DNA of 64,000 nucleotides from Candidatus Sericytochromatia bacterium. Lineage in GTDB: Bacteria; Cyanobacteriota; Sericytochromatia; S15B-MN24; VGJW01. The position numbers were made by a program, and so were the translations under genes. The stretch spans positions 1 to 64,000 of the forward strand of contig JAYKHS010000006.1 of NCBI GenBank assembly GCA_035285865.1. The letters run 5' to 3'. Shown here in pieces: positions 1 to 64,000 of the stretch (positions are counted from its first letter, which is position 1; every line of letters begins with the position of its first letter). Below the pieces are notes generated by a model, which was not told the DNA's origin, did not search any database, and saw only the letters and a list, made by a program, of their open reading frames with translations.

Positions 1-169
1 AAAGTAGCACCTCCACGGGCCGGACGTCAAATGTGACCTCTCGCACCATGGGGATCGTCAAGCTGCCGTTATGTTGGAGCGGATGCAGCGGTCCTGTCCC
101 CCCGGTGTGGCCGAACGCCTCGCCGTCCGCTAGCATGCCTGCTGTCGTTCGTCAGGATTCTTTCGTCTC

Positions 170-1441
170 ATGTTCCTTGTCCCGCTCGTTCCCCCGCCTG
201 TCCCGCCCGCACTATCGGCTCGGGCTGCCGTGCTCATGGACGGTGACACGGGCGAAGTCCTCTCGGCTCTCAACGCCGATCTCGAGCTGCCGCAGGCCAG
301 CACCACCAAGCTGATGACAGCGCTTGTCGCTGCCGAGGCGGGCAACCTTGACCGTCTGGTCACCATCTCGACCGCCAGCGCTGAAGTCGAAGGCTCGTCC
401 ATGATCCTGCAGGCCGGTGAGCAGCGGACCATCCGTGAGCTGCTCGAGGGCCTGCTCCTCGTGTCGGGCAATGATGCCGCGCATGCCCTCGCCGAATCCG
501 TGGCCGGTTCCCCGGAGGCCTTCGTGGCCCTCATGAACGACAAGGCTCGGGACCTTGGCCTGCGGCACACGCACTACGCCAATCCCCATGGCCTGCCGGA
601 TCCGACACACCACAGTTCGGCCAGGGATCTGGCGCTCATCGCTCGTGCTGCTTTCGCCAATCCGGTCGTGGCCGGAATCGCCGCCACCAAGGTCATCGAC
701 CTTCCGGGCAACGGTCTCGTGCGCCATCGGCGCCTCGTCAACCACAACAAGCTGCTGGGCAAGTTCCCCGGTGCGTGGGGCGGCAAGACCGGCTACACCT
801 CGGTTGCCGGCCGCTGTTTCGTCGGGTCGGCCCGGCGCGACGGCCGCTATGTCATCGAGGCTATCCTCGACAGTCCGAGGCTCTGGGTCGATGCGGCCAA
901 CCTGCTGAACTTCGGCATCCGTCGTTTCCAGACTTTCCAACTCGGGCAGGTCGGCACTCCGATGGGCTCCGTCTCGATCGAGAACGGTGAGCTGGGGGAG
1001 GTGCCCATCGCCCTCGCGCGCCCCGCCGCGCTCGTTGCCCCGAGGGGTACACGCACGCCTCGCAGCTACACCGAACTATCCGAGGTCCAGGCTCCCATTC
1101 GGGCCGGTCAGACGCTCGGCCATCTCGTGGCCGTGCGCGACGGACGAGAGCTTGGTCGCTGGCCACTGGTCGCGACGCGCGATGTCGGTGAGGCGACCTC
1201 ATGGCTGGTTCGCATCCTGCAGGGTCTGGGCGTGGCCGTCGCGGGGGTGTTCGCCCTGATGTTGCCCCGGGCGATCGTCCGTGGCTACCGCCGCTGGCGT
1301 CGCAACGAGGACCGTCGCCGTGCCTTCCGGGAGCGGCGCGCTCGGGCCGCGGCCCTGACCCAGGTGCCGCTGCTGCAGCGCCCGGCTCCGACGCGCGCGC
1401 TCACGCAGCCGCTTGCAGGCCCGCGCACGACCTTCCTTTGA
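170..1441 (+). CDS. D-alanyl-D-alanine carboxypeptidase (peptidase S11, PBP5/DacF-like) with C-terminal TM helix
   Basis: SxxK (ASTTK), SGN and KTG motifs; HYANPHGL; PBP5 C-terminal beta domain; hydrophobic helix followed by an Arg-rich tail. Confidence 0.92.
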   Translation: MFLVPLVPPPVPPALSARAAVLMDGDTGEVLSALNADLELPQASTTKLMTALVAAEAGNLDRLVTISTASAEVEGSSMILQAGEQRTIRELLEGLLLVSGNDAAHALAESVAGSPEAFVALMNDKARDLGLRHTHYANPHGLPDPTHHSSARDLALIARAAFANPVVAGIAATKVIDLPGNGLVRHRRLVNHNKLLGKFPGAWGGKTGYTSVAGRCFVGSARRDGRYVIEAILDSPRLWVDAANLLNFGIRRFQTFQLGQVGTPMGSVSIENGELGEVPIALARPAALVAPRGTRTPRSYTELSEVQAPIRAGQTLGHLVAVRDGRELGRWPLVATRDVGEATSWLVRILQGLGVAVAGVFALMLPRAIVRGYRRWRRNEDRRRAFRERRARAAALTQVPLLQRPAPTRALTQPLAGPRTTFL

Positions 1442-1482
1442 TGGCCGGGGCATCCTGGTCGTCGCGGTGCTAGGATAGGCCC

Positions 1483-2427
1483 ATGCTCGAGCACTTCTCG
1501 GCCGGTGCCATCGCCGCCATTCGCCAGGCGCAGGAAGAGGCTCGCCGGGCCGAGTTCAGCCGGATGAACGCCGCCCACGTCGTCATGGGCCTTGCTTCCG
1601 ATCCTGCCGGCCTTGCAGGGCAGGCCCTTGCTGGCGCGGGCTTCGATGTCCGTCGCGCGCGTCTCGCGGCCGGTCGTATCTGGGGGCGTGGCTACGAGAG
1701 CGCCCAGCAGATCATCCCGGCCGATGAGGCCCGGGAAGTGTTCGAGGGAGCCGTGGCCATCGCCAGCCAGACCAGTCCCCTGCTGGTCGATACCCAGGAC
1801 TTGCTGCGGGCCGTTCTGGCCCAGACCGAGGGCCGTGGCCACGAGTTGCTTCGGGCCATGGGCATCGACACGGCGGCCTTGCTGGACCGCTTGATGGCTG
1901 CCCGGGAGGCGGAGCTTGCCGGAAGTGCCGTACCCCGGGCCAGCGCCGAGGCCCTTCCGCGGCATTACCATCCCCGCCTGCTGGCTCCGCTGGCGCGCAA
2001 GGCCTTGGATCGCGCCGAGGCGGAAACCCGCGCTGCCGGCCACCACATCATCGGTACGGAGCAACTGCTTCTGGGCCTGCTGGAGACGGCCGGGGGGACG
2101 GCTGCAGCTGTTCTCGCGCATCACGGGCTCCACGTCGACGACGTGCGCGGCATCGTCCACCGCGTCATCGGCACCGGCTCGGGTACCGTCCGTCCGCCGG
2201 TCCAGTCGCGCTACCTGGGCGAGGCCTGCGAGCGGGCGTGGCAGGCCGCGCTGGCTCGCCATCACGCGCAGGTCGGCACGGGGCACCTTTTGCTGGGCAT
2301 GCTGGATCTCGACACGGGTGGCGCCTTGCACATGCTCGACATGCTCAAGGCCCCGCTTTCGGCCCTCCAGTACGACCTCGAGCAGGCCTTCGAGGCCGAC
2401 CCCCGGGCGGTGGAGCCCGTCTGGTAA
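1483..2427 (+). CDS. Clp protease N-terminal (ClpN) repeat-only protein, no ATPase domain
   Basis: MLEHFSAGAIAAIRQAQEEARR, HHIIGTEQLLLGLL and VGTGHLLLGML repeats; no Walker A/B. Confidence 0.85.
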   Translation: MLEHFSAGAIAAIRQAQEEARRAEFSRMNAAHVVMGLASDPAGLAGQALAGAGFDVRRARLAAGRIWGRGYESAQQIIPADEAREVFEGAVAIASQTSPLLVDTQDLLRAVLAQTEGRGHELLRAMGIDTAALLDRLMAAREAELAGSAVPRASAEALPRHYHPRLLAPLARKALDRAEAETRAAGHHIIGTEQLLLGLLETAGGTAAAVLAHHGLHVDDVRGIVHRVIGTGSGTVRPPVQSRYLGEACERAWQAALARHHAQVGTGHLLLGMLDLDTGGALHMLDMLKAPLSALQYDLEQAFEADPRAVEPVW

Positions 2428-2493
2428 GATGCCTTGAAGACGCCCTGCTGGCGTGTCGACGACGCACCCCCTTCTCACCCGAGGACCTGACCC

Positions 2494-3498
2494 GTGCCCC
2501 GTTCGCTGCCCCGCCTGCTCGCCGCCGCGCTGGCCTGCGCCATCGGCCTTGCCGCTTGCAAGGGTGAGGCGGACAGCACCGGCACCCTGCGCGTCGGGCT
2601 TGTCACCGATGTCGGTGGCTTGAACGACCAGGGCTTCAACTCGCTGGCCAACAAGGGCCTAAAACAGGCCAAGAAGGATTTCGGCGTCAAGACCTCGGTC
2701 ATCGAGTCCCAGAAGGCCAGCGACTACGAGAAGAATCTCGCCCAGTTCGCAGGCGAGAAATATGACCTCGTCATCAGCGTGGGCTTCATGATGGGCGACG
2801 CCACCCGCAAAGTAGCCGAGCGCTTCCCCGATGCTCGCTTCGCCATTGTCGACTTCCGCTACGACAAGGTGCTGCCGAATGTCGCAGGTTACACCTTCGC
2901 CGAGGAGCAGGCCGGCTTCCTTGCGGGCGCGCTGGCGGCCCTCACCACGAAGACCGGCAAGGTCGGCTTCGTCGGTGGCATGGACGTGCCCGTCATCCAC
3001 CGTTTCAAGGTCGGCTACGAGGCCGGCGTCAAGGCTGCGGCCCCGCAGGTGAAGATCCTTTCAGGCTACACCGGCAACTTCACCGACTCGGCCAAGGGTG
3101 CCGAGGTCGCGACGTCGCAGTATCAGAACGGCGCGGACATCGTTTTCCAGGCGGCCGGCGCCAGCGGCATCGGGGTCATCGATGCCGCAAAGCAGCAGAA
3201 GAAGCTGGCCATCGGTGTGGATGCCGACCAGAGTGGCATCGCGCCCGACTACGTCCTTTCCAGCGCCCTCAAGAAGGTCGATCTCGCCGTGGTCAAGGCC
3301 GTGGCTTCGGTCAAGGACAAGACCTTCAAGGGTGGCAATACCAAGCTGACGCTGGCGGACGATGCCGTCGGCCTCGCCCCCTTCGGCAAGCTCGAGTCCC
3401 AGGTCGGTACCGAGACGGCCGGCAAGATCGACGCGCTGCGCGCAAAATTGGCGGACGGCACGATCAAGGTCGAGCTGGCCAAGGCCGACCAGAACTGA
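2494..3498 (+). CDS. BMP-family ABC transporter substrate-binding lipoprotein (probably nucleoside)
   Basis: Lipobox LAAC; DVGGLNDQGFN, FAEEQAGFLAG, AIGVDADQ, SALKKVD. Confidence 0.93.
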   Translation: MPRSLPRLLAAALACAIGLAACKGEADSTGTLRVGLVTDVGGLNDQGFNSLANKGLKQAKKDFGVKTSVIESQKASDYEKNLAQFAGEKYDLVISVGFMMGDATRKVAERFPDARFAIVDFRYDKVLPNVAGYTFAEEQAGFLAGALAALTTKTGKVGFVGGMDVPVIHRFKVGYEAGVKAAAPQVKILSGYTGNFTDSAKGAEVATSQYQNGADIVFQAAGASGIGVIDAAKQQKKLAIGVDADQSGIAPDYVLSSALKKVDLAVVKAVASVKDKTFKGGNTKLTLADDAVGLAPFGKLESQVGTETAGKIDALRAKLADGTIKVELAKADQN

Positions 3499-3509
3499 GG
3501 TCCGAACCG

Positions 3510-5060
3510 ATGGTCCCGGCCGTCGCCCTCGAGGGCATCACCAAGATCTATCCGGGCGTCATCGCGAATCAGGACGTGGACTGGACGCTCGAGTGGGGCC
3601 AGATACACGCCTTGCTCGGCGAGAACGGTGCCGGCAAATCCACGCTCATGAACATCCTTTACGGGATGACGACGCCCGATGCGGGACGTATCCTGCTCGA
3701 GGGGCGCGAAGTCCGCATCAGCAGCCCCAGCGAGGCCATCCGCCTCGGTATCGGCATGGTGCATCAGCACTTCCAGCTGGTCGGAACGCTTACCGTCGCC
3801 CAGAACATCCTGATGGGCATGGAGCCTCGTCGCTGGGGGCTGGTGGATACGGCTGCAGCGCATGAGCGCGTCCGGGCCCTCGCCGATCGTGTCGGCCTGC
3901 CGATCGATCCTGCCGCTCTGGTCGAGGACTTGCCCGTCGGCATGCAGCAACGGGTCGAGATCCTGAAGGTCCTCGCCCGGGATGCGCGCATTCTGATCTT
4001 CGACGAGCCCACGGCCGTCCTCACTCCACAGGAAATTGCCCTGCTGGGCCAGGTGATGCAGCGCCTCGCCTCCGAGGGCAAGGCCCTCGTCTTCATCACC
4101 CACAAGATGCGCGAGGTCCAGGCCGTGGCCACCCACGTGACGGTCATGCGGGCCGGACGCAAGGTGGGAATAGCCGATCCCCGCAAGGCCACGGCTGCCG
4201 AGCTGGCGGCACTCGTCGTCGGTCGGCCGCTCAAGCCGCCTCCGGATTCACCCGCCGCGGAGGGCGGAGCGACGCTGCTCAAGGTCGACGAGGTTTCGTG
4301 CCGCAGTGCCAGGGGCTTGGAAGCCCTCCGCAAGGTGTCGCTCGAGGTGCGCGCCGGCGAAATCGTTGGCCTCATTGGCGTCGAGGGCAATGGCCAGAGC
4401 GAACTCGTCGAGGTTTTGGCCGGGCTCAGGCCCGTGACCGAAGGCAAGGTCTCCTTGGCCCCGCGCGCCGGTGGAGCGCCCGTCGATCTCACGCGGGCCA
4501 CGCCGCGCGCCCGTCGCGAGGCCGGTATCGGCCACGTGGCGGAGGATCGCTTGCGCCGGGCGGTCCTCAAGCCGTGGTCCATCGCCGACAATCTGGTCTT
4601 CGATCGCTTCCACCTGACTCCGTATGCTCGTGGCGGTCGGTTGGATCATGCCGCCATTCGCGAGCGGGGTCGCAACCTGCTCGCGCGCTATCGCATCAAG
4701 GCACCTGATGCCCAGACGCCCGTAGGCACGCTGTCCGGCGGCAATCAGCAGAAGGTCGTGATGGCCCGCGAGCTGGACGAGCGCTACCACGTCCTGCTGA
4801 TCGCCCAGCCGACCCGCGGCGTCGATGCCGGGGCCGCGGAGTCCATCCATGACGAGATGCGTGCCCTGCGCGACCGGGGGGCGGGCGTCCTGCTGGTCAC
4901 CAACGAGCTCGACGAGCTGCTGGCCCTGTCGGATCGCATCGGCGTCGTCTACCACGGCGAGATCGTGGCTTGGCGGGCTCGAGGAACAGTCACGCGTGAG
5001 GAGCTGGGCCGTCTGATGATTGGGGGCCGCATGACCGGCGACCTGGGGACACCGGCATGA
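3510..5060 (+). CDS. Sugar/nucleoside ABC transporter ATP-binding protein (two ABC domains)
   Basis: GENGAGKST, ILIFDEPT, LSGGNQQK, AQPTRGVD. Confidence 0.95.
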   Translation: MVPAVALEGITKIYPGVIANQDVDWTLEWGQIHALLGENGAGKSTLMNILYGMTTPDAGRILLEGREVRISSPSEAIRLGIGMVHQHFQLVGTLTVAQNILMGMEPRRWGLVDTAAAHERVRALADRVGLPIDPAALVEDLPVGMQQRVEILKVLARDARILIFDEPTAVLTPQEIALLGQVMQRLASEGKALVFITHKMREVQAVATHVTVMRAGRKVGIADPRKATAAELAALVVGRPLKPPPDSPAAEGGATLLKVDEVSCRSARGLEALRKVSLEVRAGEIVGLIGVEGNGQSELVEVLAGLRPVTEGKVSLAPRAGGAPVDLTRATPRARREAGIGHVAEDRLRRAVLKPWSIADNLVFDRFHLTPYARGGRLDHAAIRERGRNLLARYRIKAPDAQTPVGTLSGGNQQKVVMARELDERYHVLLIAQPTRGVDAGAAESIHDEMRALRDRGAGVLLVTNELDELLALSDRIGVVYHGEIVAWRARGTVTREELGRLMIGGRMTGDLGTPA

Positions 5061-6172
5061 ATGCCTTCCGCAACCTCGGCTGGTCCCTGCTGGCCGTGTT
5101 CGCCGCGCTTCTGACGGGTGGCGTGGTGCTGGCCCTGTCCGGCTACGACGTGGCCGATGCGCTGGGAGCACTGCTCAAGGGCGCGCTGGGCACGCCCAAC
5201 GCCGTGGCCGAAACGCTCGTGAACATGACACCGCTCCTGCTGGCGGCACTTGCGGTGGCCGTCGGTCTTCGTGCCGGTCTCTTCAATATCGGCGTCGAGG
5301 GTCAGTTCCTGATGGGGGGGCTCGGTGCTGTCGTCGCCGGCTATGCGCTGCCATCCCTTCCGGGCGGCCTGCATCTGCTGCTGGTGCTCGTGGCCGGCAT
5401 GGCGTCCGGTGCCGCTTGGGCTGCCGTGCCGGCGTGGATGAAGGCGCGTTTCGGGGCGCACGAGGTCATCACGACCATCATGTTCAACTACATTGCCTTC
5501 CGCCTGGTGGGTTGGCTGGTCCGCGTGCCGCTGCACGGACCCGGCTCAATTCCCCAGACCCGGTACATCGCAGAAGGCGCGCACTTGCCTGTGCTGCTGG
5601 CCGATACTCGGCTGCATGCCGGCTTCCTGCTGGCCCTCGCGGTTGCCGGCGGCCTCTGGTGGCTCCTGTGGCACACGCCGTGGGGCATGGCCATCCGGTC
5701 CGTGGGCCTGAATGCCGAGGCTTCCGAATATGCCGGCATTCGTGTCGTGCGGACGATGGTCGGGTCGCTGGCTCTGTCGGGTGGACTGGCTGGCCTCGCG
5801 GGCGCCGTGCAACTCGCCGGTGTCGATCATCGCCTCGTCGAGGAGGGGTTCTCGGCGGGTTACGGCTATGACAGCATCGCCGTATCGCTCCTCGGAGGCA
5901 ATCATCCTTTTGCCATCGTGCCTGCCGCCCTGCTCTTCGCGGCGCTGCGCAGCGGCGCCAGCCTGATGCAGATCGAGGCCGACGTCTCGAGTCAGATCAT
6001 CAGCGTCTTGCAGGCACTGGTCATCCTCTTCGTGGCGGCCGAGGCCGGTCTGCGCCGGGATCGCGAGCTCAAGGCAGCACGCAAGGCCACGGCTGCTACT
6101 CCTCCCCCCCCACCGCATGACCCCGGCTTGCCCGCTGCCGCCTCGGCCAGCGGCCAGGGCCAGGAGGCCTGA
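5057..6172 (+). CDS. Nucleoside ABC transporter permease
   Basis: GLFNIGVEGQF, HEVITTIMFNY, multiple TM helices; ATGA overlap with the ATPase gene. Confidence 0.92.
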   Translation: MNAFRNLGWSLLAVFAALLTGGVVLALSGYDVADALGALLKGALGTPNAVAETLVNMTPLLLAALAVAVGLRAGLFNIGVEGQFLMGGLGAVVAGYALPSLPGGLHLLLVLVAGMASGAAWAAVPAWMKARFGAHEVITTIMFNYIAFRLVGWLVRVPLHGPGSIPQTRYIAEGAHLPVLLADTRLHAGFLLALAVAGGLWWLLWHTPWGMAIRSVGLNAEASEYAGIRVVRTMVGSLALSGGLAGLAGAVQLAGVDHRLVEEGFSAGYGYDSIAVSLLGGNHPFAIVPAALLFAALRSGASLMQIEADVSSQIISVLQALVILFVAAEAGLRRDRELKAARKATAATPPPPPHDPGLPAAASASGQGQEA

Positions 6173-7113
6173 TGGAACCGGCGATCCTGATCGGCCTGTT
6201 GGCCGCCATGTTGCGTCTGGCGACCCCGCTGCTCCTGGGCAGCCTTTCGGGTATCTGGGCCGAGCGCTCCGGAGTCGTGAACATCGCCATCGAAGGCATG
6301 ATGCTCACGGGTGCTTTTGCGGGCTATGTCGTCGCGGAGCGCCTGCTTGAGGCTGAAGTTTTCGACGCTTCGGGCATCGGCCACCTCTGGGTCGGCGTGC
6401 TGGCCGCAGTGCTCGTGGGGGCCTTGCTTGGCCTCGTGCACGCCTTCTGGACCCAGCGCTTCCGGACGGACCAGATCGTGAGTGGCACGGCGCTCAACAT
6501 TCTCGCCGTCGGCGTCACGGCCTACGCCCTGCGGCTTGTCTATGACGTCGGGGGCAGCACCAAGCTGCCCGAGACCCTGCCTGCCATCCTGACGTGGTCG
6601 ATCGAAGGCAAGGACGGCCCCGTCGGGGTTGCCTTCACTCCGCTGATGGTGTTTTCCATCGTGCTCTGCCTCGTGACGCACCTCGTCCTGTTCCGGACCC
6701 CGTGGGGGCTTCGGACCCAAGCATCGGGGGAACATCCCCTCACCCTGACGTCGCTGGGCCTGTCGGTGCTCAGGACCCGCTACCTGAACATGGCCATCTC
6801 GGGCGGGCTTGCAGGCCTTGCCGGCGCCTTCCTCACGCTCGAGGGCATCGGTCAGTTCAACGAAGGCATGACCAGCGGCAAGGGGTTCATCGCGCTCGCC
6901 GTCATGATCTTCGGTCGTTGGAGGCCTCTGCCTTCTCTGGCTGCGGCCTGTCTCTTCGGTCTTGCCGACGCCACGCAGATCCTCCTGCAGACCTTGGGTG
7001 TCGAGGTGCCCGCCGAATGGCTCCAGATGCTGCCCTATGTGCTCACGTTGGTGGCTCTGATGGGTCTGATGGGGCGCTCGCGGCCACCTGCCGCACTGGG
7101 ACAGGTTTCCTAG
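6172..7113 (+). CDS. Nucleoside ABC transporter permease
   Basis: ERSGVVNIAIEG, GKGFIALA, QMLPYVLT. Confidence 0.92.
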   Translation: MEPAILIGLLAAMLRLATPLLLGSLSGIWAERSGVVNIAIEGMMLTGAFAGYVVAERLLEAEVFDASGIGHLWVGVLAAVLVGALLGLVHAFWTQRFRTDQIVSGTALNILAVGVTAYALRLVYDVGGSTKLPETLPAILTWSIEGKDGPVGVAFTPLMVFSIVLCLVTHLVLFRTPWGLRTQASGEHPLTLTSLGLSVLRTRYLNMAISGGLAGLAGAFLTLEGIGQFNEGMTSGKGFIALAVMIFGRWRPLPSLAAACLFGLADATQILLQTLGVEVPAEWLQMLPYVLTLVALMGLMGRSRPPAALGQVS

Positions 7114-8396
7114 GTCGCCTCTGCCTCGGCCAGCTCTTCCAGCAGGCTCAGCTTCACTTCTTCCTCGGGATCCAGCAGGACATCCGTGGGGCGGACGAGC
7201 GGCACGGCCGTGATCTCGTGCAGTGGACGATCCCGTTCGTAGTTGAGGTGGGCGTTCCGGTTGCGTACCAGATACAGCGGCAGCTGATTCTCGCGCTGTC
7301 CCTCCAGATAGTGGTCGCGCCCCATGCGGAAGTTGGCCACGCAGCCCCAGTACGGCTGCTTCGGACGTGCCGTTCGGATGCAGGCGTCGTAGAAGGATAT
7401 CGAGACGTGCTTTGTCATCGGGCTGGCGGACATGACGCTCGAGATGGTCTGTGCCGCATGGCTGTATAGCGCCTCGATGGCGGGTCCTGTGGCGAGGCGC
7501 AGCGTGTGTCCGCCGCCGGCGAGCTTCTCGCCCATCAGGGCAGGGGATTCGGAGGGTGCGGTCGGCACCTCTGCCCCCTGCCTCGTGTCAGCCGACCGCT
7601 CGTCCTCCACGGGCTCCGGCACGTTGACCACATCGTCGTCCACCTCGGGAATCGGCGCGAGAGCGTCTGTTTCACTCTCGGATGCCTGGGGGGCAGGTGG
7701 GGGGGGCTGACCCTGACCAGCCGGCAGATTGAAACCGAGGCCGGCCGGTGACAGCAGCAGCCGTGCGTCGGGCAGCAGCATGTGTGCCACGACCCAGCCC
7801 TTGCCGACGGCCAGCGCCAGATTGAGCTCGGGGCCGAGTGTCTGCTCGGCCAAGAGCTCGCGGATGGCGACCAGCTCCCCTTCCTGTGCGCGGTGCTCCA
7901 GGTTCTGTTGCCGCAGGCGTGTCGCGCGCTCCGCGGCTCGGAGCTCCTTCAGGTGCTTGGTATAGGTCTGGGCCGTGGAACCCGTGGACAGTGTCACGAA
8001 CGACAGGACGCCAAACGCCAGTGCCGAGAGGGCGGCCAAGGAGAGCAGGCCGGTCAGCGCCGAGAGGGCAGCCGATGTCAGGACCATCAGCAGGAGCAGG
8101 GCACGAAGGCCGGCGGTCGTGGACATGATGCGCTTGGCTCGGACCTGCACGATGGTGCTGGCAAGTCCGGCCGGCTTGCCCCCGAAAGCCTTCAAGTTCA
8201 TGCCGGAGGCCACGGCGTTTCTTGCGGCCACCACGAGGCGCAGCGTAGACCGTTCCAGCCCTGCCGAGCGGATGCGAATGATGGCGTCGTGATTCAGGAC
8301 CGTGCCCGCCGGGACAAGGACCGTGCCGGTATCCGGAGCGAGCAGATCGTTCGTCAGGACATCACCGGGGATGAGGTAGGGGTGCGTGCTGGCCAG
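7110..8396 (-). CDS. Hypothetical membrane protein (N-terminal LxPGxVL...GTVL motif, 2 TM, coiled coil, C-terminal alpha/beta domain); start codon uncertain
   Basis: Long ORF directly downstream of fliT; candidate starts are CTG 8396 (GAGG 8 nt upstream), TTG 8447 and ATG 8504. Confidence 0.7.
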   Translation of the reverse strand: MASTHPYLIPGDVLTNDLLAPDTGTVLVPAGTVLNHDAIIRIRSAGLERSTLRLVVAARNAVASGMNLKAFGGKPAGLASTIVQVRAKRIMSTTAGLRALLLLMVLTSAALSALTGLLSLAALSALAFGVLSFVTLSTGSTAQTYTKHLKELRAAERATRLRQQNLEHRAQEGELVAIRELLAEQTLGPELNLALAVGKGWVVAHMLLPDARLLLSPAGLGFNLPAGQGQPPPPAPQASESETDALAPIPEVDDDVVNVPEPVEDERSADTRQGAEVPTAPSESPALMGEKLAGGGHTLRLATGPAIEALYSHAAQTISSVMSASPMTKHVSISFYDACIRTARPKQPYWGCVANFRMGRDHYLEGQRENQLPLYLVRNRNAHLNYERDRPLHEITAVPLVRPTDVLLDPEEEVKLSLLEELAEAEAT

Positions 8397-8406
8397 GGGC
8401 TTCGCC

Positions 8407-8796
8407 TCAATGCTGCACGTCGAGGCCCGGAGCCTCGTCGTCCTCAAGGATCGGCACTGACGCAACTCCGTACCCCTGCAACGCGCCCGAGGTGCGGCTT
8501 GCATGCATGCCTTCGGCGCGGTTTCGCTGCATGGCTACCCGGATGCCGTGGCCCTCCCGCAGAAGCTGTGCGTTTATGGCCTGCAACAGACGCAGGGCCT
8601 CGCCACGATCTTCATGAGCGAGGGTGCCCAAGCTTGCTTGGCAGGACGCGGCAATTCGGTCGCGTTGCTCCTGGAGGGCAATCACGCCGTCCCAGTCCCC
8701 TTCCGCGATCCGTTGCACGAGGGCTTCTCCCAACTCGAGCGCACGACGGTACAGCGCGACAGGCGATTCCGGCGTGTCCGACACCTCACTGGTCAT
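8407..8796 (-). CDS. fliT: Flagellar chaperone FliT-like protein
   Basis: Helical protein with GDWDGVIALQEQRDRI motif; ATGA-coupled to fliS; canonical fliD-fliS-fliT position. Confidence 0.7.
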   Translation of the reverse strand: MTSEVSDTPESPVALYRRALELGEALVQRIAEGDWDGVIALQEQRDRIAASCQASLGTLAHEDRGEALRLLQAINAQLLREGHGIRVAMQRNRAEGMHASRTSGALQGYGVASVPILEDDEAPGLDVQH

Positions 8797-9203
8797 GCCG
8801 TGGCCGTGCGGGACCGCTGGCTGGCAACGTTTCTGGCAGCTTGCCCCCAAGCCTCGCGAAGATCCTTGAGATGGCCGATGACGATGTCCATCTGGCCCGT
8901 GTCTTTGCGGATGTTGGCCTGAACGGTGGTGTGGTGGATGAACTCGTACAGATCGAACAGGTTCTTGGCGATGTCGCCCCCCACGTCGAAGCGCAGGCAG
9001 GCCATCAGCTCCGTCAGGATGTTCTGGACCCGGACGCAGTTCTTATGGGCCTCCTCGTGCCGCTTGTCCGCCATCGCCTGTCGCGCCTGGCCCGAGAATC
9101 GGATGGCGGCGTCGAAGAGCATAAGCAGGATGCGCTCCGGCGGTGAGGTCTCGAGTTGAGCCGCCTGGTACTGGGCGAAGGGATTGCCTGCCATCGGGTT
9201 CAT
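8793..9203 (-). CDS. fliS: Flagellar export chaperone FliS
   Basis: YQAAQLETSPPERILLMLFDAAIRF, GGDIAKNLFDLYEF, LREAW. Confidence 0.95.
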   Translation of the reverse strand: MNPMAGNPFAQYQAAQLETSPPERILLMLFDAAIRFSGQARQAMADKRHEEAHKNCVRVQNILTELMACLRFDVGGDIAKNLFDLYEFIHHTTVQANIRKDTGQMDIVIGHLKDLREAWGQAARNVASQRSRTATA

Positions 9204-9214
9204 ATCGGGCCTCC

Positions 9215-10972
9215 TCACCTCTGGGTGATCTGGTTCATCTGGCTGACGAACGCATTCTGCTGGGACTGCATCTTGGCCATCGCCTGCTCCATCCGAGTGA
9301 ACTGGCGTTGCAACTGGATGCGCTTCCGCTCGATCTGTTCGTTACGACGCTTGATGGACTTGTCGAGAGCCTGGGTTTGACGGTCGACGGTCGCCTGCTG
9401 CGTCTTGAAGACGCCATCCACACCCTGGGCTTCGTCAAGAAATGAGATCAGCTTGCGGGCAACACCGACCGGCGTGGTCGTCGGGCTGGTGTCGACCCGC
9501 TGGAACAGCTCTGCGACGCGGTCGCGATTGGCGAGCAGCGCTGCATTGAGCTTGCTCTCGTCGACCGTCAGGTGTTTGCGGTCTTCCTTGCTCGCCGAGA
9601 TGCCGAGCGAACCGAGCGAATCGTAGCCATCCGCGTAGGAGCCTATCCTGCCCGTCATCAGGGTTGTCAACTTCTGCTTGAGGGAAGCCAAGCGCGGGTC
9701 GCCGGCATTGGGGGCCCCTTTGGCTGTGGCATTGTCGATGGCATCCACGATGCTGTTGTAGCTGTCCACGAAGGCCTTTGCGGCATCCACCAGGCTGCCC
9801 GGCTCACGGTCTATCGTCACGGTCTGGGCCGCGACATCGACTTTGCGGGCCGTCAGCGTCACGCCGGGGACCACCGAGGTGAACTCGTTGCTGGCGGAGA
9901 TGATGTCCGCGCCGCCGTTGAATCCGGCCACGGCAATGCGAGCGTCCGCGCCGCGAGCCTGCTGGGCAGCGTCGAGACCGAGGGCTGCCAGCAGGTTGCC
10001 GGAGGTGTCCGAGAAGGCAATGGCTGCAGAACCCGTATTCCTGCTGGTGAGGATGACCTTGTCATCCACCTGGCTATAGCTGGCAACGACATCTGCCCCG
10101 GCGGAGTTGATTCGCGAGAGGACGTCGGACAGGCTGTCCGTCGCACTGTCCCACGATATGCTCTTGCCGTTGATGGCGAAGCTTCCTGAAGCCGCGCTCG
10201 GGGCCGTGGCGAGGCCGGCCGTCGCCAGCGTCTTGCTGGTCGAGACCGTGCCCACCACCTGGTTCGAGGTCATGCTGCCCCCCGCGAGGCCCGCGCTCGT
10301 GAAGGCGGCGCCCTGCAAGTAGGTCGCACGCAGGAAGTTGCTGGTGTCGCCGCTGGAACCTACTTGAATGTTCGTGGCTGTCGCCGATGAGAGTACCAGG
10401 CGATTGCTGCCGATCGAGGCTGTCACCGCACCGCCGGTCGCCGTCCCGATGGCGTCCAGTACCTCCTGCAGGGTATTGGTGCCGCCGCCTGCTGGCGTGA
10501 CGGTCACGCTGGCGTTGTGCGCCACGCCAGCGACGGTGTAGCTCAGCGAGAAGGTGCCCGTGGTGATGGTCGAAGCTGTTGGCAGGGTCGTGACGTCCTG
10601 AGTCAGATGCGTGCCCCCCAGTGCCGTGCCGATGCTTGCGGTCGAACTTGCCTTGGTGGCGCTGGCCAAGGCCTTGACCGTGACGGCCAGGCTACCCGGG
10701 GCCGCGTTGGTGTTGGCTGTGGCACCGAGGATGGCGGCGTCGCTCGTGCTGGCCTTCATGGCCTTGGTGGTGGTGTCGCGGGTCAGGGCCGTCGCCTTGG
10801 TCTTGAAGTCCGTCAGACGCTTGGATATTGTCTGGAAGGCATCGTTCTGCTGTTTGATGGTGAGCTGGCGCTTCTGCATGGCCAGCACAGGCTGCTGCTC
10901 GAGGGCCATCAGCTGTTCGATGACGGACTTGGTGTCCATTCCCGAGGCGAGTCCCGAAAGTTGCAGGGCCAT
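9215..10972 (-). CDS. fliD: Flagellar filament cap protein FliD
   Basis: LSGLASGMDTKSVIEQLM N-terminus; FVDSYN; C-terminal QFTRMEQAMAKMQSQ. Confidence 0.96.
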   Translation of the reverse strand: MALQLSGLASGMDTKSVIEQLMALEQQPVLAMQKRQLTIKQQNDAFQTISKRLTDFKTKATALTRDTTTKAMKASTSDAAILGATANTNAAPGSLAVTVKALASATKASSTASIGTALGGTHLTQDVTTLPTASTITTGTFSLSYTVAGVAHNASVTVTPAGGGTNTLQEVLDAIGTATGGAVTASIGSNRLVLSSATATNIQVGSSGDTSNFLRATYLQGAAFTSAGLAGGSMTSNQVVGTVSTSKTLATAGLATAPSAASGSFAINGKSISWDSATDSLSDVLSRINSAGADVVASYSQVDDKVILTSRNTGSAAIAFSDTSGNLLAALGLDAAQQARGADARIAVAGFNGGADIISASNEFTSVVPGVTLTARKVDVAAQTVTIDREPGSLVDAAKAFVDSYNSIVDAIDNATAKGAPNAGDPRLASLKQKLTTLMTGRIGSYADGYDSLGSLGISASKEDRKHLTVDESKLNAALLANRDRVAELFQRVDTSPTTTPVGVARKLISFLDEAQGVDGVFKTQQATVDRQTQALDKSIKRRNEQIERKRIQLQRQFTRMEQAMAKMQSQQNAFVSQMNQITQR

Positions 10973-10981
10973 CCTTGGTGC

Positions 10982-11386
10982 CTACCCTTCTAGGTCCAGC
11001 AGCGAGCCTTCCGACAGGGCCCCGCCGCGCCTCACGGCGCCCATGAAGGCCGCGCCGTCCCATTCCCGAAGCACCTGGCCGTCATCCCGACGGATGAGCC
11101 GCACCACGCGCTTGTTGCCGCGCCGCCTGAGTTCGAGCGACAGCTCGTGGCCGTCCCGTGCCAACACCCGCTCCAACGAGGTCACGGCCGAGGCGAGCGC
11201 ATGGTCGGAGACGCTTCGCCCCCTGTGCAGCAAACGTTCGGGGGCTCCGGCCTGCGCAAGGCGGTCCGCGGCCTGGCCGGGTTGCGCGGCTTGTCGCGTC
11301 GGCGTCGTGACCGCTTCGTGGCCGAGAAGTTCCTTCAGGACTTCTCCGGCCACGGCCTGGGTGATCTCGATGCGCATGCTGCCCAT
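10982..11386 (-). CDS. Divergent FlaG-like protein
   Basis: C-terminal ELSLEL..RVVRLIRRDDGQVLREW..GSLLDLEG resembles FlaG; lies immediately upstream of fliD. Confidence 0.65.
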   Translation of the reverse strand: MGSMRIEITQAVAGEVLKELLGHEAVTTPTRQAAQPGQAADRLAQAGAPERLLHRGRSVSDHALASAVTSLERVLARDGHELSLELRRRGNKRVVRLIRRDDGQVLREWDGAAFMGAVRRGGALSEGSLLDLEG

Positions 11387-11387
11387 G

Positions 11388-11415
11388 TCGTCGGCACGAC
11401 AAGGCCCCCGCTTGA
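11388..11415 (-). promoter_or_regulatory. Sigma28 (FliA/SigD)-type promoter of the flaG-fliDST operon
   Basis: Minus strand TCAA-N16-GCCGACGA just upstream of the flaG-like start. Confidence 0.65.
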
Positions 11416-11426
11416 GGGCGGGGGCC
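11403..11426 (-). terminator. GC hairpin after the cyclophilin gene
   Basis: GGCCCCCGC-TTGAGG-GCGGGGGCC, perfect 9-bp stem. Confidence 0.55.
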
Positions 11427-11438
11427 GGCGGACCTGCA

Positions 11439-11870
11439 TCAGGCGTCGAGAATTTCGACTTTATCCATCACGTCGCCGCCGTGCATGGCGCGAACGATCT
11501 CCAGACCTTCGGTGATCTGCCCGAAAACCGTGTGGACCCCGTCGAGGTGGGGTTGGGGATCGTGCACCAGGAAGAACTGGCTGCCGCCGGTGTCCTTGCC
11601 GGCATGGGCCATGGACAGCGCTCCCGCGACGTGCTTGTGGGGGTTGCCGGCGGTTTCGCACTTGATGGTGTAACCGGGGCCTCCGGTTCCAGTGCCGTTG
11701 GGACAGCCACCCTGGCTGACGAAACCGGGGATGACCCGATGGAAGGTCAGGCCGTCATAGAAGCCCTTGCGGGCCAGGGTGACGAAGTTTTCGACGGTTC
11801 CGGGCGCGGCATCCGCATGAAGGTCGATGTGGATGGGGCCGGATGCGGTATGGATGATGGCCTTGGGCAT
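11439..11870 (-). CDS. Cyclophilin-type peptidyl-prolyl isomerase
   Basis: [47 protein letters not shown]. Confidence 0.96.
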
Positions 11871-11884
11871 GAGGGTACTCCGGA

Positions 11885-12160
11885 TCAATCGTCCTGGGGA
11901 CGCTGGGAGGGGCGGAACTGGCGGATCTTGGAACCCGTCTCGGGCGCGGGGGGCGGGGGTGGCGGGGAGGGCTTGCGTCCCCGGCCTTCGGCGAGGCGAC
12001 CGTCCGCTTCACGCACCATGCGGGCGAACTGGGCGAACTCGTCCACCGTGAAGTAGAGTGCCGCCTGAAAGGCGTTGACGACGATCTTGTCCTCGCCATC
12101 CACGTACCAGACCGTACCGAAGGGGCATTCGCCAAGGGTACGGAAGGCGCCCTGATCCAT
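11885..12160 (-). CDS. Small hypothetical protein
   Basis: AAGGAG RBS, extended -10 TGCTACGAT upstream, globular-looking N-terminal half. Confidence 0.7.
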
Positions 12161-12209
12161 CGGGGAACTCCTTGAGCCGCGCGGGGAGTCCCATCGTAGC
12201 ACGCCGCCA

Positions 12210-14414
12210 TCAGCCCTCGATGAGCACCCGGACGGGTCCCTGCTTGCGCATCACGCGCGCCGTGGTCATCGCGCCGTGCCGTTGGAACTGAAGATCCACG
12301 GTCGATCTGCCGAGGCGCAGGCCGTGGACCGATATCTGGTCCAGCCAGCGGGGCAAGACCGGCTCCCGGATGCGCAGGATGCCAGAGGGAGCCTCCGGCA
12401 GGATGCCGAGGACGGCTTGCAGCATCATGTAGAAGGACCCTGCGGCCCAGGCCTGCGGCGCACACGCCACCGGGTAAGGTACCGGCGTCGAGGGTTCGCC
12501 CTGACGGGCGAAGCCGCAGAACAGTTCTGGCAGCCTGAGGTACGGAAAGTGCTGCGCGGCCTCGAACATACCGTCCAGAATGCGCAACGCTTCGTCCTTG
12601 AAGCCGGTCCGCGCGAGGCCGGCCGCGATGATGGCGTTGTCGTGAGGCCAGACGGACCCGTTGTGGTACGACAGCGGGTTGTAGACCGGGCTGTCCGCGG
12701 CCAGCGTGCGGATGCCCCATCCCGAGTACATGGCCGGCCCCATCAGGCTGCGGACGACGGCAGCCATCCGGCGCCGGGGAACGATCCCGCTCCACAAGGC
12801 GTGGCCCGGATTCGAAGTCCGGGTCCTGACCTGACACTTGTCGGCATCGAGCGCCAGGGCATAGGTCCCGCTGGACGGGCACCAGAACTGCCTGTCGAAG
12901 GCCCGCTGCAGCCGGTCGGCATCTTGCAGCAGGCGTTCGGCCAGCAGGCGTTGCTCCCGCAGCGCACACAACTCGGCGAGCCGTACCCGGGCGTCCCACG
13001 CATAGCCCTGCACCTCTACGAGTGCGATGGGGGTAGACGCGAGGCGCGCGTCCTCGTGCGGCACGCTGTCGTGCGAGTCCTTCCAGCCCTGGGCCGTCAG
13101 GCCGACGGGGCTGGCGGTCTGGTACTCGACGAAGCCGTCCCCGTCGCGGTCACCATAGCCTTCCAGCCACATGAGCGCGCGCTCGGCTGCATCCCAGTGC
13201 TCGTCGAGCAGGGTGGTGTCTCCGGTCCAGCGAAAGGTCTCCGAGAGCAGGATCAGGAACAGCGGCGTGCTGTCCACCGAGCCGTAGTAGGGGGTGTGAG
13301 GGATGCGCCCGAGGTTGGCCAGTTCGCCGCTGCGGACCTCGTGCATGATCTTCCCGGGTTCCGCATCGCGGTAGGGGTCGACCTCGTGCGCTTGCCAACG
13401 GGCCAGGTAACGCAGCGTGCCCCGGGCCAGATCCGGGCTCAGCCACAGGGTCTGCATCGCCGTGAGCAGGCTGTCTCGCCCGAAAGGTGCGCCATACCAG
13501 GGCAGTCCAGCCACCGCGATGGGGCCGGTATCGTAGCGCGTGGTCAGGGAGGCGATGTCCCTCCGGCATCGATCGAGCACGAGGTTCATGACCTCGTGGC
13601 TGGTGTGCAGGGTCGCCGGTGGAATCGAACCCATGCCGCCGCCGGAGAGCGGCTGGCCGCCGATGGGTACGTGTCGGTGAGGGGCCTGTACCGTCGGTGC
13701 GATCCGCCAGCTCAGGATGGTGTCGGCGCCCCTGCCCCCGACTTCCACGGCAAAGCGCACGCTGGCCCGCGCCGCTGGGGCTCCTTGGCGCTCCAGGCGT
13801 ACTTCGGCCGGGGGCACGGCGAAGGTCAGCCGTGTCTCGCGCAGAAGCCCATCCGCACCGTGGTACGCGAACACGATGGTGTCGCCCTCGTGGCGCGTCC
13901 TGAGGAAGGAGCCTGGCCGTCCGCAGGAGACGCCACGCACCTCGAAGATGTCCGCGAAGTCGGCCTGGAAATCGACATCCAGCCGCAGCCGGACCGCCTG
14001 ATGATGGTAGTTGATCAGCCTTACGCGTTCCTGGACCGTGTCGCCAAGCTCTCGGATGGTGCGGCCGTAGAGCGTTTCCTGGGGGAGTTCGGTACCGTCC
14101 TCGAGCGTGAGCCATGGGTTCATCCATTCGACTTCGGACCTGCGGTTCGTCTCGGTCGAATGCGACAGCAGGGTCGGCAGGCAGCCCTGCAGCGTCATGA
14201 CGAGGCCCGACAGGAATCGGGTGTCCTCCATATAGAGTCCCATCCCACAGCGGCATCCGGGCTCGAGGTTGCCATCGGCGTCGCTGACCAGGAACAGGCC
14301 GCCTTCGCGCGTCACCTGGCGACGGTGCCGGCATGAGCGGAGCATGACGGGGCAGCCGGATTGCAGGAGGCGCGTCAGTTCCTCGTCGATGGCTCCTTCC
14401 TGGTCGGGCTTCAT
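12210..14414 (-). CDS. Amylo-alpha-1,6-glucosidase / glycogen-debranching-like (alpha/alpha)6 glycoside hydrolase
   Basis: AGLPWYGAPFGRDSL, EPGKIMHE, YYGSVDSTPLF, QGWKDS, YHNGSVWPHDN, RLPELFCG, PQAWAAG. Confidence 0.92.
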   Translation of the reverse strand: MKPDQEGAIDEELTRLLQSGCPVMLRSCRHRRQVTREGGLFLVSDADGNLEPGCRCGMGLYMEDTRFLSGLVMTLQGCLPTLLSHSTETNRRSEVEWMNPWLTLEDGTELPQETLYGRTIRELGDTVQERVRLINYHHQAVRLRLDVDFQADFADIFEVRGVSCGRPGSFLRTRHEGDTIVFAYHGADGLLRETRLTFAVPPAEVRLERQGAPAARASVRFAVEVGGRGADTILSWRIAPTVQAPHRHVPIGGQPLSGGGMGSIPPATLHTSHEVMNLVLDRCRRDIASLTTRYDTGPIAVAGLPWYGAPFGRDSLLTAMQTLWLSPDLARGTLRYLARWQAHEVDPYRDAEPGKIMHEVRSGELANLGRIPHTPYYGSVDSTPLFLILLSETFRWTGDTTLLDEHWDAAERALMWLEGYGDRDGDGFVEYQTASPVGLTAQGWKDSHDSVPHEDARLASTPIALVEVQGYAWDARVRLAELCALREQRLLAERLLQDADRLQRAFDRQFWCPSSGTYALALDADKCQVRTRTSNPGHALWSGIVPRRRMAAVVRSLMGPAMYSGWGIRTLAADSPVYNPLSYHNGSVWPHDNAIIAAGLARTGFKDEALRILDGMFEAAQHFPYLRLPELFCGFARQGEPSTPVPYPVACAPQAWAAGSFYMMLQAVLGILPEAPSGILRIREPVLPRWLDQISVHGLRLGRSTVDLQFQRHGAMTTARVMRKQGPVRVLIEG

Positions 14415-15460
14415 GCCTGCCCGTCCAGGAGTCGGTCATAGAGCCGTTCGTATCCACCGGTCATGCGGCGCGGAGAAAACCGCCGGGCCGCGATGTCCGG
14501 CAGCGGACGCCGGTCGAGTTCGGCCACCTTGCGGACACCCGTTTCCAGATCCTCCGGGTCCTGTCCGACCCACCCCGTCACGCCGTGTTGGACGATCTCG
14601 GGAATGGCACCCTCCGCCAGTGCCACCACCGGGGTTCCGGCAGCCAAGGCTTCGACCAGCACGAGCCCGAACGGTTCCGGCCAACGCACCGGATGCATCA
14701 GGGCCAAGGCCCCGCGCAACAGGGTGGTCTTGCGCGCACCGCCGACCTCGCCAAGCCAGCGCACCTGCTGGCCATCCACGTGGGGCAGCACGGCCTCCTC
14801 GGCATAGGCTCGGTCCACGGGGTCGATCTTGCCTGCCAGCACCACGGGCAACCCCAGCCGTCGGCCAGTCCGGATGGCCAGGTGTGGTCCCTTCTCGGGC
14901 GAGATTCGTCCGAGAAACACCAGCGCACGGCCCCATTCGTGCGGTTCCAGCACGTCACCCGTGACCGGGTGTCGACGGAGCGCCGTGACGTCCACGCCAT
15001 TGTGCACGACGCCCAGTATGCGCACTCCTCGGGCCTCGCCGGCCTGGTGCCCGCTTATGGCGATGCAGGGATGCCTCCCTTCGAAGGGACGCCGATGGCG
15101 GGGTGTCATCGGGCCATGCAGGGTGGTGACCATGGGCGTCTGGCCCGGGTCGAGGCCGATGGGCATCGGCCCGTGATGATTGTGAATCAGGTCGAACTCC
15201 CTTGCTCGGGACAAGGCGGCACCGATGTGCCGAAGATCCCGCAGGCGCTGTTCCCGTATATCGAGGGCTTGAGATCTCAGGGCACGTGGTTCGGTGCTTG
15301 AGAGGTGTGCCGGCGTGCGACTGTCCCCGGTGGCGAAGAGCGTCACCTGATGTCCGCGGGAGCAGAGACCTTCCGCGAGCATCGCCACGACACGCTCTAT
15401 GCCCCCATAGCCATCCGGGGGACAGCGTTCCTGGATCGGCGCGAGCAGGGCAATGCGCAT
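14411..15460 (-). CDS. Glycosyltransferase family 4
   Basis: PPDGYGGIERVV, FLGRISPEKG, EPFGLVLVEALAAGTPV; AGGAGG RBS. Confidence 0.93.
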   Translation of the reverse strand: MRIALLAPIQERCPPDGYGGIERVVAMLAEGLCSRGHQVTLFATGDSRTPAHLSSTEPRALRSQALDIREQRLRDLRHIGAALSRAREFDLIHNHHGPMPIGLDPGQTPMVTTLHGPMTPRHRRPFEGRHPCIAISGHQAGEARGVRILGVVHNGVDVTALRRHPVTGDVLEPHEWGRALVFLGRISPEKGPHLAIRTGRRLGLPVVLAGKIDPVDRAYAEEAVLPHVDGQQVRWLGEVGGARKTTLLRGALALMHPVRWPEPFGLVLVEALAAGTPVVALAEGAIPEIVQHGVTGWVGQDPEDLETGVRKVAELDRRPLPDIAARRFSPRRMTGGYERLYDRLLDGQA

Positions 15461-15547
15461 GGTCGGTTCCTCCTGCCGTCGAACGGAGGTGACCATGCCC
15501 GCCATTCAGGGCGAGGCGCAAGGCCGGCCCGGACGGCGGACCGATCG

Positions 15548-17299
15548 TCAGTCCGTCAGGACAGGCCCCGGCAGCAGGCCTTCGTGGTCGAGCAGGGTGT
15601 TGTCCACGACACGGTTCATGCCGAGTCGCGGCTGGCCCCGCGACCGACCCGGCGCCTCGACGGACACGCCGATGCCGTTGCCGACGAGCACCGACCTGTC
15701 GAGGACCGGACGGGCACCATCCAGGATGCGCACGCCGGCCTGGCCCTGACCTCGGACCTCGAGGCCCTGCAGTCGTGGGTGGGCCATGTCCTGCACCACC
15801 ACGCCATCGACGGCATGGTCCGAGATACGGCAGTTCCGCAGTTCGCCATCCGCACGGTCGAGGAACAGCACGCCCACGCGCCCGCCCTTGATCTCGGCGG
15901 AGTCCAGTGCCATCCGTGCATCCCCGATGGCAGCAGCACCGGTGCCCTTGTGCCCTTCGATATCCAGTTCCGTGGCGACGGCGCGACTGCGGTTACGCAG
16001 CAGCAGGGACACCTCCCGAAAGCCTCCGAGTCGGACCTTGCGCAGGGTCAACTGCGCCTCGTCGTCGCCGACGATGCCGTGACGGCCATTGGCCTCGAGG
16101 CGTACGCCATCGAGGGTCGCGAGGGTCCGGCCACCTGCGACGACCGCGTCTCGTCCCGTCTGGCTGAGTCTGCCTCCCAGCCAATGGAGTCTGGCCTCAC
16201 CCGTCAGGACGAGGCCGTCCTCCGCGAAGCCCTCGGCATCGGCGTTCGTCAGCACCACGTGGCCATGGCCGGTTGCCTGGATCATGGGGCGTTCGAGACG
16301 GCGTACACGCAAGCCGTGGTGCGCAAGTCCGGCCATGTCAGCGATCGTGACGCCTTCGCCGGGCCATCCCTCCCACGCATCATCGCTTCCCAACCATCGG
16401 GCCTGACCGCCCATGAGCCCCGCGCGACCGGGTTGCCCGGTCCATCGGGTCCTGCGGCTCGTCAGCGTGGCGTCGCCGTTCAGGGCCAGGGCCATGCCCA
16501 CGGCCGGCGATACCGTGGCGTCGGCCACGGCCAGGTCGGTCTGGTCGCCCAGGGCAAGGGCCAATCCGCGCTGATCCTTCAGGGTCGTTCCGTAGAGTCT
16601 CGCCTTGGCGCGCTGGGCGAGTTCTATGCCGACTTCCCCGCCCTCGAGGCGCATCCGGCCTGCCGTGAGTCGACTGTCGTCCTCGCCACGAATCAAGGTC
16701 CGGCGGCCCACGACGAGCCCGTCGACCATCCTCAGGGAGCCGTGCTCCGAGACGTGCACGACCTGTGGGCCCTCGCCCGACACGCGCCCGCCTTCGATGT
16801 CGGCCAGGCCACGGTCCAGGACCCGCAATGCTGGAGCCCCGAGCCCCTGCAGGATGGTGTCGTCAAGCCGTGCATGCCCGTGACCGGCGATGCGCAGGGC
16901 CTCGTCCTGGGCCGCGACGAGGCGCGTGCCCAGCAGCTGCAGACCGCCATCCCGCACGAGCACCACCGGTCCTCCGGGCAGTCCGGGTGTGTTGGTGCGC
17001 TCCAGCAGGAGCCCTGCCACCCGGACCGTGATACCTGGCCCCACGGAGAGTGCGGGACCGTCCCGACCCACGAGGCTGCCATCTTCACCGGCCTCGAGCG
17101 TGATGTCGAATTGGGGAAAGATGCGTTCTTCGTGCCGGCCGGAGAGACGCAGGCGATCACCGGGGCGCGCATTCCAGAGCGCGCTCTGGACCGTCTCGTT
17201 CGCCGGGACCTCGAGCACGCGGCCATCTGCAGCAGTGCCCGGGGCGCTCGCCGCGGGGCAAAGCAGCGCGAAGAGCGAGACCAGCCAGCCTTCCACCAT
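15548..17299 (-). CDS. Secreted right-handed parallel beta-helix repeat protein
   Basis: Signal-like N-terminus, TVQSALWNARPGDRLRL cap, many ~23-aa G(V/I)x(V/L)..A.. repeats. Confidence 0.8.
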   Translation of the reverse strand: MVEGWLVSLFALLCPAASAPGTAADGRVLEVPANETVQSALWNARPGDRLRLSGRHEERIFPQFDITLEAGEDGSLVGRDGPALSVGPGITVRVAGLLLERTNTPGLPGGPVVLVRDGGLQLLGTRLVAAQDEALRIAGHGHARLDDTILQGLGAPALRVLDRGLADIEGGRVSGEGPQVVHVSEHGSLRMVDGLVVGRRTLIRGEDDSRLTAGRMRLEGGEVGIELAQRAKARLYGTTLKDQRGLALALGDQTDLAVADATVSPAVGMALALNGDATLTSRRTRWTGQPGRAGLMGGQARWLGSDDAWEGWPGEGVTIADMAGLAHHGLRVRRLERPMIQATGHGHVVLTNADAEGFAEDGLVLTGEARLHWLGGRLSQTGRDAVVAGGRTLATLDGVRLEANGRHGIVGDDEAQLTLRKVRLGGFREVSLLLRNRSRAVATELDIEGHKGTGAAAIGDARMALDSAEIKGGRVGVLFLDRADGELRNCRISDHAVDGVVVQDMAHPRLQGLEVRGQGQAGVRILDGARPVLDRSVLVGNGIGVSVEAPGRSRGQPRLGMNRVVDNTLLDHEGLLPGPVLTD

Positions 17300-17336
17300 G
17301 CTCAAGATTGTAGCGGCAAAGCGTGGCGGCCGGAGA

Positions 17337-18443
17337 TCAGATCAGGCCGTATTGACGCATCATCTTTTCGAGCGACTGGCCGTAGACCGGGCTGGTGGCG
17401 TAAACGCCCGTGAGCAGGTGCGCGAACTTCACGGGATCACGGGTCTTTTCGAAGGACTCGAGGGCCTTTTTATAATAGCCGTTGTGGAACGTCCTGCCGT
17501 GGCTCTCGAGTGCCTCGGCGAAGTTGCTGTACCGCTTGAACTTGTCCTTGATGCGGATGTACTTGGAACCGTCCCACTCGGACGTGTCGACCATTACGGA
17601 GCCGGCGGGACCGGTTCCCTTGTGCCCGAATATGTTGTAGCCGCCGATGGGGCTGCGGGCCCAGCCGCTCTCGAGGGCGGCCTGAGCGAGCGTGACCTGC
17701 CAGGGCACGCCGTACTTGCGCTCGGCTTCGAGGGCCGCGGGCTTCAGGATGGCGAAGAACTTCTGCTTGTCGTGCTTGCCCAGCCACGCCAGCTCTTCAG
17801 GCTTGAGGTTCTTGAGGGCCTCGAGGTCGCCTTCCTGGGGGAGCGGGCGCGCCGGAGAGGGGATGGGAGCCGGCGGGGCGGGAGCCGGGACGGGATCGGA
17901 GGGCTTGGGCCCGGTGGGAATCCGCAGCACCATGCCGGGCAGGATGACCTCGGGATTCAGAATCTGGTCCCGGTTCATCGCGAAGATTTCCGGCCAGCGG
18001 TTGGCATCGCCGAGCACCCGCTGGGCGAGGCCCGCGAGTCCCTCGCCTATCTGGACCACGGCACTGCCGGGGGCTGCCTGCACCTGGTCGAGGTGCGCGT
18101 AACCGACGGTCTGACCGGCAGCCAGAGTGACGTGACCCTCGCTCGCCGCGGGCAGGGGCTGGTTCAAGGGGGCGAGGGGCAGGACGGCAGCCATGGTCTG
18201 TTCGGCTGCCGGGGCTGCCTGGGTGCCGGGGAGGGGGCCGAGCCACTGGGGTTGCGCGGCGGCCAAGTTGTTCCAGGTGCCGCTAGGCTGGAAGCTGTCC
18301 ATCTGCATCGCGGCAGGGACCCGATTGTCGTTCCATGCCACGACCTCGGGGACCAGCGACGAACCGCCGCCAGCCTGCATCGTGCCGCCGGCGGTCCGGG
18401 GTTGGACCGCGCGGGACAGCGCGAGAAGGTCGACGGAGCTCAT
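17337..18443 (-). CDS. LysM + glucosaminidase (GH73/FlgJ-like) peptidoglycan hydrolase
   Basis: LysM (GEGLAGLAQRVLGDANRWPEIFAMNRDQI.NP.VI.PGMVLRIP); GH73 motifs AQAALESGW, NIFGHKG, YATSPVY. Confidence 0.88.
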   Translation of the reverse strand: MSSVDLLALSRAVQPRTAGGTMQAGGGSSLVPEVVAWNDNRVPAAMQMDSFQPSGTWNNLAAAQPQWLGPLPGTQAAPAAEQTMAAVLPLAPLNQPLPAASEGHVTLAAGQTVGYAHLDQVQAAPGSAVVQIGEGLAGLAQRVLGDANRWPEIFAMNRDQILNPEVILPGMVLRIPTGPKPSDPVPAPAPPAPIPSPARPLPQEGDLEALKNLKPEELAWLGKHDKQKFFAILKPAALEAERKYGVPWQVTLAQAALESGWARSPIGGYNIFGHKGTGPAGSVMVDTSEWDGSKYIRIKDKFKRYSNFAEALESHGRTFHNGYYKKALESFEKTRDPVKFAHLLTGVYATSPVYGQSLEKMMRQYGLI

Positions 18444-18460
18444 GATGGACTATCGCCGTG

Positions 18461-18476
18461 CCGACCGATCGGTCGG
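18461..18476. promoter_or_regulatory. Perfect 16-bp palindrome, putative repressor operator
   Basis: CCGACCGATCGGTCGG, 17 bp upstream of the LysM-GH73 start. Confidence 0.5.
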
Positions 18477-18529
18477 TTAAGTTGCCGTCATTGTCTTGCC
18501 AAGGTATGTCTAAATTTCCCCTCATGAGC

Positions 18530-18561
18530 AGGGGCCGCCTTCCCTCCGGAAGACGGCCCCT
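18530..18561 (-). terminator. Hairpin after the START-domain gene
   Basis: AGGGGCCGCCTTCC-CTCC-GGAAGACGGCCCCT inverted repeat. Confidence 0.6.
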
Positions 18562-18575
18562 GGGCAAGGATTGCC

Positions 18576-19244
18576 TTATTCGAGGTCCTTGCGACCTTGG
18601 CTGATGACGTTGGGGATCGTGCCGCTCTGGATGATCCCGATGAGCCAGCCCGGAACCCATGTGTCCAGGTCGGTCTCGACGTGATAGCGCATCAGCGTCA
18701 GGTTCGGGCCCTTGGCGTTCATCACGTAGGAGCCTTTCATCTCGGTGATCTGGCCCCGGAAACCGTCGATGACCCCCTTGTTGTAGGACCACCAGATATC
18801 CCCCCACTCGCCCGGCTTGCCATCACCCTGCAGGTCCAGGATGAACAGGCGCTGGCCGATGGGCCAAGGCAGGCTCAGGGTGTACTTGAGCTGGCGGTAG
18901 CGGGTCCGCTCGTCATCCAGCATGAGCGGCTCGATCTTCTTCAGCGTGTTCTGGAACCGCATCGTGTTCTCGTGGTTGCGGTAGTAGTCGAAGACCTTGC
19001 CCACGGGCGCCTTGATCAGACCTGCGGCATAGAATTCGTTGGTCGAACCATCCCGCTTGTGGCGGGTGACGATCCCCCCGGCATTGACCTTCTCCTGCTC
19101 GTCGGCAGTCAATTCGTAGCGTTCGGCCGTGCCGCGGACTTCGGTCCGGGAGCCGGCAGCGTCGGCGGTCCCGATGAAGGGCATCGTGGTGGTCCCGAAG
19201 GCCAGGGCCGCGATTAGCAGGGGCTTGAGGTGCTTCACGTGCAA
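18576..19244 (-). CDS. Secreted START/SRPBCC lipid-binding domain protein
   Basis: Signal peptide; AGLIKAPVGKVFD, LSLPWPIGQR, GSY, TLMRYHVETDLDTWVPGWL. Confidence 0.78.
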   Translation of the reverse strand: MHVKHLKPLLIAALAFGTTTMPFIGTADAAGSRTEVRGTAERYELTADEQEKVNAGGIVTRHKRDGSTNEFYAAGLIKAPVGKVFDYYRNHENTMRFQNTLKKIEPLMLDDERTRYRQLKYTLSLPWPIGQRLFILDLQGDGKPGEWGDIWWSYNKGVIDGFRGQITEMKGSYVMNAKGPNLTLMRYHVETDLDTWVPGWLIGIIQSGTIPNVISQGRKDLE

Positions 19245-19352
19245 TCTCCGAATTCTTGGATGACCGGCCTGCGCCGGGGTGGGTAACGTCGTGGTGTGCC
19301 GCTCGGGCCGTTGGTCATCATGCCAGAAGCAGGCCGAAGTCGTCGGGAATCC

Positions 19353-20876
19353 TCAGGATTTGGCCGGCCAGGAGCGTACTTGGAGTCGGATATCCTCGGG
19401 TTCTGCCGCATCGGGATGCTTGCGCATCCAGTCGATGATCGCGTCGCGGAGCAGAATGCCTTGTTCTTTCAGGTTCGTGGCCTCCGAGAAGGTCGTGTAC
19501 TTGTCGTTCGCCTGGGCGAGGTAGTCAATCGTCGCGACCCTGTATGCGCGCCCCTCCTGCAAGGGCTGGCCACCGATGCGGAAATCCTCGACCTTGCCGT
19601 CGCCGAGCACGGCCGTTCCACCCGACATGTAGAGCAAGCCGGCGTCGCGACGGGCCACGAGACCCAGAAGTCGTCGCAGCTGGCCGCCCGTCATCGACAC
19701 CGTGACCAGCGTGTTCTCGAAGGGAAAGACCTGATAGACGTCGCCGATGCGCACCGGCCCCGGGTTGATCGAGGCACGGAGACCACCCGCGTTGAGAAAC
19801 GCGATTTCGGCTCCCGTAGCCTGGCGGACGATGTCTGCGGCCCAGCGCCCGAGGCCGCATTCGCGCTCATATTTGCCGTCGGCGGAAAGGCCCCGGGGGG
19901 CCTGGCCGACGATCTCTGACATCGCGACCGCAATCTTGCCGGTATAGGTCTGGACAGCCTTCGCGACGTCCTCCGCCTCCGGCGTGTCGCCGGCAACCGG
20001 CACCAAGAAGCCGTTGTGCGCGAGGACGTGGCCGTCCGGGGCCAGATCCAGCTCGATGCGACCGAGGTATTCACCCCATTGGAAGTCCTGGGCGACGAGC
20101 GTGGTCCACGTGCCGCAACGCACCTCCTTGGGATGGTCGACCCTGGTGTGGCTGTGGCCCCCGAGGATGAGGTCGATGCCGGGCACGGCGGCGGCAAGCG
20201 CCTGGTCTTCCTCGAAGCCCGAATGGGAGAGCATCAGGATGGTCTTGCAGCCCTTGTCGCGCAGCTCCTTGACCTTGCGACGCGCCGTCTCGGCGGCCGG
20301 CAGGATCGCCAGGCCTTCGCGATGCTTGCGGGCTATGGACTGCCATGCGTTGACCTCGCCGGTGACGCCGAAGATGCCGATCCGTTGACCGGCGCGGTCG
20401 ACGATCCATTCAGGCGTGAAGACCGGCTTGCGGGTGGCGGCATCGACAAGGTTGCTGCTGATCAGCCGCATCGAACGGCCCTTGATCTGGGTCTTCAGGT
20501 TACCCAGTCCCTCGTCGAGGTCGTGGTTCCCCACTGTCGTGGCTTCGTAGCCTGCAAGGTCCATCGCCTCGTAGTCGGCCTTGCCCTTGAAGAAGTTGAA
20601 CACCGGCGTGCCTTGGAAGGTGTCGCCGGCATCAAGCACCAGCAACTTGTCGCCGAACTGCTTGCGGGCCTGCCGAATCATGGTGGCGCGCCGCGCGATA
20701 CCCCCTACGGAGCGCAGCTCCTTGCGATCGTAAGGTTCAAGGTGGGCGTGCGTGTCGTTGGTGTGCAGGATGACCAGGTCCGGTCCGTCCGCAAAGGGTA
20801 CCCACGGGTTGTCCGCCGCCCGGGCGGGCGACGCCAGTGCCAGGATCAGGGCCGTCAGCAACGTCGAAGTGCGCAT
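19353..20876 (-). CDS. Bifunctional metallophosphatase / 5'-nucleotidase, secreted
   Basis: HTNDTH, DAGD, GNHD, GGHSH; C-terminal NAGGLR, FPFEN, ATIDYL. Confidence 0.94.
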   Translation of the reverse strand: MRTSTLLTALILALASPARAADNPWVPFADGPDLVILHTNDTHAHLEPYDRKELRSVGGIARRATMIRQARKQFGDKLLVLDAGDTFQGTPVFNFFKGKADYEAMDLAGYEATTVGNHDLDEGLGNLKTQIKGRSMRLISSNLVDAATRKPVFTPEWIVDRAGQRIGIFGVTGEVNAWQSIARKHREGLAILPAAETARRKVKELRDKGCKTILMLSHSGFEEDQALAAAVPGIDLILGGHSHTRVDHPKEVRCGTWTTLVAQDFQWGEYLGRIELDLAPDGHVLAHNGFLVPVAGDTPEAEDVAKAVQTYTGKIAVAMSEIVGQAPRGLSADGKYERECGLGRWAADIVRQATGAEIAFLNAGGLRASINPGPVRIGDVYQVFPFENTLVTVSMTGGQLRRLLGLVARRDAGLLYMSGGTAVLGDGKVEDFRIGGQPLQEGRAYRVATIDYLAQANDKYTTFSEATNLKEQGILLRDAIIDWMRKHPDAAEPEDIRLQVRSWPAKS

Positions 20877-20944
20877 GCGAAGTCCTCGAACCGGATGTAT
20901 GGAACGCTCGGAATGGTAGCATGCCGCTGGGAGGGCCGGTTTGC

Positions 20945-21829
20945 GTGCGCGTACCGACGGATGCCCTGAAGCAGTTCCTGGGAACCTGGCGTGAGGTCCG
21001 GGCGGCTTCCGCTCAGCCGGCGACGCTGGTGCTCGTCGCAGAGGCCGGACGTGCCTCGGTGCGCTGGCAAGCAGCCCTGGATCCCGGTCTTGACCATCCC
21101 GGAACGCTTGCGGTCGCGGAGCCCGGCAGCCTGCTGCCGGATGCCGACGTGGCCCTGGTGCTCTGGCCGGAGGGCCCGTGGGATGAGGCCGCCGCCGATC
21201 GGCTTGCGCGAACGCTGGCCACGCGCGTGCCGCGGATGGTGCTCCTGCCGCACGGCAACGAGGTCGATCTTGCCGTGGCTACCCGTCGCGCGGCGCGCAT
21301 CGCGGAAGTCCCGCAAGCCGAGGTCCTGGTGGGCCAGGACCCCGGGCCCGCGGCCGAAGCCGTGGCGGCCGCCCTCGGTCGCCTGGTGCCCGATCATGTG
21401 GTCGCGCTGGGGCGTCAGTTCACCCTGCTGCGGCGGCCACTGGCCATGCAGGAGGTCGCGGCCACGGCCAAGCAGAACGCGGTGGTCGGCGCCTTGCCGC
21501 TGCCTGGCGCCGACATGCCCTTGATGACGGCGAACCAGGTCAAGATGGTCCTGCGGATGGCTGCCATGCACGACCTGCCGCTGGACGTGAAGCGGGCCCG
21601 CGAACTGCTGGCAGTCCTTGGCGCCGGACTGGGCTGGCGGACGGTGGCGCGGCAGTTGGCCAAGTTCGTGCCGGGCCCCGGGTGGGTCGTCGGTGCCGGC
21701 ATGGGCTATACGGGGACCACGGCGGTGGGGCGGCTTGCTCTGTCGTGGTTCCAGCAGCAGGCACCGGTTCGGCGCCTTTCGATAGGCCCCCTGGACGGGC
21801 CGCGTGATGCCGGGACGTCAGAAGCGTGA
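20945..21829 (+). CDS. DUF697/YcjF-like protein
   Basis: ATAKQNAVVGALPLPGADMPLMTANQVKMVLRMAA, GWRTVARQL; GTG start inferred. Confidence 0.75.
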   Translation: MRVPTDALKQFLGTWREVRAASAQPATLVLVAEAGRASVRWQAALDPGLDHPGTLAVAEPGSLLPDADVALVLWPEGPWDEAAADRLARTLATRVPRMVLLPHGNEVDLAVATRRAARIAEVPQAEVLVGQDPGPAAEAVAAALGRLVPDHVVALGRQFTLLRRPLAMQEVAATAKQNAVVGALPLPGADMPLMTANQVKMVLRMAAMHDLPLDVKRARELLAVLGAGLGWRTVARQLAKFVPGPGWVVGAGMGYTGTTAVGRLALSWFQQQAPVRRLSIGPLDGPRDAGTSEA

Positions 21830-22839
21830 TTGTCCTTGGTCTGGAGTCCTCGTGTGACGAGACCTCGTTGGCGATCGTGGGATCCGACGGCAGAATCCTC
21901 GCCAACCTGATTGCCTCCCAGGTGGACCTGCATGCGCGCTATGGCGGGGTGGTGCCCGAGGTCGCGAGCCGCCGACATGTCGAGGCCATAGGCCCCATGT
22001 TGGATGAGGTGCTTGCCGCGGCCGGCCTCGGTTGGGGAGATCTGGGCGGCGTGGCCGCGACGCGTGGGCCCGGACTTGCGGGTGCCCTGCTGGTCGGCCT
22101 CATGGCCGGCAAGGCCGTGGCCTTCGCCCATGGCTTGCCCTTCGTCGGCGTCCATCATCTCGCGGCACATGTGTGGGCCAATGTCGCAGCCGACCCCGTG
22201 ACGCCGTTGCCCTTCCTCTGCCTGCTGGTCTCTGGCGGACATACCACGCTCGTGCGCGTCTCGGGACCGACACGGATGGAGGAGTTGGGCCGGACGCGCG
22301 ACGATGCTGCCGGCGAGGCCTACGACAAGGTCGGGCGCCTGCTCGGGCTCGGTTATCCCGGCGGCCCCAGGGTCGACCGCATGGCGCGCTCGGGGGATGC
22401 CGCGGCGTTCTCGCTGCCTCGCGCCCGCATGGACAATCCGCGTGACTTCTCGTTCTCAGGTCTGAAGACAGCCGTCCGTCGTCTGGTGGAAGGCTGGGAA
22501 CCGGCCGCGGGACCCCTGCCGGTGGCCGATATCTGCGCGTCCTTCCAGGAGGCTGTGGTGGACGTGCTCGTGGCCCGGACCGTCGAGGTTGCCGAAGCCG
22601 AGGGCCTTGACCACGTGGCCATCGCCGGTGGCGTGGCGGCGAACGGGGCGCTCCGGGCACGGATGGCCGAGGCGTGCGCAGAGCGCGGCCTGACCTTTGC
22701 GTGTCCTCCCTTGGACCTCTGCACGGACAACGCCGCGATGGTGGCGGCACTCGGACGGGCGTGGCTGCTCGAGGGGATGCGGGACGACATGGGCGTTGCT
22801 CCCCGGACGCGTTGGCCGCTGGGCGAGATGTCGGTCTAG
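21826..22839 (+). CDS. tsaD: tRNA N6-adenosine threonylcarbamoyltransferase TsaD
   Basis: LGLESSCDET, GGVVPEVASRRH, VSGGHT, DDAAGEAYDK, FSFSGLKT, CTDNAAM. Confidence 0.97.
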   Translation: MIVLGLESSCDETSLAIVGSDGRILANLIASQVDLHARYGGVVPEVASRRHVEAIGPMLDEVLAAAGLGWGDLGGVAATRGPGLAGALLVGLMAGKAVAFAHGLPFVGVHHLAAHVWANVAADPVTPLPFLCLLVSGGHTTLVRVSGPTRMEELGRTRDDAAGEAYDKVGRLLGLGYPGGPRVDRMARSGDAAAFSLPRARMDNPRDFSFSGLKTAVRRLVEGWEPAAGPLPVADICASFQEAVVDVLVARTVEVAEAEGLDHVAIAGGVAANGALRARMAEACAERGLTFACPPLDLCTDNAAMVAALGRAWLLEGMRDDMGVAPRTRWPLGEMSV

Positions 22840-24293
22840 CGCGAACCCGGTGAGGGCGCTCGCCGCCAGGCGCGCACCTCGAAGATCCCCACTCCGGACT
22901 TGCCCCAGGCCAACGGCCGGATGCGGATGAGGCGCCAGGAGGCGGTCGCGTCCAACGTGACGGTGCCCCAGGTTGCCCCGTCGGGCGAACGGGCCCCTGT
23001 CCCCGTCGCGCTGCCGACGGTGAACCACGAGCGCCGATCGGCAGACACGTCGACCTCCCAAGTGCACGGGGCCGCAGGCACGGCGCAGGGCAGTACCGAG
23101 ATGGACGCGAGCGGTGTCGCCTCTTTGAGACCAATGACGGCCACAGGGCCATCCAGCAGGGTCTGGGCCGCGATCCAGGCTGTCTCCGGCCTTCCGTCCG
23201 TCAGCTTGTCTGCTCCCAGGCCTTCCCGCAATTTGCTCGTGACGCGTGCGGGCGCACCCTGGACCACTTCTGCGCGGCCGTTGATCCTGTCGGTGGCTGG
23301 CCCCATCCAGGCAAGTTGGCTTGAGGTCGCGCTTGCCAGCAGCCCGACGATGACGGCAGGGGCTCCTGCCTGGATCGCCAGGGTCCGCTTGTCGAAGGCG
23401 TGATCGCCTGGAATCGGCAGGATGCCGGCCTGCAGGTCCTTGAGCAGACGTTGGCCTCGATCCCGGACTTGCCTCCCGAGCCGTTCGGCCACGTCGGGCC
23501 GACCCGCATCCAGAGCTTCGCCCGCCTTGGCCATGTCCCGGCGCATCGCGGCGAGGCGTGGCAGGGCATCGGGATGCTTGCGGATGCCGGCATCTTCCAC
23601 GCGTTCCATCAGGACGGGCGTCTCGGTGCGGACAAGATCCACGATGCGGGGGCGCCGCTCCCGGGCCGACATCCAGTCGTCGAGGGCCCCCAGTGCCTTC
23701 GCGAGGTCACGATTCGCGGCGGCGCGGGCCTCCGCAGGCATGCCGACATGCGCTGACAGCGCGGCCTCTGCCTTCGCGACGGCCTCTTCGACACCCCCTG
23801 TCGTCTCATCTGCCGTAGCCGGACGCTTCCGCCCTCGGGCACGCTGCAGAAGGACGGCGGCGGTCGCCGGCAGGCCCCACGTCCGGTCCAGTGCAGCCAA
23901 GCGCTCCTCGAGGATACGCAGGCCCGTGTTCGTCTCATGAACGGTGGCCAGCAACAGGTCTAGCCTCTGCCTGGCCTCATCCCAGCGTTCTTCGGACATG
24001 GCCATCCGCACGATGGGGAGCTGGTCCATGGCCTCAGCCGCTTTCTGGGCCAGCCCGAGCACCTCGTCACCGGCAGCCCACGGCTTGCTGCCCGGCAAGG
24101 GTGGCAGATGCCCGATCTGCTCGGCCTCGGGCAGGCGGTCGGCCAGCGCAGACTCGAGACCCTCTCCCTCCTCGATCAGGAGGCGGTACAGGCCGCGCGT
24201 CTCGTCGCGCAGACGGCGCTGACGCTTCATCCGGGACAGGGCGACGGCCCCCGCCAGCAAGGCTGAGACCAGGGCCGTGATCAGGGCCAGCAT
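22836..24293 (-). CDS. Hypothetical membrane protein: N-terminal TM, long helical region, second hydrophobic segment, C-terminal discoidin (F5/8 type C)-like domain
   Basis: KLTDGRPETAW, WEVDVSAD..SW, WRLIRIR, GIFEVRAW. Confidence 0.7.
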   Translation of the reverse strand: MLALITALVSALLAGAVALSRMKRQRRLRDETRGLYRLLIEEGEGLESALADRLPEAEQIGHLPPLPGSKPWAAGDEVLGLAQKAAEAMDQLPIVRMAMSEERWDEARQRLDLLLATVHETNTGLRILEERLAALDRTWGLPATAAVLLQRARGRKRPATADETTGGVEEAVAKAEAALSAHVGMPAEARAAANRDLAKALGALDDWMSARERRPRIVDLVRTETPVLMERVEDAGIRKHPDALPRLAAMRRDMAKAGEALDAGRPDVAERLGRQVRDRGQRLLKDLQAGILPIPGDHAFDKRTLAIQAGAPAVIVGLLASATSSQLAWMGPATDRINGRAEVVQGAPARVTSKLREGLGADKLTDGRPETAWIAAQTLLDGPVAVIGLKEATPLASISVLPCAVPAAPCTWEVDVSADRRSWFTVGSATGTGARSPDGATWGTVTLDATASWRLIRIRPLAWGKSGVGIFEVRAWRRAPSPGSR

Positions 24294-24373
24294 GGGGGCA
24301 TGGTGGCCCTTGGTGCCGGCAGGGGTCAAGCCTGGCCTTCCGGCCCGGCGCGCCGTGGCGCATCATGGCCCCC

Positions 24374-25567
24374 ATGCAACAGCACGGTCCTTCCCTGACT
24401 ACGCTGGCCCAGGCGTGCATCCACTGCGGGCTCTGTCTCGAGGCCTGCCCGACGTGGCATCTGACGGGGCGCGAGGACATGTCCCCTCGGGGGCGCATCC
24501 GGGCCATGTCGGGGGCGGCTCGCGGCGAGATGCCCGTCTCGGTCGTGCTGCCGGCCATTGATGCGTGCCTCGGCTGCAGGGCTTGCGAGACGGCCTGCCC
24601 GAGCGGGGTGCGCTACGGCGCCCTGCTCGAGACGGCCCGTTCCGAGGTCCTCGAACCGGCGCGACCCTGGTCATGGCGCAGGCTCTTCTGGCGTCCCCTG
24701 ATTCGCCAGGTGCTGCCCTACCGGAGGCGGTTCGGCCTGTTGATGCTGCCGGTGCAGATCCTGGCGAGGCTGCCGGGAGCGGAGCGCCTGCCGTTCCTCG
24801 GGCGGCTCGTGGCGATGCTTCCCCCATCGCGGGAGGTCGCACGCGACAAGCCGACCGGGAGCACCAGCCGTGCGCGGGGGCGTGCCATCCTGCTCGAGGG
24901 GTGCGCCCTGCCGGTCGTGCATCCGGGCGTCGTGGCCGCGTCGGAGCGCCTGCTGGCGTCAGCCGGCTATCAGGTCGAGCGCCGGCAGACCGGTTGCTGC
25001 GGTGCCCTCGAGGCCCATGACGGGGCCCTTGACGTGTCCGGGCGCCGAGCTGCCCGCGTGCTGGGCGGCCTCGACCCGGCCACGGATGTCGTCGTCACGG
25101 AGGCTGCCGGGTGTGGTGCTCACCTGAAGGGCCATCGACCCGATGACGGGGCCGCGGTTCGGGACCTGGCCGAGGCCCTGCTCGAAGCAGACTGGCAACC
25201 GGTCGCCCCCTTGTCCGCTCCCGATGGTTCCGCACTGCGGGTGGCCTATCAGGATCCCTGTCACCTGCTGCACGGCCAGCTCCTGCACGCTCCGGCGCGA
25301 GACCTGCTCGTGCGCGCCGGAGCCACGGTGCTGCCGGTCTCCGATGCCGGCAGGTGCTGTGGCGGGGCAGGGACGCACGCCTTCCTGCATCCCGAGGCGG
25401 CTGATCGCCTCGGACAGGCGAAGTGGGTCGATCTGCAGGTGACGAAGCCGGATGTCATCGTCACGGCCAATCCGAGTTGTCAGATGCAGCTTGATGCCGC
25501 ACGCAGCCGCTCGGGCGGCCGGCCCGAGGTGCTTCATCTCGCCGAGTTGTTGGCCCGGACGCTCTAG
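24374..25567 (+). CDS. GlcF-like (Fe-S)-binding protein with 2x[4Fe-4S] and CCG domains
   Basis: CIHCGLCLEACP, SPRGRI, CLGCRACETACPSGV, GCCGAL, YQDPCHL, CCGGAG, TANPSC. Confidence 0.88.
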   Translation: MQQHGPSLTTLAQACIHCGLCLEACPTWHLTGREDMSPRGRIRAMSGAARGEMPVSVVLPAIDACLGCRACETACPSGVRYGALLETARSEVLEPARPWSWRRLFWRPLIRQVLPYRRRFGLLMLPVQILARLPGAERLPFLGRLVAMLPPSREVARDKPTGSTSRARGRAILLEGCALPVVHPGVVAASERLLASAGYQVERRQTGCCGALEAHDGALDVSGRRAARVLGGLDPATDVVVTEAAGCGAHLKGHRPDDGAAVRDLAEALLEADWQPVAPLSAPDGSALRVAYQDPCHLLHGQLLHAPARDLLVRAGATVLPVSDAGRCCGGAGTHAFLHPEAADRLGQAKWVDLQVTKPDVIVTANPSCQMQLDAARSRSGGRPEVLHLAELLARTL

Positions 25568-26604
25568 GGCAGCAGCAACATCGCGTCGCCGAAGCTGAAG
25601 AACCGATAGCCGCGCGCGACGGCCTCCGCATAGGCAGCCAGCACGCGCTCGCGTCCCCCGAGGCCCAGATGGCCGGCGAGCGCCGAGACCAACACGACCA
25701 GCGTGCTCCGGGGCAGGTGGAAGTTCGTCACGAGGCCGTCGATGACGCGGAACGGGAAGTCTGGTCGGATGAAGAGGTCGGTGCTGCCCGTGCACGGGAC
25801 CACCGAGCCGTGCGCGGCGGCCACGGCCTCGAGCGTGCGTGTCGTGGTCGTGCCCACGGCGATGACCCGTCCACCCGCTGCCTGGGTATCGCGAAGGAGA
25901 TCGGCGGTTTCAGCCGGCACGGTGTAGCGTTCGGCATGCATCACATGCTGGTCCAGATCGTCCGACTTGACCGGCAGGAATGTCCCGAGCCCCACGTGCA
26001 AGGTGAGCGTGGCGGTTCGGATGCCCTTGGCGGCCAATCCGGCCATGAGTTCCTGCGTCAGGTGCAGGCCGGCCGTCGGCGCGGCGATGGAACCTGTCTC
26101 GCGGGCATACACCGTCTGGTAGCGCTCGGGGTCGGCGGGTTGTTCCCGGATGTATGGCGGCAGGGGCAGGATACCGTGGCGTTCCATGCTTTCCGGCAGC
26201 GGCCCCGAAGGGCGGACGACGCGCAGCCCGTCCGGCCGGACTTCCAGTACCTCGATGGCCAAGTCGGCGACGTACAACGTGTCGCCGGGCCGCGCCTTGC
26301 GTCCGGGCTTGACCATGGCCGTCCAGCAGCCCTCGGCGACCGGATCGCAGAAGAGTAGCTCGACCTGTCCTCCGGTCGCCCGGCGGGCCATCATCCTCGC
26401 CTTCATCACCCGGGTATCGTTCAGGACGAGCAGGTCGCCGGCCTTCAGGATGTCGACGATGTCCCCGAAGCTGCCGTGCCGGTTGCCCGTGCTCCCCAGG
26501 TGCAGGAGGCGGCTGGCTTCCCGGCGCGCGGCAGGCTGCTGGGCAATCGCGGATTCGGGCAGGTGGAAGTCGTAGCCGTCGATCCGGTCTTCCGGGGCGG
26601 TCAT
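25564..26604 (-). CDS. queA: S-adenosylmethionine:tRNA ribosyltransferase-isomerase QueA
   Basis: YDFHLP, LPLPPYI, YQTVYA, AAPTAGLH, LHVGLGTF, TNFHLPRST, FSFGDAML. Confidence 0.97.
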   Translation of the reverse strand: MTAPEDRIDGYDFHLPESAIAQQPAARREASRLLHLGSTGNRHGSFGDIVDILKAGDLLVLNDTRVMKARMMARRATGGQVELLFCDPVAEGCWTAMVKPGRKARPGDTLYVADLAIEVLEVRPDGLRVVRPSGPLPESMERHGILPLPPYIREQPADPERYQTVYARETGSIAAPTAGLHLTQELMAGLAAKGIRTATLTLHVGLGTFLPVKSDDLDQHVMHAERYTVPAETADLLRDTQAAGGRVIAVGTTTTRTLEAVAAAHGSVVPCTGSTDLFIRPDFPFRVIDGLVTNFHLPRSTLVVLVSALAGHLGLGGRERVLAAYAEAVARGYRFFSFGDAMLLLP

Positions 26605-27809
26605 CGACTTGCCAGCAGGCCCCACTCGGGCAGGCCGGCCGTGGCCATCATCTGGAGTTGGGCGCCGGGATAGTAATGGCCCAGGATCTGCAGGTGCCCG
26701 TAGCCCATGCGTCCGAGGCCCTTGGCACCCCATTGTGACAGCCCCAGGCCGTGGCCATGCCCGCGCCCGGCAAAGGCGAACGCATCCGGTGCCCCACCGC
26801 TTCCGGCCACGACCGCGACGTTGAAGAGGCTGCTCTTCATGCCGGTCATGTAGCGGAACCGCTCACCGGTGACGGTCCGGCTGCCAGCGGCCCCGATGAT
26901 CTCGATGCGCTTCACGCGATTGGAGAAGCCCCTCTCCAAGGGGTTCAGGCCCATCAGCGTGCCCAGGCGCACGCCGTGCTTGTCGAGGGCGACCTCGACC
27001 TCGCGCCGCGTCATGCGTCGTTGCCAGGAGTAACTGGGCGCTTCCTGGTCGAAGTCCGGTACCGGTTGCAGCCAAGGTACGGGAGCCGTGCCCCACACGG
27101 TTTCGGCGCTGTCCGTGTAGCCCCCCGCAGCCGAGCAGTAGTAGGCATTGATCAGGCGTCCGTCATAGGCCAGCACCTGACCACGGGTCTCGTCGACCGC
27201 GCGGTTCGACGAGGCGACCTCCTTGGCCACGCCTCCATAAACCTGATGGTCCGTCGTCGGCTTGAGGTCGTAGCCACGGGAGGCCACGGCCCCGAGGTTG
27301 GCCAGAGTGTAGGTCCGCGCGGCCACGGCCTGGGCCTTGAGCGCCTCGATCGGCCAGCCAGCCGGCATCTCGTAGGGCACGACACCGTAGAGGTAGTCCT
27401 CGAGGGGCAGCTCGTTGACCGCCACCAGTCCAGGGCGGATTTCGAGCAGGCCGCGGTACCACTTGCGACCACAGTAAACCAATGTCGGCTGATCGCCCGT
27501 CGGCACGATTCGGACCGGTCCGTCGATTCGCAGGTCCTGCCCTTGGCCCGTCACCCTCACGGCTTTGCCGAGGCGCGTTGCTGTCCACGACTCACGGGGC
27601 AGGATCTGCCCGAGCACCTTCCCCGACGTATCCTCGATTCGTGCCCGCGTCGCGGCCGAGAAGACGACGCTGACCACGCCGTCCTGCACGCCGATGCGCA
27701 CCTGCTGGCCGACCGGCACGGGATCCGCGTTGGCCTGTCCGGGCATGACCGGTCCGAGCCCGAGCAGGGCTCCGAGGACCAGTGGCCGGAGGCGGGGTCG
27801 AAAGGTCAT
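26601..27809 (-). CDS. SpoIID/LytB-domain peptidoglycan lytic protein, secreted
   Basis: VNELPLEDYLYGVVPYEM, EALKAQAVAARTY, GHGHGLGLSQWGA, ILGHYYPG. Confidence 0.93.
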   Translation of the reverse strand: MTFRPRLRPLVLGALLGLGPVMPGQANADPVPVGQQVRIGVQDGVVSVVFSAATRARIEDTSGKVLGQILPRESWTATRLGKAVRVTGQGQDLRIDGPVRIVPTGDQPTLVYCGRKWYRGLLEIRPGLVAVNELPLEDYLYGVVPYEMPAGWPIEALKAQAVAARTYTLANLGAVASRGYDLKPTTDHQVYGGVAKEVASSNRAVDETRGQVLAYDGRLINAYYCSAAGGYTDSAETVWGTAPVPWLQPVPDFDQEAPSYSWQRRMTRREVEVALDKHGVRLGTLMGLNPLERGFSNRVKRIEIIGAAGSRTVTGERFRYMTGMKSSLFNVAVVAGSGGAPDAFAFAGRGHGHGLGLSQWGAKGLGRMGYGHLQILGHYYPGAQLQMMATAGLPEWGLLASR

Positions 27810-27888
27810 GACGACAAGCCTAACGCATGTCACCCACCCTTCGCGAGGGTCTGCGTCACGACAGTTCTCCCGAACCCGGGTTTGTCTG

Positions 27889-28449
27889 TCAGTGCGCCGC
27901 CACAGGGGCGCCGAGGCGATGCGGTGGCCAGAAACGCAGCGTCGCACGCCCGATGATGTTCTCGAGGGGTAATGCGCCCCAGACGTGGCTGTCCGCGCTG
28001 TTGTTCCGGTTGTCGCCCATGACGAAGACGTGGCGGGCCGGGATCAGGCGGGGGGGCATCTCGTAGTCGGAGGGCTCCATGTTCCAGTCGTCCGCCAGAG
28101 CCTTCCCGTCGATGAGCACCCTGCCCGCGGAGACGGCGATGGTTTCGCCGGGCAGGCCGATGATGCGCTTGATGAAAGCGTTTCCCCCACCGAAGCCAGA
28201 GCCCTGCGGCGGATCGAAGACCACGATGTCGCCGCGGTGTGGCGTGTCGAACCGATAGGAGATCTTCTCCACGATGAGGCGATCCCCCTGCTCCAACGTC
28301 GGCAGCATCGAATCCGACGGGATCCATCGGGCTTCGGCAACGGTGGTACGGATCAGCAGGGCGAGGCCGATGGCCACGACGAAGGTCTCCACCGTCTCGC
28401 GCGTGCGCGATCGGGGTTGGTCCTTGTCCTTGCGCAAACTTGGGAACAT
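27889..28449 (-). CDS. lepB: Signal peptidase I
   Basis: IPSDSMLPTL, FIKRIIGLPGE, VMGDNRNNSADSH. Confidence 0.96.
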   Translation of the reverse strand: MFPSLRKDKDQPRSRTRETVETFVVAIGLALLIRTTVAEARWIPSDSMLPTLEQGDRLIVEKISYRFDTPHRGDIVVFDPPQGSGFGGGNAFIKRIIGLPGETIAVSAGRVLIDGKALADDWNMEPSDYEMPPRLIPARHVFVMGDNRNNSADSHVWGALPLENIIGRATLRFWPPHRLGAPVAAH

Positions 28450-28465
28450 GTCGGTGTCGAAAGGC

Positions 28466-29257
28466 TCAGCGCCTGAAGTCTACCACGCTCCCGGCGGGTG
28501 GCGGGGGTGCGGCCGTGGCTTCTGCCGGCAGCGCGCGCCATCCGAGGCAGGCGGTCAACAAGGCGCCGCACAACAGGACGATGGCCCAGGAGAAGCCGTC
28601 ACGGCGCGCCAGCGTGGTGTAGCCGACGCTGCCGACCAGGGTGCCGAGCAGCCAGAGAAAGACTTCGCCGGGGACTTGTCCCGGACGCACGCCCAGCAGG
28701 GCTGCCGCGGCAGCGCCGACCATGAAGGGCAGCGCCCACGTGTTGCACCGATAGCACAGCTCGGCGAGGACCGGCGGGTTGATGACGAACAACCGCGCCG
28801 TCTTCCGGACTTGGACCGCCGGAACGGTCCGCAGTGGCAGCATCAGGCACCAGGTGCCGATCGCCAGAGACAGCATGGCCATGCCTGCGAGCAGGCCCAG
28901 CTCCGCCATGGTGGTCCAGCCCTGGCGCAGGTGGCCCACGAGGCGGTCCCCCCCGAGCAGCAAGGGGCCCAGCGTCGTCAGCAGGGCGGGCACGAGCCCG
29001 AGCAGGCGGGTCGCGAACTCGGTCTCGAGAATCCAGTAGAGGATCAGCATCGGCATCGCGAAGACGCACCACGCCGGAATGGGATGGCCTTGGCCCGCCG
29101 CTGCGGCCAAGGCCATGCAACTGGCGAAGAAGGTCGTCACGAGGCAGAGCCCCGCGAGGCGCTCCTGCGTCGGACTCGGCGAGGCCAGCTTGAGCAGGTA
29201 GAGCAAGGTGGCGCCGGCGCCGCCCCAGACCGCAAGCTCGAGACTGTAGCCCGACAC
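28466..29257 (-). CDS. Polytopic membrane protein, degenerate CcsA/HemX-like
   Basis: About 7-8 hydrophobic segments; PPVLAELCYRCNTWALPF resembles the CcsA/HemX loop; no WGxxWxWD motif. Confidence 0.55.
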   Translation of the reverse strand: MSGYSLELAVWGGAGATLLYLLKLASPSPTQERLAGLCLVTTFFASCMALAAAAGQGHPIPAWCVFAMPMLILYWILETEFATRLLGLVPALLTTLGPLLLGGDRLVGHLRQGWTTMAELGLLAGMAMLSLAIGTWCLMLPLRTVPAVQVRKTARLFVINPPVLAELCYRCNTWALPFMVGAAAAALLGVRPGQVPGEVFLWLLGTLVGSVGYTTLARRDGFSWAIVLLCGALLTACLGWRALPAEATAAPPPPAGSVVDFRR

Positions 29258-29263
29258 CGCGTC

Positions 29264-30946
29264 CTAGAAGCCCACGTTCGCCGAGAGACCCGCAGAAACG
29301 GTGCTCAGGCTGGGATCTGCGCCTGCGCCAAGGTCAAGGCGCGCGATGCCCAGGTTCAGACCGGCCCCTGCCCCGATCTGGGTCGCCTGGCCACCCAGTT
29401 GCACGCCGCCGCGCAGGTACAGGAAGCGCAGGATGGATTCTTGGACACCAAGGTGCAGGGAGGGCGTGCCGAGGCTGCCGCCAGGGCCATCGAATGCCCA
29501 GCCGGCGTCCGCGTTGGCGGACAGGCCGAGGGGGCCGCTCCAGGCAAGGCCGACCCGCGCTCCCAGGGGCTCCGTCAGGGTGAAGTTCTCGCTGCTGCTC
29601 TTGCTGGCATCTTTCTGGAAGACGAGCGTCTTGCCCGGGATCGTGGTGCCCGCCGGAGCGCTGACGTAGACATCGCGGCGCCCCGGCCAGATCGTGGGGC
29701 AGTTGCGCAGCAGCACGGCGCCCGTGAGGCCCGGCAGGATGGGCATCGCGCCCCCCAGGTCGAGGCCGAAGCCGGCCCCGGTGGGGTAGCGTGTCACGAG
29801 GTTGAAGTCGTACAGGCCCTGGGTCAGGGACGATCCGGCGGAGGTCAGGCCCGAAAGGTTCGCGGTGTCCGTGGGATTGGCCGCGAAGGTGTCCAGTGCC
29901 TGCTTCAAGGCGTTGTAGGGCTTGCCGAAGTTGAAGGTGTTGACCAGTTCCACCCGCATCGGCACGGCCACGGGCAGGTTGGTCGGCCCGCCGTTGTCGA
30001 CGACGCCAAGGGGCAGGTTGGCGCCCAGCATGCCGAAGGCCGAGTCCAGGGCCGGAATCGCTGCAGAACCGGTGTGAATCTTGAGGGTGGCACCCAGCGT
30101 GGCCTTGTCGAGCGGGATCGGCCCTACCTGGCGGAGCCCGAGCCGCGCCGCAGGCACCTGGAAGCTGATGGCGTTGGTGAGGTAGCCACCGAGGTTCGCG
30201 GCGATGGTGACCTTGGCGCCATCCTTCTGCACGAGGGGCTGCAGGCCTTCGTCGAGCTGGCTGCGGATCTGATCGATGTTGCCCCTGAGCTTGCCGATGT
30301 CGAGGGCGTCCTCACGAATCTGCTGGCCAAGGTCCCGCAGGGAAAGGGCGAGCTTGCGGTCGACGGCGAGGGACTGCTGGGCGGCTTCGTAGATCTCGGG
30401 AGCGGAGAGCGTGAGTTCGGGCAGCACCACGCGTGCCCAGCCTCTGGCACCCACCTGGATGTCCCCGGCGACCGAGAAGCGCAGGCCGTAGAGGCCGCTG
30501 TCCGCGCGCAGGAAGCCATTGACGGAACTGCCGAAGGGCAGAGCCGGTGCGGCCGGCGGTGCCTGGGGCAGGGCATCCTTGGCGTTCGCTTCCTTGACCG
30601 CCTCGCCATACCGGCCGATGTCGGAGAGGTAGGTCTGGAAGGCCTTCAACTGCGGGTTGGACGAGTTGCCCTGGGTCGCGGAGAGGACGTCGACGACGCC
30701 TAGGGTGTCGTTGCCCAGTTGAAGCCCGAACTGCGGGCCGAGATAGATGTTTCCGCGGGCTTCCGAAAGCACCGCCGGATTGAAGAACGGGCTGTTGACG
30801 TCCGAGCCGCGCGCCGCCATCGTGCCGCCCTGGCTGATGCCGATGGCATCCATCGACTCGGCTCGGGCCGCGACGGGCCAGGCGGCTGCCAGCAGACCGA
30901 AGCCGACTCCGAGCCTGAGGGTGTGTTGGCGCATCGCGGTTGCCAA
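29264..30946 (-). CDS. Outer-membrane beta-barrel protein of the TraF/PorV/FadL-like class with a helical insertion
   Basis: Signal peptide; AIGISQGG..A..SDVNSPFFNPAVL; GFGLDLG; LHLGVQE..LYLRGG; C-terminal F. Confidence 0.7.
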   Translation of the reverse strand: MATAMRQHTLRLGVGFGLLAAAWPVAARAESMDAIGISQGGTMAARGSDVNSPFFNPAVLSEARGNIYLGPQFGLQLGNDTLGVVDVLSATQGNSSNPQLKAFQTYLSDIGRYGEAVKEANAKDALPQAPPAAPALPFGSSVNGFLRADSGLYGLRFSVAGDIQVGARGWARVVLPELTLSAPEIYEAAQQSLAVDRKLALSLRDLGQQIREDALDIGKLRGNIDQIRSQLDEGLQPLVQKDGAKVTIAANLGGYLTNAISFQVPAARLGLRQVGPIPLDKATLGATLKIHTGSAAIPALDSAFGMLGANLPLGVVDNGGPTNLPVAVPMRVELVNTFNFGKPYNALKQALDTFAANPTDTANLSGLTSAGSSLTQGLYDFNLVTRYPTGAGFGLDLGGAMPILPGLTGAVLLRNCPTIWPGRRDVYVSAPAGTTIPGKTLVFQKDASKSSSENFTLTEPLGARVGLAWSGPLGLSANADAGWAFDGPGGSLGTPSLHLGVQESILRFLYLRGGVQLGGQATQIGAGAGLNLGIARLDLGAGADPSLSTVSAGLSANVGF

Positions 30947-30969
30947 GGGTTACCTCGTCCGATCCGCCC

Positions 30970-31848
30970 CTAGCGGACCACGAACCGCTTGAAGTAGCGG
31001 GGGTTGGTGAAGGCGGGCATCCGGCCGAGCCCGAAGGACCGACGATTCAGGTCGGACGCGAGCGGGATGATCGTCCAGGCGTATTCGCCGGGTGCGAGGG
31101 TTTTCACGTCGGACGAGCCGGAAGCAAGGCTCTCGAAGCCACCTTGCTTGAAAAGCTGCGCCACGAGGTCGGTGGAGAAGCCCTCGAGATCGCTAGGGGT
31201 GCCGAGCGCCACGCCCGTCTGATGCTTGGACTCGTCGAGAAAGGCCGTGTAGTCGGCCTTGAGGCCTGTGCTGCTCGAAGCGTCGTACTGGCCTACGATC
31301 ACGAGATAGCCATAATGGCGATCCGATCGCTTCACGTCGGCGGGCAGTGCCTGCCACGTCAGCTGGGGCGCGCCACCGGACTGCGCTGCGGGCGCCGTCT
31401 TGTCGAGCTCGAAGGCAATGGCACCGACCCCCGGTGCCGTCAACTCGGGGCCCGAGTCGGGCGCGGCAACGGTCTCGACGAGCGTGCTGCGCGTGCCGGC
31501 TGCGCCGTCCGAGAACAGCGTGTAGAGGTAGGGGATGTCCGGCGACAGTGCATCGTCGATGAGCGGATTGGTGACCTTGCCTCCGCTGAAGGTTTCGGTG
31601 CGGACTTCGCCCGTGGCCGGGACTCGGTGCTGGCGTTCGATGCGGGTCACCTGACTGCCATCGGTGGGCAGCCACGCGATGATGGCCGTGGTTTTCGCCG
31701 TCGAGGCCGGGGGCTGGACCGTGACGCTTCGGTATATGACCGCGGACGAGAGGCTATCCTTCACGTAGTCGAAGGTATTGAAGGTCGCACAGCCGGCGCC
31801 GAACGCGGCGAGGAGGGCAAGCGGGCCGACGCGATGGGGGCGGAGCAA
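30970..31848 (-). CDS. Hypothetical lipoprotein (beta-sandwich-like)
   Basis: Lipobox-like GAGC; LTWQALP, LAPGEYAWTI; extended -10 upstream. Confidence 0.7.
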   Translation of the reverse strand: MLRPHRVGPLALLAAFGAGCATFNTFDYVKDSLSSAVIYRSVTVQPPASTAKTTAIIAWLPTDGSQVTRIERQHRVPATGEVRTETFSGGKVTNPLIDDALSPDIPYLYTLFSDGAAGTRSTLVETVAAPDSGPELTAPGVGAIAFELDKTAPAAQSGGAPQLTWQALPADVKRSDRHYGYLVIVGQYDASSSTGLKADYTAFLDESKHQTGVALGTPSDLEGFSTDLVAQLFKQGGFESLASGSSDVKTLAPGEYAWTIIPLASDLNRRSFGLGRMPAFTNPRYFKRFVVR

Positions 31849-31960
31849 GGCAGGTCTCCCGCAGGGTGGGAAGGGACTCGAGCGCAGTCATCATAGCACG
31901 GCGGGAGGGCTCTCGCGGCGTGGTACCATGCCCTCCTGACCCCTGTTCGAGGTTGTCGCG

Positions 31961-32530
31961 ATGTCCCCCGCTGCCGTGCCCCGTTCTCCCCTGCTCGACG
32001 CCATCCAGGAAGTGCTGATTTCCGAGGATGCCATCGCGGAGCGGGTGCGCGAACTGGGCGAGCGGATCACGCTCGATTATCAGGGGCGCGACCTGCTCGT
32101 CGTGGGTGTCCTGCGTGGCGTGGCTCTTTTCATGGGTGATCTCATCCGCCAGATCCACCTGCCGCTCGAGATCGACTACATGGCCATCTCGAGTTACGGG
32201 TCGTCCACCAAGTCCTCCGGAGTCGTCCGTATCCTCAAGGACCTCGACGAAACGATCACCGGCCGGCACGTGCTGATTGTCGAGGACATCATCGACACGG
32301 GCCTGACGCTGTCCTACCTGACCCGGGCGCTCGAGGAGCGCAAGCCGGCCAGCCTGTCCATCTGCACGCTCCTCGACAAGCCGTCGCGCCGCGTTGCCCC
32401 TGTCGACGTGCAATACACCGGTTTCACGGTCGAGGATCGCTTTGTTGTGGGCTATGGCCTGGACCACGCCCAGCGGTTCCGCAACCTCCCGTTCATCGGC
32501 GTGCTCAAGCCCGAGGTCTACACGCGATGA
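31961..32530 (+). CDS. hpt: Hypoxanthine phosphoribosyltransferase
   Basis: VLIVEDIIDTGLTL, FVVGYGLD, RNLPFIG. Confidence 0.97.
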   Translation: MSPAAVPRSPLLDAIQEVLISEDAIAERVRELGERITLDYQGRDLLVVGVLRGVALFMGDLIRQIHLPLEIDYMAISSYGSSTKSSGVVRILKDLDETITGRHVLIVEDIIDTGLTLSYLTRALEERKPASLSICTLLDKPSRRVAPVDVQYTGFTVEDRFVVGYGLDHAQRFRNLPFIGVLKPEVYTR

Positions 32531-32985
32531 CCCTCGTCGATCGTGCGACGGACATGGCGTCCCGCCTTGCCGCCGAGTTGGGGCTCGACCTGGTCGAGGT
32601 GACGTGGACCCGAGAGCATGGCCGCAGGATTCTCCGCATCACGATCGACCATCCGGACGGCGTCAGCCATACGCACTGCGAATCCCTTTCGAGGGCCCTG
32701 GATCCCGTGCTGGACACGGATGAGGCCTTCGCGACCCTCGACGAGGGGTATCATCTCGAGGTTTCCTCGCCCGGCGCCGAGCGTCCGCTGGTCGCGGATG
32801 CCGACTTCGTTCGCTTCCGGGGCCGCAAGGTTGCCGTGAAGCTCAATCGTGCCTTCGCGGGGCGCCGCCAGTGGGTCGGCCGCCTCGAAGGGGCCACCGC
32901 CGACCACATCCTGGTCGAGGCCGAAGGCCGGGTGCTGGAATTGCCCCGTGATGCCGTCAGCCGCGCCAGGCTCGCGCTCAACTGA
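32527..32985 (+). CDS. rimP: Ribosome maturation factor RimP
   Basis: LRITIDHPDGV..C, YHLEVSSPGAERPL. Confidence 0.95.
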   Translation: MTLVDRATDMASRLAAELGLDLVEVTWTREHGRRILRITIDHPDGVSHTHCESLSRALDPVLDTDEAFATLDEGYHLEVSSPGAERPLVADADFVRFRGRKVAVKLNRAFAGRRQWVGRLEGATADHILVEAEGRVLELPRDAVSRARLALN

Positions 32986-33025
32986 ATCCCCGGGTCCTCT
33001 CCGGACCGTACTGGTAGCCAGATCC

Positions 33026-34198
33026 ATGAATGTCGACATCAAGGGCGCCTTCCGCACGCTGCAGGTGGAAAAGGAGATTCCCGCCGACGTCCTGAAGGAG
33101 ATGCTCGAAGCCTCCTTGCTGGCCGCCTACATGCGTATGCCGGATGCCGTGCCGGCCGTCCATGCCGTACTGGACCCCGACGCCAACACCATGGTGCTCG
33201 TGCGACGCCGGACCGTCTCGGATGCCGATGAACTGGCCGCCGACGAGGTTGCCTTGGCCGAAGCTCGCCTCGTGCAGGCCGACCTCGAGCCCGGTGACAT
33301 CCTCGAGGAGGACGTCACGCCGAACATGGCCACGATGGGCCGCCTCGCCGCCGGAGCCTTCCGCCAGGTGCTGCAACAGAAGACGCGCGAAATCGAGCGC
33401 CGCAAGCAGCTCGATCAGTTGCGTGGGCGCGTCGGTCGGACGGTGCTGGGGGAGATCGATCGCTTCGAGGGAAAGAACGCGTGGGTCATCGTCGAGGGTG
33501 TCGAGGCCCTGATGCCCGGCCATGAGCAGATTCCCGGCGAACGTCTGCGGCCCGGGGACCGGGTTCGGGTCTATCTGGTCGAGGTGCGCGACGGTGGTCG
33601 AGGTGAGGTCATGATCGCCAGCCGTGGTCACGCCGGCCTGGTGCGCGAACTTTTCGCGCTCGAGGTGCCCGAGGTCGCTGATGGAGTGGTGCGCATCGAG
33701 GCCATCGCTCGCGAGGCCGGTCAGCGCACCAAGGTTGCGGTCCGTAGTCGCGATCGCAGTGTGGATGCCGTCGGTGCGTGCATCGGGGCACGCGGCACCC
33801 GCATTCAGGCCGTGATGCGCGACCTGGGCCAGGAGAAGATCGATGTCGTGCGCTGGTCTCCGCGACCCGAGGAGTTCGTGGCTCAGGCGCTGTCGCCGGC
33901 CAAGGTCAGACGCGTCGATGCGATCGGAGATGCGGATGCGCGGGCGGTCGTCCCGGACAACCAGCTGTCCCTGGCCATCGGCAAGGAGGGGCAGAACGTT
34001 CGTCTGGCTTCGCGCCTGACTGGCCGTCGCATCGACATCCGGTCCGAGCGACAGGCTGCCGAGGATGCGCGTGGCGTGCCGCGTATCCGGCCCGCTCGCG
34101 GTGTCGTGGGTGAGGATGGTCGGGCCGGCACGGATGCCATGGCCGAGCCGGCCGAGCCGACGCCTGTGGCCGCGGAGGGCGAGGAAGCCGCCGAGTGA
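33026..34198 (+). CDS. nusA: Transcription termination factor NusA
   Basis: S1+KH domains; AREAGQRTKVAV, GACIGARGTRI, LSLAIGKEGQNVRLA. Confidence 0.96.
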   Translation: MNVDIKGAFRTLQVEKEIPADVLKEMLEASLLAAYMRMPDAVPAVHAVLDPDANTMVLVRRRTVSDADELAADEVALAEARLVQADLEPGDILEEDVTPNMATMGRLAAGAFRQVLQQKTREIERRKQLDQLRGRVGRTVLGEIDRFEGKNAWVIVEGVEALMPGHEQIPGERLRPGDRVRVYLVEVRDGGRGEVMIASRGHAGLVRELFALEVPEVADGVVRIEAIAREAGQRTKVAVRSRDRSVDAVGACIGARGTRIQAVMRDLGQEKIDVVRWSPRPEEFVAQALSPAKVRRVDAIGDADARAVVPDNQLSLAIGKEGQNVRLASRLTGRRIDIRSERQAAEDARGVPRIRPARGVVGEDGRAGTDAMAEPAEPTPVAAEGEEAAE

Positions 34199-34443
34199 GT
34201 CCGCGACGTCAGGCCCCTCGCCTCAGGCGATGCTTGGCTTGCCGCGGTTGGAGCCATGGGCCGGACATGGTTCGCATGGCGCGATTTGCCGATGGGCGCT
34301 GGGAGTTGGTCGCCCGAGGCGGACACGGCCATTACCTGCATGCCCAGCCTGAATGCCTCGCGTGGGCGCATGCTCCGAAGGGGCTCGTGCGCCTGATGGG
34401 CCTGGCCGCCGCAGAGCGGATGCGGGCCTTGCTGCCGCTCTGA
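34195..34443 (+). CDS. ylxR: Divergent YlxR/DUF448-family protein
   Basis: RRCLACR, GHGHYL..ECL; located between nusA and infB. Confidence 0.7.
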   Translation: MSPRRQAPRLRRCLACRGWSHGPDMVRMARFADGRWELVARGGHGHYLHAQPECLAWAHAPKGLVRLMGLAAAERMRALLPL

Positions 34444-34479
34444 TGAAGGATCGGCACGGCGCTCGTCGGCGGGGTGTGG

Positions 34480-34509
34480 CTGGACATCCACTCCGGTTCG
34501 GGGCATGAT
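34480..34509 (+). promoter_or_regulatory. Internal sigma70-type promoter for infB
   Basis: TGGACA-N17-CATGAT. Confidence 0.5.
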
Positions 34510-34533
34510 GGACGCTCGAGGTCTTCTTTTTTC

Positions 34534-36906
34534 ATGCGCGTCATCGAGCTCGCTCGCGAGGTCAGCCTTCCCTCCAGGGAGGTGCTGGGCATTCTCCACG
34601 AGTTGGGTTTTGCGGCGATAGCCACCAATTTCACTCCGGTCCCCGCGGACGCTGAGCAGCGTTTTCGAGCGCGTCTGGCGCCACCGGAGCCCGAGATCCC
34701 AGTCGTGGCAGCGGTTGCGGGTCCCCGGAAGATTTCCGCACCGGCGCCGGTGGTGGTCACTCCGGCGCCCTTGCCCGTTCGCCAGCAGCCCGGCCGCGCC
34801 GCCGGCCGGCCTGGCAGCCTCGCTACTGCGGGTGCTGGGCAGGTTGGTCGGGCTCCCGCGCCCGCAGGTGCAACCGCACCCGGTGGGCGTCCGGCTGGTG
34901 GTGCATACGGTCGCCCTCCCGGTCCAAGCGGTGGTAGGCCTGGCTTCGGGCCGCGCCCCGGTGGCTTCGGTGGTCCCGGTGGGGGGGCGGGCGCGCCCGG
35001 TGGTCCGCCGCGTCCGGGCATGGGCCCCAACAAGAAGCCCGGTGGCGCCAAGAAGTGGCAAGACCGCCGCAAGGACAAGGAAGGTGAAGTCTCCAAGGTC
35101 AGTCAGCGGTCAAAGAAGAAGGGGCACCGTTCCTCGGGCCCGTCGATCAATCAGGTGGTACGTTTGTCTGGTTCTCTCACGGTCAAGGAACTCGCGGAGC
35201 GCATTGGCGTCCACGAGGCCGAAGTCATCAAGCGCCTCTTCCTCAAGGGGGTGATGGCCACCATCAACCAGACCATCCCGCTCGAAACCGCCGAAGCCAT
35301 CGTTGCGGACCTGGGGCTCGAGGTCGAGATGTACGATCCCAGTCAGGAGGGACCCGAAGAGGTCGTCGAGGCGGTGGATGAGTCCCGTCTGGTCACCCGT
35401 CCGCCCGTCGTCACCATCATGGGTCACGTCGACCACGGCAAGACCTCGCTGCTCGACGCCATCCGCAACACCCGTGTGGCGGCCGGCGAGGCCGGCGGCA
35501 TCACGCAGCACATCGGTGCCTATCAAGTCGAGATCCACGACAAGCCGATTACCTTCCTGGACACGCCGGGTCACGAGGCCTTCACGGCCATGCGTGCCCG
35601 TGGTGCCAAGGCCACGGACATCGCCATCCTGGTGGTGGCTGCCGACGACGGTGTGAAACCGCAAACCATCGAGGCCATCAACCACGCTCGCGAGGCTGGC
35701 GTGCCGATCATGGTGGCCATCAACAAAATCGACAAACCCGAGGCCCAGCCCGACCAAGTCAAGCAGCAGCTCACCGAGTTCGGTCTGGTGGCCGAGGAGT
35801 GGGGTGGTCAGACGGTCATGGTGCCCGTGTCCGCCAAGCAGCGCATCGGCATCAGCGAGTTGCTGGAGATGATTCTGCTCGTGGCGGAGGTCCAAGAGCT
35901 CAAGGCTGATCCCGACCGCTTGGCGCGCGGGCTCATCATCGAAGCCGAGCTGGATCCCAAGATGGGTCCGAAGGCAACCGTCCTTGTGCAGAACGGCACG
36001 CTCTCCGTCGGCGATCACTTCGCCGTGGGGGCCATCGCAGGCAAGGTCCGCGCCATGATCAACGACCAGGGGCGGCGCGTGAAGTCGGCGCCACCTGCCC
36101 TGCCCGTGGTAATTACGGGTCTCTCGGCCGTGCCTCGTGCCGGTGACATCTTCCAGGTCTATGAGGACGAGCGGAAGGCCAAGGCCATCGCGGGCGAGCG
36201 GGCCGAGGCGGAGCGCGCCAAGGATCTGGCCGAGAAGGCGAAGCATCTCACGCTGGGCGCCATCTCGGATGCCGCCAAGGGTGGCAGCCTGGCCGATCTC
36301 AAGGAGCTGCGGCTGGTGCTTCGGGCAGACGTCAAGGGCTCTCTCGAGGCCGTCACCCAGTCCTTGCTCAACCTCAACAAGGACGAGGGCCTGGCCCTGC
36401 GGATCATTCTGGCGAATACCGGCGAAGTCACGGAATCGGACATCGATCTGGCCAGTGCTTCGAATGCCATCGTCATCGCGTTCCACACGGGCGTTTCCGA
36501 CCGTGCCAAGGCCAAGGCGGATGCGGAGTCCGTCGAGGTGCGCGAATACGACGTCATCTACAAGTTGCTCGAAGACATGGAGAAGGCACTCAAGGGCATG
36601 CTCGAGCCCGAGTTCGAGGAAGTCTTCACCGGTCGCTCCGAAGTCCTCAAGATCTTCACTTTCGAGAAGACGGTCATCGCGGGTTGCATGGTTCGTGAAG
36701 GCAAGATGCAGCGCAATCTCAAGGCCAAGGTCATGCGTGGCCGCCAGGCTGTCCACGAAGGCAAGCTCGATCACCTCAAGCGCTTCAAGGACGAGGTCAA
36801 GGAAGTCCAGCAGGGCTACGACTGCGGTATCTCCTTCGCCGACTTCAACGACATCCAGATCGGCGACTTCATCGAGGTCTACTCGCTCGTCGAGAAGACC
36901 CGATAG
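34534..36906 (+). CDS. infB: Translation initiation factor IF-2
   Basis: [31 protein letters not shown]. Confidence 0.98.
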
Positions 36907-36917
36907 GGAGGGCCTTC

Positions 36918-37301
36918 ATGCCGACCCATGGTCGTTCCGACAGGATGGCCGAGGCGATTCGTCGTCTCGTGGCCGAGATGCTGCAGTTCCGGATCAAGGA
37001 CCAGCGCATCGTCGGCATGGTTTCGGTTACGGGTGTCGAAGTCTCCGGCGATCTTCGGCATGCCAAGGTCTTCGTATCCGTTTATGGCGACGAGGATCAG
37101 GAGGCCCTGACACTTGAGGGTCTGCGCTCGGCTTCAGGGATGATGCGTGGGGAAATCGGTCGTGAACTGCAACTGCGGCATGCCCCGGAGCTGTCCTTCC
37201 GTGTGGACCGTACCGCTCGGCACGCTGCTCATCTCAATGATCTCTTCGCGCGCATCCGCCACCACGATGCGGCCGACGGGGCCGATGAGCGCGGCGCCTG
37301 A
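36918..37301 (+). CDS. rbfA: Ribosome-binding factor A
   Basis: IKDQR, DLRHAKVFVS, LRHAPELSF. Confidence 0.95.
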   Translation: MPTHGRSDRMAEAIRRLVAEMLQFRIKDQRIVGMVSVTGVEVSGDLRHAKVFVSVYGDEDQEALTLEGLRSASGMMRGEIGRELQLRHAPELSFRVDRTARHAAHLNDLFARIRHHDAADGADERGA

Positions 37302-37325
37302 GGGCGCCTTCCGGGAGGGTCTGGC

Positions 37326-38330
37326 GTGATCGCTGATCAGGATCTGGGGCTGCCCGCCGAACATCATGCGGTTGCGGCTGTGTTTCGTGCCCACCCGCGC
37401 TGGGTTGTGGCGTCCCACATGAATCCGGACGCGGATACCCTCGGCTCCGCGATCGCCCTGAAGGTGTTGCTGCGCAAGCTTGGCCACGAGGTCGTCCACG
37501 TCTGTCCGGATCCTGTGCCGCAGGCCCTGAGGTTCCTGGGTGGAACCGACGAGGTCCGCACTTCGCTGGAAGGACTCGATGGCTGGGCGCTGGCCACCTG
37601 CGATGCGGCGGACATCCGCCGCTTCGGCGCCGACTGGACGGCCCGGATGGCCGCATTCCGGCCGCTCGTCGTGGTGGACCATCACATCTCGAACCAGGCC
37701 TTCGGGACGGACAACCTCATCATGGCCGATGCCGCTGCCACCGGCGAGGTCGTCTTCCGTCTGTTCCATCACTTCGGCATCTCCATCGATCGTGAAGCTG
37801 CCGATGCCATCTATGCGGCCATCTCGACGGATACGGGATCGTTCCGCTATGACGGCACGCGGCCCCACACCCATCTCATGGCGGCCCACCTGATCGAGGC
37901 TGGCGTGGCCGTCAGCCGAATCAATCAGGCGCTTTACGAGGAGATGCCCGCGCGGGCTCTGCGTATTCAGGCGGCCGCCTTGGGTCGCTTGCGCATGGCC
38001 TTGGGTGGGCGAGTCGCACTCGCGTCGGTGTCTCGGGCCATGCTTTCGGAGGCGGGTGCGGACGACGAGGACTGCGAAGGCATCGTGGAGCAGCTGCGTT
38101 CCATCCAGGGTGTGGATACATCCGTCTTCATGCGTGAGCTCGCGGCCGGGGGCTGGAAGGTTTCCTTCCGGTCCAAGGGCTTGGTCGACGTCAACCGCAT
38201 CGCGCGTGTCTGGGATGGTGGGGGTCACGTCCGTGCCTCGGGATGTACGGTCTCCGAGGGGCCCGGTGAGCTGGAGCCGCGTTTCCTCGAACAGATCGGC
38301 TTGCAGCTGGACGGCGTTCCCGCCGCGTGA
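37326..38330 (+). CDS. nrnA: DHH/DHHA1 nanoRNase / PAP phosphatase NrnA
   Basis: HMNPDAD, DHH, TDTGSF, SFRS, GGGH. Confidence 0.92.
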   Translation: MIADQDLGLPAEHHAVAAVFRAHPRWVVASHMNPDADTLGSAIALKVLLRKLGHEVVHVCPDPVPQALRFLGGTDEVRTSLEGLDGWALATCDAADIRRFGADWTARMAAFRPLVVVDHHISNQAFGTDNLIMADAAATGEVVFRLFHHFGISIDREAADAIYAAISTDTGSFRYDGTRPHTHLMAAHLIEAGVAVSRINQALYEEMPARALRIQAAALGRLRMALGGRVALASVSRAMLSEAGADDEDCEGIVEQLRSIQGVDTSVFMRELAAGGWKVSFRSKGLVDVNRIARVWDGGGHVRASGCTVSEGPGELEPRFLEQIGLQLDGVPAA

Positions 38331-39187
38331 GTCGGTCCGGGCTTGCCATCCTGCTCAAGCCGGCAGGCATGACCTCCTTTGAGGTCGTGTCGTGGGTGCG
38401 TCGCCGTGTCGGCGAGCGTCGGGTAGGTCACGCCGGCACCCTCGATCCTGCGGCTGCCGGCGTCATGGTCGTGGCCGTCGGCCCGGCGGCCAGATGGTTG
38501 TCGTTTCTTGACGACAACAAGGCCTATGTCGGCGAGGTCGTTTTCGGCCGAGCGACGACGACAGCGGATGCGACGGGCGAGACCCTTGCCGAGGAGCCTT
38601 CAGGCGTGACCGAGGCGGGTCTGCGCGCCCTCCTGCCTGCTTTCGTCGGGACCATCCGCCAACGTCCCCCTGCGGTATCGGCCGTGCGGATCGATGGGCG
38701 CCGGGCCCATGAACGCGTTCGCGCTGGCGAGGACGTCGTGGTGCCCGAGCGCGAGGTACGCATCGATGCGCTCGAACTGTTGGCTTTCGATGCGGAGCGC
38801 CAGGCTGCGCGCTTGGCCATCGCTTGCTCGGCGGGTACCTATATCCGCTCCTTGGCCGAGGACTTGGGCAGGGCCCTGGGAGTCCCGGCACATCTTGCGT
38901 TCCTGGTCCGGACGCGGTCAGGACCTTGGGGCCTGCAGGTGGCCCAGCCCTTGGACGAAACCCTCGAACTCAGGCTGCAAGCCGTGGATGATGGGCTGCG
39001 TCACTGGCCTCGGCTGGATCTCGACGATGTGGCTGCACGTGCCTTCCGACTGGGACAAGGCGTGTCGCTCCCCGAGGCGATTGAACCGGCGCCCATGGTT
39101 GCCGTGTGGCATCAGGGCTGTTTCATCGGGTTGGGGCGGCCCGAGGGGGACCGGCTCAGGCCCGAGCGGACGGTCTCCCAGGCGTGA
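38327..39187 (+). CDS. truB: tRNA pseudouridine(55) synthase TruB
   Basis: GHAGTLDP, CSAGTYIRSLAEDLG. Confidence 0.96.
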   Translation: MSRSGLAILLKPAGMTSFEVVSWVRRRVGERRVGHAGTLDPAAAGVMVVAVGPAARWLSFLDDNKAYVGEVVFGRATTTADATGETLAEEPSGVTEAGLRALLPAFVGTIRQRPPAVSAVRIDGRRAHERVRAGEDVVVPEREVRIDALELLAFDAERQAARLAIACSAGTYIRSLAEDLGRALGVPAHLAFLVRTRSGPWGLQVAQPLDETLELRLQAVDDGLRHWPRLDLDDVAARAFRLGQGVSLPEAIEPAPMVAVWHQGCFIGLGRPEGDRLRPERTVSQA

Positions 39188-40313
39188 AGGAATCTTCGGG
39201 CCTGTCGGCACGCAGGCCGAGTTTCCAGCGGATGATCTCGACGATGCGTGCGACGGCACGGCCATCGCCATAGGGATTCACTGCTTTCGCCATCGTCGCG
39301 TAGGCTTCCGGATCGTCCAGCAGCCTCAGCGTCTCGGTGATGATGGTGTCTCGGTCGGTGCCCACCATCCGGACGGTGCCTGCCTCGACGGCTTCGGGAC
39401 GTTCCGTCGTGCTGCGCAGCACCAATACGGGCTTGCCGAGCGAAGGGGCTTCCTCCTGCACTCCGCCGGAGTCTGTCAGGATCAGCGTGGCGTCCCGCAT
39501 GGCCTCGATGAAGGGAAGGTAGTCGAGCGGTGGCACGATCCGCACCTGTGCCATGCCCCCGAGGTGGCGCCGCCCCACTTCCTGAACGAGGGGATTCAGG
39601 TGCAAGGGCACCACCGCGTCGAGGTCCGGGCGTGCCTCGAGGATGGCGCGCACGGCCGAGAAGATGCCCTCCATCGGAGCGCCCCAATTCTCCCGACGAT
39701 GCGCCGTCACCAGCAGGGTTCGGCCCGTGCGCGGCTGCTGAGGGGGCAAGCCCGCGGCAACCTGAAGCAGGGCGTCGATGACGGTGTTGCCTGTTTGGTA
39801 GATGGCTTCATCCGGGATGCCGTCCCGCAGGCAGGCGGCCGCGGCTGTTTCCGTCGGGGCGAAGTGCAGGGAGGCGATCTGCGAGATCAGCCGACGGTTC
39901 ATCTCCTCGGGGAAAGGGTTGTAGCGTTCAGTGGTGCGCAGGCCGGCCTCGACATGACCGACGGGAATCTGCTTGTAGAAGGCACCGAGCGCCGCCGCGA
40001 ATGCCGTCGTGGTATCGCCCTGCACCAGGACCATGTCGGGCCTGTGGTGCTCGAGAACCGGTTCGAGCTGGCCGAGCACGCGGGCCGTGAGGCCTTCCAG
40101 GGTCTGGCCCGCCTGCATCAGGTCCAGATCGACCTCGGGCACGATCTCGAAGAGGTCCAGCACCTGGTCCAGCATCTGGCGATGCTGGCCCGTGACAGCC
40201 ACGCGCGCGTCCAGGTCCGGACACGCGGCCAAGGCCTTGACGAGGGGGGCCATCTTGACGGCTTCGGGGCGCGTACCGAAGACGCTGAGGATGACGGGGC
40301 GACGCTGTTTCAA
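39156..40313 (-). CDS. wecB: UDP-N-acetylglucosamine 2-epimerase (non-hydrolysing)
   Basis: FGTRPEAVKMAP, GHVEAGLRT, PFPEEMNR, TDSGGVQEEAP, NPYGDG; TTG start coupled to the upstream stop. Confidence 0.95.
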   Translation of the reverse strand: MKQRRPVILSVFGTRPEAVKMAPLVKALAACPDLDARVAVTGQHRQMLDQVLDLFEIVPEVDLDLMQAGQTLEGLTARVLGQLEPVLEHHRPDMVLVQGDTTTAFAAALGAFYKQIPVGHVEAGLRTTERYNPFPEEMNRRLISQIASLHFAPTETAAAACLRDGIPDEAIYQTGNTVIDALLQVAAGLPPQQPRTGRTLLVTAHRRENWGAPMEGIFSAVRAILEARPDLDAVVPLHLNPLVQEVGRRHLGGMAQVRIVPPLDYLPFIEAMRDATLILTDSGGVQEEAPSLGKPVLVLRSTTERPEAVEAGTVRMVGTDRDTIITETLRLLDDPEAYATMAKAVNPYGDGRAVARIVEIIRWKLGLRADRPEDSFTPGRPSARA

Positions 40314-41461
40314 GGTGTCGTACCTGACGTGGGCTGGGTGGATGGAGGAGGAGAGGGTGCTGCCGACACGCCGCCGCGCGAGCGTCGAAGGCGCCAGCCG
40401 CCCCAGCCGAGTGCGGCGAGGCTGGCAAAAAGCATTGGCCACGTGCCCGGATTGCCCAAAAGACCGAGGGCCATGCTGGCCAGCGCGAGGCTGATGCCGT
40501 AGATGAAGATGACGGTGGTGCGGTGCGAGAGCCCTGCCCCCAGCAGGCGATGGTGCAAGTGGCCGCGGTCTGGAGCGAAGATGGGCTGACGATTCCAGAG
40601 GCGGCGGATGATGGCGAAGGTCGTGTCGACGATGGGTACGCCCACGATCAGCAGGGGCAGGGCCAGCGCTGCCGCTGTCACCAGCTTGAAGACGCCCATG
40701 ACCGAGATGCCTGCAAGCATGAAGCCGAGGAAGAGGCTGCCTCCGTCCCCCATGAAGATCTTGGCCGGGTTGAAGTTGTACCGCAGGAACCCGATCGTGC
40801 CGCCCAGCAGGGCAAGAGCCAGCGTTGCGGGCAGGAGCTGGCCCGTCTGGATGGCGATGGTGACCAGCGCCAGGGCACCGATGAGCGTGATGCCGGCTGC
40901 CAGCCCGTCCAGTCCGTCGACGAGGTTGATGGTGTTGGAGATGCCGACCAGCCAGAAGGCCGTGATGCCGAGGCTGATCAGCGGCAGGCCCGCGATGGCT
41001 GGAAAGGCCAGCAAGCCGCCATCGATCCAGGACAGGAACTCGATGCGCAGCCCGAGTTTGAAGGCCAGCACGGCTGCGGCCAGTTGGCCCGCCAGCTTCA
41101 CCTTGGCCGACAGCGGATGCAGGTCATCCACGATCCCGAGCAGGAAAACCAGGCCGGCACCGGCAGCCAGCCCACGGAACGGGCCGCCGACCAGCAGTTG
41201 GCGGCCCGGGATCAAATTTTCGACGATGAGCAGGCTGGCAACCACGCCGAGAAAAATGGCAATCCCGCCCAGGCGAGGAATGGGTACCGTGTGGACCTTG
41301 CGGGCATCGACCGGATCCACGCGACCGAAGCGGTAGGCGAAGCGCGTGACCCAAGGGATTGCCAGGTCCGTGGCCAGCCACGCCGCCAGCAGGGTGACGG
41401 TCAGTAACATCGCCCCGTAGGGGCCGAAGGCTCCCGGGTCGCCGGGGGGCAAGGGAGGCAT
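40310..41461 (-). CDS. wecA: MraY-family undecaprenyl-phosphate GlcNAc-1-P transferase (WecA/TagO)
   Basis: PRLGG, GIVDD, NLVDGLDGLA, FMGDGGS, PDRGHLHHRL. Confidence 0.92.
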   Translation of the reverse strand: MPPLPPGDPGAFGPYGAMLLTVTLLAAWLATDLAIPWVTRFAYRFGRVDPVDARKVHTVPIPRLGGIAIFLGVVASLLIVENLIPGRQLLVGGPFRGLAAGAGLVFLLGIVDDLHPLSAKVKLAGQLAAAVLAFKLGLRIEFLSWIDGGLLAFPAIAGLPLISLGITAFWLVGISNTINLVDGLDGLAAGITLIGALALVTIAIQTGQLLPATLALALLGGTIGFLRYNFNPAKIFMGDGGSLFLGFMLAGISVMGVFKLVTAAALALPLLIVGVPIVDTTFAIIRRLWNRQPIFAPDRGHLHHRLLGAGLSHRTTVIFIYGISLALASMALGLLGNPGTWPMLFASLAALGWGGWRLRRSRGGVSAAPSPPPSTQPTSGTTP

Positions 41462-41466
41462 CGGGT

Positions 41467-42747
41467 TCAGGAGGCGGCTCCAGCCGCTGCGGGCGCGAAG
41501 ACGCCCGAATAGAGGGGGTGGGCCTTGCAGAGGCCGAGGACCCGGTCCCTGCAGGAGGCGATGACGGCCGCATCATCCGGGTTGCGCAGCGCGTCGGCGA
41601 TGGCTTCGCCCAGCAGGCGCACAGCATTCTGCCCGAGGCCGCGGGTGGTGATGGCCGGGGTGCCGAGCCGCAGGCCACTGGTCACGAAGGGACTCTGGGG
41701 ATCGTCCGGGATGGTGTTCTTGTTGGCCGTCACCTCGATGCGGGCGAGGACCGCCTGGGCGTCCTTGCCCGTGAGTCCGACGGACCGGGTGTCCACCAGG
41801 ACCAGATGATTGTCGGTGCCGCCGGTGACGAGGGTGATGCCCTGCGCCATAAGGGTCTCGGCCAGCTCGCGTGCGTTGGCGAGGACCTGCTCCTGATAGG
41901 CGCGGAAGGACGGCTGCAGCGCTTCGTGGAAGGCCACGGCCTTGGCTGCGATGACGTGCATGAGCGGTCCGCCCTGCAGGCCCGGGAACACGGCCTTGTC
42001 GAGCGCCTGAGCGTGGGCGGCGCGGCTGAGGATGATGCCGCCGCGAGGGCCGCGCAGGGTCTTGTGGGTCGTCGACGTGACGACGTCAGCGTGGGGTATC
42101 GGGGAAGGATGCACGCCGGCGGCGACGAGGCCGGCGATGTGGGCCATGTCGACCATCAGCACGGCCCCGGTCTCGCGGGCGATGTCGGCAAATGCCGCGA
42201 AATCGAGCGTCCGGGCATAGGCCGATCCCCCGGCCAGCAGGATCCGCGGCCGGACGGCAAGCGCACGCGCGCGGACGTGATCCATGTCGAGGAGGCCCGA
42301 GGCCGTGTCAACGCCATAGGATTCGGCCTTGAACCACTTCCCGCTGAAGTTCACGGGGCTGCCGTGCGTCAGGTGACCACCGTGCGACAGATTCATCCCG
42401 AGGAAGGTGTCGCCCGGTTGCATGAAGGCCATGAACACGGCCATGTTGGCCTGCGCGCCGGAATGAGGTTGGCTGTTGGCGTGCTCGGCCCCGAAGAGCT
42501 CACGGGCCCGGGCGTTGGCGAGATCTTCAGCGATGTCGACGATTTCGCAGCCGCCGTAGTAACGCTTGTGGGGCAGGCCTTCCGCATACTTGTTGGTCAG
42601 GACAGAGCCCATGGCTTCCATGACGGCGGGCGAGGCCACATTCTCGGATGCGATCAGTTCCAGTCCGTCCTGCTGCCGCAGCAGTTCACGGTCCAGCACC
42701 TCTGCAAGTGCAGGGTCGGTCAGGCGCAGGTGCTCGAGGGCGAACAT
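41467..42747 (-). CDS. glyA: Serine hydroxymethyltransferase
   Basis: [31 protein letters not shown]. Confidence 0.98.
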
Positions 42748-42762
42748 GGCGGAAACTCCGGG

Positions 42763-43215
42763 TCAGCGACGGGGCGGGGCCGTTTCGAGGGCGGTGATCT
42801 GCTGGAGACGCGTCTCGTGCCTGCCGCCTTCGAAGGCGCCGGCAAGAAAGGCCTCGACGCATGCGCGGGCCATGTCTTCGCCGATCAGCCGGGCTCCGAG
42901 GCACAGGATGTTGGCATCGTTGTGAGCGCGGGCGAGGTTGGCCGAGACAGGTTCGTGGATCAGCGCCGCGCGGACGCCATCGACCTTGTTCGCGGCGATG
43001 GAGACGCCAATGCCCGATCCGCAGATCAGGATGCCGAGGTCGACCTCCTTGCGCGCCACCGCACCGGCCACCTTGCCGGCGATCTCCGGGTAGTGAACGG
43101 GCTCTGGGCTGTCGCAGCCGTAATCGATGACTCCGTGGCCCTTCTGGGCCACGAGGGCTTCAAGCGTCTCCTTGAGAAAGAAGCCCGCGTGGTCGCTGCC
43201 GATGCCGATGCGCAA
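42763..43215 (-). CDS. rpiB: Ribose 5-phosphate isomerase B
   Basis: GSDHAG, CGSGIG, ANKV, HNDAN, FEGGRH; TATAAT upstream. Confidence 0.96.
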   Translation of the reverse strand: MRIGIGSDHAGFFLKETLEALVAQKGHGVIDYGCDSPEPVHYPEIAGKVAGAVARKEVDLGILICGSGIGVSIAANKVDGVRAALIHEPVSANLARAHNDANILCLGARLIGEDMARACVEAFLAGAFEGGRHETRLQQITALETAPPRR

Positions 43216-43252
43216 GGCCCCCTCCTGCCGATTGTGTCGTCATTATAGCCCA

Positions 43253-43289
43253 GCGGGGCGTGACCGGCGCCGTGCCGGCCACGCCCCGC
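43253..43289 (-). terminator. Hairpin after the lipoprotein gene
   Basis: GCGGGGCGTG...CACGCCCCGC stem. Confidence 0.55.
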
Positions 43290-43299
43290 CGCCGCCCCG

Positions 43300-43875
43300 T
43301 CAGCCCTTGGTCACGGCGGGCATCTGCCCGAGCCGCCGGACGATACGGGTCACGAAGGCCCGCACCACCTCCGCCTGGAAGGTCTCGAGCCGATCCATCT
43401 CGCTCGGCAGGGTCGCGCCCAAGGCCTTGATGCCTTTCTCGTCCAGCGTGTCCAGCGCGTCGAGCTTGGCGTCGAGCAGGCTCACCAGCCGCGAGGGCTT
43501 GTCGATCATGGCCAGGAACTCGAGGTGGACTTCCTCGACGGAACGGTCCTTCATGTCTTGCCAGAGTGCGGCACGCAGGGCCTTGATGCCAGTCTCGTCC
43601 AGGGCCAGCATGCGGCTGCGGACCTGGTTCAGCGCTTCGGCGTCCTCGGGATGGCGAAGCGCCAGGGCGTCGAAGATCGCATTCAGGCGCTGCGTCCGCA
43701 TGGTGGGGATTCGGGCGAGCGCGGCAATGCGTTCGCTGACGGGGAGCTCGGCCAGGGTCGTGACGGCTGGCAAGTCCGGGGACGACGCAGCGGGCTGTCC
43801 GGTGATGCCCGGCGCAGCCTGGCCGCATCCAGCCAGGCCCAGCAGCAGGACGCCCGTGAGCAGGGACTTCTTCAT
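43300..43875 (-). CDS. Hypothetical all-helical lipoprotein with an internal repeat
   Basis: MKKSLL..LAGC lipobox; LDETGIKAL / LDEKGIKAL duplication; strong RBS. Confidence 0.8.
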   Translation of the reverse strand: MKKSLLTGVLLLGLAGCGQAAPGITGQPAASSPDLPAVTTLAELPVSERIAALARIPTMRTQRLNAIFDALALRHPEDAEALNQVRSRMLALDETGIKALRAALWQDMKDRSVEEVHLEFLAMIDKPSRLVSLLDAKLDALDTLDEKGIKALGATLPSEMDRLETFQAEVVRAFVTRIVRRLGQMPAVTKG

Positions 43876-43991
43876 GACCTTCTCCTCCTCCCCGGCCGGG
43901 TAGTGCGACCCGGTCGGATACCCCGGAGCATGGCCATGGCCGCGTCGTGTCCGCGAGGCACGGTTCGAAGGCTGATGCGTCGTCGTGAGCG

Positions 43992-44873
43992 TCAGGAGGA
44001 GGTTCGGGGCGTGCCCGGACGTGCAGCCGTCGGTGGCCGATCATCCCAACTGACCGGACCGTAGCTGCCTTCGCGCAGTTCGGCGAGGAAGCTGCGTCCC
44101 GCGCGCTCGAGGTCCGGACCGCCGGGACCCATCCAGCCGCGCGCAATGGCGAGGTCCGCGAGGTTCCGCGGGCTGCCTGCTGCCTCGTGCACGGCGGCGG
44201 CCATCACCGGAAGTCGGGCCATGGCCACCCGGGCGACCTCCAGAGGATCCATCGCTTCAAGCGGGATGGCGCCGACAAGCGCCAGCTTGAAGGCCACCAG
44301 GCTGTCATCAAGCCTGGGTGGCACCAGCCCGGGCGTATCCAGCAGTTCCAGATCCTTGCCCAGCTTGATCCAGCCCGGGGCCCGCGTGACGCCGGGCTTG
44401 TCACCGACCTGTGTCTTGCGGGCACCCGCGAGGCGGTTGATGAGGCTGCTCTTGCCCACATTGGGCAGGCCCAGCACCATCACGCGCAGCGGCCGTGGCA
44501 ATCGGCCGCGTCGGGCCATCCGGGCGTCGATGGCCTGCTTTTCCCGTTGCAGTCGTTGACGCAATGCGGGCAGGCCCTTGCCGCTGCGTCCGTCGATCAG
44601 CAGGGCCTCGTGGTGGTGTGTCCATGCGCGCGTCAGCGCAGGATCCGCCAGGTCGGTCTTCGTGTAGACGAGAATGTGCGGCTTCTGGCCGATGAACCGG
44701 CGCGCCTCGCGGAATCTGGAGCTGTCGGGAATGCGCGCGTCGGCAACCTCGATGACGGCGTCGACGAGTGCCAGGCGGTCGACCAGAGTCTTCTGGGCCT
44801 TGGCAATGTGCCCGGGATACCACTGGACCTTGGGGAGGTCCAGCGCGTGGTCATTCGGGTGTTCGGGATCCAT
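43992..44873 (-). CDS. ylqF: Ribosome biogenesis GTPase YlqF/RbgA
   Basis: QWYPGH, DARIP, GLPNVGKSSLIN, PGVT, LLDTPG. Confidence 0.95.
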   Translation of the reverse strand: MDPEHPNDHALDLPKVQWYPGHIAKAQKTLVDRLALVDAVIEVADARIPDSSRFREARRFIGQKPHILVYTKTDLADPALTRAWTHHHEALLIDGRSGKGLPALRQRLQREKQAIDARMARRGRLPRPLRVMVLGLPNVGKSSLINRLAGARKTQVGDKPGVTRAPGWIKLGKDLELLDTPGLVPPRLDDSLVAFKLALVGAIPLEAMDPLEVARVAMARLPVMAAAVHEAAGSPRNLADLAIARGWMGPGGPDLERAGRSFLAELREGSYGPVSWDDRPPTAARPGTPRTSS

Positions 44874-44886
44874 GGAGCCTGCAAGA

Positions 44887-44920
44887 CAACGGGGGATGAC
44901 CTGATGGCCATCCCCCGTTG
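44887..44920 (-). terminator. Hairpin after rplS
   Basis: CAACGGGGGATG...CATCCCCCGTTG, 12-bp perfect stem. Confidence 0.65.
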
Positions 44921-44932
44921 CGTCGATTCGAA

Positions 44933-45340
44933 TCAGACGGTGGCGGGTTCGGGCTTGCGGGCCGCAGCAGGCTTGGCGTCACGCGCCTTTTCCTTGATGC
45001 GGGCAGCCTTGCCCTGAAGGCCACGGAGGTAGTAGATGCGGGCGCGACGCACGTCACCACGACGCAGCACTTCGATGCGGTCGATGCGGGGAGAGTGGAT
45101 CGGGAAGACGCGTTCGACACCGACACCCTGGAAGATGCGGCGGACGGTCACGGTCCGGCTGATGCCGACGCCCTGCAACTTGATGACGACGCCTTCGTAG
45201 GCCTGGATACGCTCCTTGCCACCCTCGACGATGCGGGCGAAGACCTTGACGGTGTCGCCGGCGTTCAGGGCGGGGCGGTCCGTGCGCAGGTTGCCGGCGG
45301 CCACGTCCGCAAGAATCTGTTGGGCGTTGAGACGGCTCAT
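44933..45340 (-). CDS. rplS: 50S ribosomal protein L19
   Basis: [42 protein letters not shown]. Confidence 0.98.
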
Positions 45341-45378
45341 TGGACAAACACTCCGTAAAGCAGTAAATCAGGACTCCC

Positions 45379-45407
45379 ACTGTACCCGGACGGCGCGCGC
45401 TTGGCAA
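45379..45407 (-). promoter_or_regulatory. Sigma70 promoter of rplS
   Basis: TTGCCA-N17-TACAGT on the minus strand. Confidence 0.7.
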
Positions 45408-45467
45408 GGCCTCCTCTCCGCCCGCCGAAGCGCCCGGTGTCCCCCTTTCCGAGTCCGAGGAATCCTC

Positions 45468-45851
45468 ATGAGTGCCTTGCAACGCCAGTTCGCCCTGTCG
45501 ATGGACGAGGTGCTCGCCCGCCTGCCCGAGGCATTGAAGACCGAGGGCTTCGGCATCCTCACGGAAATCGACGTGGCAGGTACCTTGAAAACCAAGCTGG
45601 ACGTGAGTTTCCGCCCCTATCGGATTCTGGGTGCGTGCAACCCAGTGCTGGCTCATCGTGCCCTGAGCCAGGACTTGGCCATCGGGACGGTCATGCCTTG
45701 CAACGTCGTGGTCTGGCAGGAGGGCGAAGAGACGGTCGTCCGCATCGTCGATCCCGTGGCGACGGTGCAGGCGGCCTGCGGCGATGCCCTGTGCGATCTG
45801 GCCGAAGAAGTACGCGGCAAGCTCGGGCACGTGCTCGACCGCATCGCCTGA
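45468..45851 (+). CDS. DUF302 domain protein
   Basis: EGFGILTEIDV, YRILGACNP, MPCNVVV. Confidence 0.9.
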   Translation: MSALQRQFALSMDEVLARLPEALKTEGFGILTEIDVAGTLKTKLDVSFRPYRILGACNPVLAHRALSQDLAIGTVMPCNVVVWQEGEETVVRIVDPVATVQAACGDALCDLAEEVRGKLGHVLDRIA

Positions 45852-45856
45852 GCGAA

Positions 45857-46618
45857 TCAGCGCAGGCAGGTTCCGCAGGGCTTGAAGCCCTCGGCCTCGC
45901 CCGCTGCCGCCGACGCAAAGCCCTTGCGGGAGCCCACGGCGATGCGACGGGCCCAGCGGCAGGCGGCCTTATGCAACTTGCCGGTGCGGGTGTTGGCGAC
46001 GAAGGGCGTGTCGACCGGGGTTTCGGCGTGTGTCCGACGCAGACCGGCATCCGGCACGGAGGCCGCCGGAACGCCGCCGCCGAGTGCGGGCTGTCCCACG
46101 CTTGCGGGCGCGGCGCGGCCGCCATGACGAAACTCGTAGGGACTCTGCTTCAGGCCGTCGCGTTTGCTCCAGATACCCTTTCCCGAACCCCGCGCGCCGC
46201 GTTGCGCCGCCAGCAGGCGTTCCGAGAAGCGCACGTTGGGCGGTGCCGTGTAGAGCATCGCGAGGCCCTCGCGCACCAGCGACTCGTTGACCAGTTCGTT
46301 GCCCACGAACAGATAACCGAGCAAGCGACCGTACTTGTCCCGCTCCTGCACATCCGTCTCGATGCGCACAGTCTTACCGGCCACACGACCTTGCGTGAAG
46401 GCCTTGGCCCTCGGCCCCCAGGGTGCCTGAGCCTTCTCTGGGCAGTCGATGCCCAGCAGCCGGATCTTTTCCACACCGTTCTTCGCCGCTACGGCCACCG
46501 TGTCGCCGTCGGACACCCGGACCACGCGCCCCTCGATCACCAGCGCCTCGGCGGGAGAAGCTCCGAGGAAGCCAATTAGGCTAAGCAGGAGCGGCAGCAG
46601 CCGTCGTTCAACTTTCAT
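45857..46618 (-). CDS. Secreted thermonuclease (SNase) with a C-terminal Ada-like metal-binding domain
   Basis: VSDGDT, IRLLGIDCPE, DKYGRLL, LVREGLA; KLHKAACRW...GFKPCGTC. Confidence 0.9.
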   Translation of the reverse strand: MKVERRLLPLLLSLIGFLGASPAEALVIEGRVVRVSDGDTVAVAAKNGVEKIRLLGIDCPEKAQAPWGPRAKAFTQGRVAGKTVRIETDVQERDKYGRLLGYLFVGNELVNESLVREGLAMLYTAPPNVRFSERLLAAQRGARGSGKGIWSKRDGLKQSPYEFRHGGRAAPASVGQPALGGGVPAASVPDAGLRRTHAETPVDTPFVANTRTGKLHKAACRWARRIAVGSRKGFASAAAGEAEGFKPCGTCLR

Positions 46619-48758
46619 GGAAACGCCTGTTCTCGCGGGCCATCGCAACCAGCGTGTCGCAGGGCTTGAATCGTTCGCCGCAGGTTTCCCGCAGGCGCTC
46701 CATTCGGGCCACGACGTCCGCGGCGCCGACCAGGTCGACGTAGCGGAACGGGCCGCCCGTGAAGGGCGGGAAGCCCAAGCCGAGGATGGCCCCCAGATCC
46801 CCGTCCGTGGCGCTTGCGAGGATGCCCTCTTCAAGGCAACGGACGGCTTCGTTGACCATCAAGAGGGCAAGGCGGTCCACCATGATTTGTGCCGGGAAGG
46901 GCTTGCGGGCCGGTCCCCCGAAGAATCCGTAGACGGCAGGATTGACTTGCTTCTTGCCCGACTTGCCTTTCTTGTCGGCAGGATAAAGGTAGAAGCCCTT
47001 GGCGTTCTTTCGCCCGCAGTATCCGGCATCGACCAGTTTCGCTGCAGCCGGACTGGTCTTCCACCCCCGCTCCGCGAAGGCGGCACCCAGGTCTCGCGCG
47101 ATGTGGGCACCCACGTCGATGCCGACCTCGTCCAGCAGGGCGACGGGGCCGACCGGGAAGCCGAAGTCCTTGAGGGCCTTGTCCATGGCCTCGATGTCCG
47201 CACCCTCCTCAAGCAGCAGCATGGCTTCGCCGACGAACGGGGCCAGGATGCGTGTGGTGTAGAAGCCCGGACCATCTTTGACCACGATGCAGGTCTTGCC
47301 CTGCTTGACCCCGTAGGCCAACGCGGTCGACAGTGCCCAGTCCGCCGTCTGGTCCGTCACGATGATCTCGAGCAGCGGCATCTTGGGCACCGGCGAAAAG
47401 TAGTGCATGCCAAGGACACGCTCGGGATGCTTCGCACCGGCAGCGATCTGGCTGATGGGCAGGGCCGAGGTGTTCGAGGCGAACACGGCCTCGGGATGAA
47501 GCACGGCTTCAGTGTCGGCAAGAATCTGACGCTTGAGTTCAAGTTTCTCGAAAACTGCCTCGATGACCAGTTCGCAACCGGCCATGTCCTGCACGTCGGT
47601 CGAGAAAACCAGGTTCGACCATTGCCTGTCGCGCTCGAGGCGGGTCAAGCTCCCTGACTTCTCACGCTTGGCAAGGCCGTCATTCAGGTTCTTGGCGGCC
47701 TTGCCCAGGGAGGCCGCGGTCAGGTCCTTGAGGACGACGGTGTTCTGGCTCATCGAGACGGCGGCGATGCCTTCGCCCATGAAGCCCGCGCCTAGGACCC
47801 CGAGGCGCGAGACCCGACGAGGCGGCGGCAGGTTCTCGCCGGCCTTCTTGGCGTCCGTCATGGCGAGAAACAGTTTGATCAGAGCTTTGCCCTTGCTGTC
47901 GCCGACGAGCGCCCCGAAGCCCTGCTGCTCGGCGGCGGCTCCGGCTGCGAAGCCCCGGGACTGGCCTGCCTCGATGCAGTCGAGGATGCGCAGCGGTGCC
48001 GGGTAGAGTCCCCGAGTCTTGCGCAGAACGTCCTTGCGGGCCTGGTTCAGGATAAAGGTGCGCCCTGGCGCCGTGGCGGCAACCCTGTCGATGAGCGTCG
48101 GTTTGCGCGGCTTGCGGCGCAGTGTCCCCTCGGCCAGCTGAAGGGCCGCTCGGGCGGCCACCTCGACAATCCCCCTCGGCGAGGTCAGGTGATCCACGAG
48201 GCCCAGCTTGAGTGCCTTCCGGGCCTTGAAGCGGCTGCCCGTCAAGATGGCCGGCAGGGCCGCGGCAAGCCCGATGAGGGCAGGCAGGCGCTGGGTGCCG
48301 CCGGCGCCCGGCAGGACACCAAGTTGCACTTCGGGCAAGGCGAGCTGGGTCTTCGGATCGTCGCTTGCCACCCTGTAGTGACAGGCGAGTGCCACTTCCA
48401 GACCGCCGCCCAAGGCCACCCCGTGGATGGCCGCCACGATGGGCTTGCGGCTTGCTGCGACCCGGTCGAGCAGGCGGTGCCCCTCGGTGACCAGAGCCGT
48501 GCCCTGGGCTGCATCGAGCCCCACGAACTGTTTGAGATCGGCCCCCGCGATGAAGCTGTCGGCCTTGGCACTCGCCAGGACGGCAGCCTTGAGGGAGGTG
48601 TCCGACTCGAACCCGTCAAGGGCTGCCGCAAAGTCACCGAAGAACCGGCTGGAAAGGATATTGACTGGGCTGTCTGGCGTGTCGAACCAAAGCACGCCCA
48701 CGCCGTCTGGGCGCTTCTCGAGTCGGATGGCCGGGGGGATTTCTGTCTGGCTGGACAT
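46608..48758 (-). CDS. fadJ: Fatty acid oxidation complex subunit alpha (enoyl-CoA hydratase / 3-hydroxyacyl-CoA dehydrogenase)
   Basis: FIAGAD, GGGLE, PGAGGTQRLP, GAGFMG, SNTSALPI, GMHYFSPV, GFPPFTGGP. Confidence 0.93.
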   Translation of the reverse strand: MSSQTEIPPAIRLEKRPDGVGVLWFDTPDSPVNILSSRFFGDFAAALDGFESDTSLKAAVLASAKADSFIAGADLKQFVGLDAAQGTALVTEGHRLLDRVAASRKPIVAAIHGVALGGGLEVALACHYRVASDDPKTQLALPEVQLGVLPGAGGTQRLPALIGLAAALPAILTGSRFKARKALKLGLVDHLTSPRGIVEVAARAALQLAEGTLRRKPRKPTLIDRVAATAPGRTFILNQARKDVLRKTRGLYPAPLRILDCIEAGQSRGFAAGAAAEQQGFGALVGDSKGKALIKLFLAMTDAKKAGENLPPPRRVSRLGVLGAGFMGEGIAAVSMSQNTVVLKDLTAASLGKAAKNLNDGLAKREKSGSLTRLERDRQWSNLVFSTDVQDMAGCELVIEAVFEKLELKRQILADTEAVLHPEAVFASNTSALPISQIAAGAKHPERVLGMHYFSPVPKMPLLEIIVTDQTADWALSTALAYGVKQGKTCIVVKDGPGFYTTRILAPFVGEAMLLLEEGADIEAMDKALKDFGFPVGPVALLDEVGIDVGAHIARDLGAAFAERGWKTSPAAAKLVDAGYCGRKNAKGFYLYPADKKGKSGKKQVNPAVYGFFGGPARKPFPAQIMVDRLALLMVNEAVRCLEEGILASATDGDLGAILGLGFPPFTGGPFRYVDLVGAADVVARMERLRETCGERFKPCDTLVAMARENRRFHES

Positions 48759-48787
48759 GGCTGAAACTTCCTGGGAGGTGCTGCAGA

Positions 48788-50089
48788 TCAGGCGATGGCG
48801 TCGAGGACGAGGGCGTGGCCGAGCGCACCGGCCGCGCAGGCGCTGACGACAGCGTGGCGCCCGCCGCCGGCTGCCAGGCGCTGTGCGGCCATCATGACGA
48901 GGCGGGCTCCCGTGGCGCCAAAGGGATGCCCGATCGAAAGCGATCCACCCCACGCGTTCAGGCGCTCGTCCGGCACCTCGCCGAGGGCACCGTCGGCGCC
49001 CAGGCGGGTCTTGCAGAACGCGGCATCCTGCATCAGTTTCTGGATGGCCAGCACGGGCGAGGCAAAGGCCTCATGAATCTCGAAGACCTCGATGTCGGAC
49101 AGGCCGAGCTCGGCGGCACCCAGGGCTGCTGGCACGGCGAGCGCGGGGCCCATCAGCAGCTCCTCGACAGGGTCGAGGCCGACGAAGGCCGAGCTGCGGA
49201 AGGCCGCGAGGGGCTGCAGGCCAAGAGACCGGGCCGCATCCTCGCTGGTGATCAGCACCGCTGAGGCCCCGTCCGTCAGGAATGAGCTGTTGCCCGCCGT
49301 CACCGTGCCGAACTTGCGGTCAAAGACCGGCGACAACTTGCCCAGTTTCTCCATGCTGGTGTCCCCGCGGATGCCGTTGTCCGCCGCAACCGGCTCGAAA
49401 CTCGGACCCACCGGGACCGGCACGATCATCCTGGCCAGATCGCCGCGCTCGGCAGCTTGGGCGGCACGGACGTGCGAAGCCATCGCCAGGCGGTCCTGAT
49501 CTTCGCGGCTGATGCCGAGGGCCTTGGCGAGTCGTTCGGCGTTGTCGCCCATCGTGAGACCGGTCGAGAACTCGGCGATGGCCGGGGCATCCGGGATCAG
49601 GTCCCTTGCCTTGAGGCCGGCCGCAAGGTTCAGCAGGTCGGCCGGCCCCCGGGCCTTCTGGGCGGCGATCAGGCGCTTGCGGACCGGTCTGCTGTAGCGG
49701 ATGGGGACGTCCGAGAGGGTCTCGGCGCCGCCGGCAATCACGATGTCGGCGGCACCTGAGGTGATGGCCTCGATCGCGCTCATGATGGCCACATTGGAAG
49801 AGGTGCACGCCGCACTGACGGTAAATGCCGGGCAGGCCTGAGGCAGGCCGCAGGCCAGGCCGACCTCGCGGGCAAGGTTCGAGGTGCGGGGTTCGGAGAT
49901 GACCGTGCCCAGAATCATGCGATCGACGCTGGCCGGATCGATGCGGGTGCGCGTCAGCAGACCGGCCACGGCGGCACGCGCGAGGTCGTAGGCGCGCCAG
50001 TCCATGAAGGCGGTGCCCGAACGCATGAAGGGGGTCCGGGCCCCGGCCACGAGCACGGCGCGGCGGCCACGATAGCGGACAGCGGACAT
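48788..50089 (-). CDS. fadI: Acetyl-CoA C-acyltransferase (thiolase)
   Basis: RTPF, ACTSS, AGNSSFLTDGAS, HEAFA, GHPFGATG, SACAAG. Confidence 0.93.
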   Translation of the reverse strand: MSAVRYRGRRAVLVAGARTPFMRSGTAFMDWRAYDLARAAVAGLLTRTRIDPASVDRMILGTVISEPRTSNLAREVGLACGLPQACPAFTVSAACTSSNVAIMSAIEAITSGAADIVIAGGAETLSDVPIRYSRPVRKRLIAAQKARGPADLLNLAAGLKARDLIPDAPAIAEFSTGLTMGDNAERLAKALGISREDQDRLAMASHVRAAQAAERGDLARMIVPVPVGPSFEPVAADNGIRGDTSMEKLGKLSPVFDRKFGTVTAGNSSFLTDGASAVLITSEDAARSLGLQPLAAFRSSAFVGLDPVEELLMGPALAVPAALGAAELGLSDIEVFEIHEAFASPVLAIQKLMQDAAFCKTRLGADGALGEVPDERLNAWGGSLSIGHPFGATGARLVMMAAQRLAAGGGRHAVVSACAAGALGHALVLDAIA

Positions 50090-50235
50090 GGACGGGGACC
50101 TCGTGCTTGGCTGCGGACAGGTTGCGGATGTCTTGGACGGTCGTCCTAATCTGAGCGTACCACGCGAGGGCAAGCGGGAAACGACCCCCAAAGGCAACGG
50201 ACGATTCCCCGCAGAGAACCGTCCGAACGACCCAG

Positions 50236-50307
50236 AGCCGAAGATGGGATTTGAACCCACAACCTACGGTTTACGAAACCGTTGCTCTGCCGTTGAGCTA
50301 CTTCGGC
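50236..50307 (-). tRNA. tRNA-Thr(CGT), CCA not encoded
   Basis: Minus strand GCCGAAGTAGCTCAACGGCAGAGCAACGGTTTCGTAAACCGTAGGTTGTGGGTTCAAATCCCATCTTCGGCT folds into a cloverleaf; anticodon CGT. Confidence 0.96.
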
Positions 50308-50394
50308 AAGCTTGGCCGGGCTCGAGACCCGGGCGTCCACTGTGCCATGGAAATGCCTGATTGTCGATGGCCGCACAGGGGGTAGCATGGGGCC

Positions 50395-51774
50395 GTGGGC
50401 ATGGAATACAGGCTGCGCGTCCGGGCCGCGATCGCAACGGCGATCCTGGCCCTTGCGGGGTGCACGGGGCCGGCCGGTCTGCCTGACGTGATGCCCCTCG
50501 ACGGCCTCCCGCCCTCGCGGGTGCCGGACCGCTTCCTGTGGGGCGTGTCGGTGGCGGGGCACCAGATCGAGGGGGGTGAGACCCCGACTCAGTGGCGGGA
50601 TTGGGAGCGGTCCGGCAAGGTGCCGGACCGCACGCGGGCGATGGGCGACGGCTGGTGGCGCTGGCGCGAGGATTTGGCCCTTGCTGCGCGGATGGGCCTG
50701 ACGGCCTATCGCTTTGGGGTGGAGTGGGCCCGCGTCGAGCCCGCGGAGGGGGCCTGGGACGACAGGGCCATCGCGAGATATGCCGCCATCGCGCGGGAGG
50801 CGCGACGCCTCGGCATGCGCCCCGTCGTCACGTTGCTGCACTTCTCCTATCCGGCGTGGTTGGACAAGCCCGACTTTTACGGCCGGAAGGGCTGGGAGCG
50901 TCGCGATGCACCCGAGCGTTTCGCACGCTATGTGGCCCGCGTGGCCCGGGCGATTGCCCCCGAAGACCCGCTGTGGCTGACCCTGAACGAGCCGACGATG
51001 ATGGCTTACAAGGGCTATGTCGACGGCCAGTTTCCACCGGGCGAGCGGGACCCTTGGGCAGGCGTGCTGGTGCTCGGCCGCCTGTTGCAGGGCCATGTCC
51101 TCGCACGTGAGGTGATTCGGCAGGTTCATCCGGGCGCCCTCGTGGGCTTCACGCATTACCTCCTCGCGATACATCCGTTCCCTGTCCCGCCACTCGGGCT
51201 GGGAGACCTCGGCCGTCCCTTGCCTCGGATCGGCTTCGGTCCCCTCGAACCCGACATGTGGCTCATGGACTTCCTCGAGCCTCGCGCCCTGGCGGAAGTC
51301 GACTTCCTCGGCATCGATGCCTACACCTCCGTCTCGCTCGCGCAGCCGGATCCGGGGCCCTATGCCCGCTGGCCCGTGGCCCCCCACGGCCTGAAGGAGG
51401 CAGCACGCCGGGCCTGGCATCATGTCGGGCGCAAGCCGCTGCTGTTCACCGAAAATGGCATGGCGACGGACGACGGTCGCCCGCGGCGCGACGGCTGGAG
51501 TCGTTCGGCCTACATGGTGGCGCACGTGGCCATGGTCGAGGAGTTGCGGCGGTCCGGGGTGCCGGTCTGGGGCTACTGCCACTGGACGCTCTACGACAAC
51601 TGGGAGTGGGGCTCGCGCAAGCCGCGATTCGGGCTCTACGCGATGGATCCCGGCGAGGACAGGCCGGTGCGTCGTCCGACGGCTGCCGTGGCCACCTATG
51701 CCCGCATCGTGCGGGATGGCGGGGTGCGCCCGGCCCTCGTCGATCAGGTCCGGCGACTGCCTTCGGCTCCGTGA
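50395..51774 (+). CDS. Glycoside hydrolase family 1, predicted lipoprotein
   Basis: FLWGVSVAGHQIEGG, YRFGVEWARVEP, TLNEP, FTENG, DNWEWG; lipobox LAGC. Confidence 0.92.
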   Translation: MGMEYRLRVRAAIATAILALAGCTGPAGLPDVMPLDGLPPSRVPDRFLWGVSVAGHQIEGGETPTQWRDWERSGKVPDRTRAMGDGWWRWREDLALAARMGLTAYRFGVEWARVEPAEGAWDDRAIARYAAIAREARRLGMRPVVTLLHFSYPAWLDKPDFYGRKGWERRDAPERFARYVARVARAIAPEDPLWLTLNEPTMMAYKGYVDGQFPPGERDPWAGVLVLGRLLQGHVLAREVIRQVHPGALVGFTHYLLAIHPFPVPPLGLGDLGRPLPRIGFGPLEPDMWLMDFLEPRALAEVDFLGIDAYTSVSLAQPDPGPYARWPVAPHGLKEAARRAWHHVGRKPLLFTENGMATDDGRPRRDGWSRSAYMVAHVAMVEELRRSGVPVWGYCHWTLYDNWEWGSRKPRFGLYAMDPGEDRPVRRPTAAVATYARIVRDGGVRPALVDQVRRLPSAP

Positions 51775-52127
51775 GGGAACCGGACCGCCAGGAGTGTCTC
51801 GAGGGCCATGCCCGAGGCCTGGTGCCACAGCAGGGCCTCCGCTCCGGGCCCCATAAGGACTGCCACGTGGTCGGCCGTCGGACCGGCTTCCGCGGGTGGA
51901 TGGTAGAGCCAGATGCATCTGCGGGGCTGGGCCATAGGGGCCTCACCTCGAGCGTCCCCCATCGTGATCCCGAGGGTTTCGGCAACTCCCAGGGCCAGTG
52001 TATCCCACGGGGGGGGCGCCATAAGGACCCGATGTCCTGCGCGTGTCCCGAGCCACCCAAGTGCGAGCGTGGCTGCTGCCTCCGGCGTCTGGCAGCAGGG
52101 CACGGCTTCGTGGGGACGTGGCATCAT
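51744..52127 (-). CDS. Hypothetical protein
   Basis: 127-aa ORF fills the gap between GH1 and the phosphatase; protein-like composition. Confidence 0.5.
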   Translation of the reverse strand: MMPRPHEAVPCCQTPEAAATLALGWLGTRAGHRVLMAPPPWDTLALGVAETLGITMGDARGEAPMAQPRRCIWLYHPPAEAGPTADHVAVLMGPGAEALLWHQASGMALETLLAVRFPHGAEGSRRT

Positions 52128-52164
52128 GCGTCCATGTCAGGTTGTCTTGGCGAGGAGCGTCCAC

Positions 52165-52632
52165 GTGCACTATGACTGGATTACGCCTCGGTTGGCCTTG
52201 GGCGCGCGACCGGCGAGCGCCTGGGATTTGCGGGAGCTGGCGCTGGACGGCGTCACGCACGTCGTCAACATGGCAGCAGGCCTCGTGCTGGACGCCATCC
52301 TTGTCGAGGCTGCCGCCGGGGGCCTGGACCCACTGCCCCACGTGGCGGCCTTCCCGATCGGGGATGCCGAGGAGGGGGTTGGGGCACGGGGCAGGCTGTT
52401 GCGCGCGGCGATCGACCACGTCTCCGACGTGCTGGCCCGGGACGAGACGCACCGCGTCTACGTCCATTGCGTCCACGGCGTGTCTCGCTCCGCGACTGTC
52501 GTGTTGGGTTGGCTGATGCAGGCGGAGGGCCTCGGCGTGGGTGATGCCTTGGCGCACCTCAAGGCCGCACGTCCCAAGGCCTCGCCGCATCCGCTGCTGG
52601 TGGCCGAGATGCTGGATACGCTGCATCCCTGA
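52165..52632 (+). CDS. Dual-specificity protein phosphatase family
   Basis: VYVHCVHGVSRSATV (HCx5R); GAGGAG RBS before the GTG. Confidence 0.9.
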   Translation: MHYDWITPRLALGARPASAWDLRELALDGVTHVVNMAAGLVLDAILVEAAAGGLDPLPHVAAFPIGDAEEGVGARGRLLRAAIDHVSDVLARDETHRVYVHCVHGVSRSATVVLGWLMQAEGLGVGDALAHLKAARPKASPHPLLVAEMLDTLHP

Positions 52633-52652
52633 ACGTGTGGTTGCCGAAGCAA

Positions 52653-52685
52653 CGCCCCCTCCGGCAGACCTTGCCGGAGGGGGCG
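52653..52685. terminator. Bidirectional hairpin between convergent genes
   Basis: CGCCCCCTCCGGCA-GACCT-TGCCGGAGGGGGCG, 14-bp stem. Confidence 0.7.
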
Positions 52686-52705
52686 GGCTCTGATGCCTCA
52701 GGACG

Positions 52706-53815
52706 TCAGAACGAGACGCCGGCCTCGATGAACGGACCGGACTCGAATGTGACCCGGAACGAGTCCTGGAGGGTAATGGCCTTAGCCTCCAAGTCTGCCT
52801 TTACGTTGGCAGGAACCGAGCCGTTGAGGATGGAAGTCGGATCGACCGTTCCTGGGAGGCCGGCACTTAACAGGCTGCCGAAGGCCGCGCCGAAGTCGGA
52901 GCCGTAGCCCGTCAGACGGAGGCGTTGGCCGAACTTGACCTTGACGCCATAGAGCGTAAGACCGAGGGCTACTTCGGCCTCCGCGGGTACGAGCGTCGCT
53001 GCGCTGGCCGCGCCGTCGGCAACCGTCAGGGGCGCGATACCGCCCAGCAGGTCAACGCCCCCGCTGACCGGTCCCAGGCCGAGGCCCAGCCCATAGCCCA
53101 CGAGGAACTCGTTGAGCGAGACATCCTTGTCGGCGGGAACGCCGGGAAGACCCCGGTAGGTTTCACGCCGGTAGCCGGCGCGCAGGCCGAGGGCCTTGCC
53201 ATAGAACCCGGTGTAGCCTTGGCTGAGCAGGGGGCCAGGAACTGGCAGGCTGCTTGCCACCGACGAGGCTCCGAAATTGGTCGGAGCAACGCGCATGCCG
53301 GCGGCTTCGAGTCCACCCGAGAAGATCAAGAAACCGAGTTCGGCCTTGAGGGTGTTCAGGGATGCGCCGCTGGAAATCTGCGTGGCCAGCTTAGGGTCTC
53401 TGATGTTGGGGGCCGTGATCGAGGTGTTGAGGCCAGGCACGGTAAAGCTTGCGTTCTCGAAGGACGGGAATTTGTTTTCGACGTTCTGCTGGTTGCGGGT
53501 ACCCGCCATCACTTCCAGCCAGAAGAAGGGCGGCAGCTTGGGCGGCCAGCCGAGGTTCAGGCCGCCGGATGCCGGTGCCTCTTCGGCCGACTCCCTGGCG
53601 ACTTTGCCGCTCATGACGAGCCCGTCCGTTCCGGGTGCGGCGGACTTGGCAGGGGTGGCGGCAGGCGCGGCCGGGGCCGGGACGGCAACGGGGCTCTCTG
53701 CAGGTGTGCCGGAGGGAGCCGGACTGGATCGGCGAATCTGCGCCTGCGCCGGAGTCGCGATGAGGAACGAGGCTGCAAGAAGGGCAACGGTGCCAAGCGG
53801 TCGGGTCATGGTCAT
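52706..53815 (-). CDS. Hypothetical outer-membrane beta-barrel protein
   Basis: Signal peptide, Pro/Ala linker, Gly/aromatic amphipathic strands, C-terminal GPFIEAGVSF. Confidence 0.7.
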   Translation of the reverse strand: MTMTRPLGTVALLAASFLIATPAQAQIRRSSPAPSGTPAESPVAVPAPAAPAATPAKSAAPGTDGLVMSGKVARESAEEAPASGGLNLGWPPKLPPFFWLEVMAGTRNQQNVENKFPSFENASFTVPGLNTSITAPNIRDPKLATQISSGASLNTLKAELGFLIFSGGLEAAGMRVAPTNFGASSVASSLPVPGPLLSQGYTGFYGKALGLRAGYRRETYRGLPGVPADKDVSLNEFLVGYGLGLGLGPVSGGVDLLGGIAPLTVADGAASAATLVPAEAEVALGLTLYGVKVKFGQRLRLTGYGSDFGAAFGSLLSAGLPGTVDPTSILNGSVPANVKADLEAKAITLQDSFRVTFESGPFIEAGVSF

Positions 53816-53833
53816 GATGTCGGGGGAGCCTCC

Positions 53834-55288
53834 TCAGGTCTCCAAGGCATGGTCCAGCAGCAAGCTGGCTTCGCCAAGGCTCTTGCGTTTCAGGGCCGAC
53901 TCCACCTTGGCGATGTCGGAACGAAGCTTGGCAGCCTTGGTCACGGTGGGGTCCGCGAGCAGTTCGGAGGTTCGCAGCAGGTCCATCGCGGCCTTGCGCA
54001 CGGTAGCATGCTGACCGCCCTTGATGTCGTTGGCACAGGACTCGGCAAGGTCGGCCATCTGGTTGGAGCGGTTCACGATGAGGCCGTCGAAGACCTCGGC
54101 CGTGCGGGCCAGCACGCTCGCGCTGCGCAGCAGGTTCGGGTCGACTTCGCCCTTGAGCATCTTGCGCAGGGCGAGGCCGCCCTTGATCAGCTCCACGCCG
54201 CGCCCGAAGACCTGATCGCCCATGACGGCACTGCCGCAATGCACGAGGATGGCGAGAGGCACGACGAAGGGATACTGGCGAGCCTTGAGGGTCTCGACGA
54301 GTTGCAGCAACTGCTTGTCGATGAGCTTCCACTTGTCCTGGTTGCCCTGCGCCGAAACCTCCGTGCGGTCGGTGACTTCGGGAATCTCGACGCTTTCGCC
54401 GCCGGCCGCGACCACCGAACCGGCAGAGATGACCTGTTCCGTCAGGTCCGCCACGGCCGCAAAGTCCTTGGCCGCCAGCGCCTTGAGCAGCTTGCCGCCG
54501 ACCTTGCCGAGGAAGCGGGACTGCCGGTGCATTTCCTTGTCCAGGCGCATGAGGCGGACATCGAAGTCCCTGCACCACGTCTCGATGGTGTCGGTCTCAC
54601 GAGATTCAAGGGCTTCTTGCAGCTTCGGGACGATGGCGCGGACCTCCCGAGCTTCCTTGAGGATGTCGTCGCCGAGCAGGCCCACTTCGCCGACCAGACG
54701 AACAGCCAGGGGCTTCAGGGTCGCAGCGCTCCGCGTCCGGGCTGCATCGCGCAGGGCCTTCTCAAGTCCGTCCAGTGCCTCAATGCGTGCGGCTTCCGTC
54801 CGGAGCAGGCTGTCTGCCTCGGCCGTGCGGTCTTCGAGCAGCAGGCCGATGGCTGCCACGTCCCCTCGGTCGAACATAGGCTTCAGATCGTCGAAGAGCG
54901 GCTTGCGACGCTTGAGGTCCTTGGGTTCGTCCTTGCGGCGGAAAAAGCTCTCGATGCGGATGCGCATCGTCTGCGTGAGTTCGTTGGTCTTGCTCTTGGG
55001 CTCGTCACCCTGGGCCTTGCCCCACGCGCGCCCGGTCGGAGAAGCTACCGAGGCGCCCGGGCGTCGTGCCGTGAAGAAGTCCTTGGGAGGAGCCTTGGAT
55101 TCGGACATCTGTCCGGGATCCAGCTTGCCTGTTCCACGGGGTGCCAGTGGGCCCGTGCCCCGCGAGCTCGCGGGGCGGCCCTGAGCGGCCATCGAGCCCT
55201 GGCGACCCTTTCGACTCTTCTTCTTGCTCTTCCGGCCACGGCCGAACCCACCTCTGAGGAGGTCCAGCAGCTTGTCGATGAGGCCCAA
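53834..55288 (-). CDS. Hypothetical alpha-helical/coiled-coil protein with a basic disordered N-terminus
   Basis: 484-aa ORF; extended -10 TGCTAGACT upstream; co-oriented with the barrel gene. Confidence 0.75.
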   Translation of the reverse strand: MGLIDKLLDLLRGGFGRGRKSKKKSRKGRQGSMAAQGRPASSRGTGPLAPRGTGKLDPGQMSESKAPPKDFFTARRPGASVASPTGRAWGKAQGDEPKSKTNELTQTMRIRIESFFRRKDEPKDLKRRKPLFDDLKPMFDRGDVAAIGLLLEDRTAEADSLLRTEAARIEALDGLEKALRDAARTRSAATLKPLAVRLVGEVGLLGDDILKEAREVRAIVPKLQEALESRETDTIETWCRDFDVRLMRLDKEMHRQSRFLGKVGGKLLKALAAKDFAAVADLTEQVISAGSVVAAGGESVEIPEVTDRTEVSAQGNQDKWKLIDKQLLQLVETLKARQYPFVVPLAILVHCGSAVMGDQVFGRGVELIKGGLALRKMLKGEVDPNLLRSASVLARTAEVFDGLIVNRSNQMADLAESCANDIKGGQHATVRKAAMDLLRTSELLADPTVTKAAKLRSDIAKVESALKRKSLGEASLLLDHALET

Positions 55289-55380
55289 TCTTCTACCTGA
55301 CGGTCAAGGGAGCAACGAAGTCTAGCATTCCCGTAGCACGTTCGTTGTGACCGACGAACGCTCCGTCCAAGCTGTTCGGC

Positions 55381-56418
55381 TCAGCGATAGGGGATTGGCA
55401 GGGGCGGGCGATATCGCGGCCGATCCACTTTGGTGCCGTTGATATCGGGCAGGTAGGCGATCATCTCGCCCCGAGAGGTCGAGACCACGAAACCGGTCTC
55501 GAGTTGTTCGCGGTACATCGGCATGTAGTACTGCATCGGCGTGTCGGGCGTGTCGTCGAGCATCTGCAACTTGGCGTCCAGCACCAGGTTGTTGTTGATG
55601 AGCACGTTGCCGCCCCACATGAGGATGTAGTTCCGGGCGGGTTCCGGCGGCGCAGGGCGCTCGCGCCTCACACCGTCGTCGAAGCGCATCGTCACACGAC
55701 CCTGCTGGATGGTGGCTCCGGTGCAGAAGGCCTTCATTGCGGGGGGCGGAATCATGCGGTCGGGGTAGAGGATGATGTCATTGCCGTCGATCCGGACCCC
55801 CTTGTCTTCCCGGGCCTTCATCATCTCGGCGAGGTCCACGCCGAATACATCCAGCAAGCCCTTGACCGGCAGGCCGTTGGACTTGACCCGGTCCGGACGC
55901 AGGATGAGCTGGCCTTTGCCGTTCGGACGCAGCTCACCCTCGATTTCGCAGGTGGTGGTCACGCCGAACTTCTTGAGCTTTGCGGTCTGGCGCAGGCGTC
56001 CATTGGTGCAAGAGATGCGGATGTCGCTGATGGGCGAGCCGGGGAAGTTGAAGACGTACCGGTTCATCATGGCCGCCATGGCCTGCTCGGTAAGCGTGAA
56101 CTCGGCGACGTGCACTTTGACGAGGAAATCGTTGACGTTGCCCGGGACCAGCGGTTTGCCGAGATCGTAGGGGATCAGGTCCGCATCCATGGACGGCATG
56201 TCGACGACCACTTCCTCGTCGATTCTGTAGGCCACGTTCTGCATGTAGAAGCGGGTCGGTGCCCCCTTGGGCTCCTCGAAGGGCAGCCGCGTGGGCGTTG
56301 TCACGGGCACTTCCGTCCCTGAGGGCGAACCGCCACAACCGGCTAGCACCACGGTGGCCGCGGCCGCGAGGGCCTTGAGCCTGCGCAGCGTGGAGCGGGG
56401 GGCGCCGTGGGGGTGCAT
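55381..56418 (-). CDS. Hypothetical beta-rich lipoprotein (possible lipid-transfer fold)
   Basis: Lipobox LAGC; FTLTEQAMAAMMNRYVF, extended beta pattern. Confidence 0.78.
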   Translation of the reverse strand: MHPHGAPRSTLRRLKALAAAATVVLAGCGGSPSGTEVPVTTPTRLPFEEPKGAPTRFYMQNVAYRIDEEVVVDMPSMDADLIPYDLGKPLVPGNVNDFLVKVHVAEFTLTEQAMAAMMNRYVFNFPGSPISDIRISCTNGRLRQTAKLKKFGVTTTCEIEGELRPNGKGQLILRPDRVKSNGLPVKGLLDVFGVDLAEMMKAREDKGVRIDGNDIILYPDRMIPPPAMKAFCTGATIQQGRVTMRFDDGVRRERPAPPEPARNYILMWGGNVLINNNLVLDAKLQMLDDTPDTPMQYYMPMYREQLETGFVVSTSRGEMIAYLPDINGTKVDRPRYRPPLPIPYR

Positions 56419-56489
56419 GGTTCGATTATCGTCGGAGAAGTAGGCGAACTGACGTCTTGGGGTTAAATCCTGCTGGTTACCCGTTTAAA

Positions 56490-57479
56490 TCATGCCGGCA
56501 CGGCGTAGTCGTCGAGCACCGTGAACAGGCCTTCCGCGGTGCGGGTCTGATTGACGGCCTGCCTCAGTTCGGCCGATCCGGGCATGCCCTTGGTGTACCA
56601 GGCCACATGCTTGCGACATTCGGGTACGCCCTGGGCTTCGCCCTTCTCCTCGATGAGCAGCCGGCAATGTTCCCGAGCAACGCCCAGGCGGACCTCGGGC
56701 GTCGGTTCGGGGGGCATGACGCCGGTCTTAAGGTAGGTGTCGATTCGCGGGATGAGCCACGGATTGCCCTGCGCCCCCCTGCCGATCATGACCCCGGCGC
56801 AGCCCGAGGCCCGGAGGCGCTCGGCAGCGACCAGTGGGTCCCAGAGATCCCCGTTCCCCACAACAGGGATGGAGACGGCCGAGGCTACCTCAGCGATGGC
56901 CTCCCAGTCCGCGGAACCCGAATACATCTGGCTGCGGGTTCGGCCGTGCACGGTGATCATCTGGATGCCGCAGGACTCGGCGAGGCGCGCGACCTCGACG
57001 TAGTTGCGCATCTGCTCGTCCCAGCCGAGCCGCATCTTGATGGTTACGGGCACCTGCTCGCCGACGGCCTCGACCATGGCCGTCAGGATGCGCCCGAGCA
57101 GGGGCAGGTCCTTGAGCAGTCCGCTGCCATCGCAGTTCTTGGCAATCTTCGGTACGGGACATCCCAGATTCAGGTCGACGACATCCGTCCCCGCAGCGAC
57201 AAGAATGCGGGCCGCCTGACCCATCGTCTCGGGTTCGTGGCCGAAAATCTGCAGACCCAGCGGCCGCAGGCCCGGGGGAATGTCGACCTTGAGACGGCTC
57301 TTCCAGTGGACGAGGCCCACGGCGCTGAACATCTCGTGAAAGATCAACGATCGCTGGTCGAAGCGTCGCAGCAGTTTCAGGTACGGGACGTCGCATACGC
57401 CGCACATGGGCGCCAGGATGACCCGGCTGTCGAGGGTCAGTGGACCGATGCGGAAGGGTTGATCAAGTGTGGGGGCCAT
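56490..57479 (-). CDS. dusB: tRNA-dihydrouridine synthase DusB
   Basis: LAPMCG, DLNLGCP, PVTIKMRLG, VHGRT, GNGD, GVMIGRGAQGNPW. Confidence 0.95.
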   Translation of the reverse strand: MAPTLDQPFRIGPLTLDSRVILAPMCGVCDVPYLKLLRRFDQRSLIFHEMFSAVGLVHWKSRLKVDIPPGLRPLGLQIFGHEPETMGQAARILVAAGTDVVDLNLGCPVPKIAKNCDGSGLLKDLPLLGRILTAMVEAVGEQVPVTIKMRLGWDEQMRNYVEVARLAESCGIQMITVHGRTRSQMYSGSADWEAIAEVASAVSIPVVGNGDLWDPLVAAERLRASGCAGVMIGRGAQGNPWLIPRIDTYLKTGVMPPEPTPEVRLGVAREHCRLLIEEKGEAQGVPECRKHVAWYTKGMPGSAELRQAVNQTRTAEGLFTVLDDYAVPA

Positions 57480-57485
57480 ACCCCA

Positions 57486-57863
57486 TCAAGAATACCGCTC
57501 GAGGGACGCTGGGCGCAGCCCCCTGTATTGCTGGCAGAAGGCGTCGTAGATGGGAGAGAACAGTTCGAAGGTCCCTGAGCGCATCCGTGTCGGTGGCAGG
57601 GCGGAGCCCCACCCACCAAGGTGAATCACCAGATCTGGCGAGGCCATGGACAAGTCGCGCATGCCCTCGATCAGGCGCGCAGCATCCTCGCCCGAGCAGC
57701 CGTCGATGCAGCCGAGAAATCCTTCCCCGGAGTCGGCGAGCCGGATCGAGATGCGCCCTTCGCCGAAGCGGTCCAACAGGGCGGTCGTCGTCCCCGCCAT
57801 GTCACACGCATCCGCGTCGCCATCCAGCTGGAAGACGAAGGCGTGTCCACGCGGCTCGAACAT
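57486..57863 (-). CDS. Hypothetical protein
   Basis: 3' part of the long 57486-58970 ORF; ends 6 nt before dusB. Confidence 0.6.
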   Translation of the reverse strand: MFEPRGHAFVFQLDGDADACDMAGTTTALLDRFGEGRISIRLADSGEGFLGCIDGCSGEDAARLIEGMRDLSMASPDLVIHLGGWGSALPPTRMRSGTFELFSPIYDAFCQQYRGLRPASLERYS

Positions 57864-58010
57864 CAATGGCCGTGACCCCTTTCGCCCGTGGCTACGCTCT
57901 TCTGGCCCCCTTTTTCGTACCCCTGCGACCCGGTCGTGTAACCCCGCGTTTGACGGCTGCGCTTGTCCCCTGCTAGCCTTGGCCGGCCCACAGCCAAACC
58001 GAGGTTCATC

Positions 58011-58238
58011 GTGCCCCAGCCCGCCCTGCGCCAGCGCATCCGTGTCCGTCACGAGGATGGCACGGTGATGGAGCTGGACCGTGATCCGGCGCGTGAGGTC
58101 GGTGAACTGGTGACGGCCGACGCCTTGGCTTGGCCCGGTGCGCCTGTGAAGTTTCTCGTGACGGCCAAGTCCTTGGCCCCGGGGTCTGACGTCGAGCCTT
58201 CCGAGATCGTTTACGAGGTTCGTCCGCTCGGAGCCTGA
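58011..58238 (+). CDS. Small hypothetical beta protein
   Basis: GAGG RBS + GTG, extended -10 TGCTAGCCT, followed by a hairpin. Confidence 0.6.
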   Translation: MPQPALRQRIRVRHEDGTVMELDRDPAREVGELVTADALAWPGAPVKFLVTAKSLAPGSDVEPSEIVYEVRPLGA

Positions 58239-58239
58239 A

Positions 58240-58265
58240 CGGCCGACCCGTTGCCGGATCGGCCG
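58240..58265. terminator. Hairpin between convergent genes
   Basis: CGGCCGACCCG-TTGC-CGGATCGGCCG. Confidence 0.55.
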
Positions 58266-58288
58266 CTCTCGTCCGTGAAACCCGGGCC

Positions 58289-59404
58289 CTACTTCAGGAT
58301 GAATCCTACGCCGACCTCGTAGGTGAAGCCGCCGACGTCGACCGTGTTGTCGAGACCATTGGCGGTCGCCTGACGAATCGCCTTCTGCGCCGGGAAGTTG
58401 ACAAATCCCAGATTCAGGAAAGTTTCCGGGGTGAACCGGAACATCAGGCCGCCCTTGGTCAGCAGGGCGTTGCGGAAGTCGTTGTCGCCCACGAGGAAGC
58501 CCTGGCCGAGACCACCGTACAGGTTCACCACCCGATTTTTGGTTTCCTTGTAGAAGAGCGGATCGAGGGATAGCAGGAAGGCCGCATTCACGTTGTAGAG
58601 CTGCACGCTGATGTTCGGCTTGACCGGACGTCCCAGCGAGGAAAACCCGCCCTCGATTCCGAACGCGAAGTTCTCGAGGAAGCTGCTCTGGCGCAGGAGG
58701 CCCAGACTGAGGCCGAGGCTGCCGTCCGCAGTCTCGGGCGTGCCGGTGCCGGGATTGCCACGCGAGGTCGACAGGCCCTGGAAGATGCCGCTGACATACA
58801 GCCCGGAATCGCCGTAGCGACGATCCTCCTCGGCTTTCTGGCGTCGCTCGGCGACGAGGTCGCGGTTCGGCTCGGTCTGGAAGCTCTTGGACCAGACGAT
58901 GGCCCCGTCCAACGCACGGACGAGCTTGAAGTTGACGATGACGTTCTTGCCCGTGCCCATCGTGTGCCACATCAGGACACCGTCGACGCCCAGCTGATGG
59001 CCGATCTCGGCGAGGCGGGCATTGCTCTCGATGGTGTTCGAGTAGCTGAAGCTCTTGTCATCGGACACCACGCGCGGAGTCCTGCATTCGCGGCATTCGA
59101 CCACGCGGAAACGGTTGGTGCGGATCAGTTCGTCGGTGATGCGCGATTCAATCAGCGAGTTCAGCTCGGGGAACCGATCCTGTCGGGTTTCCCGGAAGAC
59201 CACCACTTTGACGAGGCCTGGATCGACCGTCCGGATGGAATCCGGAAAGCCGGCGAAGAGTTGGTCGAACAGTGCCGGACTGGTCAGCATCGCCACGGCA
59301 GGGTCTTCGTTACCGACCTGCCTTGAGTCGGCGGCAAGGGCCGCGGGCGCTTGCAGGCCAAGGACGGCCAGACTGGTGAGGGTGAGGAACGTGCGACGGA
59401 TCAT
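58289..59404 (-). CDS. Exported protein: CsgG/FlgO/TolB-N-like alpha/beta domain plus a C-terminal OMP-like beta-barrel
   Basis: MIRRTFL signal; ITDELIRTNRFRVVE, LAEIGHQLGVDGVL, VNFKLVRALDGAIVWSKSF; C-terminal alternating strands ending YEVGVGFILK. Confidence 0.75.
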   Translation of the reverse strand: MIRRTFLTLTSLAVLGLQAPAALAADSRQVGNEDPAVAMLTSPALFDQLFAGFPDSIRTVDPGLVKVVVFRETRQDRFPELNSLIESRITDELIRTNRFRVVECRECRTPRVVSDDKSFSYSNTIESNARLAEIGHQLGVDGVLMWHTMGTGKNVIVNFKLVRALDGAIVWSKSFQTEPNRDLVAERRQKAEEDRRYGDSGLYVSGIFQGLSTSRGNPGTGTPETADGSLGLSLGLLRQSSFLENFAFGIEGGFSSLGRPVKPNISVQLYNVNAAFLLSLDPLFYKETKNRVVNLYGGLGQGFLVGDNDFRNALLTKGGLMFRFTPETFLNLGFVNFPAQKAIRQATANGLDNTVDVGGFTYEVGVGFILK

Positions 59405-59438
59405 CGGGGTCACCTGAATCAGGGTTTGGTGGCAGGGA

Positions 59439-61133
59439 TCAGCGGCGGGAACGGGTGTTGATGCGGCCCAGGCTCTGTCGGACTTCCGCCATGCCGGGGT
59501 CGAGATCGAGGGCACGGGACCAGGAGATGCGAGCGAGTCCGAGGTCTCCCATCTTGTAGTAGATGGAGCCTTGGAGCGCCAGCACCTGCGCGTTATCCGG
59601 AGCGAGATCGAGGGCCCGGGCCACCTCGGCGAGTGCCTTGTCGTATTTGCCGGCATAGGCAAGGCGTTGTGCCGAGGCGTAGTGGCGCTGGATCTCGCTC
59701 GCCAGAGCGGCCACCTCACCCGGCGATGGCGTCAGGACGACCACCGGGGGTGAGGGATAGGGCGGCGGCGTCGGATACGGAGGAGGCGTCGGGTAGGTCG
59801 GGAACTTGAAGTCCGTGGGCAATTTGTTCTCGATCTCGATCTTGGAAACCGACTCGACGCGGGAGCGTTCGTTGACCTCGCTGCGTTGGGTGGCATCCGA
59901 CCGGATGGTGCTGTCGCTACGGATGTTGGTGTCCGAGCGATTGTCCTGCCGTGCGTTGCTGTCCTGCTGTACCCGTGATTCGGAACGCTGCATGCCGGCG
60001 GGTCCGTAGCCTTCACCGCCCATCGTGCCCTGGGGCATGCGCACCACCGCTGGTTCGGCCACGGCGGGCTTCGGGTCAGGACTCGGCTCGGGTGGCACCA
60101 CGACCTTCATGTAGAGGTCACGATCTTCCGGGAACAGCAGGCTCTCCAGGTCCACGGAGCTGCCCTTTCGCTTCAGGCGGATGAAGTCGCCGCCTTGTCG
60201 CGGGGGATCGGCCTGCACCGCAGGAGCCGCCGCCGGTGCGGCAGGTGCCGCTGCCTGCACCACGGGCCTTGCGACCGGTACGAACTCGTCCAGCCGGGGG
60301 ACCCGCGGTGTCGGTTCGGAGACGAAGCGGAAGGCCGGAGCCGGTGTTTCGCCTGGCTGTCTGGCATAAGGATTCGGCCTGGGCGCCGCAATCGGCGCTG
60401 CGCCGGGGGCCGGTGGCGGAGCAAGCCTGCCGGTGGCAGGAAGGGAGCGTTGGGGTTGGGGTGAAGGTGAAGGAGTTGCGGCAGCCACCACGGGGTCGGC
60501 GATGGCTCTCCCGGGCATGACCGGGGCCAGAGGTGACGGCGGCAGGGGATTGACGGCTGCAGGGGGCACGGGCGGCGGAGCGACGGGCACGGAGGCCTGT
60601 TCCGTGGGCGTTGGCTCGAGGGGCGTCTCCGCGGGAACGGGCTCTTCAGGAGAGGATGCGGTGACCGGTCCGGGCGCCGCTGGAGCCGTCTGGGGGGCCG
60701 TTTCGTTTGGCGTTCCCTCGACTGGTTGCGGTTCGTCGGGCAACAACGCCGCCATGGCCACCTCGGGCGCAAGGGGTTCGTTGGTGGCGGCCACCGGGAC
60801 TTCCGGTGCCGAAGCCTGCCCCCCGACCTCGCCGGGCTTGCCGGTCACGCCTGATGAGACGTCGACGACTTCACGAAGGCGGCCCTCCTCGAAGCGGAGG
60901 ACGTAGCGGGCTCCACCGGGTTGGCCATAAGTCATCTCTTCGACCTTGCCTTCGGTGCCGCCTGTCATCTGGGAGAGGGGCGTGCCCAGAAACTCGACGA
61001 CCTTCTCGGGGCTCATGCCCGGGCGGAGGTCGCCGATGTGCTCGACGGCCGGATGGGCGAGCGCAGGCAAGAGCTCGCCCATCAGGCTCGCGGCGAGGCC
61101 AAGCGCCAGCAGGGAGGAACGACGGGAACGCAT
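59439..61133 (-). CDS. Exported protein: SmpA/BamE-like N-domain, Pro-rich linker, hexad repeats, C-terminal TPR
   Basis: LRPGMSPEKVVEFLGTP..YVLRFEEGRL; GKYDKALAEVARALDLAPDN..GSIYYKMGD..WSRALDLDP. Confidence 0.8.
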   Translation of the reverse strand: MRSRRSSLLALGLAASLMGELLPALAHPAVEHIGDLRPGMSPEKVVEFLGTPLSQMTGGTEGKVEEMTYGQPGGARYVLRFEEGRLREVVDVSSGVTGKPGEVGGQASAPEVPVAATNEPLAPEVAMAALLPDEPQPVEGTPNETAPQTAPAAPGPVTASSPEEPVPAETPLEPTPTEQASVPVAPPPVPPAAVNPLPPSPLAPVMPGRAIADPVVAAATPSPSPQPQRSLPATGRLAPPPAPGAAPIAAPRPNPYARQPGETPAPAFRFVSEPTPRVPRLDEFVPVARPVVQAAAPAAPAAAPAVQADPPRQGGDFIRLKRKGSSVDLESLLFPEDRDLYMKVVVPPEPSPDPKPAVAEPAVVRMPQGTMGGEGYGPAGMQRSESRVQQDSNARQDNRSDTNIRSDSTIRSDATQRSEVNERSRVESVSKIEIENKLPTDFKFPTYPTPPPYPTPPPYPSPPVVVLTPSPGEVAALASEIQRHYASAQRLAYAGKYDKALAEVARALDLAPDNAQVLALQGSIYYKMGDLGLARISWSRALDLDPGMAEVRQSLGRINTRSRR

Positions 61134-61136
61134 CGT

Positions 61137-63134
61137 CTAGCCCTCCGCCAGCGTCTTCATCGAGAACCGACCTTGGCGGACCATGTCGCGGATTCGGCCG
61201 ACGACCTCGCGACGGGCTGCCTCGGCACCCTCCGGGTCCACCGGCTGGCCTTCCAGGCGCTCCAGCGCGTCCATCAGCAGGGCGCGACGCTTGTCCGTCA
61301 TCGCACCGAGCACGGCTTCCTGCAGGGGCTCCTCGGCGTCCCTGATGGCCTGGGCCACGATGCCCGGATCCAGTTCGCGCACGGCATCCTTGATGACGGC
61401 AGCGGGCAGGCGAGGCAGATCCACGAACGTCAGGTACAGCTCGCGGACCTTGCGCATCATGTCCGGGTTCTGGGTCTTCAGGTTGTCGAGAATGCGCTGC
61501 TCCGTCGTGGCGTCCGCATTGTCGAGGATATTGACGAGGAGGCCGACCCCATCCGTGACGACGGCGCTGAAGGACGGCGCCTGCGCCGCCTTCATGGCCA
61601 GTTTTTCGGCGATGCTCTCGAAGGTCGTCAGCGGGATCGATTCGAGTTCGCCAAGTGCGGTCGCCACAGGACCCTGCTCTTCGACGGGCCACTTGGCCAT
61701 CAGGCCGGCAGCCCGCTTGTATGCCAATTGGGACAAAACGAGGGCCCGGACCTTGGCGCCTTCGTCCTGCAGGATCCAGAGCACCTGAGAGTCATCGATG
61801 CGATCGAGGAAACCAAACGGAGCCAGCTTGCGCCCGGCCTGAGCGCCTTGCTCGGCCTTGGCGGCGATCAGCATCGGATAGGCCTCTTCGAGCACGGCCA
61901 TCGCTTCCTCGGAAGGTACCTCACGGGTCGAAAGCAGCGCGGCTTCCACCCGCGTGCGTTCGTCGTCCGCGAGGCCGGGGACCGTCCGGGCTGCCTGAGC
62001 CATGCCCAGCACCCGGAGCAGATTCGCGACCTTTTGCAGGCCCTCTTCCTTGCGGGCCAGACCGGCCACCATCGGAGCCGCGAGTTCGGGCTGCTCCAGC
62101 AGCATGGCCACGATTTCCTGGCGAAGCGCCTGCAAGGCCCTGGCGGCCCGCTGTTCCTCGGCTGTGGGACCCGCAGGCTGCGTCGGCTCCTTGGTCTGCT
62201 GGGGCAGCAGGGCGGAGGCCCACGCCGGCGGCGCCTCTGCGCCCGGTGTGGCGTCCGGCTTGCGCTTGCGCAGCAGGGCGAACAGCCCCATCACGAGGCC
62301 CAGACCAAGCAGCCCGAGCAGCGCAGCCAGCAGGTTGCGGATGGTCGGGTCGGTCTCGCCGGCCACCGGTGCGTTCCCTGCGGCAAGCGGGGCTGCGAGC
62401 GGCAGACCCGATGCCGCGGCCACGCTGTCCGTGCCCGTCGCCGCGATGGCTGCGGCTTTCTGCAGCGTGGGCGGGAACTGGCGGTTCATGATCTCCAGGC
62501 TGTCTCCGCGGGCGAAATTGAGATCCGCCTTCTGGTAGATGAGCTTTTCGATGAAGTCACGCTCTTCCTGAGCGAGATTCTTTTCGATGACGGTCAGGAT
62601 TCGGACACGGTCGATGCGCAGACCGCTGACTTCCGAAGATGGGACGGCCGCAACCTGCTGGCCCACCGGGGGCAGGGAGGGTGGCGCCGCAACGGGCTGC
62701 GCCGCAGGGCGCGCCGCCGCCGGACGCGCCGGTAGCCCGGGCAGATCCACCTCTTCGGGATCCAGCGGTTCCGTGCCGGGCAGGTTCGCCGTCAGGGCGG
62801 GCTGGAGCGGGGGAGGCAGGACCTGCAAGGGCTTGGGTGCCTGACCGGGGAGGCGCTGCATCCTGACCCGCACCTGCACGATGAAGCGGTCATTGCCCAG
62901 ATAGGAGGCCATGGCCTGTTTCAGGCTCTCCTCCAGCAACTTCTCGTAACTGAGTTCCTCGAGTACGACCCCGTCATGCCGGGCGTCCGCGGGCCCAGCA
63001 GGCAACTGGGCAAGAGCGGGCTGGGGCAGCGCCGCCGGCAGCAGGGCTGCGACCGCCACGCAGGCCGCACGCAGGGCGCCAGCGGTCGGCAAGACACTCG
63101 TCGGAAGGGGCCAAGGGGCTCGCATGCGGGTCAC
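61137..63134 (-). CDS. FliF(RBM3+TM+C-terminal)-FliG fusion protein with a signal peptide
   Basis: [11 protein letters not shown] and [20 protein letters not shown] (FliF-like); TM at aa 268-288; [13 protein letters not shown] (FliG-N), PFGFL..ALVLSQL (FliG-M), [16 protein letters not shown] (FliG-C). Confidence 0.85.
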
Positions 63135-63242
63135 CGGGACAGAGGTTCGGGGAAGGATCTTTCGGCCAATCCGGACCTAGGATCAGGCGACCGGAGCTGT
63201 GTTGGACATCACCATACCCCATGCGCCATGCTCTCAAAAGCC

Positions 63243-64000
63243 ATGAGGGAGAGAACCGTCCGCAACCGGCGGTCCCGGGGCCGGATCTGGTACCTGGATG
63301 GTCACGCCACGACGCCCGTCGCCGACGAGGTCCTGACGGCCATGCTGCCATGGTTCTCCGAGCGGTTCGGAAATCCGTCCTCCGACGGCCACGCATGGGG
63401 GTGGGAGGCTCGCGGAGGCCTTGATGCGGCCCGAGAGCGCTTGGCTGGCTTGATGGCCGTGGAGCCTCGGGAAGTGGTTTTCACCAGTGGGGCCACGGAG
63501 GCCAACCATCTGGCCCTGATGGGTGTCCTCGAGGCGGCGGGTCCCGGTGCGCGACTGATCTGCCAGCCCACCGAGCACGCCTCGGTGCTCGAGGTGGCCG
63601 AACGTTGGGCGCGCGCGGGCGGGACCGTGACGATGCTGCCTGTCGACGGCCAAGGGCGTGTCGCGCCGGAGGCCCTCGAGGCCGCCCTGCGCCAGCCTGC
63701 AGCCCTGGTATCGGTGATGGCGGCGAACAACGAAATTGGCACCCTCCAGCCCTTGGCCAGTCTGGGCCACATCTGCCGGGCAGCAGGGGTGCCGTTGCAT
63801 GCCGATGCCGCTCAGGTACCCGGACGCCTGCCCCTGGCAGACGTGGCCCCCCACGTGGCGATGTTGTCGTTGTCCGCCCACAAGGCCTACGGCCCGAAAG
63901 GGGTCGGCGTGCTGATGGTGCGCCGGCGAGGGCCTCGTGTCCGATTGGAGCCGCAGGTTCCCGGGGGTGGGCAGGAGTGGGGACGACGGGGCGGAACCGT
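63243..64000 (+). CDS. Cysteine desulfurase (IscS/NifS family), truncated by the window end
   Basis: Own translation: [58 protein letters not shown]. Confidence 0.92.

Follow-up and report, generated by a model that had tools for sequence, protein, structure and literature searches.

Gene layout and products of the locus

The window analyzed here is a stretch of 64,000 nt from Candidatus Sericytochromatia bacterium (GCA_035285865.1, contig JAYKHS010000006.1, positions 1 to 64,000, forward strand). At 58289-63134 it carries three genes, A, B, and C, all on the minus strand and separated by gaps of 3 bp (A/B) and 34 bp (B/C), just where a preliminary description had placed three same-direction genes with these gaps. 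Gene A lies in the frame 61137-63134, and its likely start, an ATG at 63125 that agrees with the N-termini of homologs, gives a product of 662 aa; genes B (59439-61133) and C (58289-59404) encode 564 and 371 aa, respectively. Export signals had been claimed for all three products, and hydropathy, the sole basis here, indeed finds one hydrophobic N-terminal segment in each. The divergent neighbor is also present, as an aminotransferase class V protein according to Pfam, "cysteine desulfurase" having been the preliminary description's own label. The terminator proposed 3' of gene C exists as a 14-bp hairpin (58237-58268, minus strand; z = -3.15) that has no U-run and drew no call from the consensus terminator scan; it probably marks the transcript end. 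No sigma-70 promoter was found at the locus.

Gene A encodes a fusion in the order signal peptide, RBM3, one transmembrane helix, FliF C-terminal helices, and FliG N, M, and C domains, as read from Pfam, an AF2 model (mean pLDDT 80.8), Foldseek, hhalign against the genome's own FliF (prob 94.5), and hydropathy. FliG_N, FliG_M, and FliG_C all scored above the Pfam cut-offs, and Foldseek matched A to full-length FliG (E 6e-10). On the FliF side, YscJ_FliF_C was weak in the window protein (E 0.022) and above cut-off in its homolog L054 (E 1.3e-8), and the model has the RBM3 topology, with Foldseek matches to FliF RBM3 rings at E 5e-3 to 1e-2 (prob 1.0). Both folds that had been announced for A are thus borne out, and computation shows A to span the inner membrane, with the FliF ring domain on its outer side and the FliG torque domain on its inner side.

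In the AF2 model, and consistently with Foldseek and hhalign, the periplasmic RBM3-like domain (62481..62975, minus strand) is built as alpha-beta-(disordered insert)-beta-alpha-beta. It is the single periplasmic domain of the model, Pfam giving no YscJ_FliF match for RBM1 or RBM2, and the beta-collar is absent, with a Pro-rich loop in its place. A [RK]GD motif of this domain recurs in 117 of 131 A family members, and the insert holds an LPGLP motif (62730..62744, minus strand) whose general form, [LM]PG[LFVM], is found in 118 of 131 and is supported by column conservation. As its position resembles that of the FliF loops described as gripping the rod (10.64898/2025.12.04.692373), LPGLP is a candidate torque-coupling peptide. 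The transmembrane helix (residues 260-287; 62265..62348, minus strand), placed by the model and hydropathy, is followed by a cytoplasmic part (61137..62162, minus strand) in which FliF C-terminal helices are joined to FliG; the Trp of the FliF-end motif is kept in 78/131 family members, and the FliG N domain of the fusions is shortened by ~26 residues (median 36 versus 62 over the measured span).

Several features set the fusions apart from canonical FliG. Against the fliG equivalog model TIGR00207, A fails with 73 bits for a cut-off of 227. Of the EHPQ-R motif, reported as the FliM-binding motif of FliG (PMC6290876), the fusions retain E in 39/41 but neither H126 (0/41) nor R160 (0/41), residues found in 22/23 and 23/23 canonical controls, respectively; the FliM-binding motif is thus lost from the fusions. 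The rotor residue R281 is R or K in 39/41, K264 and R297 of the torque helix are mostly gone, and positions 288 and 289 (D in the reference numbering) are acidic in 12/41 and 18/41; window A has K, D, and A at 281, 288, and 289. The fusions form one lineage separate from canonical FliG, so that the family is old, the unrooted tree giving no order of origin.

The product of gene B comprises a signal peptide, a weak BamE-like domain, a Pro-rich linker, a three-strand-like motif (~316-347), and a C-terminal TPR (~480-560). It has no cysteine and is thus not a lipoprotein, a lipobox-like motif being present in 38/49 B relatives. The label "BamE-like/TPR" survives for its TPR half, the BamE-like match being below cut-off (E 0.0033) and this domain being shared by the window's genus and L037 and absent from the other Sericytochromatia N-termini of B that were compared. 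Similarly, the Pro-rich stretch once read as a long periplasmic tether is present yet elaborated locally, B relatives being mostly 190-290 aa long. The TPR is family-specific (in Atlas, B matched TPR clusters only), and the three-strand-like motif is conserved: it is found in 12/12 Balneolaceae B proteins of loci with gene C (type 1) versus 0/6 B proteins from the type-2 loci presented below, the exception being L165, a type-1 locus with C in which the motif is not detectable.

The product of gene C is predicted to consist of a signal peptide, a periplasmic domain of the FlgO/LpoB/TolB_N type, a helix, and an 8-stranded OmpA-like outer-membrane barrel (AF2 mean pLDDT 87.3). Foldseek matched this model to OmpA (E 2e-8) and LpoB (E 1e-4), and structure alignment (VIA) to OprF (Z 16.4, rmsd 2.7, 127 aligned) and LpoB (Z 11.1, rmsd 3.5, 127 aligned); the Pfam FlgO family was matched by 16/61 C family members at E <= 0.05. 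A C-terminal Phe ends 41/49 C relatives, window C ending in Lys. Hence, of the "CsgG/FlgO-like barrel" first proposed, the FlgO-type domain stands, whereas a CsgG-type pore builds its barrel from hairpins of many subunits and C is modeled with its own single-chain, 8-stranded barrel. CsgG was absent among the fold matches of C, though the two may be related.

Stator genes, carriers, and a second module type

The initial list of rotor, TPR, and outer-membrane parts holds, but it overlooked the stator, as motA and motB normally belong to the module. Among wide loci (4 kb or more to either side), they accompany A-B-C in 23/23 from metagenomes, 27/27 from genomes (Fibrobacterota, Balneolaceae, and Rhodothermia), and 7/11 from Sericytochromatia, the other 4/11 being, like the window operon, devoid of motA/motB. 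A matching motBA pair of the window genome lies on contig C28 (12398-13960). It fits the module profiles best, at 1e-70 and 2e-78, whereas the flagellar pair reaches 2e-45 and 2e-54; the C28 MotA groups with module MotA (UFBoot 97), a clade that also holds two MotA from genomes in which A was not found (G001 and G029). Close orthologs of the pair (at least 46% identity) occur in 10/17 genomes with A versus 0/30 without. These comparisons suggest that motBA has moved to another contig in the family of the window organism. Such modules are therefore missed when only neighbors are read.

The module stators have a MotB plug, an ion-binding Asp, an OmpA domain, and a MotA torque interface. The E98-equivalent of MotA is acidic in 44/48, the R90-equivalent is R or K in 30/48 (Ser in the C28 protein), and the MotB motif W..[TS]Y.D is found in 51/52. 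No stator equivalog cut-off was reached. Since a MotB plug and an OmpA wall anchor are given as features of flagellar stators (FIT) (PMC12505986), the module stators are, by their residues and domains, of the flagellar and not of the ExbB/TolQ type.

Word-index protein searches gave close relatives only (12 and 10 matches), so that a full HMMER scan was needed; no relative was found on viral contigs. B and C accompany the fusion across phyla as conserved neighbors, and the same gene set occurs in several phyla at ~20% identity with intact frames. The contig scans sampled two sub-clades only, so the tallies are not family-wide. The window genome also has separate canonical fliF and fliG, a point that the preliminary description had left to be checked. 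The folds being real, canonical fliF/fliG separate, and the neighbors conserved, none of the three outcomes named there as speaking against a distinct machine arose.

In Balneolaceae, the module is present in four single-chromosome genomes that lack FlhA, flagellin, and FliM/N. The flagellum-free evidence is limited to these four and leaves out fragmented MAGs, in which FlhA absence is unreliable, as seen in G063, which has no FlhA yet encodes flagellin and FliN. In the first genome set, most carriers also have a flagellum, FlhA/SctV being found in 21/35, and 16/17 Sericytochromatia carriers have canonical FliG. Within wide loci, 13 flagellar queries matched no flagellar gene near A, and no export gate, switch, or filament gene was found there.

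In type-2 modules, chaperone-usher-like genes replace C, and the usher-like protein ends in a B-type TPR (55-71 bits, versus <= 27 for other TPRs of the window genome). The chaperone-usher label rests on gene layout and on Pfam matches nearly all below cut-off (Usher E 7e-4 in 1/3, PapD_N E 7e-4 in 1/3, and DUF4402 in 5/9 small genes); searches of PDB sequences and NCBIfam gave no supporting match, and Atlas placed the usher-like protein in unnamed SdrD_B-type clusters. The type-2 MotB and a Sel1 neighbor carry SPOR domains. No usher-like gene was found in the window genome.

A proposed rotary machine and its alternatives

Altogether, the module points to an undescribed rotary machine, and we consider it rather probable, from sequence and predicted structure, that A is a rotor which MotAB drives without switching and which B couples to an outer-membrane part. 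The locus would thereby be part of a five-component, non-flagellar, ion-driven machine. Through RBM3, copies of A would assemble on their own into a ring in the membrane, with their FliG parts forming a ring below it. Wall-anchored MotA5B2 units would turn this ring in a single direction, as the fusions have lost the FliM-binding surface and are accompanied by no switch proteins. The export gate and rod would be replaced by B, its TPR gripped by the LPGLP loop of A and its three-strand motif docking on the periplasmic domain of C. Torque would then reach the outer-membrane part, either the small barrel C (type 1, as in the window) or the usher-like protein with the same TPR (type 2), the stator being supplied in trans by the C28 motBA pair in the window genome. 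The output would most likely be mechanical work at the cell surface, for example on an adhesin or fiber that is turned or set in motion; the PMF-driven transport, surface motility, and prey attachment named in the preliminary description are putative roles.

The same parts could instead pull or gate an outer-membrane protein, for assembly, usher secretion, uptake, or envelope remodeling, with stator force and no spinning load, as in Ton/Tol systems. The periplasmic domain of C resembles TolB_N and LpoB, the 8-stranded barrel offers no obvious propeller, the torque charges of the fusions are partly eroded, and the SPOR domains of type 2 suggest septal targeting, their usual role. Against this, the stators are of flagellar type, their MotB having a plug and an OmpA wall anchor; the three FliG domains are all retained, and Ton/Tol systems are not known to require a FliG ring. 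We regard such an energizer as unlikely. It is very unlikely, in our estimation, that the tethered rotor acts as a mechanosensor in which stator engagement and ion flux signal load or contact with a surface: flagellar motors do engage their stators by load, and the ring would have an outer-membrane tether and no switch input, but no signaling gene was found as a conserved neighbor across phyla.

The canonical FliG of nearly all Sericytochromatia carriers and the likeness of C to the flagellar ring proteins FlgO and FlgT would also suit an accessory or alternative rotor inside the host's own flagellum. The four chromosomes devoid of FlhA, flagellin, and FliM/N largely refute this for non-flagellated carriers, and with A lacking RBM1/RBM2 and the FliM site and the fusions forming their own lineage, its overall chance appears slimmer still. 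That the module is a relic, in decay, of a flagellar system since lost is hardly credible: several canonical FliG residues and part of the N domain are missing, as decay would have it, but frames are intact, the gene set is shared across several phyla despite low identity, and family-specific motifs are conserved.

Returning to the driven rotor, a broader claim can be made with slightly more doubt than belief, namely, a five-gene motor spread over many phyla, comprising a FliF-FliG rotor that assembles by itself, a dedicated MotAB stator, a coupling TPR, and an interchangeable outer-membrane load, without type III export, rod, or filament, which would be the first non-flagellar FliG rotor and a sister lineage of the flagellar motor. 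The load would be a small barrel or a spun chaperone-usher fiber. If true, the five-gene motor could represent a new organelle for motility or surface work and might even be a precursor of the flagellar motor that has survived.

Comparison with known systems

No description of the module was found in the freely accessible papers searched. The periplasmic domain of C shares its fold with the Vibrio FlgO/FlgT rings, LpoB, and the TolB N domain, C alone adding a fused 8-stranded barrel. The preliminary description mentioned a natural FliF-FliG fusion in Chlorobium, which was not upheld: FliG_C was found in 0/81 genomes from one family of green sulfur bacteria with FMO, and the published natural fusion is that of Chlamydia, likewise a non-flagellated bacterium (PMC4768692). 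As presented there, the Chlamydia protein is ~330 aa long, with two transmembrane segments, RBM2 plus one RBM, and FliG M only, and is injectisome-linked (PMC4768692), whereas A combines RBM3 with all three FliG domains and belongs to a module that has a stator of its own but lacks a T3SS. Artificial Salmonella and Vibrio fusions are reported to assemble and rotate (PMC4768692; further artificial fusions in PMC11481574 and PMC10941966), but they were engineered from flagellar proteins, those of Salmonella operating within a whole flagellum.

ExbBD-TonB, TolQRA, AglRQS, GldLM/T9SS, and ZorAB are described as 5:2 ion motors that, like the module, would bring PMF-driven force to the outer membrane (PMC12505986). 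Their stators differ from those of the module, which are of the flagellar and not the ExbB/TolQ type. Moreover, we know of no 5:2 ion motor outside the flagellum with a FliG ring, and every characterized FliG rotor of which we are aware belongs to a flagellum. With the flagellar motor core (FliF, FliG, and MotA5B2/PomAB), the module shares RBM3, the FliF C-terminal helices joined to FliG N, FliG M and C, the R281-equivalent, and a flagellar-type stator. It differs in that A is one polypeptide, in which an N-terminal signal replaces TM1-RBM1-RBM2, with no beta-collar, a shorter N domain, and no FliM site, and in that the export gate, rod, hook, filament, and switch are missing while B and C are added. 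Having neither export gate nor rod nor filament, such a motor core opens an old question to testing, namely, whether rotor and stator could work as a module independently of type III secretion or before it arose, and its five genes are a set small enough for expression and imaging.

A FliF-FliG fusion outside the flagellar cluster

The three co-oriented minus-strand genes, A for the FliF-FliG fusion (61137-63125), B for a TPR protein (59439-61133), and C for a protein with a FlgO/LpoB-type domain and a barrel (58289-59404), are separated by 3 and 34 bp, and a 14-bp hairpin without a U-run lies 3' of gene C. Each product starts with a hydrophobic segment, with a second one at residues 260-287 of A. 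They belong to contig C6 of a 2.82-Mb genome that is 83% complete, and close homologs of A carry the name Candidatus Sericytochromatia. The preliminary description had set the fusion apart from this organism's flagellum, and this held: canonical fliF and fliG, separate from the fusion, are adjacent on contig C22. As they sit there in a flagellar cluster that also holds switch, export, and stator genes (some labels read from sequence), A is not the flagellar rotor.

Other genes of this genome deserve mention. A second full FliF (G000:C26:117473-119395; L005:9474-11396), matching both Pfam FliF models and ending in FliG_M (E 2e-12), directly precedes flhA in a second flagellar-like cluster and recalls the Chlamydia fusion. 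Three minus-strand genes of 369, 484, and 345 aa at 52706-56418, without Pfam matches and kept in the genus, lie downstream of a dihydrouridine synthase gene, and small unannotated ORFs, in part conserved in the family, lie between gene C and that gene (57486-58238).

A passes the Pfam cut-offs of FliG_N, FliG_M, and FliG_C. Its AlphaFold2 model from the family alignment of 131 sequences (mean pLDDT 80.8), in which domain placement is unreliable because of a pTM of 0.38, predicts a periplasmic domain in the order alpha-beta-insert-beta-alpha-beta, a single TM, and two helices ahead of the FliG domains. Foldseek matched this model to full-length FliG (E 6e-10) and to FliF RBM3 rings (E 5e-3 to 1e-2, prob 1.0). 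Moreover, the family profile aligns to the RBM3 end of the genome's own FliF (prob 94.5), and one A homolog (L054) passes YscJ_FliF_C over the whole model; A has neither RBM1 nor RBM2, nor a beta-collar. In 118/131 members, [LM]PG[LFVM] lies within the disordered insert, and this LPGLP motif may be the equivalent of the FliF loops gripping the rod (10.64898/2025.12.04.692373), by position and not by tool alignment of the motifs.

In E. coli numbering, 41 fusions hand-picked from available loci and proteins were compared with 23 canonical FliG, 14 of them from Sericytochromatia. The fusions retain E125 (39 of 41), R/K281 (39), and G195 (40), whereas H126 and R160, part of the FliM-binding EHPQR motif according to PMC6290876, occur in none, versus 22/23 and 23/23 canonical FliG. 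K264 and R297 are largely gone, positions 288 and 289 hold an acidic residue in 12/41 and 18/41, and the FliG N domain is ~26 residues shorter. In an unrooted tree (214 columns), one long branch splits the two groups (UFBoot 98-100).

Linked partners and two types of module

In the C model (pLDDT 87.3), a periplasmic domain is followed by a helix and then by an 8-stranded barrel. The barrel matches OmpA/OprF (Foldseek E 2e-8; VIA Z 16.4), and the periplasmic domain resembles LpoB (Z 11.1), TolB, and FlgT in structure comparison; Pfam FlgO is matched at E <= 0.05 by 16/61 members. Relatives of B, mostly 190-290 aa long, combine a short three-strand-like motif with a TPR at the C-terminus, and 38/49 show a lipobox-like motif. 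In the window, B lacks cysteine and is extended by a Pro-rich linker and a weak BamE-like domain; short RSD-type and PTPPPY repeats (59835-59985, minus strand) stand ahead of its TPR. Profiles of metagenome neighbors recover the window's B (E 4e-31) and C (E 2e-45), and the partners are therefore true homologs.

The long form of A occurs in 17/47 genomes of the class, including 8/8 of the window's own family (in one of them a contig end truncates it) and 9/10 of a second family. Most of the top 150 matches in a profile scan over 1.84 billion representatives are relatives of 550-780 aa, and 131 sequences entered the family alignment; sources include Elusimicrobia, Calditrichota, and Saccharospirillaceae (organism given for 3 of 20 checked). 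Locus scans, sampling two sub-clades, yielded 64 metagenome loci and 43 genome loci, the latter mainly Fibrobacterota and Balneolaceae. Where at least 4 kb flanked A on both sides, A, B, C, motA, and motB stood together in 23/23 metagenome loci, 27/27 genome loci (2 of the 43 have no long form of A), and, for Sericytochromatia, in 7 of 11 loci (from 16), the four stator-less ones belonging to the window's own family; the window is not counted because A lies near its end. Gene order is A-B-C in the window, A-C-B in the FCB group, and C-B-A in a metagenome clade. In an even sample of the phylum of the Balneolaceae genome G065, 36/251 genomes have the long form, several with two copies. Six metagenome loci (L105:2971-4542; L107, L108, L110, L111, L114) also encode, beside the module, a ~520-aa protein with Sel1 repeats and a weak SPOR domain.

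Among eight further long-A loci, seven (L160, L164, L166-L170) hold B, motA, and motB without C, the module standing behind genes for proteins of ~1000 aa (1533 aa in L164), ~280 aa, and several of 160-200 aa. We call this type 2, and the kind with C type 1. Pfam gave sub-threshold Usher and PapD_N, and DUF4402 matches of which one is barely above cut-off; PDB and NCBIfam searches brought no further support, and the label "chaperone-usher-like" is therefore provisional. In 7/7, the C-terminus of the large protein is a B-type TPR (55-71 bits; other TPRs of the window's genome <= 27). MotB is long in six type-2 loci, with a SPOR domain in L167. The strand motif of B was found in 0/6 type-2 loci and in 12/12 type-1 Balneolaceae (leave-out test, 7-22 bits); L165 has C, and no strand motif is detectable in its B. 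The TPR thus tracks A, and the strand motif tracks C. In another type-2 locus, L171 (G260:C1:3615000-3629000), the open frame of A covers the N-terminal 343 aa only, beside a shortened usher-like gene; this locus is possibly broken.

A candidate stator

The genome encodes three motA/motB pairs. A stand-alone motB-motA pair at C28:12398-13960 (L159) scored highest on module stator profiles built without Sericytochromatia sequences, and its MotA clusters with module MotA (UFBoot 97) and not with E. coli, the C22 pair, or the third pair. Of 17 genomes with A, 10 carry an ortholog sharing at least 46% identity, against 0 of 30 without A, these relatives not being independent; in G014 this ortholog is part of the operon itself, and G027 has a related motB directly upstream of A. 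This pair is probably the stator for the window operon. However, module-clade MotA also occurs in L182 (G001) and L197 (G029), from genomes in which no A was detected (G029 gave no FliG-like match at all), and at the R90 position C28 MotA carries Ser, which counts against a module stator. The third pair (G000:C28:97749-99437) belongs neither to the flagellar cluster nor to the module clade. Elsewhere, at L046:14508-17556, A-B-C is followed in the same operon by two stator pairs (motA-motB-motB-motA).

Proposed mechanism and comparison with known fusions

No FlhA/SctV match was obtained in 14/35 carriers. Four of these, the Balneolaceae G065, G074, G075, and G077, are single chromosomes of 3.3-3.9 Mb in which flagellin and FliM/N are absent as well. 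A fifth, G063, has both though no FlhA/SctV match, so gaps in MAGs can mislead on flagellar absence. Canonical FliG accompanies the long form in 16 of the 17 class genomes. The architecture, linkage, and flagellum-independence of the module are computational observations, and by membership criteria the module is not a flagellum.

We infer the ring assembly, contacts, rotation, and output of the module. The reading we favor, with fair confidence, is that its own wall-anchored MotAB would turn the FliF-FliG ring in a single direction, B carrying the torque to an outer-membrane load. LPGLP of A would contact the TPR of B, and the strand motif of B would contact C, a chain based on the TPR occurring with A and the strand motif with C. 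A Ton/Tol-like energizer appears unlikely, and we hold a mechanosensor to be decidedly improbable. An accessory to the flagellum is very doubtful, and a relic deserves almost no credence.

Altogether, the module is a real and widespread machine made from flagellar motor parts, and apparently an undescribed one. Our literature search of accessible main texts returned no description of the five-gene module, nor is it mentioned in the available portions of PMC12505986 and PMC13277936. The natural FliF-FliG fusion mentioned for Chlorobium in the preliminary description found no support, FliG_C occurring in 0/81 genomes of a family of FMO-bearing green sulfur bacteria. According to PMC4768692, Chlamydia has a different natural FliF-FliG fusion, and artificial FliF-FliG fusions in Salmonella rotate.
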